Of a DNA stretch of 26,679 nt, positions 1 through 26,679 are shown in pieces. A model generated the notes under the pieces. The model saw only the letters and a program-made list of their open reading frames with translations. It did no database searches and had not been told where the DNA came from. Location of the stretch: the NCBI GenBank assembly GCA_964643165.1, contig CAZXPO010000001.1, forward strand, positions 1-26,679. Reading direction: 5' to 3'. Source of the DNA: an uncultured Gammaproteobacteria bacterium (lineage in GTDB: Bacteria; Patescibacteriota; Patescibacteriia; Patescibacteriales; UBA12465). How positions within the stretch are numbered: position 1 is the first letter of the stretch; every line of letters begins with the position of its first letter. A program made the translations under genes and the position numbers.

Positions 1-586
1 AAATCTTGTTATCCAAACCGCAAAGACCGTCATTTGGCTGGCAAACTCCCAAATCCGAACTGCCGTTGCAACTAATCGGCGTGGAAGTGGAGTGAGTACA
101 ATCAGACCCAACACAAGAAGAAATTCCATTATTACAAACTGTGCGCCCATTACAAAGACAAGGTGCACCAGCAACACAAGTTGTCCCAGGATTGTTGGGA
201 TCGTTCGGATTGTTATTGCCAGTGCCAATAAATTGAGTAATCACAAAATAAGCAATACCCCAAGCTGACAAAATAATTGCCAAACCAATTAATCCTCCTT
301 TGAGAATTTTTTTGGCTTTATCAATTTCGGTTTCATTGCCATTACTTTTCATCCAGACAAAACCACCATACAGAATAATACAAACCGCCAAAATCCCTAC
401 GAAAGTTAAAACTAAATTAATAATTCTAATTGCCGCCGCTTGAGGATTAGTATCAGACAAGTTGATATTATTACCAACTTTATCCAACCCCACATCAACC
501 GGGGTGCCGGCCAAAACAACATTCCCCACACAAAAGACGGCCGTGAAGAAAAAAACGATAAATAAAATTCTTTTAAATTTTTTCAT
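1..586 (-). CDS. Pilin-like (VirB2/TrbC-type N-terminal domain) Cys-rich surface protein, 5' part only; runs off the window edge
   Basis: Not in the ORF track because truncated. Hand translation from ATG at 586 is open to position 2: MKKFKRILFIVFFFTAVFCVGNVVLA-GTPVDVGLDKVGNNINLSDTNPQAAAIRIINLVLTFVGILAVCIILYGGFVWMKSNGNETEIDKAKKILKGGLIGLAIILSAWGIAYFVITQF, then a Cys-rich stretch. Clearly paralogous to the N-terminus of 607..3198. Confidence 0.9.
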   Translation of the reverse strand, partial: MKKFKRILFIVFFFTAVFCVGNVVLAGTPVDVGLDKVGNNINLSDTNPQAAAIRIINLVLTFVGILAVCIILYGGFVWMKSNGNETEIDKAKKILKGGLIGLAIILSAWGIAYFVITQFIGTGNNNPNDPNNPGTTCVAGAPCLCNGRTVCNNGISSCVGSDCTHSTSTPISCNGSSDLGVCQPNDGLCGLDNKI

Positions 587-606
587 AAAAATAAAAAGCT
601 GGAAAA

Positions 607-3198
607 TTATCGACAGTTGCCTGCTGCATCCAAACCAGATTCATTGCTAGTCGGCGAACCAAAACAGCAAGAAGGACTGGAGGCAGTAGCGCTGCATTCA
701 ATGCTTCCGCTTGGACGGAAACAATTTTGATAAATATCGCGAACACCAGAACCGGTTTGAGCATTAAAGGCGCTGGCGGACGAAAATACTGAATGGTTAA
801 TTTTGATATTAGTTTTTGGCACTCCATTATCAGAAAGAAAATTATCGGAAGAAATCCAATAACCAACTGGCTGACCAAAACTAAGAATATTAATAAATTT
901 GTGAGTAGCATCACTTTTGCCGTTATTAATCGTCTTAGCACCAGTGATCAAACTGGAATTTAACATCAAACGATCGAAAGAAAGTGAAACGGGAGTGTTC
1001 AAATCAGCACCGCTAGTGTCGTTTGTTGGCGAGATGGAAGTAATGGTTGGTGCACTGGAAATAATCTTGTCACTAACGAAAAATGACCATTGAAAATTAT
1101 CTTTACCGATTGAGTTGGTGGCGTTTTCATCAAAGATGCTTTGTGGACCATCAGCATAGGTGTCACGATTACCATCAAAAGAATTACCAGAAGCATCAAC
1201 AATTCCCTTGAAAGATAAAACGTCAGCGGCTGGATAAAATTTTCCAGAAGGATTAGCGCAGGCTTTGGCATTCAAAAGATTACTGCAACTATTAAATGGA
1301 TTTTTTATACTACAGTCATTATTGTCATTATTGTTATTGCAATTTTCCAGATTGGCGGCAATCAAAACAACTTTTAATTCTGATTTTCTTGGTAAGCAAT
1401 AAATTTTTTCACCGCAACCATTTACGGCGCATTCATCATTTGATAAAAATTCCAAAGTTTTGTAGTCGCTGGATAAAACAAATTTTCCAGAAACTGGCTT
1501 GTTGTCGGCTTTGTTAACAACTTGGATAGTGCTGCTAACATAGTCAGCTGGACCAGTAATACTTAATGGATTAAGTTCTTTACTAAAATTGATTTGAATT
1601 GCTGAGTTCATTGGCTGATCCGGGTTTCCCCTAGGAGACAAGGCTTCACTGCCATCTTCGCCACCCGAAAAAGGAGTAATCAAAACAGCGTCAGGGCGAG
1701 CAGAATAAATTGATAGATTATTTTGCGCACCAGGCTTGGCGGTGATGATAATTTCTCCGCCTTTTTCTTCGATATCTTTAAAAATTTTTGAAGCTGTTAA
1801 TTCATTAATAATCTTGGCGTTTGCTGCACTCACTGAAAGATTGTTTGGGAAAGAAATAGTTTTTTCACCAATCACTAATTGATCAGCTGGATGAGGTTTG
1901 TTGACGGTGACCTCCCAAGAACTACCAGCAATAATATTATTAATTTTGAAACTAAAAAAATTAGGGAAATTAATAAAATATTCATTACCCTGTTTTGTTG
2001 GTTCTCCAGCACCAATTGTTTTGTTTTTTATTTTGTCAAAAAGAATAAAAGCATTGCCAGAATCAACCGTCACTGAAAAAACATCACTTGTTGAACTGGA
2101 TATTTCTTGATAGTTGGCGCTCATGGTAAAAGAATTTTTATCAATATTTTCTGAGTTGCCAATATTTTTAACTGCGAAGCTAGCACTTCGTGCTGGACCG
2201 AGAGCTCTTAAAACTTTGATTTTGCCAACTGCCGATTTACCTTCTACTGACTGATAGCTATCCTGTTCATTGTCTATCGGAGGAAAGACTCCATTTTTAA
2301 TGATCATTGGCGGAACCAAATCAATCAAGCCATTAACAGAAAACCCCCACTCCAAATAAGCCGGCTGGCAACGATTAAAAATATTTTCGTTTTGCAAATT
2401 TTTTACTTCTCCGGTCAATTTGACAACATAAGATACCGAAGTATTAGCTTCGCCTAAGTATTCTTTTGGCAAAATAACAATTGTTTTTTTGTCATAAGAC
2501 AGGCCAACGGTTGCATTGGTTAAGTTGGTGTTATTATTATTACAACCAGAATCACCACAAGCATTTCCAGTGTCTTTTTTGAAAATTTGGATTGCGGTCG
2601 GATTAAGCTGATTGCATTGATCTGAACAAGCGCAAGGACCACTCGCATCGCGGCAAATTGATTCTGGAGAAACTTCTTCCTTAAAAGTGATCATAATGGA
2701 AGAATTCCTCGGAACATTTGATTTTTCAGCACTCGGATAAAAATTTTCCACCACACAAGCACCAACCGCACCCAAGCCAATTTGGTAGTTTTGTGATTGT
2801 CTGGAAGAACTATTAATTCCGCTAGGGCTGCCGCTACCAGTTAGTTGGCGCAAAATAAAAGCAGCGATTCCCCAAGAAGATAAAATAATAATTAAACCGA
2901 TTAAGGCATTCTTCAGAATTTTTTTGGCAGTTTTTATTTTGTCTTCGTTGCCATTGCTGGTCATCCAAACAAAACCACCATAGATTACCAAGGAAACCGC
3001 AATAATGCCAAGGAACATCAAAAAGATATTGATTATTCTCACCGCCATCACAATTGGATTGGTGTTGCTTAAAATAATATTTTCATCAATCTTGTCCAAA
3101 CCAGTTTCGACGGGAGTTCCGGCTGAAACAAAGGCAGCTGGCAACAAAAAAGCAATTGTAATCAGAAAACTGGCTAACAATTTAAAGCGTTTTTTCAT
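607..3198 (-). CDS. Large surface protein (863 aa): signal peptide, VirB2/TrbC-like pilin core, three Ig-like (Big_5-type) domains with Cys-rich inserts
   Basis: Start moved from 3309 to ATG 3198 (MKKRFKLL...AFVSA-GTP) by alignment with the paralogue at 586. Pilin-like motif IYGGFVWMTSNGNEDKIKTAKKILKNALIGLIII; Ig-like starts FYPSAEKSNVPRNSSIMITF, DQPMNSAIQINFSKELNP, SISPTNDTSGADLNTPVSLSFD. Confidence 0.85.
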   Translation of the reverse strand: MKKRFKLLASFLITIAFLLPAAFVSAGTPVETGLDKIDENIILSNTNPIVMAVRIINIFLMFLGIIAVSLVIYGGFVWMTSNGNEDKIKTAKKILKNALIGLIIILSSWGIAAFILRQLTGSGSPSGINSSSRQSQNYQIGLGAVGACVVENFYPSAEKSNVPRNSSIMITFKEEVSPESICRDASGPCACSDQCNQLNPTAIQIFKKDTGNACGDSGCNNNNTNLTNATVGLSYDKKTIVILPKEYLGEANTSVSYVVKLTGEVKNLQNENIFNRCQPAYLEWGFSVNGLIDLVPPMIIKNGVFPPIDNEQDSYQSVEGKSAVGKIKVLRALGPARSASFAVKNIGNSENIDKNSFTMSANYQEISSSTSDVFSVTVDSGNAFILFDKIKNKTIGAGEPTKQGNEYFINFPNFFSFKINNIIAGSSWEVTVNKPHPADQLVIGEKTISFPNNLSVSAANAKIINELTASKIFKDIEEKGGEIIITAKPGAQNNLSIYSARPDAVLITPFSGGEDGSEALSPRGNPDQPMNSAIQINFSKELNPLSITGPADYVSSTIQVVNKADNKPVSGKFVLSSDYKTLEFLSNDECAVNGCGEKIYCLPRKSELKVVLIAANLENCNNNNDNNDCSIKNPFNSCSNLLNAKACANPSGKFYPAADVLSFKGIVDASGNSFDGNRDTYADGPQSIFDENATNSIGKDNFQWSFFVSDKIISSAPTITSISPTNDTSGADLNTPVSLSFDRLMLNSSLITGAKTINNGKSDATHKFINILSFGQPVGYWISSDNFLSDNGVPKTNIKINHSVFSSASAFNAQTGSGVRDIYQNCFRPSGSIECSATASSPSCCFGSPTSNESGLDAAGNCR

Positions 3199-3235
3199 GA
3201 GAATAATTTTCGGAAAAATTAATTCCGAGTTAGTA

Positions 3236-3264
3236 AATATTGATCTTTTCTTTTTGACGGTCAA
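3236..3264 (-). promoter_or_regulatory. Possible sigma70 promoter for the pilin-like genes
   Basis: Minus strand TTGACC-N17-AATATT; -10 matches only 4/6. Confidence 0.4.
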
Positions 3265-3282
3265 GCATTTTTGGGCTATAAT
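3254..3282 (+). promoter_or_regulatory. sigma70 promoter for relA/spoT
   Basis: TTGACG (3254-3259)-N17-TATAAT (3277-3282), 68 nt before the ATG. Confidence 0.8.
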
Positions 3283-3350
3283 TTGGTAGTAGAAAAAAGC
3301 TTGATACACAGATTTATTTTAACATAAAAATTTAAATTAGTGAAACAAAA

Positions 3351-4820
3351 ATGACCATTGATCGCGTCATCAAAAAATTTAATGATAACAACCCCGACAT
3401 TGATGCTAGTGTCTTGTATTTGGCTTATGATTTTGCTGAAAAAGCTCATCAGGGACAATTGCGTAAAAGCGGCGATTCATACATTACTCACCCTCTTCAT
3501 GTTGCTTATTTACTAGCCGAAATGAAAGCTGATTTAGCAACCATCACCGCTGGAGTTATTCATGACGTCCCAGAAGATACCGATAGAACAATTGAAGAAA
3601 TAAAAGAAAATTTCGGCTCAGAAGTTGCAAACCTAGTAAAAGGCGTGACCAAATTAGGAAAAATCAAATATCGCGGCTTGGAAAGATATCGTGAAAACTT
3701 AAAAAAAATGTTTTTGGCAATGGCGACTGACATTAGAGTGGTTTTTATAAAATTTTGCGACCGTCTACACAATCTCAGAACCCTAGATTATTTGGCGCCA
3801 GAAAAACAACAGCGAATTGCCAAAGAAACCCTGGAAATATATGCACCAATTGCTGGCATTTTAGGAATCTGGCGTCTCAAGTGGCAAATGGAAGATTTGT
3901 GTTTCAAATTTCTCTATCCAGAAGAGTTCAACAAGTTAGAATACAAATACGAAGTTGAAAAAAAGGCTGAAAGAAATAATTTTTTTAACATCATCAAAAA
4001 AATTCTTACACCGCAACTGAAAGATGCTGAAATAAAAAATGAAATTGAAGTCAGATTCAAGCATCTTTATAGTATTTACCAAAAAATGAAAAATAAAGAG
4101 CGGAATTTTGATGAGATTTATGATGTTTTTGCTCTGAGAATAATTGTCGAAAATATTAATGATTGCTACAAAACCCTTGGTATTATTCACACCATTTGGA
4201 AACCAAAACCAAATCGCTTCAAAGATTATATCGCTGTACCAAAACCAAACGGCTATCGCAGTCTCCACACCACCATTTTCGGTCCGGAAGGAAAATTGGT
4301 GGAATTTCAAATTAGAACCAAAGAAATGCACGAAGAATCCATTTATGGTTTGTCAGCTCATTGGTATTACAAAGCTAAACGACAAGAAGATATCAAAAAT
4401 CAACCAGCTTGGATCAAAGAAATTATTGATATTCAAAAAGAAATCAATGACACCAACGATTTTGTCAAAAAAATACAATTAGATGTTTTTAATGACCGAA
4501 TTTTTGTCTTTTCGCCAAAAGGAGATGTTATTGAATTGCCGGAAGGAGCAACTGCAATTGATTATGCTTATGCCATTCACAGCAAAATCGGCAATAGCGC
4601 CGTGAGAGCGATGGTGAATGAAAAGATTTCTCGTCTTGATCAAAAATTAAAAAATAGTGATGTTGTAGAAATTATCACCGAAAAAAACAAAAATCACCCA
4701 AGTAAAGATTGGCTAAAATTTGCCAAAACAAAAAAAGCAAGGGATTCAATTAAGCAACACGCCAAAAAATCAACTTTTGAAAGCATCAAAAAATATATTC
4801 CAGGGATTGGTAAAAAATAA
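3351..4820 (+). CDS. relA: RelA/SpoT homologue ((p)ppGpp hydrolase/synthetase): HD + synthetase + TGS, lacking distal C-terminal domains
   Basis: RKSGDSYITHP, IHDVPEDT (HD), YDVFALRI, RFKDYIAVPKPNGYRSLHT, EFQIRT, TGS motif FSPKGDVIELPEGATAIDYAYAIHS. Confidence 0.95.
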   Translation: MTIDRVIKKFNDNNPDIDASVLYLAYDFAEKAHQGQLRKSGDSYITHPLHVAYLLAEMKADLATITAGVIHDVPEDTDRTIEEIKENFGSEVANLVKGVTKLGKIKYRGLERYRENLKKMFLAMATDIRVVFIKFCDRLHNLRTLDYLAPEKQQRIAKETLEIYAPIAGILGIWRLKWQMEDLCFKFLYPEEFNKLEYKYEVEKKAERNNFFNIIKKILTPQLKDAEIKNEIEVRFKHLYSIYQKMKNKERNFDEIYDVFALRIIVENINDCYKTLGIIHTIWKPKPNRFKDYIAVPKPNGYRSLHTTIFGPEGKLVEFQIRTKEMHEESIYGLSAHWYYKAKRQEDIKNQPAWIKEIIDIQKEINDTNDFVKKIQLDVFNDRIFVFSPKGDVIELPEGATAIDYAYAIHSKIGNSAVRAMVNEKISRLDQKLKNSDVVEIITEKNKNHPSKDWLKFAKTKKARDSIKQHAKKSTFESIKKYIPGIGKK

Positions 4821-4821
4821 C

Positions 4822-4851
4822 AAAAAAGACTCCCGAAAGGAGTCTTTTTTT
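4822..4851. terminator. Bidirectional intrinsic terminator between convergent relA and rpsU
   Basis: AAAAAAGACTCC-CGAAA-GGAGTCTTTTTTT, with a T-tract on both strands. Confidence 0.9.
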
Positions 4852-4869
4852 ATTTTGAAAAATAAAAGA

Positions 4870-5109
4870 TTAACGATTATTATTCATCTGAGTTTCTTCT
4901 AATTTGCCAGTCTTACGTAAAAATTCTTTTTCTTTGCTAAGCTTGATGCTTGTCAAAGCGGAAATTTTTAGTTGGCGTTTGTTTTTTTTCGGTTTCAAGT
5001 GTTGAATAGAGCGAGCCTTCTCGAGCCTCTTACTATTTTTCAAGCCTTTTTTGAATTTTCTCAAAAAACTTTCGAAACTTTCACCAGGTTTTCTTTTAAA
5101 ATCAGCCAT
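4870..5109 (-). CDS. rpsU: 30S ribosomal protein bS21 (79 aa, extended C-terminus)
   Basis: KRKPGESFESFLRKFKK N-terminal pattern, highly basic. ATG 5109 chosen over GTG 5118 because that GTG lies inside the SD. Confidence 0.85.
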   Translation of the reverse strand: MADFKRKPGESFESFLRKFKKGLKNSKRLEKARSIQHLKPKKNKRQLKISALTSIKLSKEKEFLRKTGKLEETQMNNNR

Positions 5110-5115
5110 AAAATC

Positions 5116-5125
5116 CACCTCCCTT
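5116..5125 (-). promoter_or_regulatory. Very strong Shine-Dalgarno site of rpsU
   Basis: Minus strand TAG-AAAGGGAGGTG-GATTTT-ATG; GGAGGTG ends 6 nt before the ATG. Confidence 0.9.
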
Positions 5126-5126
5126 T

Positions 5127-6533
5127 CTAAGTATGTTTAATAATATTTATTAACTTGCTTTCATTATTGCTTAAATCTATTTTTTTTGCAAGTTTTTCCC
5201 TTATTTTTTTGATCGGCACAATTTCTTGAACCGTTGAATCCATATCGCGCATCAAAATAGTTTCATCCATTACTTCTTTTTTTCCCATTATTAGGGAAAT
5301 TTTTGCCTTAATTCGTACTGCTTCTTCCATTTGGGTTTTTAGGCTGTCTGTAGAAAAAGATTGGCGAATTTTGAAACCGGCTTGGCGTAATTCATCGAAT
5401 AATTGCAAAGATTTTAACTTAGCAACATCGCTTAGTTGAGCAATAAATACCAAATTGTCTTCAGTTCCTGGCAAAGGATAGTGATGATCACGCATTTTGT
5501 TGGCAGTTCTTTCCAAACCAATTGCCAAGCCAACCGCCGGAGATGATTTTCCTCCCATATTTTCCACCAAAGAATCAAAGCGACCGCCGCCAGCTAAGGC
5601 ATATTTTCCTTGAGCAACGCCAGCGTCATTGACTGGCCAGAATTCAAATACTGTATCGTTGTAATAGTTTAGGCCACGAACCAAGAAAGGATTAAAATTA
5701 TATGGAATATCTAATTCATCCAAGTATTCACAAACTTTTTTGAAGTGATCACGGCTTTCTTCTGACCAAAAATCGGCAATTTGCGGTGCTTCTTCACGTA
5801 ATTTGACGCAAGATTCTTCTTTGCAGTCCAAAAGACTGAGAATGTTTTTTAATAAATTAATTTTGCAATGGTGGCAAACTTTGGAACGGCGACCGCGTTC
5901 ACGATAGAAAGCAGCTAATTTGTGCCCATATTCCTTGCGGCACTCAGATCCACCCAAACTATTGATTTGTACTTGAATATTTATTCCCAAATCTTTGAAA
6001 AAATGATAAGCCAAACTAATCACCATCGCTTCCGCAATCGGTTTTTTGTCTTTGATAATTTCTATTTCAAATTGAGTGAATTGACGTTGGGAATTGTTTT
6101 GTAATTTTTCATTACGAAAAACCGAACCGATTGAAAAAACTCTCAAAGGTGTTTCAACTTCATCCAATTTTTGCTCAATGTAATGACGAATAATCCCCTG
6201 GGTCAACTCGGGACGCAAACACATTCTTTCATTTTTTTCACCAGCTAAAGCATATAACTCTTTTTCCTTAGTAATTCTGGTGCTTTTTTTGTATAAGTCA
6301 ATGTTTTCCAAAACTGGCGTTTCTAAATGCTTAAAACCATAACAAGCACAAAGCTCTTCTGCCTTGCAGCGAGCAATATCAAAATATTCGCTATCAGCAA
6401 TAGAATAATCTTTCATGCCAAACATTCTGGCATAACTTTTTTGAATCCTTCTTTCTGGCTTCTTAGCTAATTCCGGTTTTGCTGCCGAATGGTGACCGAC
6501 AGAATTAGTCTTTTTTTCTTTGGCTTTTTGCAT
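5127..6533 (-). CDS. hisS: Histidyl-tRNA synthetase family protein with divergent catalytic motifs
   Basis: ETPVLE, LRPELT, FRNE..Q....RQFTQ, LVRGLNYY, GGGRFD...MGG...PAVGLAIGLER and a C-terminal anticodon-binding domain. Family is certain; activity is not. Confidence 0.85.
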   Translation of the reverse strand: MQKAKEKKTNSVGHHSAAKPELAKKPERRIQKSYARMFGMKDYSIADSEYFDIARCKAEELCACYGFKHLETPVLENIDLYKKSTRITKEKELYALAGEKNERMCLRPELTQGIIRHYIEQKLDEVETPLRVFSIGSVFRNEKLQNNSQRQFTQFEIEIIKDKKPIAEAMVISLAYHFFKDLGINIQVQINSLGGSECRKEYGHKLAAFYRERGRRSKVCHHCKINLLKNILSLLDCKEESCVKLREEAPQIADFWSEESRDHFKKVCEYLDELDIPYNFNPFLVRGLNYYNDTVFEFWPVNDAGVAQGKYALAGGGRFDSLVENMGGKSSPAVGLAIGLERTANKMRDHHYPLPGTEDNLVFIAQLSDVAKLKSLQLFDELRQAGFKIRQSFSTDSLKTQMEEAVRIKAKISLIMGKKEVMDETILMRDMDSTVQEIVPIKKIREKLAKKIDLSNNESKLINIIKHT

Positions 6534-6537
6534 ATTT

Positions 6538-7107
6538 TTAATATTTAGGCGCTTGAGTAAATAAAGCTATTTTATTTAAAGGCAAGCCGCGCAACAATAC
6601 TTTGCCAACCACAAAACTTTTGTCGATTGGACCAAATGATCTTGAATCCTTGGAAAACATGCGGTTGTCTCCCAAAACAAAATATTGTTTATCGCTAATG
6701 TTTATTTTTTCGCTTTCACGGATTCCGTTAGGCAAGGTTTTAGTGTCTGCTGACAAATAACTTTCATCAAGCTTCCAGCCATCTGGATGGGATTCATTGT
6801 AAATATAAACTCTTCCATTTTTGATTTGCACCGCTTCACCAGGCAAAGCAATTATTCTTTTGATAAAATATTCCTGCGGATCTTCTGGATAACGAAAAAC
6901 CACTATTTGCCCGCGTTGCGGTTCGCTAAAACGATAAGAAATTTCATCAACGATCAAATATTCACGATCATGAAAATTCGGCACCATTGATTCTCCCTTA
7001 ACATAAAAAGGGATAATCAAAAAGTAACGGATTGGTACAATAATCGCAATGGTGATAATCGCCACCTTGACCAGCTCCCAAACATATAGAACCGCTTTTT
7101 TAAACAT
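6538..7107 (-). CDS. lepB: Signal peptidase I
   Basis: N-terminal TM, GESMVPNF (catalytic Ser), FIKRIIALPGE (catalytic Lys), GDNRMFSKDSRSFG. Confidence 0.97.
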   Translation of the reverse strand: MFKKAVLYVWELVKVAIITIAIIVPIRYFLIIPFYVKGESMVPNFHDREYLIVDEISYRFSEPQRGQIVVFRYPEDPQEYFIKRIIALPGEAVQIKNGRVYIYNESHPDGWKLDESYLSADTKTLPNGIRESEKINISDKQYFVLGDNRMFSKDSRSFGPIDKSFVVGKVLLRGLPLNKIALFTQAPKY

Positions 7108-7152
7108 AAATAAATAATAAAAAAATTTTGGCTGCTTAACCTTTTAAGTCTA

Positions 7153-8229
7153 TCACGAAAGTAGTCCTGGGGCAATAATCATCGCATCGCCATAACTAAA
7201 GAAACGATATTTCTTTTGAACTGCTATTTTGTAGGCTTCGGCGATTTGCTCCTTACCGGCAAAAGTGGAAATTAGGATTAAAAGAGTCGATTTTGGCAAA
7301 TGAAAATTAGTAATCAAGCCATCTATAACTTTAAATTGATAACCGGGACGGATAAAAATATCAGTAAATTTTGCAAATTCCTTCGCTTCTCCTTTTTTAA
7401 AATAATCAGATTCACTGGCCCAAGCTTCCAAGGTGCGACAAGCGGTAGTGCCAACCGCAAAAACTCTTCGACCAGATTTTTTGGCAGCAATAATTTTTTG
7501 AGCGGTTGCTAAAGATATCTCAGCATATTCACTATGCATTTTGTGCTCATTGAGATTTTCGGTTTTAACCGGCAAAAAAGTGCCAAGACCAACATGTAAA
7601 GTAACGTTTAGTATTTCTACGCCCAAAGCACTAATTTCTTTTAATAATTCTGGCGTAAAGTGGAGCCCGGCAGTTGGTGCGGCAGCTGAACCTAATTTTT
7701 TGTCATCGGCATAAACCGTTTGATAACGCTTTCTTTCAAATTCTTCATCATGAATACTTTTGATATAAGGAGGAAGCGGTGTGTGTCCAAATTTAAAAAT
7801 TGCTTTCATCAACACATCTCCTTGTAAACTAAACTTTACTTGCCAAACATTTTCTCGATTATTAATTGCCGTAGCGAAAAATTTATCTTCGGCACTGAAT
7901 TCTATTTCCGTTTGCGGTTTTACTTTGCCGCCAATCAAGCACTCCCAAGTGTCTTCATTTATTTTTTGATGAAGAAAAACTTCCACCTGTCCGCCAGTGT
8001 TTTTCTTTTTCCCCAACAAACGAGCTGGAAAAACTTTTGAATCATTAACTATTAATAAATCTCCCGCCTTTAATAATTTTGGCAAATCAAAAAAATGCTG
8101 ATGGGAAATTTTTCCCTTAGCAGAATCCAAAACCAATAGCCGCGAATGATCTCTGGGGACCATTGCTTCTTGAGCAATTAACTCTGGCGGTAAAATATAA
8201 TCAAAATCGCTTAATTGATAATCATTCAT
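7153..8229 (-). CDS. queA: S-adenosylmethionine:tRNA ribosyltransferase-isomerase
   Basis: FDYILPPELIAQ, PLPPYI, RYQTVYA, AAAPTAGLHFT, TLHVGLGTF, AVGTT, TNFHLPKSTL, YRFFSYGDAM. Confidence 0.97.
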   Translation of the reverse strand: MNDYQLSDFDYILPPELIAQEAMVPRDHSRLLVLDSAKGKISHQHFFDLPKLLKAGDLLIVNDSKVFPARLLGKKKNTGGQVEVFLHQKINEDTWECLIGGKVKPQTEIEFSAEDKFFATAINNRENVWQVKFSLQGDVLMKAIFKFGHTPLPPYIKSIHDEEFERKRYQTVYADDKKLGSAAAPTAGLHFTPELLKEISALGVEILNVTLHVGLGTFLPVKTENLNEHKMHSEYAEISLATAQKIIAAKKSGRRVFAVGTTACRTLEAWASESDYFKKGEAKEFAKFTDIFIRPGYQFKVIDGLITNFHLPKSTLLILISTFAGKEQIAEAYKIAVQKKYRFFSYGDAMIIAPGLLS

Positions 8230-9248
8230 AATCCCAAATGTTTTCTTGCTAATTCGGTGGCGACTCGGCCGCGCGGCGTTCTGTCTAAAAATCCTAATTG
8301 CAATAAATATGGCTCATAAACATTTTCGATCGTCTCAATCTCTTCGCCAGTACTAGCGGCAAGCGTATTTAAGCCGACCGGACCCCCAGAAAATTTTTTT
8401 AAAATAGTGGTCAATAATTTTCGATCAACAGCATCCAAACCCAGAGAATCAACCTCCATCAAAGAAAAAGCTTCCAGGCAACGTTTTTGGTCAATCTTTC
8501 CGCCGCCGTGAAAATCACAAAAATCTCTCACCCTTCTTAACAAACGATTAGCAATTCTTGGCGTGCGGCGGGCCCGAGAAGAAATTTCTTCAATTGCTTC
8601 TGGTGTGATATCAACCTTGAGCAATCCAGCGCTGCGTTTGATGATTTGCGCCAAATCTTTTTCTTGATAAAAATCCAAATGATGAATTAGACCGAAACGA
8701 TCGCGCAAAGGAGCAGAAAGCAAGCTAGCCAAAGTGGTGGCGCCAATAATTGTGAAGTGCGGCAAATCCAAACGCAAAGTTCTCGCGCTCGGACCTTTGC
8801 CCATCACAATATCTAAAGCAAAATCTTCCATCGCCGGATAAAGAACTTCTTCGATATTTTTGTTTAGGCGATGAATTTCATCAATAAACAAGAAATCTCC
8901 TTCTTCCAGATTACTGAGAATTGCCGCCAAGTCACCAGTCTTTTCAATCGCCGGACCAGAAGTAATTCGCAAATTTGCCCCAGCTTCATTGGCAATGACG
9001 TGCGCCAAGGTGGTCTTTCCTAATCCTGGAGCACCATAAAGCAAAACATGTTCGATTGTTTCTTGGCGATTTTTTGCCGCCCCGAGAGTAATTTTCAAAC
9101 TGGTTTTTATTTTTTCCTGGCCAACATAATCAATAAAATTCTTCGGACGCAAAGAACGGTCGAAAGCTTCTTCATTTTTTTTGCCGACCGGAGAAATCAC
9201 TCTTTCTTCATCGTCAATTTCATTAATTATTTCTTCTGCAATAGACAT
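8226..9248 (-). CDS. ruvB: Holliday junction branch migration ATPase RuvB
   Basis: SLRPKNF, GAPGLGKTTLA, FIDEIHRL, IGATT, PLRDRFG, RRTPRIANRLL, YEPYLLQLGFLDRTPRGR. TGA stop overlaps the queA ATG (ATGA). Confidence 0.98.
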   Translation of the reverse strand: MSIAEEIINEIDDEERVISPVGKKNEEAFDRSLRPKNFIDYVGQEKIKTSLKITLGAAKNRQETIEHVLLYGAPGLGKTTLAHVIANEAGANLRITSGPAIEKTGDLAAILSNLEEGDFLFIDEIHRLNKNIEEVLYPAMEDFALDIVMGKGPSARTLRLDLPHFTIIGATTLASLLSAPLRDRFGLIHHLDFYQEKDLAQIIKRSAGLLKVDITPEAIEEISSRARRTPRIANRLLRRVRDFCDFHGGGKIDQKRCLEAFSLMEVDSLGLDAVDRKLLTTILKKFSGGPVGLNTLAASTGEEIETIENVYEPYLLQLGFLDRTPRGRVATELARKHLGL

Positions 9249-9251
9249 ATA

Positions 9252-12197
9252 TTATAGTTTAGCAAATTCACAAATTCCTTTAAAATCACAAAACTTGCAC
9301 ATCTCGCCTGGCTTGGCTGGGAATTGCCCCTTTTTAATGGCTGCAATTTCTTCCCCAATTTCTTGGCGTAATTTTTCTTTTTCTTTTTCACTTGCTTCAA
9401 AAGAAACCACACTGCCGTTTTCCAAATAGTAATAACTGAGACGAGCAATTTCTCTGCCTAAAAATTCTTCCAAAAATAATTGATAAAGAATCAACTGGCG
9501 GCGAGCTTCGTAATCCAATTTTTCTTTGGGGTTGCCGGTTTTGTAATCCACAATCTCCAATCGTCCATCCGGCAAAATATCAACCCGGTCAATTGCTCCC
9601 TTCATTATTTCGCCAGAAATCTTGAAAGAAAAACGTTTCTCCAAAAATAAAATTTCTCGATTCTCCAAGCCCTGCCAATATTGCCAGAATAGTTCCAAGG
9701 ATTTTTTTCCTTTTGCCAAAAATTCTTCCCGCTGTTCTTTGGTATCATAGCCATCGGATTGCCAACGCTCTTTGAAAATCGCCATTAATCTATTTTTGTT
9801 AAGTGGCGAATCTTTTTCTGCGCCGAACAAACTAGTTTGCAAAGCTTGCCGGCCAGAAATTAAAGGAGACAAAAAATCAAAAAGTACTGAATGCATCACT
9901 CTTCCAAAAATCAAACTAGGCTTATCCTCAGGTGCTGGAATTTTCAAAATAAAAGCAAACTTGTATTGCAAAGGACAATTACTAAACGCCGCCAACTGCG
10001 AAAAAGAAAATTGTTCCGGAATAACCAGTGGTTCATCTTTGATATTTTCCGGTTCTTCCAAGGCTGCCAAGTCGCGCAACAATTCCAACTTTCCAGAAAA
10101 CATTTCATCACTACTTACTTCGGTAATTTCTAGTCCCATCTCTGGAATAAAACGAGAAGGTTTTTTTTCACGTAAACCGCCATAATTTTTGGCGCCGGTA
10201 ATAAACAAGTTTTCTTTCGCCCTAGTGAGGGCTACATAGAATAAACGCCTCTCTTCTTCCAAATGAGCGTCTTTGCTTTCTACTACTTTTTCTTTTACCA
10301 ATTCGTCTGGCACGGAAATTTTTTCACTGCGGCCAATGGTTGGAAATTTTTTATCAACCGCATTAACCACAAAAACATTTTTGAATTCCAAACCTTTTGC
10401 CGCGTGAACGGTCATAATTTTCACTGAATCATCATCAGCAAAATCTAATTTCAAGGCACCGGTTTCACCCGCCGCAATTTCTAATTCCAAGATTTCCAGA
10501 AAATCTTTCAAACGGGCGTCCGGTAAATTCTCTTCAAAACTTTTTATCTTGCGATAGATTTGATTCAAATAAGAAAAAGATTCTTGATCGCGGTCATTGT
10601 CCAAATTTTTTAGCAATTCTGAATCATAAACAAATTGCACAAAAACTTTGCTTGGTTTTTTATTGGCCGCCAGTTCAGAATGCACTGCAATTAATTTTAA
10701 TAACTTGCTAATATTTTCTCTTGATTTTTCGGCAATCCCCGGAATTTCATTGGCGAAAGCCAGCGCTTCAAAAAGCGAAAGTACTTTTTTGTGGGCGAAT
10801 TTGTTAATGGTAATCAAGTCAGATTGTGAAACCTGAAAAACTTCCATATTCAAAACTCGGAAAAGCGCACTGGATTCATGGTAGTTATCCAACAATCGCA
10901 AATAAGAGAAACAATCAATAATTAAAGGCTTGTAGTATAGGCCGCGCAAAGAAACAAATTGATTCGGAATGTTGCGGCGATTTAGTTCTTTCACAAAAGC
11001 ATCGGCGGTGTCGTTGGCGCGAACCAAAATTGCAAAATCCTTCCAAGAATCTTCATGACGGCTGCTTATTTCTTCAGCCACAAAAGACAATTCTTCTTCT
11101 TGTCTAGAAAACTGCAAAAAACGCACCGCGGTTTCATCGCGATTTTCCCTAATCATCGACTTCAAACCTTTATTAATCTGTAATTTTTCTTCCAAGCGAT
11201 TTGGATTATTATTTTGAATAAAGCGATAAGCATAGTCCAAAATTTCTTGCTTGGAACGATAATTTTCTGTTAACACAACCTCTTCCGCTTTTGGAAAATC
11301 ATCTTTGAATTGCAAAATATTACTAATACTTGCCCCGCGGAATTTGTAGACCGCCTGATCATCATCACCAACCACCACCAAATTATTTTCTGGGGCAGCA
11401 AGTAGTTTTATTAATTCATACTGCGCCCAGTTGGTGTCCTGAAATTCATCAACCATCACATATTTGAATTGCTGGCGATAAAAATTCAAAATTTTTGGAC
11501 GTTCGTTTAAAAGTTTCAAACAATAAACAATTAAATCTCCAAAATCCAAAGCGCTTTCTTGCAGTAAGAGATTATTATAAACAACATAGGCATTAGCTAA
11601 TTCTTTGAGACGGCTCAATTCTGTTTCATCAATTAATTCATCTAAAATAATTTCTCCTTTTTTGCGTTTTGGATTATTAGCTTTTTCTAATTTTTCCACA
11701 TAAGCCAAATATTCTTCCGGGCTAATATTTTCATCTTTCAAACGAGAAAAATGGCGCAGTAATTCAGAAATAAATTTGGTTGGATTTCCTAACGGACGAT
11801 AATAATCCAATTTAAAAGCATTGAGATTCTTTTTCACCAAAATCCATTGTTCGGTGGAAGAAAGGAGTTTGAAGTCCGCCGGCAAACCGATATCCAAAGA
11901 ATGTTCTCGCAATAATCTTTCCGCAAAACCGTGAAAAGTGTGAATCCACAAATCAACATAGCCATAAGGCAAAATTTGATCTGCTCTTTCTTCTAGTTCG
12001 CTAGCTGCCTTTTCAGTGAAAGTAATTAAGAGAATATTTTCTGTGGAAACTTTTTTCTCCATAATTAAATAGGCTAGGCGATTAATCAAAACCGTGGTCT
12101 TGCCCGTACCGGCGCCAGCAACAATTAACAGCGGGCCGGATTCATGAGTAACCGCTTTTTTTTGAGCGCTATTTAATTTTTCCAAAGAAAAATCCAT
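9252..12197 (-). CDS. UvrD/PcrA-family SF1A helicase fused to a C-terminal PD-(D/E)XK (RecB/AddB/Cas4-like) nuclease with putative 4Fe-4S ligands
   Basis: AGAGTGKT, DEFQDTN, VGDDDQAVYKFRGA, ENYRS, MTVHAAKGLEF, EERRLFYVALTRAK; then CPLQYKF, GAIDRVD...IVDYKTG, QLILYQ, CKFCDFKGIC. Confidence 0.93.
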   Translation of the reverse strand: MDFSLEKLNSAQKKAVTHESGPLLIVAGAGTGKTTVLINRLAYLIMEKKVSTENILLITFTEKAASELEERADQILPYGYVDLWIHTFHGFAERLLREHSLDIGLPADFKLLSSTEQWILVKKNLNAFKLDYYRPLGNPTKFISELLRHFSRLKDENISPEEYLAYVEKLEKANNPKRKKGEIILDELIDETELSRLKELANAYVVYNNLLLQESALDFGDLIVYCLKLLNERPKILNFYRQQFKYVMVDEFQDTNWAQYELIKLLAAPENNLVVVGDDDQAVYKFRGASISNILQFKDDFPKAEEVVLTENYRSKQEILDYAYRFIQNNNPNRLEEKLQINKGLKSMIRENRDETAVRFLQFSRQEEELSFVAEEISSRHEDSWKDFAILVRANDTADAFVKELNRRNIPNQFVSLRGLYYKPLIIDCFSYLRLLDNYHESSALFRVLNMEVFQVSQSDLITINKFAHKKVLSLFEALAFANEIPGIAEKSRENISKLLKLIAVHSELAANKKPSKVFVQFVYDSELLKNLDNDRDQESFSYLNQIYRKIKSFEENLPDARLKDFLEILELEIAAGETGALKLDFADDDSVKIMTVHAAKGLEFKNVFVVNAVDKKFPTIGRSEKISVPDELVKEKVVESKDAHLEEERRLFYVALTRAKENLFITGAKNYGGLREKKPSRFIPEMGLEITEVSSDEMFSGKLELLRDLAALEEPENIKDEPLVIPEQFSFSQLAAFSNCPLQYKFAFILKIPAPEDKPSLIFGRVMHSVLFDFLSPLISGRQALQTSLFGAEKDSPLNKNRLMAIFKERWQSDGYDTKEQREEFLAKGKKSLELFWQYWQGLENREILFLEKRFSFKISGEIMKGAIDRVDILPDGRLEIVDYKTGNPKEKLDYEARRQLILYQLFLEEFLGREIARLSYYYLENGSVVSFEASEKEKEKLRQEIGEEIAAIKKGQFPAKPGEMCKFCDFKGICEFAKL

Positions 12198-12202
12198 AGA
12201 AT

Positions 12203-13474
12203 TTATTTAAATTTTTTCAAAATTGCTAACAGTTTTTTTTGATCTTTAATTGGTCCAATTAAAGCCAGATTAAGATTTTTTGGTTGAAAAATTTGTTTGG
12301 CTACTTTTTGCAAATCATCTGCTGTTACTGATTTTATTTTTTTCAAAAATTGTTCAGGACTAATAACTTCTTTTTTGAGAATAGTTTGAAAGCCATACCA
12401 GTTAGCAACATCATCACTGGCTTCCAATTGAATTGCTAAACGTCCAGAAGTTAAGTCTATCGCTTTTTTTATTTCTGAAGCAGGTATTTTTTCTTCTTTT
12501 ATTTTTCTAAATTCTTCCAAAACTGCCAAAAGAGCCTCTTCTAATTTTTCATTTTTTACACCAGCCACCGCGGTTAAGTAGCCGCAATCGGAATAAAATT
12601 CGACACTGGCGCGAACCGAATAGGCCAAGCCTCTTTTTTCACGAACCTCGGAAAACAAGCGGGAACTCATTGAACCGCCAAGAATTACACCTAATAATTT
12701 TGTTGCCACTTCTTCTTTTGAACCGGATTTAAAAGTGCGGACACCCAGAGAAAAAACTGTTTGCTCAATTTTTTTGTTAACCGCCAAAACTTGTGGAGAT
12801 TTTTGTCGTTCTTTGACCGCTAATTTATTCTGCCATTTGTTTTTTGGCAAAGCGGAAAAAAATTTTTCTGCTTGTTTTTTGATATCTTTTGGCAAATTAC
12901 CAGCAAAAACCAAAGTTGCGGAATTGGTGCCGTATTGAGATTTGAAATATTTGGCAAAATCTTGATGAGTCCAAGTTTTGATATTTTCTTTAAAGCCAAT
13001 CGTGTCCCAACCAGCTGGAGTGTCGCCATAAAGAATTTGCTCAAAAACATCTTCGATTTTCATCATCGGATTGGCGTCATACATATTTGCCTCCTCAATA
13101 ATCACCCCTCGCTCTTTGTTGATATCCTCGTCAGCAAATTTTGAATTAGTGACCATATCACTAATAATTTCCAAAGCTCGTGGGAATTTGGTGGCATCGG
13201 CTTTGATGTAATAACCGGTAAATTCTTTGGAAGTAAAAGCATTATATTCGCCGCCAATACTATCTAATTCACTGGAAATAAGAGCAGCATCAGGACGCTT
13301 TTCGGTCCCCTTAAACATCACGTGCTCCACAAAATGAGAAATTCCGCTGGTTTGGCGGTTTTCATATTTTGAACCAGTTTTATAAATAATCAAGACAGTT
13401 GCCGTTCTAGTACCGGGCATCGGAGCCTCAATAAAGCGCAAGCCATTGGATAATTTCTGGTCTTTTATTTTCAT
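12203..13474 (-). CDS. M16 (pitrilysin/insulinase) family zinc peptidase
   Basis: Inverted Zn motif HFVEH, NAFTSKEFTGYY, ERGVIIEE, GGSMSSRLFSEVREKRGLAYSV. Confidence 0.95.
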   Translation of the reverse strand: MKIKDQKLSNGLRFIEAPMPGTRTATVLIIYKTGSKYENRQTSGISHFVEHVMFKGTEKRPDAALISSELDSIGGEYNAFTSKEFTGYYIKADATKFPRALEIISDMVTNSKFADEDINKERGVIIEEANMYDANPMMKIEDVFEQILYGDTPAGWDTIGFKENIKTWTHQDFAKYFKSQYGTNSATLVFAGNLPKDIKKQAEKFFSALPKNKWQNKLAVKERQKSPQVLAVNKKIEQTVFSLGVRTFKSGSKEEVATKLLGVILGGSMSSRLFSEVREKRGLAYSVRASVEFYSDCGYLTAVAGVKNEKLEEALLAVLEEFRKIKEEKIPASEIKKAIDLTSGRLAIQLEASDDVANWYGFQTILKKEVISPEQFLKKIKSVTADDLQKVAKQIFQPKNLNLALIGPIKDQKKLLAILKKFK

Positions 13475-13477
13475 ATT

Positions 13478-14248
13478 TTAAAATTGTTTTAAATATTCAC
13501 TAAATAACATTACTTTTTTTGAATCACTTGGATTAAACAAAAAAGGTTCAACATCTTTTGCTAATAATTCTAAATCTGTTTTTTTTAATTCCGCCAATAA
13601 TTTTTCTTTTACTTCAAGCCAATTATTAACGCCGATTTTGAGCTTCAAATAATCATAATTCGGCTTGGTCAGGCTAAATAAAAAAATGGTGTCAAAAAAA
13701 TCTCTTCCCTTGGAGCGCTTGCGATTAAAAATCGTATAAATTTTTTGCGACAACAAAATATCCAAAGGAGTAGAAAAAATCTGAGTAAAAACATCAAATT
13801 TGTTAATAATTATTTTGTCTGGCTGATATTGAAAATCATGTGGAGCAGTATCTATTTGAATTAAAATTTTTTCATCAGGCATTAAAGATAATTCATTATC
13901 TAGAAGAATTCTCGGTATTTTAAGATAACAACGGAAAGCGCCCTTAAAAACATTTTTTATTTCTACAACGAAACCAAGTTTTTGCATGCCATTTTTTATC
14001 TCTGCGGTTAATTCTATAAATTCCTTCTCGGTTAAACCAAAATTATCAAAATCAAGATCTTCGGAAAATCTGCTATTTCCATGGACAATCCGCAAGGCCG
14101 TACCGCCCAAAAAAGATAACTTGTTGGCAAAAGGAGAATTAAAAATAATTTCTAAAATTTTGTATTGCAAATACTCACGCAAAATATTGCGCTTGAAGGG
14201 GCGTAAGTTTTCTGGATATTGTTTTTCTATTTCTTTAAGCGTTAACAT
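13478..14248 (-). CDS. abiEii: AbiEii-family nucleotidyltransferase toxin (type IV TA / abortive infection)
   Basis: FLGGTALR...RFSEDLDF, K....R..GRDFFD. ATG 14248 preferred over 14254. Confidence 0.9.
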   Translation of the reverse strand: MLTLKEIEKQYPENLRPFKRNILREYLQYKILEIIFNSPFANKLSFLGGTALRIVHGNSRFSEDLDFDNFGLTEKEFIELTAEIKNGMQKLGFVVEIKNVFKGAFRCYLKIPRILLDNELSLMPDEKILIQIDTAPHDFQYQPDKIIINKFDVFTQIFSTPLDILLSQKIYTIFNRKRSKGRDFFDTIFLFSLTKPNYDYLKLKIGVNNWLEVKEKLLAELKKTDLELLAKDVEPFLFNPSDSKKVMLFSEYLKQF

Positions 14249-14858
14249 AATCAATAAATTCCAATAATTTTTTAGCCCGCTTTTCTAAGCTCTTATTATT
14301 AAAAGCTGCTAAATATTTTTCAAATTTTTTCTGATTTATCTTTGTTTTAAATTCATCTTTATTGATTCGGAGCTCGGAAAAATCTGCCTTTGATTTGAAT
14401 TGTGGATAAATATAAAGAAAATCGAGCACAGCTTTTTCCGCATCTGCCATTTTGTAAGTAATCCCGCCGGAGATTATAAGTTGATAACCAAAAATTAATT
14501 CGGACTTCAAATGATGATAAATAAATTCACCAATTTCAGTTTTAAATTTTTTTGTTTTTCCGGCGGCAGCAGAAGTAATTCCATAAACACTTTCCGGAAT
14601 TAAACCATAAAAAGACAGGGCCATTTCAAAAGAAATATACGAAGGGGAATATATTTTATTGGCAATTAAAAACAAAACTGATTCGTTCAATTCTTGGTCG
14701 GAAAAAAAATAAAAATCACGACGAAGCTTTTTGAGATAGTTTTTGTTTTGCCAATCATTCAAACGGGAACGATAAAAAGACTGATCAATTTTACGAATAT
14801 CTTGCGAAGAAAAAACAATATAGTCTTTCAAAGCCTCTTTTAGTTCTAAATATTGCAT
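14235..14858 (-). CDS. abiEi: AbiEi-family antitoxin / transcriptional regulator
   Basis: N-terminal wHTH-like region, PSYISFEMALSFYGLIPE, ADAEKAVLDFLY; directly upstream of and overlapping abiEii. ATG 14858 preferred over TTG 14870. Confidence 0.88.
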   Translation of the reverse strand: MQYLELKEALKDYIVFSSQDIRKIDQSFYRSRLNDWQNKNYLKKLRRDFYFFSDQELNESVLFLIANKIYSPSYISFEMALSFYGLIPESVYGITSAAAGKTKKFKTEIGEFIYHHLKSELIFGYQLIISGGITYKMADAEKAVLDFLYIYPQFKSKADFSELRINKDEFKTKINQKKFEKYLAAFNNKSLEKRAKKLLEFIDYVNA

Positions 14859-14864
14859 ACTTAT

Positions 14865-14898
14865 TTCCAATAAATACGATATTTCGTATTCTTTGGAA
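14865..14898. promoter_or_regulatory. Inverted repeat, probable AbiEi operator
   Basis: TTCCAATAAATACGA-TATT-TCGTATTCTTTGGAA: 15-bp arms with 13 matching, between the -10 and the start codon. Confidence 0.7.
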
Positions 14899-14900
14899 TT

Positions 14901-14929
14901 ATAATATCATATTTTTAAATAGTTTGCAA
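14901..14929 (-). promoter_or_regulatory. sigma70 promoter of abiEi-abiEii
   Basis: Minus strand TTGCAA-N17-TATTAT with extended -10 (TGaTATTAT). Confidence 0.65.
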
Positions 14930-14962
14930 GTAATAAATTTCGGTTTCAAATCCGTGCCTCTC

Positions 14963-14991
14963 TTCTAAATTTAACACATCCTTGCTATAAT
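14963..14991 (+). promoter_or_regulatory. Promoter of radC
   Basis: Extended -10 TGcTATAAT (14983-14991); weak -35 TTCTAA at 17-nt spacing. Confidence 0.6.
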
Positions 14992-15019
14992 TGAAACAAA
15001 TCAATAATTTTTCTTCCTT

Positions 15020-15745
15020 ATGTCAAACTATAAACTTCAAGACCATGATTTCGTTTTAAATTCAGATAAAAAATATTCTTTGCGCGTCAAAGAATTAGAA
15101 ATCAAAGATCGCCCCAGAGAAAAAATGATGGAAAGAGGCCCGGAAGAACTTTCGGTTTCTGAATTGCTTTCGATCGTGCTTAGTGTCGGCACCAAAAAAG
15201 AAGAAGTTTCGGCCATGAGCTCCCGCTTACTAAAAGAATACGGCGAAAAAACCTTAATCAACCAACGCGACCCAAAAATAATTAGCAAGGAACTAGATAT
15301 TCCGATTGTTAAAGCTTGCCAAATTGTCGCTTGTTTTGAATTGGGCCGCCGTTTTTATGAAAAAAAGAGCCATGGTTCCGTTGCCATCAAAAGCGCCAAA
15401 GAAGCTTTTGAATATTTAAAAGACATGAGGGCTTTGCCAAAAGAACATTTCCGCGGCCTGTATCTCAATAGCCAATACAAAATTGTCCATGACGAAGTGA
15501 TTTCCATTGGCAGCTTAACTTCCAGCATTGTTCATCCGCGAGAAGTATTCAAGCCAGCTCTAGAATATTCTGCAGTAGCAATTATCATTGCTCACAATCA
15601 CCCTTCCGGTGCTCTAAAAATCACGGAGGCCGACTTGGAAGTCACTCAAAAATTAGCGGAAGCTGGTCAAATTTTAGGAATAGACCTTTTGGATCATCTG
15701 ATTATTGCCAAAAATAAATTTGTCAGCATTCCCTTCAAAATTTAA
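15020..15745 (+). CDS. radC: RadC (UPF0758) JAB-domain protein, full length
   Basis: RPREKM..RGPEELSVSELLSIVL, KEHFRGLYLN, VHPREVFKPA, AHNHPSG, LLDHLII. Confidence 0.95.
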   Translation: MSNYKLQDHDFVLNSDKKYSLRVKELEIKDRPREKMMERGPEELSVSELLSIVLSVGTKKEEVSAMSSRLLKEYGEKTLINQRDPKIISKELDIPIVKACQIVACFELGRRFYEKKSHGSVAIKSAKEAFEYLKDMRALPKEHFRGLYLNSQYKIVHDEVISIGSLTSSIVHPREVFKPALEYSAVAIIIAHNHPSGALKITEADLEVTQKLAEAGQILGIDLLDHLIIAKNKFVSIPFKI

Positions 15746-15766
15746 AAAATATTTTCTCAAACAAAA

Positions 15767-15788
15767 GAAGCCTCTAATAAGAGGCTTC
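15767..15788. terminator. Hairpin between convergent radC and 15774..16235; probable terminator
   Basis: GAAGCCTCT-AATA-AGAGGCTTC (9-bp stem), followed by TTTTGTTT on the minus strand; overlaps the last codons and TAG of the minus-strand gene. Confidence 0.7.
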
Positions 15789-16235
15789 GATTTTAATTTT
15801 TTTTGTTTTTTTAGCTTTTGGAATAACCACGAAATTTTCACTTGATACAAACAAACGACCACAAGTTTTAATATTTAATGGTCTTCCTGAACCGCGCTTA
15901 GTAACTGAAACGACCAGGAAATTGTCACCCTTTTTTGTCAAAAAGAAAGTGATTTTTTTGCTTAATTTTTCTCGATTACGATTACAAAATCCGGCTATTT
16001 GTCCGCGAGACAAGTGCAGATTTTTCAAATCGCCAAAATAAGAAAAGATCGACAAAAAAGTGGAATCTTCATTAATTTTATAAACACTTACTTCTAAAGC
16101 CCCTCGCGAAGCTTTCATTTTTTTACTAGGATTTGCTCCTGATTTAAAAATTCTTTTCGCTTCAACTACTGAAGAGTTGATTTTTATTCCAGAAAAAACT
16201 TTTTCTAGGAATTGTTCATTTTCTCCCTTTTCCAT
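15774..16235 (-). CDS. Hypothetical protein, paralogue A of a three-gene family
   Basis: Clean 153-aa ORF with its own -10; shares VY.I...F...LS.GQI..FC...FFLTKK...V...VIP pattern with 16759..17352. Confidence 0.75.
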   Translation of the reverse strand: MEKGENEQFLEKVFSGIKINSSVVEAKRIFKSGANPSKKMKASRGALEVSVYKINEDSTFLSIFSYFGDLKNLHLSRGQIAGFCNRNREKLSKKITFFLTKKGDNFLVVSVTKRGSGRPLNIKTCGRLFVSSENFVVIPKAKKTKKIKIEASY

Positions 16236-16267
16236 GATATATACTTTTTGTTAAACAACTAATAATT

Positions 16268-16276
16268 ATTATAACA
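16268..16276 (-). promoter_or_regulatory. Extended -10 promoter for paralogue A
   Basis: Minus strand TGtTATAAT, 32 nt before the ATG at 16235. Confidence 0.6.
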
Positions 16277-16290
16277 AAAATTCATAAAGA

Positions 16291-16321
16291 AAAAAGCCTC
16301 TTAATTTTTAAGAGGCTTTTT
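16291..16321 (-). terminator. Intrinsic terminator after paralogue B
   Basis: Minus strand AAAAAGCCTCTTAA-AAA-TTAAGAGGCTTTTT followed by TCTTT. Confidence 0.85.
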
Positions 16322-16342
16322 AGTTCTGGCAATGAATTTTAA

Positions 16343-16729
16343 TTATGCAGCCAGCACTACTCTTGTTCCTTCTGGAAGAATTCTGTTGCTATTAAGATAA
16401 CAACCCTCATATTCAAATCCTTCTTTAACTTCTCTGATTTTGTAAACCTCTAGAAGATAATATTCTCTTTCTTCATAAATCAAGAAGAAGAATGAATTTT
16501 CTCGAGGAAAAAATTTTTCGTACTGCCCGCAAAAGGCTGATACCTCGCTTACTGAAAAGGCTTTCTCTTTTGAACTAAAAACATCAAGTGACCCAAGAGG
16601 GGTTTTTAATTCACAAATTTTTAAATTTACAAGCTTTTCTTTGCAACGAATTACAAAATCTTCTACTTTTGCAATTTTTTTAGAGTCAACAGAGAACTCT
16701 TCTGCTTTTTTGGTAATTTCTTTTCCCAT
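16343..16729 (-). CDS. Hypothetical protein, paralogue B (most diverged)
   Basis: 128-aa ORF; SVSEVSAFCGQY...FFFLI....YYLLEV...RVVL aligns by eye with paralogues A and C. Confidence 0.7.
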   Translation of the reverse strand: MGKEITKKAEEFSVDSKKIAKVEDFVIRCKEKLVNLKICELKTPLGSLDVFSSKEKAFSVSEVSAFCGQYEKFFPRENSFFFLIYEEREYYLLEVYKIREVKEGFEYEGCYLNSNRILPEGTRVVLAA

Positions 16730-16758
16730 TACTCTTAATTTTTTGGTTTTTTAAAGAA

Positions 16759-17352
16759 TTATTTTTCCAATAAAATACTACCATATTGTTCTTGGATTGT
16801 CAACCTAGGAACAATAATTCGCAAATTTTTGCAAGAAATCCATTCGCAAATAAGATTTTTATCGCTATATGGATTATATGATGTAACTTCCAAGCCATTT
16901 GGCTTGATAAAAACCAAGACTGCGGCATATCCGCAGACTTTTTTTGTCAAAAAAAGTGTGCCCACTCCTTTTATCAAAAAAAGATTTGGATAATTAAGAC
17001 AAAAATCAATAATTTGCCCTTGTCCCAAACTTAACTCTCCAAAATTAGAATTAATCGTTTTGAAAGTTCTTAGCAAACTTTCCACTTGATTAACCCTATA
17101 AATTTCAACGAAAGTTTCCTCAGTTGCTTCTCCTGGCTTGCTTAATTCACAAAATCCGAAACATTCTTCGATTCCTGCTTTAAACAAATCCGTGGCTTTA
17201 ATTATTGTCTTTGTTCCATCGGTTGGACCAATAAATAATTCTTGGCCATTTTTTACCAGTGAAACAATTGGTGTCAGCTTTCTTTTCCTGAAATGTCTAA
17301 TTCTGGAAAATCCGCTAAATTTGGTGCTTCTTTTTGTTTTTGTTTCTCCCAT
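16759..17352 (-). CDS. Hypothetical protein, paralogue C
   Basis: 197-aa ORF with its own promoter; GPTDGTKTIIKATDLFKAG...LSLGQGQIIDFC...TLFLTKK...EW....RIIVP. Confidence 0.8.
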   Translation of the reverse strand: MGETKTKRSTKFSGFSRIRHFRKRKLTPIVSLVKNGQELFIGPTDGTKTIIKATDLFKAGIEECFGFCELSKPGEATEETFVEIYRVNQVESLLRTFKTINSNFGELSLGQGQIIDFCLNYPNLFLIKGVGTLFLTKKVCGYAAVLVFIKPNGLEVTSYNPYSDKNLICEWISCKNLRIIVPRLTIQEQYGSILLEK

Positions 17353-17397
17353 TGCTTATTAATTTTGTTAAATAACTTTTTTTTACTAATATTATTA

Positions 17398-17426
17398 ATA
17401 TTATCTTGAAAAAAGCCAATAGTCAA
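17398..17426 (-). promoter_or_regulatory. sigma70 promoter for paralogues C-B
   Basis: Minus strand TTGACT-N17-TAATAT. Confidence 0.7.
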
Positions 17427-17441
17427 TGAGAGCTTATTGAG

Positions 17442-17463
17442 CAATAATTTATCAATAATTTAT
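17442..17463 (+). repeat. 11-bp tandem direct repeat
   Basis: CAATAATTTAT x2, then degenerate CCTATTTTTAT. Confidence 0.7.
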
Positions 17464-17497
17464 CCTATTTTTATCATCCTTTTTTTATAATTAAAGA

Positions 17498-17773
17498 ATG
17501 ATAAAAAGATATCAAATCAAGCGGCTTTTCTGGCTAGTAAAAGACCGCGAAAGTATCAAATTTCACATTGAAGCTGCTGATTATTTTGGCACTTTGGCGG
17601 CCGTGCTTAGTCTTTTAGAACAAAAGCCGGAGCTAATTGGGCATCCGGCTTTGACAGAGATAAAAAAAGATTTACTAATTCTTCAAAGGGACTACAAAAT
17701 CGTTTCTCTAAACGAAAGAGAAAGCACAAAAAAAGAAAAAAGAACGCCAAAGGGCAAACTAAACAGCCAGTGA
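17498..17773 (+). CDS. Small hypothetical protein, probably leaderless
   Basis: 91-aa ORF, TATAAT at 17486-17491 six nt before the ATG. Core KFHIEAADYFGTLAAVLSLL...DLLILQRDYKI resembles a small conserved CPR family I recall but cannot verify. Confidence 0.7.
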   Translation: MIKRYQIKRLFWLVKDRESIKFHIEAADYFGTLAAVLSLLEQKPELIGHPALTEIKKDLLILQRDYKIVSLNERESTKKEKRTPKGKLNSQ

Positions 17774-18954
17774 TCAAAAAGCGAAAGAACAAAAAGCGCT
17801 GCCAGCAAAGAAATTGTGATGGCTGACTTTTTTTTGTGGTTAAAAATAATGGACAAACAAAACAGAAATAAAAATATTGCCGACCAAAAACCGGTTTCCG
17901 CGGACAATAAAAGCCAAACATTATGAACTGGCTGATATTGCCAAGCCGAGAGATCAGAATATTTATTTAATAAAAAATTAGCATAATTTCCCAGACCAGC
18001 CGGTTGGAATGTTTGAGAAGTTATTTTTTCGGAGGCAATTTTTAGACCAGTCCATCGTTCCTCAATTGAAATACTTTCCAAACGTCCGCTAGCAGACATT
18101 CGAGAAGAAAACCATTCGGAATTGGCGCCAAAAAAAATCATCGACAAACCAGCGCTCAAACCGAAAATTAATAAAATTTTTACTAGATTGCGGCGGAAAT
18201 TAAAAAATAGATAAATCAAAAGAGTAACGGCAAAAGCCAGCCAAGCGGCACGAGAAAAAGATATCAAAAGCGCCCAGAAAAAAATTATAAAAATAAAAAC
18301 TGAAGCCAACCATTCTTTTCTGTCTTTTGCTTTGATTAATTTATCAATAATCAGAAGCAAAGCAATCGCCATCACACCGCCGAAAATATTTGGATGATCA
18401 AATCCGCCATAAGCTCGAAGCAAGCGCTGGCCGTTGTTTTCCAAAACCGATTCCCCGGCATACTCTGAAACCTGATGTGGAGCAACCAAATATTTTATTT
18501 CTGGAACTTCTTGAATAGTAAATTGAAAAATCCCCAAAAGAGCAGATAAAAAACAAGAGAACAAAAAAGCTTTCACGACCAAGCGCCAGCTAATCTCTTT
18601 TTGAAATAATTGTGCAAAAAACAAGAGCGCCGCACCAGTGAAAAAATAAAAGAAATGACTAAAAGACAAAGAATAATCCGCTCCAAAAAAAATTGAAAAA
18701 AATAAAGATAAAACAAAAATCAACAAAAAAATATTTGGCTTAGAATTTTTTTCTGGCCATTTTTTTTTAATAATCATCTGGCGAAAAGCCAAAAAAACAA
18801 AAAATAAGGCGGCTAAACCAAAAGCAAAAAGAGCAATTTCCAAAAAATTATTCTGTCCGCCGTTAATTTCTCCATTGCGCAGAATTAATTTTATTTGCCA
18901 AGGAAGAACAAAAGCAAAAAATGACAAGCTGATTGTCAGCCAGTTCTTTTTCAT
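17692..18954 (-). CDS. O-antigen ligase-like (Wzy_C / O-oligosaccharyltransferase family) multi-TM protein
   Basis: Many hydrophobic segments; RAYGGFDHPN, SFSRAAW, ERW, PVHNVWLLLSAETG, LFDH. Confidence 0.88.
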   Translation of the reverse strand: MKKNWLTISLSFFAFVLPWQIKLILRNGEINGGQNNFLEIALFAFGLAALFFVFLAFRQMIIKKKWPEKNSKPNIFLLIFVLSLFFSIFFGADYSLSFSHFFYFFTGAALLFFAQLFQKEISWRLVVKAFLFSCFLSALLGIFQFTIQEVPEIKYLVAPHQVSEYAGESVLENNGQRLLRAYGGFDHPNIFGGVMAIALLLIIDKLIKAKDRKEWLASVFIFIIFFWALLISFSRAAWLAFAVTLLIYLFFNFRRNLVKILLIFGLSAGLSMIFFGANSEWFSSRMSASGRLESISIEERWTGLKIASEKITSQTFQPAGLGNYANFLLNKYSDLSAWQYQPVHNVWLLLSAETGFWSAIFLFLFCLSIIFNHKKKSAITISLLAALFVLSLFDHWLFSLPFGVLFSFFVLSLSFRETIL

Positions 18955-19844
18955 AAATATTTTTTTAAATTTTCTTCGTAGCGATGGCGGTATTCCCGGC
19001 GGCGGTCGTGTTCATGAAATTTCAAAACCGAATCGGAAATTACCACCCCTCCCGCTTCATTTTCCGGATTAATATTTTTTCGGCTAATTCTTTTCTTTTG
19101 AAAATATCTGGCGATTTTATCTAAAAATTTAGAAGCCACAAAATGTTTTTTTTCAGGCAAAGAGCGAAACGGCGAAGAAAATGAGAAAACAGCGTTTGGT
19201 ATTTTTTTTCTAATCACTTCGTTTTTCTCCCACAGCTCCGCAAAAATTCCATCATCATAAAGAGAGTCCAGAAAAGCAAACCAATAAACAAAATAGGGGT
19301 CGCCGTCTTGAAGCATCAAAGAAGAAAAATCCAAACCATCTTCAGAAACAAAAAAACTCAAACAAACCTGATCCTTAATTTTTTTTCGATCCATTCTCAG
19401 TCCGGAAAAATGAGTAATTATGGTTACCAAAAACCTGGTCAGCCAAAGTGAATTTTTATCGGTAATAACCAAGACATCGACATCGCTTTCCGAATGGTAA
19501 TAAAAATTATTGCACACTGCCACCCCTTTTAACCCGGGAACAAAACGCCACAAACGCAAGGCGAGACGGGCGCGGCGCATCTTTTTCTCGGCAAGAATCG
19601 CAAATTGACGGCGATGTTCAACAATATTTTCCCGCCCTCGCAAAAAATAGAAACCATTTACCTGCTCCAAACGCGATGACAAAAAATTATCTTCTAAAAT
19701 ATTCTGAACTTCCAAAAAATCTGCCTTCCATTCACACAAACGCCAAGTTTCAAAAACGGTTAATGGATAATTAAAGGTGTCAAAAAAGGCGAAAGTTTTC
19801 AAAATCGCCTCCGCCAAATTTTCCGCTTGTAAATCAGTGGTCAT
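18951..19844 (-). CDS. Nucleotidyltransferase-fold (pol-beta-like) hypothetical protein
   Basis: FFDTFNYPLT N-terminal motif and VAVCNN....ESDVDVLVI (DxD); TGA overlaps the next ATG (ATGA). Confidence 0.7.
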   Translation of the reverse strand: MTTDLQAENLAEAILKTFAFFDTFNYPLTVFETWRLCEWKADFLEVQNILEDNFLSSRLEQVNGFYFLRGRENIVEHRRQFAILAEKKMRRARLALRLWRFVPGLKGVAVCNNFYYHSESDVDVLVITDKNSLWLTRFLVTIITHFSGLRMDRKKIKDQVCLSFFVSEDGLDFSSLMLQDGDPYFVYWFAFLDSLYDDGIFAELWEKNEVIRKKIPNAVFSFSSPFRSLPEKKHFVASKFLDKIARYFQKKRISRKNINPENEAGGVVISDSVLKFHEHDRRREYRHRYEENLKKYL

Positions 19845-19853
19845 AAAGCAAAA

Positions 19854-20954
19854 TTATTTTATCGGACCTTCAATCTGCAAGATTTCCAAATCACTTTCGC
19901 CGTCAGTAATTTTCACAACATCCTTGTCAATTTTTTTGAATTCTTTATAAGCATTATTATAATGATTAACCGTGGCGGACATGCTTAGTCCGAGCTTGCG
20001 CATAAAATCATCATAACTCAATAGATGCTTGGCCAATTTTTCTACATTTACTTTTATATCTTTGGCACTTTCTTCAATTTGCATCGCTCTCAATCCTTGA
20101 AGCACGGTTTGCAAATAAGCCAAAAAGGAAGTCGGCGAAACAATAATTACTTTTTTGTCACGAAAAGCATATTCAATCAAATCACGGGAATTGGCGCCAA
20201 CCTTGTTGATTAACAAATCATAATAAATTGCCTCGGAAGGAATAAACATGAAAGCAAATTCCATGGTTCCCAATTCTGGACGAACATATTTTGAAGTTTC
20301 ATCAATTCTGTTTTTCAAATCCTGTTTGAATTGCAATTCAATTTTTTTGCGCGATTCCGCATCTTTCACGGTCATTAAACGCTCATAATTTTCCAAAGAA
20401 AATTTGGCATCAATCGGAATAATTTTTTCCTTCACAAAAACTACCGCATCAACAATCAGATCACGGTCTTTGTTTTTGCCAAGCTGATACTGCATCTGAT
20501 AAGAATTTGGCGGCAAAACATTTTTCAAAGTTTCTTCTAAAAAATATTCTCCCAAAATACCGCGCTGTTTTGGATTTTTTAAAATATCTTGCAAGCTTTG
20601 CAACTGGCTGGAAAAATTAACTACCTGGCGGTTAGTCTCATCCAATTTGGCTAATTTTTCGGTGACATCGGCAATTAATTTTTGTGATTGGGAATTAATG
20701 CTCTGCATCATCCTGACGGTTTGATTGCCTTGTTCTTGATTGCTGCGATGGGTTTCGGAAAGTTTGCGATCAAGTTCTTGGCGCAATTCATTATTTTGAG
20801 TAGAAAGCTGAGCTAATTTTTCCGATTGGCGAGACAAGTTTTCCAAAAGGGCCACTGACTGCGCGTCATTTGTTGAGTCTTTTTTCTTTAATAATAGAAA
20901 AATAATAGCTGCGAAGCCAATAACCACCAAAACTAGCAATAAATAGTTATCCAT
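19854..20954 (-). CDS. rmuC: DNA recombination protein RmuC
   Basis: N-terminal TM, coiled coil, LKNPKQRGILGEYFLE, VDAVV, IPIDAKFSLENY, FAFMFIPSEAIY, VSPTSF. Confidence 0.93.
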   Translation of the reverse strand: MDNYLLLVLVVIGFAAIIFLLLKKKDSTNDAQSVALLENLSRQSEKLAQLSTQNNELRQELDRKLSETHRSNQEQGNQTVRMMQSINSQSQKLIADVTEKLAKLDETNRQVVNFSSQLQSLQDILKNPKQRGILGEYFLEETLKNVLPPNSYQMQYQLGKNKDRDLIVDAVVFVKEKIIPIDAKFSLENYERLMTVKDAESRKKIELQFKQDLKNRIDETSKYVRPELGTMEFAFMFIPSEAIYYDLLINKVGANSRDLIEYAFRDKKVIIVSPTSFLAYLQTVLQGLRAMQIEESAKDIKVNVEKLAKHLLSYDDFMRKLGLSMSATVNHYNNAYKEFKKIDKDVVKITDGESDLEILQIEGPIK

Positions 20955-21015
20955 ATAAATTTTTTTTATTTTTACTATTTAATTATAGCGCATTTATTAA
21001 AAATATGGGAATAAT

Positions 21016-21044
21016 AAAAAAACGACCCTCACGGATCGTTTTTT
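21016..21044 (-). terminator. Intrinsic terminator after gyrA
   Basis: Minus strand AAAAAACGATCC-GTGA-GGGTCGTTTTTTT (one G-U pair, GNRA loop, U-tract). Confidence 0.85.
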
Positions 21045-21055
21045 AAAATATTTTG

Positions 21056-23596
21056 TTAGGCCCAAGTAACACTAGCTACTTTGTCGTTTGGATCTTTAAA
21101 TCGCATAATGCGAACACCTTGCGTGTCGCGGCCCAAAACGTTAACTGAATTATAAGGCAAACGAATAACCTGGCCTTTTTCGGAAATAATTACCAAATCT
21201 CTTTCTTCCATGGTTAAACCATTCAACAAGAAGGCATTGGTTAATTCTCCAGTCTTGTCGGTGATCTTGGCAGTTTTGATTCCGCTACCACCACGACCTT
21301 GAACCTTGTAAAGACCAAAATCGGTTCTCTTGCCATAACCGCTGGCCATAATAGTCAAGATTTGATATTTTCGCACTTTGTCTTTATCGGTTTTGGCAAC
21401 GCCCATCCCAATTACTCGATCGCCGCTCTTGATACGGATACCGGTCACCCCGGCAGCATTGCGGCCCATGTCGCGAACATCAGTTTCTTTGAAGCGGATT
21501 GCTTGGCCGTTGGCGGTTACTAACTGAATGTGGTCAGAACCGGAACTTGGTTTGACCCAAATCAATTTGTCATCTTCTTTTAGCTTGATGGCAATCAAAC
21601 CAGAACGACGGACATTTGAAAAAGCATTTAACTCAACCTTTTTCACTAAACCTCTCTCAGTGGCAAAGAATAAATATTTACTGCCAAACATCTTGTCTAG
21701 CGGCAAAATTGAACTGACTTTTTCATCACTGGTTAATTGCAAGAAATTAACAATTGGAGTGCCTTTGGCAATTCTGGAGGTTTGAGGAATCTCATAGGCC
21801 TTCATCTGGAAAACTCGACCCTTGGTCGTGAAGAATAGAATATCGCTATGAGTGAAGGTGGTGAACATAAATTCAACCATATCCTCTTCTTTGGTGGTTA
21901 AACCAATTACCCCCTTGCCGCCTCTGGCTTGAACTTTGAAAGTATCCGGTTCAATGCGTTTGATGTAGCCATCTCTGGTCATCAAGACTACGGTTTCTTC
22001 GTTTGGAACCAAATCTTCCATATTAAAATCTTTCACGCCATTAGCTACAACCCTCGTTCTTCTAGCGTCACCGAATTTTTCTTTCAAAGTGCTAGTTTCT
22101 TCTTTTACTACTTTTAAAATATTGTGATCAGAACTCAAAATTGTTTCTAAATCTTTGATGATTCCTTTCTTTTCTTTTAATTCATCTTCGATTCTTTTCT
22201 GCTCCAAGTTGGCCAAGCTCTGCAAGCGCATTTCCAAAATAGCAATTGCTTGTCTTTCGGAAAGTTTGAATTTTTTGATCAAACTAGCTTTGGCAGCTTC
22301 CTTATCTTTGGAAGCCTTGATTGTGGCAATCACATCATCAATGTTTTTTAAAGCAATCATCAAACCCTCCAAAATATGAGCGCGCTCTTTGGCTTTGTTT
22401 AATTCAAAAGTGGTGCGGCGGCGAACAACTTCTTGGCGATGTTTAATATATTCTTCCAAAATCATTTTGAGAGTCAAAATTTTTGGTTGAATGCCATCAA
22501 TTAAGGCCAGCATGTTGACGTGGAAAGTTTCTTGCAACTGGGTGTGCTTGTACAAAGCATTAAGAACTTTTTTTGGATAAGCTTCTTTCTTTAATTCAAT
22601 CACCACGCGAATACCATCCTTGTCTGACTCATCACGCAAGTTTTTGATACCATCAACTTTTTTTTCTCTAACCAGGTCGGCAATTCTTTCTACCAAAACC
22701 GCTTTGTTCACTTGATAAGGAATTTCGGAAATAATAATTTGAAAGCCACTTTTGGTTTCTTCAATATCAGCGACACCGCGCATCACAATTCCGCCTTTGC
22801 CGGTGGCATAAGCTTGCAAAATATCTTTTTGATTATAAATAATACCACCTGTCGGAAAATCTGGACCCTTAACATATTCCATTAATTCTTCCACTGTTGC
22901 TTCTGGGTTATCAATCAAGTGAGCAATAGCCTCTAATAATTCAGTGAGATTATGAGGCGGAATATTGGTGGCCATTCCAACCGCGATACCCATGGTACCA
23001 TTCATTAAAAGTTGAGGCAGTTTGGAAGGCAAAACTTTTGGTTCTTTTTGAGAGCCATCGAAGTTTGGAATAAAATCAATCGTGTCTTTGTCGATATCAT
23101 AAAGCATTTCTTCAGCAATTGAAGAAAGCTTTGCTTCAGTATAACGCATGGCCGCCGGACGGTCACCATCGATTGAGCCATAGTTACCTTGCCCTTTCAC
23201 CAGCATGTAACGCAAAGAAAAATCCTGTGCCATGCGAGCCATTGAATCATAAACTGCTGTATCGCCATGAGGATGATATTTACCAAGAACTTCACCAACC
23301 ACGGTTGCTGATTTTCTAAATTTTCCACTAGCTCGCAAGCCAATGCTCCACATCGCATAAAGAATACGGCGATGAACCGGTTTCATACCATCTCGGACAT
23401 CAGGTAAAGCACGAGCAACGATGACACTCATCGCATAATCCAAATATGAACGGCTCATTTCCTCGACTAGTGGCTGGTTTTCAATCCAGCCGAATTCGGT
23501 CCTGGTTCGTTCGTTGCCGTTGGTTGATGAACGCATTTCTTCATCCTCTAAAGGAAGGTCTTTAATTAAATTTTCATCTTTTTTTTCTTCGGACAT
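21056..23596 (-). CDS. gyrA: DNA gyrase subunit A
   Basis: [29 protein letters not shown] (catalytic Tyr), GyrA-box QARGGKG (argues against ParC), beta-pinwheel repeats. Confidence 0.98.
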
Positions 23597-23608
23597 ACAA
23601 TCAATAAT

Positions 23609-23986
23609 CTATTTCTTTAAAATGTTTAAATCACTAGTGCTAGCAGTGGTGCTGGCTAGAGAAGAAGAAGCGTTAGTGTTAATTTTATCCAATAAAACCT
23701 CTGCATCTTCAACTGTTTCTTGTTGATTTTTTATTTTTTCAAATTTTTCTTCAACATTCTGCATCATTTTGTTCAAATCATTTCGGACTTGAGAAAAATT
23801 TGTGATTTCTTCTTTTTTTGGAGTATCTTCATTTATTAATTCTGTACCATTAGAAAACAAATGAGGAAGATTTACTAACCAGAGAATACCAATAATTACT
23901 GAAAAAAAAATTACTCCCGCGCTGGCATAAAAACGCCGATTTCTTTTTTTTATTTCTTCAAAATTTTTGTTTTGATCGTTTTCCAT
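23609..23986 (-). CDS. Single-TM hypothetical protein
   Basis: 125 aa, basic stretch then one TM (FYASAGVIFFSVIIGILWLV), coiled-coil and Ser/Thr-rich tail; packed between ndk and gyrA. Confidence 0.75.
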   Translation of the reverse strand: MENDQNKNFEEIKKRNRRFYASAGVIFFSVIIGILWLVNLPHLFSNGTELINEDTPKKEEITNFSQVRNDLNKMMQNVEEKFEKIKNQQETVEDAEVLLDKINTNASSSLASTTASTSDLNILKK

Positions 23987-23987
23987 T

Positions 23988-24590
23988 TTACTCTAATAAG
24001 CCATCAAGGTTAATATCGTAGAGCATTTGCTCAGCAATCAAGCGGTAGCTGATTAATTCTTCTTGATTAAACCATAAAGAAATTTCTCTTTCAGATTCAG
24101 ATGAATCATCAGTGCAATGAACCAAGTTTCTCACTGCTCGACCATCAAGATTGGAAATTTCATAAGAATCCAAAGTGTAGTCGCCGCGGATAGTGCCGAC
24201 TGCAGAAGTTGCTGGCTCGGTGCTGCCGACAATTTTTTTGATAATTGCTACTGATTGATTTCCTTCCCAAACCATTGGAATCACTGGACTGGCAGTCATG
24301 AATTTTACCAAGGCACCAATAATTTCACGACCATATTCAATTGCTTCTTTTTCAATTGGCAAACCAGCGGCCTTCAAATTTTCCACTAATTTTTCTCCTT
24401 TGGATTGGAACCAAGCTTCATCTTTGTTGTAGTGCTTCCAGACTAATTCTTCTTTTGGCACCATCATTTTCATGGCAATTAATTTCAAGCCAGTATTTTC
24501 AAAACGCTTAAGTAAGTCGCCAACCAAACCGCGCTGAATAGCGTCTGGTTTCAAGATGACCAGGGTTCTTTCTTTTTTTGGGTGAGTCAT
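23988..24590 (-). CDS. ndk: Nucleoside diphosphate kinase
   Basis: ERTLVILKPDAIQRGLVG, GTIRGD, RNLVHCTD (phospho-His). Confidence 0.93.
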   Translation of the reverse strand: MTHPKKERTLVILKPDAIQRGLVGDLLKRFENTGLKLIAMKMMVPKEELVWKHYNKDEAWFQSKGEKLVENLKAAGLPIEKEAIEYGREIIGALVKFMTASPVIPMVWEGNQSVAIIKKIVGSTEPATSAVGTIRGDYTLDSYEISNLDGRAVRNLVHCTDDSSESEREISLWFNQEELISYRLIAEQMLYDINLDGLLE

Positions 24591-24607
24591 AAAATATTTT
24601 ATTAAAT

Positions 24608-25252
24608 TTAAAAACTTAAAACGACCAGCTCCATTTCTTCAGCTGGTAAATCTTTTTTTGATATTTTTAATTTTTCTTCATGGGTTGGAACCACTCCTAA
24701 TTCTTTGATGAATTTTTCCAAATCATCCAATTCGATTTTTACTTCTGGATGGCGATAGTGCATTGGAATAACCATGCGCGGTTCAATTTGGGAAATTACT
24801 TCGACCGCCTTTTTGGCGTCCAAAGTGTAGTGTCCGCCTACTGGAATCAATAAAATATCAGTGCCAACTAGTTTTTCTAATTCTGTGTTGTCCAGAGTGT
24901 GTGCTAAATCTCCCAAGTGAGCAATACTGATGTCATCAATTTCGATGCGATAAATAATGTTACCACCACGCTTTTCACCGTTTGCTTCATCATGAAAAGA
25001 ATCAATTCCTTCCACAAAAATTCCCTTCACATCATACTCTCCGGCACAGTTGATTACTCTCGGATTTCCTTTCACTGCTGAAACGTTATTGTGGTCATCA
25101 TGATCATGGCTAACAGTTACTAAATCAGCCTCCAAGGAAGGCAATTTCAAACCAGTTTCTTTTGAATAAGGATCGGTAATTAAAGTGACGCCATCAGCGC
25201 CAATCTTGTCTTGCAACTTAAAACATGAGTGACCAAGCCAGGTAATAATCAT
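24608..25252 (-). CDS. Metallo-beta-lactamase-fold Zn hydrolase (UPF0173-like)
   Basis: WLGHSCF, TDPY, VSHDHDDH, HLGD, LIPVGG, IPMHY. Confidence 0.92.
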   Translation of the reverse strand: MIITWLGHSCFKLQDKIGADGVTLITDPYSKETGLKLPSLEADLVTVSHDHDDHNNVSAVKGNPRVINCAGEYDVKGIFVEGIDSFHDEANGEKRGGNIIYRIEIDDISIAHLGDLAHTLDNTELEKLVGTDILLIPVGGHYTLDAKKAVEVISQIEPRMVIPMHYRHPEVKIELDDLEKFIKELGVVPTHEEKLKISKKDLPAEEMELVVLSF

Positions 25253-25300
25253 AAAAACATTAGCTAATTTACAATAAAAATGGGCTTAAACCCTGGATTT

Positions 25301-25329
25301 AGTATAGCAAACAAAAAGCCCTCAGTCAA
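25301..25329 (-). promoter_or_regulatory. sigma70 promoter for the MBL-ndk-hypothetical-gyrA run
   Basis: Minus strand TTGACT-N17-TATACT. Confidence 0.8.
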
Positions 25330-25350
25330 ACAAAGAAAATCTTGAAAAAT

Positions 25351-25378
25351 AAAAAAGGTCCATACATATATATGGACC
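25351..25378 (-). terminator. Intrinsic terminator after 25406..26371
   Basis: Minus strand GGTCCATA-TATATG-TATGGACC-TTTTTT. Confidence 0.8.
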
Positions 25379-25405
25379 CATTTGTTGTTTGTTTAATAAT
25401 TAAGT

Positions 25406-26371
25406 TTAATAACTAACACTATAATAGCCTCTAGAAGACCTGCTTGGTGGTCTATTTCTACTATAATCTCTGACTTTCGGAGTCGGTTTGATATCAATAT
25501 CTTTTTGAACGATTGACACAACCTTGTCTCCTTCAACTAAGTGCTTAAGTACTTCTTTGGAAACTTTGTTTCCCTCATTATCAAGATATTCAATCTTGAT
25601 AGGATAGATACCTGCTCGAATTTTGGCAGGATCTATTTTGGCACTTTTTCTGCCAGACAATAAAGATATTCCATCAAAAGGATAGGAAACGATGGAAATT
25701 TTTCTATCAGTTCTATTTTCAACACAAATCTTTAGTTTTGCCGTTAGATCTTCTGTTTGTTTGGCATCTTCAATTGTTTTAATTCCTACTTTACAAAGAC
25801 ATGAACTATCCTGAATCGCAAAGAATTTGTAGTTTCTTTTATCAACCCCCTTGTTGTGGTCAGCGGTGTCGATAAAACTTTCAATCATTAAAGAATTTCT
25901 ACCAACCGGAAAATTAATTATTTGGCTTTCCTGATCTGGGCTTAAAGACAAACCATTTAGCGGTCCGTCCAAAATAGAAATCTCTTTTCCTGTTTGATTA
26001 ATAAATGAAACAAAGGCTCTGCCTTCTGGATAATTACATTTTTCAATTTTGGCTGCTTGGCACGGTTCGCGCAAATCACCAATTTTGTTGTATTTGCCGA
26101 TTTTAATTTCAGCTTTTTCAGTATTGCCACAAGCAGAATAATAGACTTCAATTTTGTGTTTTTCTTTGGCGGCCAACCTTTCGTTGTCGACTTTAATGTT
26201 AATAATTTCTCCTTTAGAAATAATAATATCTTCTCCAAATAAATCTGGAATATTTATTACTATTTCATCACTTAATGAATTATTAATAAATTTGATTTCT
26301 GTTGTTTGCGCTCTGAGAGTCAAACAAGCAAGCATAATAAAACTTATGCCCAAAAAAATGATTTTTTTCAT
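25406..26371 (-). CDS. Secreted hypothetical protein with three internal beta-rich repeats
   Basis: Signal peptide MKKIIFLGISFIMLACLTLRA-Q; three copies of a F/VxNxT/S..I.I...P..G..L motif; own promoter and terminator. Confidence 0.8.
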   Translation of the reverse strand: MKKIIFLGISFIMLACLTLRAQTTEIKFINNSLSDEIVINIPDLFGEDIIISKGEIINIKVDNERLAAKEKHKIEVYYSACGNTEKAEIKIGKYNKIGDLREPCQAAKIEKCNYPEGRAFVSFINQTGKEISILDGPLNGLSLSPDQESQIINFPVGRNSLMIESFIDTADHNKGVDKRNYKFFAIQDSSCLCKVGIKTIEDAKQTEDLTAKLKICVENRTDRKISIVSYPFDGISLLSGRKSAKIDPAKIRAGIYPIKIEYLDNEGNKVSKEVLKHLVEGDKVVSIVQKDIDIKPTPKVRDYSRNRPPSRSSRGYYSVSY

Positions 26372-26419
26372 GTTTTTTTATTTTTTGATTATTTAATTGT
26401 TAAGGTAATTTGACCCTTC

Positions 26420-26448
26420 ACATTATCATTACTGTCTAATTTTGTCAA
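26420..26448 (-). promoter_or_regulatory. sigma70 promoter for 25406..26371
   Basis: Minus strand TTGACA-N17-TAATGT preceded by TG. Confidence 0.6.
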
Positions 26449-26615
26449 GAACAGTTTTCTGATATCAAAAATCTTCGCCAGGCTTCTTTTTATTTTTCAA
26501 ATTTTAAAAAAATAATTAATACTTCTTTTTTTATTCAACGACACCAAAATCATAGAAGGCCGAATATCCCCAAAACCTCAATAAAACCGGTATTTTTATG
26601 AATCCCGAAAAACCC

Positions 26616-26644
26616 TTGACACAGAAATTAAAATCGTCTATATT
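26616..26644 (+). promoter_or_regulatory. sigma70 promoter for a transcript beyond the right edge
   Basis: TTGACA-N17-TATATT. Confidence 0.7.
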
Positions 26645-26679
26645 TATAACATCGCATTACAACAGAATCACTAAAACAG

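Follow-up and report, generated by a model that had tools for sequence, protein, structure and literature searches.

Autoregulation of the ribosomal protein bS21, the product of rpsU, has to our knowledge been documented so far in Bacteroidota only. In Flavobacterium johnsoniae and other members of that phylum, control of rpsU is exerted by ribosomes that lack bS21 (Jha 2021, PMC7797042; McNutt 2023, PMC9976891; Arpin 2026, PMC13000457; PMC13000453). The Shine-Dalgarno to anti-Shine-Dalgarno (SD-ASD) pairing of rpsU is there the strongest among ribosomal protein genes and lies below −13 kcal/mol (PMC9976891), and cryo-EM of F. johnsoniae revealed a 13-bp SD-ASD helix which sterically excludes bS21 (PMC13000457). 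The evidence for anti-SD sequestration in Bacteroidota is structural and genetic, and the pocket is characterized by residues of bS18 (K/R37, F50, N56 and Q58) and of the C-terminal helix of bS6 (W100, R103 and K107), while Bacteroidia bS21 has a less basic C-terminal domain and Tyr54 as its signature (PMC7797042). By contrast, E. coli bS21 is reported to help initiation, not to hinder it (summarised in PMC9723584).

Here we compare this system with an rpsU locus from Patescibacteria (CPR), located on a 26,679-nucleotide stretch of DNA (the whole of which is hereafter called the window), and for which the sequence-only reading had proposed the same feedback. The window comes from a tiny uncultured member of Candidatus Falkowbacteria. 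The gene (4870–5109, minus strand) encodes a divergent bS21 of 79 aa, the only S21-like ORF in this MAG. As a single sequence, the protein scores below curated cut-offs (Pfam S21, PF01165, 16.2 bits vs. 27; TIGR00030, 16 bits vs. 29); a profile of 25 orthologues gave 26 PDB matches, all of them bS21 chains (best E 2e-7, residues 3–59), and by this profile comparison the product is a genuine bS21. Unlike the low-pI bS21 of Bacteroidia with its Tyr54, its C-terminal domain is strongly basic (pI 10.1–11.5 and net charge +6 to +13 over the 25 orthologues) and includes a conserved E[YF]L[RK]K[IT]GK motif (E[YF]LRK[IT]GK in its narrower form). A conserved Y/F is found ~22 residues past the KP motif, within this lineage-specific motif, and the Bacteroidia pocket signature is absent, as judged from pI and motif position. 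With bS21 proteins of this kind falling below the curated Pfam and TIGRFAM cut-offs, missed detection may in part explain the published claim of a frequent absence of bS21 in Parcubacteria (PMC9297842).

Across the rpsU leader, the minus strand reads ...ACTTAGAAAGGGAGGTGGATTTTATGGCT..., which includes an extended SD element, UAGAAAGGGAGGUG (5116–5129, minus strand, with GGAGGTG at 5122–5116), complementary to the 16S 3′ tail CACCUCCUUUCUA apart from one extra bulged G. The ATG start codon (5107–5109, minus strand) lies 6 nt past this element and agrees with the aligned ATG of the orthologues, all of which open with M-A-D/E-F-K-R-K at this position; an in-frame GTG (5118–5116, minus strand) lies inside the element and, given these orthologue starts, is unlikely to be used. 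As the MAG holds no 16S gene, the anti-SD had to be deduced from relatives: the tail GGAUCACCUCCUUUCUAG is found in a genome of the same genus (G004) and in 15 of 17 relatives from the order, consistent with the anti-SD retention that the sequence-only reading had presupposed and that is also seen in Bacteroidota. Against the tail CACCUCCUUUCUA(G) of the same-genus relative, the rpsU element is predicted to form a duplex of 13 bp with one bulged G at −19.2 kcal/mol, the predicted energies of the 13-bp pairing ranging from −16.4 to −19.2 kcal/mol. The very strong complementarity claimed earlier is therefore real, and the initial estimate of about 10 nt was too short. Both the energy (below −13 kcal/mol) and the length (within the 9–13 bp to the 16S 3′ end set as a benchmark) are alike in the Bacteroidota system and here. 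We take the element to be a true SD site of exceptional length.

Over the order and class leaders, the predicted helix has a median length of 13 bp and, unlike that of Bacteroidota, is usually broken mid-helix by a one-base bulge or mismatch. Pairing past GGAGG into a UUUCU(A) tail, at a Bacillota-like 16S end, recalls the extended SDs of Bacillota (Staphylococcus aureus, PMC13009471), but most genes use such sites in Bacillota and only two in about 530 do here. The element opens with TAG (5129–5127, minus strand), which is also the stop codon of an upstream hisS-like gene (5127–6533, minus strand, assigned by Pfam), an overlap found in this genus only. Conservation is highest at UAGAAAGG, which is complementary to the very 3′ end of 16S and contains no long-ORF stop in 87 of 99 related leaders; because the TAG is a long-ORF stop in the other 12 only, we rejected the idea that a role as coupling stop codon keeps it conserved. 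On the 3′ side of rpsU, a bidirectional intrinsic-terminator-like hairpin (4822–4850; 13-pair stem, T run on both strands) sits between rpsU (minus strand) and a convergent relA/spoT-like gene (plus strand), and is the predicted end of the rpsU transcript. A promoter scan returned a weak sigma-70-like match at 5191–5163 (minus strand), no better than chance. In metatranscriptomes, a few low-depth contigs reach the region, one of which spans rpsU together with its SD.

A conserved cis element at the start of a ribosomal protein gene, plausibly tying synthesis to ribosome assembly, is also what characterizes classical autogenous control, in which S15, S8, L20 or S4 binds its own mRNA leader. Free bS21 might likewise block initiation by binding the rpsU leader, alone or in a duplex with an anti-SD-like RNA: bS21 naturally touches the SD-ASD helix, it is reported to bind an SD/anti-SD mimic in OLE RNA (PMC12054373), and the recurrent single interruption of the helix could be a protein recognition feature. 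However, the bulged base varies in both identity and position among leaders, and the rpsU element complements rRNA instead of mimicking an rRNA-binding site. The leader alone is unstructured, with a mean pairing probability of the SD of 0.44 across 39 leaders and no conserved partner, and sequestration of the SD by the leader's own fold was rejected (leader plus first codons against shuffles, z-score +0.95). An Rfam search of positions 4700–5400 (E up to 1) returned no leader family, only sub-threshold matches to the terminator hairpin. Nor was an anti-SD-like partner found among small RNAs with an anti-SD loop in this incomplete MAG, where the single CCCUCCUUUCU match falls in apparent coding sequence and not in a hairpin-loop RNA. 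Direct repression by free bS21 is thus, in our estimate, very unlikely.

Within the window, the other 22 CDS (≥70 aa) range from +1.8 to −4.0 kcal/mol, vs. −19.2 kcal/mol for rpsU, which upholds the claim that none of them has a strong SD. When all starts of the genome were ranked by pairing energy, rpsU came 1st of 539 genes with a short anti-SD and 2nd of 526 with the extended 16S tail, and the sole site to outrank it is that of a pilin gene, not of a ribosomal protein gene. Genes for bS18 (70 aa) and bS6 (168 aa, including a K/E-rich C-terminal extension of ~70 aa) were both identified and are without SD, at +0.1 and −1.7 kcal/mol respectively, as in Flavobacteriales, and the top-ranked sites genome-wide include no ribosomal protein gene besides rpsU. 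The rpsU pairing is thus the strongest among ribosomal protein genes, as in Bacteroidota, and the ribosomal protein genes tested show no comparable site, as the sequence-only reading had anticipated. A scan of both strands conducted independently of ORFs yielded six sites at −19 kcal/mol or stronger, two of which precede an ATG-initiated ORF, namely rpsU and the pilin gene on contig C82. Overall, the genome is SD-poor, as are those of Bacteroidota: a mock region contains more SD-like sites than do the regions ahead of starts, whichever threshold between −2 and −12 kcal/mol is applied (e.g., 93 vs. 46 at −6 kcal/mol), SD 4-mers show almost no positional peak, and G content is ~0.10 at positions −15 to −5 from starts. 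The shortfall relative to the mock region may just reflect A/T-rich start regions.

That rpsU is the only gene with an SD, as initially proposed, is true of the window and untrue of the genome as a whole. Unlike in the Bacteroidota system, an equivalent site occurs in at least one further gene, that of the major T4SS-type pilin, where it is as long as that of rpsU and conserved in 25 of 25 relatives, and about a dozen genes carry AAAAAGGAG(G), i.e., AAAGGAG(G), at the right spacing. The genome therefore does not present rpsU as a single outlier among SD-blind genes, even though SDs are scarce. In a relative from another class (G259), 36 of 345 genes (~10%) are at −12 kcal/mol or stronger, vs. 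3 in the mock region; rpsU is not unique among these SD-led genes, some of which encode secreted proteins, with GAAAGGGGGUG, and one an HU-like protein. The AAAGGAG(G) genes and the SD-led minority of this distant relative suggest that the ribosomes of this lineage are probably not SD-blind, and since the anti-SD seems open to some mRNAs (pilin, AAAGGAG(G) genes and the SD-led genes of G259), complete anti-SD sequestration is unlikely.

These additional genes are what would be expected if rpsU simply belonged to a minority of genes given strong SDs, for the most part those of small proteins, of exported ones or of ones expressed at very high levels, with all ribosomes reading the site and no feedback specific to bS21. 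The comparable, conserved site of the pilin gene, the dozen AAAGGAG(G) genes and the HU-like and secreted proteins of G259 all fit such a generic class. Several observations set rpsU apart from it, however: ribosomal proteins are made in equal amounts, and yet bS18 and bS6 lack an SD and no other ribosomal protein gene figures among the top-ranked sites; the 13 bp of the rpsU site far exceed the AAAGGAG class; this site is kept across much of the phylum, whereas other SD-led genes are lineage-specific; and the protein singled out is the same as in Bacteroidota, bS21, which sits on the SD-ASD helix. We regard a generic strong site as a possible but doubtful explanation of the rpsU leader.

The conservation of the element was evaluated at increasing taxonomic depth. 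In the family, 67 of 67 rpsU leaders are at −15.7 kcal/mol or stronger (median −18.4), and the 177 neighbour genes of these loci have a median of −1.8 kcal/mol. The element was found in 38 of 39 rpsU loci of the order; in the class, 45 of the 56 families sampled have a pairing of at least −15 kcal/mol in strength, and in the phylum, 39 of the 58 sampled (about two thirds) have one of at least −12 kcal/mol, so that the SD is indeed kept upstream of rpsU orthologues throughout the family and, more broadly, across the order, the class and much of the phylum. As in Bacteroidota, the site is conserved within the lineage, and where the anti-SD varies it tends to change or vanish along with it, although there are exceptions. 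In G036, the anti-SD reads CACUUCC and the leader GGAAGU, which pairs at −15.4 kcal/mol with its own tail vs. −11.2 kcal/mol with the canonical one; on this evidence, G036 is one compensatory change in the rpsU leader matching a 16S tail variant. The pilin orthologue of this genome lies at a contig edge, its leader unreadable. In G033, the rRNA has lost CACC, the rpsU leader GGUG and the pilin leader its SD, and G266, G406 and G362 are without both the canonical CCUCC and the rpsU SD (variant tails being listed for G266 and G406 only). Conversely, G405 and G381 have a canonical anti-SD yet no SD at rpsU, and G339, considered as a second compensatory case, was rejected, as it has the CACUUCC anti-SD but a leader without any SD. 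In G404, a decayed 16S tail stands beside a canonical, intact rpsU SD; given that its sister genomes in the family have canonical tails, this decayed tail may stem from an insertion or from faulty assembly. Taken together, these genomes point to a partial co-variation of the rpsU SD with the 16S tail.

Given that the element is complementary to the 16S tail, partly co-varies with it, is conserved and has no counterpart in other ribosomal protein genes, we infer pairing in the cell, mutual exclusion of bS21 and the helix in this lineage, and a resulting feedback. In this model, the rpsU element would pair at initiation with ~13 nt of the free 16S 3′ tail, up to its ...CUA(G) end, which requires a mature 16S ending in ...CCUUUCUA(G)-3′, while most genes of the organism would initiate without such pairing. 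The ~13-bp helix would fill the site where bS21 sits on the 30S platform, so that it would form readily on subunits lacking bS21, either newly assembled or having lost it, and slowly on replete ones; bS21 output would then rise when bS21 is short and fall once ribosomes are saturated. Translation of the major pilin mRNA, whose site is of this kind too, would follow the same path. Our search of the literature on Patescibacteria found no publication of an SD-based bS21 autoregulation of rpsU. The feedback put forward in the sequence-only reading is partly supported: it gains from the rank, energy and helix length of the site, all in the range of Bacteroidota, and loses from the second gene with such a site, the SD-led minority and the basic bS21. 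We see bS21 homeostasis, as in F. johnsoniae, as the likeliest purpose of the long SD, with chances for and against it that are evenly balanced.

The same sequence data would be produced by a fail-safe, in which bS21 is needed for efficient SD-less initiation, leaving bS21-poor ribosomes crippled, and the long SD lets these ribosomes translate rpsU without any inhibition of replete ones. F. johnsoniae ribosomes without bS21 do initiate poorly on SD-less mRNAs (PMC9976891; PMC13000457), and such a need would account for bS21 alone among ribosomal proteins requiring the site, but it leaves the pilin gene unaccounted for, and we consider it improbable, to the same degree as repression by free bS21. 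The feedback reading might instead be extended to include the pilin. It is tempting to imagine a "specialised-ribosome regulon" of Patescibacteria, in which bS21-free 30S subunits would pick the few mRNAs able to form a mid-interrupted helix of ~13 bp with the whole 16S 3′ tail, with rpsU and the major T4SS-type pilin as its members in Falkowbacteria, the central bulge or mismatch being structurally required, and the whole having an origin separate from that of the Bacteroidota circuit or much older than it. This broader proposal is unlikely as it stands, if slightly less so than the fail-safe; if true, it would couple pilus production to the ribosome assembly state.

No bacterial example shows more clearly than the autoregulation of bS21 by specialised ribosomes how the composition of the ribosome can control a single gene. 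The same sequence signature is now seen in much of Patescibacteria, a phylum that is very large, has reduced ribosomes and is for the most part uncultured. Concrete targets for tests are provided by the leaders of rpsU and pilin, with their natural bulge variants, and by the natural anti-SD variants. For SD-poor genomes such as this one, the rpsU SD offers a reason for the upkeep of the anti-SD, and the competition of a long SD helix with bS21 may be a general or ancient logic rather than a speciality of Bacteroidia.

At the start of rpsU, the window's minus strand reads ...ACTTAGAAAGGGAGGTGGATTTTATGGCT...; the gene is a 79-codon ORF (4870-5109, minus strand) opened by an ATG at 5109-5107. An in-frame GTG lies within the purine tract upstream of this ATG (5118, minus strand); since every orthologue begins M-A-D/E-F-K-R-K at the aligned ATG, we take 5109-5107 as the rpsU start. 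The TAG at 5129-5127 (minus strand) is the stop codon of the hisS-like gene upstream, and a bidirectional terminator-like hairpin (4822-4850) comes after the rpsU ORF. A weak sigma-70-like match (TTGCAA-17-AATAAT, 5163-5191, minus strand), located inside the hisS-like gene at its 3' end, ~35 nt before the Shine-Dalgarno (SD) element, and no better than chance in a promoter scan, could provide rpsU with a transcript of its own.

The single rpsU protein scored under the curated cut-offs of both Pfam S21 (16.2 bits, cut-off 27) and TIGR00030 (16 bits, cut-off 29). When a profile of 25 orthologues was searched against the PDB, all 26 distinct sequences matched were bS21 (26/26, best E-value 2e-7, residues 3-59 covered), and the MAG (590 kb, 118 contigs, completeness 84%, GC 36.6%; the window is its contig C1) has no other S21-like ORF. 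From this we infer that rpsU encodes a divergent but genuine bS21. Its C-terminal motif, E[YF]L[RK]K[IT]GK, is specific to the lineage, and its C-terminal domain is strongly basic (pI 10.1-11.5). In Parcubacteria, bS21 has been described as "frequently absent" and the anti-SD motif as missing in about half (PMC9297842). Given that this bS21 falls under the Pfam and TIGRFAM cut-offs and that a lineage profile finds it in 196 of the 201 genomes searched at the class level and in 154 of 201 at the phylum level, the reported absence may be partly a detection artefact of bS21 divergence.

The sequence-only reading presupposed a 16S 3' end that retains CCUCC. This holds for the same-genus genome G004 and for 15 of 17 same-order relatives, in which the 16S ends ...GGAUCACCUCCUUUCUAG then GGAG, whereas the MAG itself contains no 16S gene. 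Against the tail CACCUCCUUUCUA, UAGAAAGGGAGGUG of the window is predicted to form 13 bp with one bulged G (-19.2 kcal/mol). In the predicted rpsU leader fold, the SD is not sequestered by the leader's own structure; no Rfam family matches this leader, and metatranscriptome contigs were sparse for the rpsU region. Separately, GGGAG or GGAG directly follows the tail CCUCCUUUCUA in nearly all relatives (16S loci L002-L018) and can pair back onto CUCC, and in genome G036 GGAAG comes after the tail CUUCC. These bases may represent a pre-rRNA processing stem or, if the mature end lies further downstream, a cis hairpin masking the anti-SD.

Within the order, 40 of 41 relatives, spanning 17 families, yielded an rpsU homologue. 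Across the 39 order loci whose leaders were read (the window's own included), 38 carry the element (C)UAGAAAGG-N-AGGUG 5-8 nt before the start, with pairing energies of -13 to -21 kcal/mol. All 67 further Falkowbacteria leaders reach -15.7 kcal/mol or stronger (median -18.4), against a median of -1.8 for the 177 genes adjoining these loci, 1% of which reach -12. At the class level, 45 of 56 leaders, each from a different family, are at -15 kcal/mol or stronger, and 39 of 58 at the phylum level are at -12 or stronger. The conservation on which the sequence-only reading depended holds in the family, the order and the class and in much of the phylum, whole groups of which have no such site. The best-kept part of the element is UAGAAAGG, complement of the extreme 16S 3' end; in 87 of 99 leaders no long ORF ends at its TAG. 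The median length of the predicted rpsU helices is 13 bp, most commonly with one bulged mRNA base mid-helix (24/39 in the order, 17/56 in the class) of varying identity and exact position; no uninterrupted 13-mer occurs among the family leaders listed.

The element also co-varies in part with the 16S tail. G036, with the anti-SD CACUUCC, has the rpsU leader CUAGAUUGGAAGU, which pairs at -15.4 kcal/mol with its own tail vs. -11.2 with the canonical one. In G033, CACC is lost from the 16S (tail UAUCUCCUUUCUAG), the rpsU leader is reduced to CUAGAAAGG (9 bp), and the pilin gene is without SD. Three genomes at the phylum level (G266, G406 and G362; variant tails listed for the first two, not for G362) retain the conserved motif at the 16S 3' end, but canonical CCUCC is missing and rpsU has no SD. 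Exceptions are G339 (CACUUCC, no rpsU SD), G405 and G381 (CCUCC present but rpsU without SD), and G404, whose 16S (C37:1841-1890) has the tail CACUACAUUCU, reading GGAUCACUACAUUCU, without CCUCC, while its rpsU (locus L313) keeps the canonical SD UAGGAGGUG. Sister genomes in the same family have canonical tails; the G404 tail may come from mis-assembly or from an insertion where the 16S ends, or it may be a true counter-example. Overall, conservation and co-variation give good sequence-level support to reading the element as a functional extended SD that pairs with the 16S tail.

We ranked the starts genome-wide by pairing energy, as had been proposed, using crude gene calls (574 ORFs of at least 70 aa, 84% coding) and RNAduplex on positions -22..-3. 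With the short anti-SD, rpsU ranked first of 539 (-16.4 kcal/mol, median -0.4), and second of 526 with the extended tail. The earlier claim that rpsU is the only gene with an SD stands within the window, where the other 22 CDS range from +1.8 to -4.0 kcal/mol, but not in the genome, where a pilin gene on contig C82 and about a dozen others also have one. Independently of ORFs, a scan of both strands yielded six sites at or below -19 kcal/mol, two of which precede an ATG ORF (rpsU and the C82 gene). SD-like matches are rarer than in the mock region (-47..-27) at all thresholds from -2 to -12 kcal/mol, although mock regions are often upstream coding DNA, so that this "depletion" is no proof of selection against SDs. 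The positional peak of SD 4-mers is almost nil and G content is ~0.10 at -15..-5. Start contexts across the whole MAG (526 start regions) are A/T-rich: position -1 is T in 70% of genes, positions -5, -6, -11 and -12 are enriched in A, and G is limited to 6-11% between -13 and -1. This resembles the Kozak-like adenine context described for Bacteroidia without SDs.

The C82 gene (1414-1806, plus strand; locus L261, relatives L266-L289), the major free-standing T4SS-type pilin gene, codes for a secreted T4SS_pilin-domain protein of 130 aa, from a family of 11-16 copies per genome whose domain also heads two large ORFs of the window. The best free-standing pilin orthologue has a comparable leader in all 25 genomes read (own + 24 relatives), mostly CUAGA[A/G]AGG[U/C]GGUGAA before the ATG (-21 to -23 kcal/mol), complementary to the 16S tail except for one central mismatch; the tandem paralogues adjoining the pilin gene have no SD. 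Around a dozen other MAG genes, mostly small and without Pfam matches, have AAAAAGGAG(G) suitably spaced from the start, in a leader composed of an A-run, AGGAG(G/A), 5-8 nt and ATG (contigs C10, at 6685-7128 and 10641-11204, C16, C20, C22, C27, C67, C78 and C79). The otherwise SD-free genome thus contains a predicted minority class of SD-led genes.

In Flavobacterium johnsoniae, a pocket of bS21, bS18 and bS6 holds the anti-SD (PMC7797042), rpsU has the sole strong SD, and bS21-lacking ribosomes translate rpsU faster (PMC9976891). The survey of such systems, based on rpsU being strongest and < -13 kcal/mol, was applied to Bacteroidota only (PMC9976891), and cryo-EM shows that a 13-bp SD-ASD helix sterically excludes bS21 (PMC13000457). 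The same feedback logic had been proposed for this genome, which shares these sequence features and the 13-bp helix length but differs in that its rpsU is not unique and the bS21 pocket signature is absent. In these papers and in the literature found for Patescibacteria/CPR with SD and bS21, we saw no description of an SD-led rpsU of this lineage. Neither bS18 (70 aa, +0.1 kcal/mol) nor bS6 (168 aa, -1.7 kcal/mol) has an SD. The latter (C26:588-854 region, minus strand; locus L311) bears a K/E-rich C-terminal extension of ~70 aa with an acidic tail at its end; in Bacteroidia, the bS6 C-terminal extension helps to hold the 16S tail. Under feedback, proposed by analogy with F. johnsoniae, bS21-free subunits would initiate on rpsU via the long SD. 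This is favoured because only bS21 among the ribosomal proteins tested has the site, with a 13-bp helix, and weakened by the site on the pilin gene and by the minority of SD-led genes; we are evenly divided on it. The main rival, a generic very strong ribosome-binding site without feedback, we hold to be possible rather than probable; the small remainder is split between autogenous control through binding of free bS21 and a role purely as a fail-safe.

In 360 kb of G259, a genome of another class, 36 of 345 genes are at -12 kcal/mol or stronger vs. 3 in the mock region, HU-like and secreted-protein genes among them, and rpsU (-18.9 kcal/mol) is among the top few, not unique. Taken with the pilin site and the dozen SD-led genes of the MAG, this suggests that predicted SD pairing serves a minority of mRNAs, and that the ribosomes of these bacteria are probably not "blind" to it.

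Follow-up and report, generated by a model that had tools for sequence, protein, structure and literature searches.

The window, by which we mean the whole stretch of 26,679 nucleotides analysed here, carries a histidyl-tRNA synthetase (HisRS) gene whose product is probably a remodelled second enzyme, not a dead one: an ancestral copy which has persisted beside an acquired HisRS and would now have a secondary or specialised part. Two hisS genes are present in the genome, and the one in the window is the vertically inherited copy. It evolves faster than its neighbours, is under strong purifying selection, and has lost a defined set of residues around a complete histidine and ATP pocket.

Two HisRS of different origin in a small genome

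On contig C7, at 4966-6261, the same genome (G000) has a second full-length hisS with canonical motifs. The window gene is not the sole hisS, and the refuting condition set by the first-pass annotation, a sole hisS in a complete genome, does not apply. The C7 gene is of the Thermoplasma/Trypanosoma type and scores 334 bits against TIGR00442; the window protein scores 346.3 bits against the same model, above the curated NCBIfam equivalog cut-off of 286.75. Mutual identity of the two homologues is about 25%, as expected from horizontal transfer and not from recent duplication. Contamination as the source of the C7 gene was rejected, since GC and tetranucleotide content of the contig are typical of the bin, all seven relatives of the genus carry both type A (the window gene) and type B, whose phylogenies run parallel, and one 882-kb contig of G010 holds types A, B and D. 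Moreover, the closed genomes G012 and G018 have two hisS copies each, on single contigs. Two or three copies are found in 23 of the 24 genomes of the family, whose size is 0.6-1.1 Mb. G020 was set aside as a case of natural type A loss: the adjacent rel is missing from the assembly too, and a gap is likely. In the sister families, 12 of 16 genomes gave a single hisS match at the threshold used, those scoring 420-445 bits (TIGR00442), and four (G028, G036, G038, G040) gave extra partial or split matches. About 88% of the genomes in a class-level sample of 201 have one canonical hisS; the sample also includes two-copy genomes in which the type A score is still canonical, and single-copy genomes with a low score. 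The best 120 type B matches with a source name are all from Patescibacteria or Falkowbacteria. Nothing specific on paired or eroded HisRS in CPR came out of a literature search. The tRNA-His of family and sisters is unchanged (G-1:C73, GUG, one gene per genome), and co-evolution with an altered tRNA-His identity, as in alphaproteobacteria, was rejected on this ground.

The window hisS is the ancestral, vertically inherited positional orthologue and not a duplicate; the newcomer is the C7 copy. The type A clade of the family (support 100) nests within the hisS of the sisters, its stem measuring 0.34 and that of the genus 0.39, and the topology of the type B clade (support 100) parallels that of type A. 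The order queA-lepB-hisS-bS21 with a convergent rel is common to family and sisters. The ratio of family-sister to sister-sister identity is 0.75 for hisS, 0.96 for lepB and 0.90 for bS21; within hisS it is 0.67 for the N-terminal catalytic half and 0.81 for the anticodon-binding domain. Acceleration of hisS is gene-specific, not lineage-wide. All the features by which a displaced ancestral aminoacyl-tRNA synthetase (aaRS) is recognised are present, namely positional orthology, a distant second copy and gene-specific rate acceleration. The dN/dS of type A in the genus is 0.03-0.05, that of type B mostly 0.06-0.10 (range 0.035-0.10). Selection on the window hisS is strongly purifying and some function is maintained. 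The first-pass annotation had proposed a paralogue with altered function; the existence of a second copy and the acceleration relative to lepB speak for it, and the part that has to be given up is that the window gene arose as a duplicate.

Residues kept and lost in the window HisRS

The window protein comprises the Pfam domains tRNA-synt_His and HGTP_anticodon (Table 1). Its AF2 model has a pLDDT of 82.3, falling below 50 over residues 1-26, and the best PDB matches to the model are the bacterial HisRS 4E51, 1ADJ, 1KMM and 4RDX, with TM 0.85-0.89 by target. The consensus sequence of HisRS from family and sisters likewise has a K-rich N-terminus. Residues were mapped by HMMER alignment without gaps to E. 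coli HisRS and are given in 1KMM numbering.

Table 1. Coordinates in the window of hisS, its sequence elements and the adjacent genes.
Feature	Position	Strand	Details
hisS type A, ancestral bacterial-type histidyl-tRNA synthetase gene (P0001)	5127..6533	(-)	468 aa
Lys-rich N-terminal extension, residues 1-38, ahead of the first HisRS motif GMKDY	6420..6533	(-)	From translation
Shortened loop KKSTRITKEKELY	6252..6290	(-)	In place of canonical SxGxxSD(I/V)VxKEMY; from alignment
LRPELT, histidine-contacting element with E83/T85	6201..6218	(-)	Retained; LRPEAT in sisters
Motif 2, FRNEKLQNNSQRQFTQFEIE, F139-E158	6060..6119	(-)	From HMMER alignment
Insertion-domain segment CHHCKINLLKNILSLLDCK	5820..5876	(-)	R199→N226, R206→S233; K211 retained
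HisA motif RGLNYY	5661..5678	(-)	Catalytic R259 and Y263/Y264 retained; D262→N
HisB motif GGGRFD	5574..5591	(-)	G285, G286, R287 retained; Y288→F
Motif 3, GLAIGLER	5508..5531	(-)	Class II arginine R311 retained
HGTP anticodon-binding domain incl. IMGKKE motif	5184..5456	(-)	Pfam PF03129, E 1.8e-8
lepB (signal peptidase I)	6538..7107	(-)	4 nt upstream of hisS; in conserved queA-lepB-hisS-bS21 unit
bS21-like gene	4870..5109	(-)	Likely start ATG at 5109, 17 nt past the hisS stop, after GGGAGGTG
rel, HD + RelA_SpoT + TGS domains	3351..4820	(+)	489 aa; convergent with hisS operon

The window protein has every one of the nine charged residues that are universally conserved in HisRS, and all 12 histidine/ATP pocket sites that are conserved in the sisters. 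Across the genera of the family, 93% of pocket sites are retained, where the background is 72% (permutation p 0.003). E83, T85, R113, Q127, R259, Y263, Y264, E270, R287, R311 and E391 are invariant in 120 of 120 close cluster representatives, and E131, which the window protein retains, is found in 119 of these 120. The equivalents of E83 and R311 are E109 and R342; that of E391 is E420, which lies in the IMGKKE motif and is retained in 23 of 23 family members. A pocket conserved in this way would suit a ligand sensor just as well as a catalyst.

Motif 2 retains R113, E115, Q118, R123, Q127 and E131 and is changed at P117→L, G120→N and R121→S (R113=R140, P117=L144, G120=N147, R121=S148, R123=R150, Q127=Q154, G129=E156, E131=E158). 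In the loop KKSTRITKEKELY, G57 is replaced by R, three residues are deleted and TD(I/V)V is gone, the essential Glu of KE(M/L)Y being retained. One Cys cluster of the insertion domain is missing. The residue-level observations of the first-pass annotation hold up: the HMMER alignment to E. coli HisRS gives the motif 2 changes it had listed (R121→S148, G120→N, P117→L, G129→E156), translation and alignment give GLNYY, GGRFD and the loss of TD(I/V)V, and R113, Q127, E131, R259, the YY pair and GLER of motif 3 are indeed retained. It had also called the anticodon domain intact, which agrees with the PF03129 match and the retained E391 equivalent. The phylogeny and site conservation it had suggested for the clade yielded the support of 100 and the pocket invariance given above.

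As a counterpoint, R121 has become Ser, the loop presenting a Glu towards A76 is shortened, and six of 33 universal sites (sites with a conservation of 92% or more among 52 canonical HisRS, four types being represented) are lost, namely G120N, R121S, G134K, D141E, K186R and Y288F. Losses at the same 33 sites in canonical HisRS number 0-4 (median 0), and the window protein thus lies outside the usual variation. D141E, K186R and Y288F are conservative changes. The window HisRS departs from the canonical state at G120 and R121 of the motif 2 loop, sites conserved in 40-42 of 42 canonical HisRS (R121 in 40). Reportedly (Arnez et al. 1997), R121 also contacts the gamma-phosphate of ATP. N147 and S148 are fixed in 7-8 of the 8 genomes of the genus, and the S/N/K state at positions 121/120/134 is found only there. 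Of the other changes, G57R occurs in 120 of 120 and R199N in 113 of 120 close relatives, at sites invariant in all 14 single-copy sisters. G129 varies even among canonical sister HisRS. P117 and D262 are not universal, HisA reading RGLSYY and RGLAYY in the Thermoplasma and Trypanosoma enzymes; changes at these two sites were rejected as marks of inactivity, since the residues are also absent from these accepted HisRS. D262N and Y288F, too, are present in accepted HisRS.

The losses fall on the tip of the motif 2 loop, the 57-65 loop and the arginines of the insertion domain. In Thermus thermophilus HisRS, Glu64 in the loop of the 57-65 type contacts A76, R197 and R204 (R199 and R206 in E. coli numbering) clamp the acceptor stem, R121 is described as the reader of C74, and Glu388, the equivalent of E391, reads G34 (PMC4357726). 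Mutagenesis of that enzyme found most acceptor-contact residues dispensable except Glu64 and Glu114 (PMC4357726), and the equivalents of both are retained in the window HisRS. A preference of the erosion for acceptor-arm contacts is a trend only: with the contact residues named in PMC4357726 p is 0.07 for the family and 0.33 for the window, and an earlier residue set that gave p 5e-5 had partly been picked after the changes were seen.

Fate of the ancestral copy and alternative readings

Elsewhere, erosion of type A has gone further. Core catalytic losses are found within the family in G015 (R113H, E131Q) and G018 (E131S, R287H), and families f20, f59, f92 and f105 have full-length type A ORFs that lack the catalytic arginines and retain the ILG(Q/K)KE motif. 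Judged by their residues, the type A copies of some relatives, and of other families, are plainly dead. Since core catalytic residues are lost in G015, G018 and other two-copy families, aminoacylation cannot be what retains the gene in every lineage, and where type A is dead within the family, the housekeeping must lie within the capacity of type B or C.

We propose that the ancestor of the Falkowbacteria-like family acquired a second, archaeal/eukaryote-like HisRS and that both enzymes have been co-inherited since. The ancestral copy, no longer solely responsible for charging tRNA-His, would then have evolved faster and been remodelled outside the chemical centre, by the shortened 57-65 loop, P117L, the loss of R199, R206 and one Cys cluster, D262N and, in the genus only, G120N and R121S. 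Purifying selection would have held in place the histidine/ATP pocket, R123 and Q118 which read G-1/C73, the glutamates contacting A76, and the anticodon-binding domain. From this pattern we infer that the window HisRS still activates histidine and binds tRNA-His. Most likely it would serve as a HisRS with a secondary or specialised task, one that handles the acceptor end of the tRNA differently, and it may stand at an early stage of the path that ends in catalytically dead copies in some relatives.

It is conceivable, though in our judgement unlikely, that the window protein is already a non-charging pseudo-synthetase which binds tRNA-His, perhaps also histidine or ATP, and acts as a sensor, chaperone or sequestering factor. 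The loss of R121, G120, R199 and R206 and the shortening of the A76-proximal loop would fit such a protein, but the T. thermophilus acceptor contacts are mostly dispensable (PMC4357726), the essential Glu64 and Glu114 have their equivalents here, and with the a-priori contact set the erosion stays a trend. Orthologues in G015, G018, f20, f59, f92 and f105 keep the anticodon motif and have lost catalytic arginines; the window protein still has E83, R113, Q127, E131, R259, Y263, Y264, E270, R287 and R311, and in a true pseudo-HisRS, the Gcn2 domain, the Arg of HisA, its two Tyr and the side chains for ATP and histidine are missing (PMC11363354). A canonical HisRS always co-occurs, and strong purifying selection says that some function is maintained, both of which a pseudo-synthetase would accommodate. 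The first-pass annotation had favoured a pseudo-enzyme; the complete pocket, its invariance in 120 relatives and the dN/dS of 0.03-0.05 weigh against it. More broadly, one may tentatively suppose that the native HisRS, once backed up by an acquired archaeal/eukaryote-type HisRS, has repeatedly been repurposed in Patescibacteria and not deleted, as an anticodon-reading and, at this stage, histidine/ATP-binding protein which no longer charges tRNA-His but, for instance, senses or sequesters it or reports histidine status. If so, the window's genus would show, in living organisms, a state halfway from the enzyme to the dead copies of other families that bind tRNA.

That the window gene encodes the ordinary housekeeping HisRS, its substitutions being the neutral drift typical of fast-evolving CPR proteins, with the C7 copy as accessory enzyme, seems to us improbable. 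The acceleration is confined to the gene and does not extend to the lineage; it coincides with a second HisRS here and in seven other families, and sites invariant in 14 single-copy sisters have changed and then been fixed (G57R in 120/120, R199N in 113/120). The score above the equivalog cut-off, the ancestral locus in a housekeeping operon, the complete pocket and a dN/dS below that of type B are all what a housekeeping enzyme would show, but type A is catalytically dead in some members of the same family.

A HisZ-like or Gcn2-like regulator, partnered with ATP phosphoribosyltransferase or the neighbouring truncated Rel, is very hard to credit: it has in its favour the HisRS fold and a convergent rel 300 nt away with no Pfam domain after TGS, and against it that the TIGR00443 score is 132.2 bits with a cut-off of 271.65, that searches for HisG (PF01634) came up empty in G000 (84% complete) and likewise in G001, G008, G012, G014 and G018 (two of them closed), that hisS and rel are convergent and not co-transcribed, and that hisS-rel adjacency and a short Rel are order-wide and show no correlation with erosion. 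A HisZ role, the analogy drawn in the first-pass annotation, was rejected on the HisG and TIGR00443 results. The neighbours are as that annotation described them, an rpsU (bS21-like ORF with a weak Pfam Ribosomal_S21 match, E 0.0088) and a Rel without the later regulatory domains (no Pfam domain beyond residue 443 of 489). The meaning it attached to them does not follow, because a Rel of about 490-520 aa and the bS21/rel adjacency are found throughout the order, also where hisS is a single canonical copy; a functional tie to Rel or bS21 from adjacency was rejected as evidence.

Genomes of 0.6-1 Mb rarely keep redundant proteins of 450 residues, and here a whole family keeps two HisRS of different origin. 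The window's genus and its relatives offer a natural series for the displacement, and possibly the repurposing, of an essential synthetase, and the series names candidate residues (G57R with the loop deletion, P117L, R121S, R199N, R206S). Since both genes are annotated as 'histidine--tRNA ligase', metabolic reconstructions and marker-gene phylogenies using hisS can take the wrong copy.

Comparison with known systems

The bacterial class IIa HisRS (TIGR00442; E. coli 1KMM, T. thermophilus 4RDX, B. thailandensis 4E51) have the same full domain order as the window HisRS, a core with motifs 1-3, HisA and HisB, an insertion domain and the HGTP anticodon-binding domain. Unlike them, the window HisRS carries R121→S, G120→N, P117→L, D262→N, Y288→F and a shortened loop with G57→R, has lost R199, R206 and one Cys cluster, and is not the only HisRS of its genome.

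HisZ and Gcn2 resemble the window protein in being derived from HisRS with some diverged catalytic-domain signatures. HisZ requires HisG, which was not found in the window's genome, and usually lacks an anticodon-binding domain. The HisRS-like domain of Gcn2 has kept its anticodon-binding domain, as has the window protein, but is fused to a kinase and no longer has the Arg of HisA, the pair of Tyr or the side chains for ATP and histidine (PMC11363354). The window protein retains all of these residues in a stand-alone chain of 468 aa and so falls outside the Gcn2 type.

Duplicated or xenologous aaRS pairs of bacteria (PMC5388404) likewise consist of two homologues of low identity in one genome. 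In contrast to the surveyed pairs, the HisRS pair has become fixed in an entire family whose genomes measure 0.6-1.1 Mb, it is the resident and not the incomer that diverges, and the situation recurs in several families of the class. A further comparison is with the dead type A copies of f20, f59, f92 and f105: these have lost catalytic residues, whereas in the window's genus only loop and acceptor-contact positions are lost.

Two histidyl-tRNA synthetases in one family

The window hisS product (P0001, type A) has tRNA-synt_His and HGTP_anticodon domains (Pfam) and passes the hisS equivalog model (NCBIfam) with 346.3 bits (cut-off 286.75). The first-pass annotation took it for an eroded HisRS, a possible pseudo-enzyme or tRNA sensor, a proposal that supposes another hisS in the genome. 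A second full hisS is indeed present on contig C7 of the host assembly (590 kb, 84% complete), a contig of ordinary composition for the bin. Its product (P0002, type B; 431 aa, 334 bits) is only ~25% identical to type A and has a canonical motif 2, FMRNEKPQRGRNREFWQL, as well as RGFDYY and GGGRYN. The nearest solved relatives are the Thermoplasma (1WU7) and Trypanosoma (3HRI) enzymes, the 'GD' form of motif 3 being common to all. The type B gene overlaps by one base, the final one of the stop codon, with an upstream 400-aa ORF, by the look of its sequence a RarA/MgsA-type AAA ATPase; 3' of it lies a GTPase-like ORF that appears to resemble TypA/BipA.

Two HisRS of different type are maintained family-wide. 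Source names assign the organism to Candidatus Falkowbacteria (Patescibacteria). Among 40 relatives, at least two full-length copies (two or three) occur in 23 of the 24 genomes of the same Falkowbacteria-like family, including three on the single 882-kb contig of G010 and two each in the single-contig genomes G012 and G018. At the threshold used, 12 of 16 genomes from sister families of the order gave a single hisS match, the single copies scoring 420-445 bits; in the remaining four (G028, G036, G038, G040) there were extra partial or split matches. In G038 (C16:184474-190029) the canonical hisS is followed 3 kb downstream by a hisS-like stretch in two frames (225 and 100 bits), which may be a decaying tandem copy. 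Across the class, ~88% of 201 evenly sampled genomes hold one canonical copy. Some genomes of that sample (e.g. G078, G136, G179, G211 of family f55, G048, G091, G191, G235) have a low-score single hisS, with E about 1e-83 to 1e-100 versus 1e-130 to 1e-149 for most genomes, and may represent lineages in which the ancestral gene was fully replaced.

In three family genomes (G012, G016, G018; loci L031, L021, L022) the second HisRS is not type B but another type (C), ~30% identical to it, and a third full-length copy (type D) occurs in three others (G010, G017, G021; L040, L067, L053). The family therefore did not gain its additional HisRS in one simple event.

Ancestry and neighbourhood of the window gene

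In a maximum-likelihood tree, the family's type A sequences group together as a clade (support 100) inside the single-copy hisS of the sister families, with a stem branch of 0.34 and a further 0.39 to the window's genus. The family shares the arrangement queA-lepB-hisS-bS21, facing a convergent rel, with sister families in which the canonical hisS is the sole copy. Nesting and common gene order together establish the window gene as the ancestral orthologue, not a paralogue as first suggested, and type B as the newcomer. Type B is a separate clade (support 100), with branching inside it parallel to that of type A; both were thus present in the family ancestor and co-inherited.

Features of the window and the second hisS (window coordinates unless stated)
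Feature	Position	Strand	Remarks
hisS type A, P0001	5127-6533	minus	468 residues; ORF translation
Motif 2 of P0001			FRNEKLQNNSQRQFTQFEIE; kept R113, E115, Q118, R123, Q127, E131; changed P117→L, G120→N, R121→S
Lys-rich extension	6420-6533		~38 residues ahead of first conserved HisRS motif; low pLDDT
Insertion-domain Cys-cluster region	5820-5950		sister loci e.g. L017
Start region of bS21-like gene	5109-5135		ATG at 5109 likeliest start; strong Shine-Dalgarno-like GGGAGGTG ahead; 17 nt past hisS stop
rel	3351-4820		489 aa; HD, RelA_SpoT (synthetase) and TGS only; no Pfam domain past residue 443
AbiEii-type nucleotidyltransferase toxin gene (PF08843) and overlapping 211-aa ORF	13478-14870
Two proteins with type IV secretion pilin-like domains (PF18895)	2-586 and 607-3309
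hisS type B	G000 contig C7:4966-6261 (L002:1468-2763)		outside the window

The GTG at 5118, which begins the mechanical ORF of the bS21-like gene, is probably unused. The AbiEii gene and the 211-aa ORF, which has no Pfam matches and is possibly the AbiEi partner, head a run of M16 peptidase, UvrD/PD-(D/E)XK helicase-nuclease, ruvB, queA, lepB and hisS. One PF18895 protein is 900 aa long and has a Big_5 Ig-like domain as well.

Extent and place of change in type A

Acceleration was measured as family-to-sister identity divided by among-sister identity. The ratio is 0.75 for hisS, 0.96 for adjacent lepB and 0.90 for bS21, and the acceleration is gene-specific. By domain it is 0.67 in the N-terminal catalytic half, 0.80 in the insertion, 0.75 in the C-terminal catalytic part and 0.81 in the anticodon-binding domain.

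Aligned without gaps to E. coli HisRS (1KMM) in HMMER, P0001 bears out every residue mapping of the first-pass annotation; the residue numbers of motifs and substitutions follow 1KMM. P0001 reads RGLNYY at HisA, GGGRFD at HisB and GLAIGLER at motif 3, and lacks TD(I/V)V ahead of KE(M/L)Y. At 33 sites conserved to at least 92% in 52 canonical HisRS it has six losses (G120N, R121S, G134K, D141E, K186R, Y288F), the canonical enzymes 0-4 (median 0); G120N, R121S and G134K are confined to the window's genus. Family-wide changes at sister-invariant sites include G57R with a 3-residue deletion, P117L/V, R199N, R206S/A, D262N/S and Q389K. P117 and D262 also differ in the Thermoplasma and Trypanosoma enzymes; these sites are not universal in HisRS and their changes were ruled out as signs of inactivity. 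The insertion domain of single-copy sister HisRS contains two clusters of four Cys each; family type A keeps one (C220, C223, C237, C242) and lacks three Cys of the other (E. coli positions 170, 230, 233). The consensus for family and sister orthologues has a K-rich N-terminus too.

In the complex of T. thermophilus HisRS with tRNA, Arg120 (R121) reads C74, Arg197 and Arg204 (R199, R206) clamp the acceptor-stem 3' strand, the Glu64-bearing loop approaches A76 and the G-1 pocket is made by two glycines across the dimer (PMC4357726). Several changed type A sites coincide with tRNA-contact elements of this complex. A first test of acceptor-contact erosion gave p 5e-5 with a residue set partly picked after the changes were seen. 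With only the residues named in that paper, retention is 0.54 versus a background of 0.69 in the family (p 0.07) and 0.58 versus 0.68 in P0001 (p 0.33), so that the concentration of losses at acceptor contacts is a trend, not a result. Most of these residues are individually dispensable in T. thermophilus (PMC4357726). The host's single tRNA-His gene (GUG) encodes G-1, C73 and CCA. Fourteen further genomes of the family share this identity set, as do two from sister families with a readable gene; being unchanged, it rules out tRNA co-evolution as the cause of the type A changes.

The retained chemical centre and the probable role of type A

The window copy is remodelled outside an intact, strongly constrained chemical centre. 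In a His/ATP pocket set chosen a priori, with 12 sister-conserved sites retained for the test, P0001 keeps 12/12 and the family genera 93%, versus 72% of all 157 sister-conserved sites (permutation p 0.003). Charge is retained at all nine universally conserved charged HisRS residues. P0001 has R123 and Q118, reported as readers of G-1 and C73 (PMC10100707), and the equivalents of Glu64 and Glu114, both essential in T. thermophilus HisRS (PMC4357726). Among the 120 closest cluster representatives in a 5.8-billion-protein database, a sample biased to query-like sequences, E83, T85, R113, Q127, R259, Y263, Y264, E270, R287, R311 and E391 are invariant; derived states are conserved too (R at 57 in 120/120, N at 199 in 113/120). 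Within-genus dN/dS of type A is 0.03-0.05 (dS ~0.5 to saturation), and that of type B is higher (mostly 0.06-0.10, range 0.035-0.10). An AlphaFold2 model from 34 orthologues has a mean pLDDT of 82.3, with values <50 limited to the N-terminal 26 residues, shortened-loop residues 87-89 and the C-terminal tail; its top PDB matches are bacterial HisRS (TM 0.85-0.89 by target).

These sequence features suggest that histidine activation and tRNA-His binding probably persist in P0001, whose likeliest role is that of a secondary or specialised HisRS. A pseudo-synthetase or sensor is the less likely alternative; the motif 2 losses recall it, the kept pocket speaks for a working enzyme. Other type A copies go further. 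Within the family, those of G015 (R113H, E131Q) and G018 (E131S, R287H, T85I) are clearly dead, and R259K marks one subclade. A wider survey of ten more genomes with two copies, drawn from eight other families in the class, found in each one lepB-syntenic type A and one non-bacterial-type HisRS. Erosion of type A ranged from mild (family f73) to severe (G185: R259S, Y263M, Y264H; G082: R123Q, R259K; G226: R113Q, R259A; G138: R113S, R259H), and all copies retained the anticodon-domain motif ILGQ(K/R)E. The survey was confined to two-copy genomes whose best copy no longer scores as canonical, with low-score single-copy genomes outside it, so that 'acquisition leads to erosion' is a candidate rule at most.

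That P0001 is a plain housekeeping HisRS, as its equivalog score would allow, is improbable beside a full second enzyme and the accelerated change. A HisZ-like or Rel-coupled role, evoked by the regulator precedent and the adjoining short Rel of the first-pass annotation, is very improbable. The HisZ reading is excluded: HisG was found neither in the host (84% complete) nor in five relatives, among them two closed genomes, and P0001 scores far under the cut-off of the HisZ model (TIGR00443). Rel frames of ~490-520 aa are usual throughout the order (38 of 41 matched genomes), and neither Rel truncation nor adjacency is tied to the erosion.

Our literature searches found no paper describing two HisRS or an eroded HisRS in CPR; xenologous aminoacyl-tRNA synthetase pairs as such are common in bacteria (PMC5388404).
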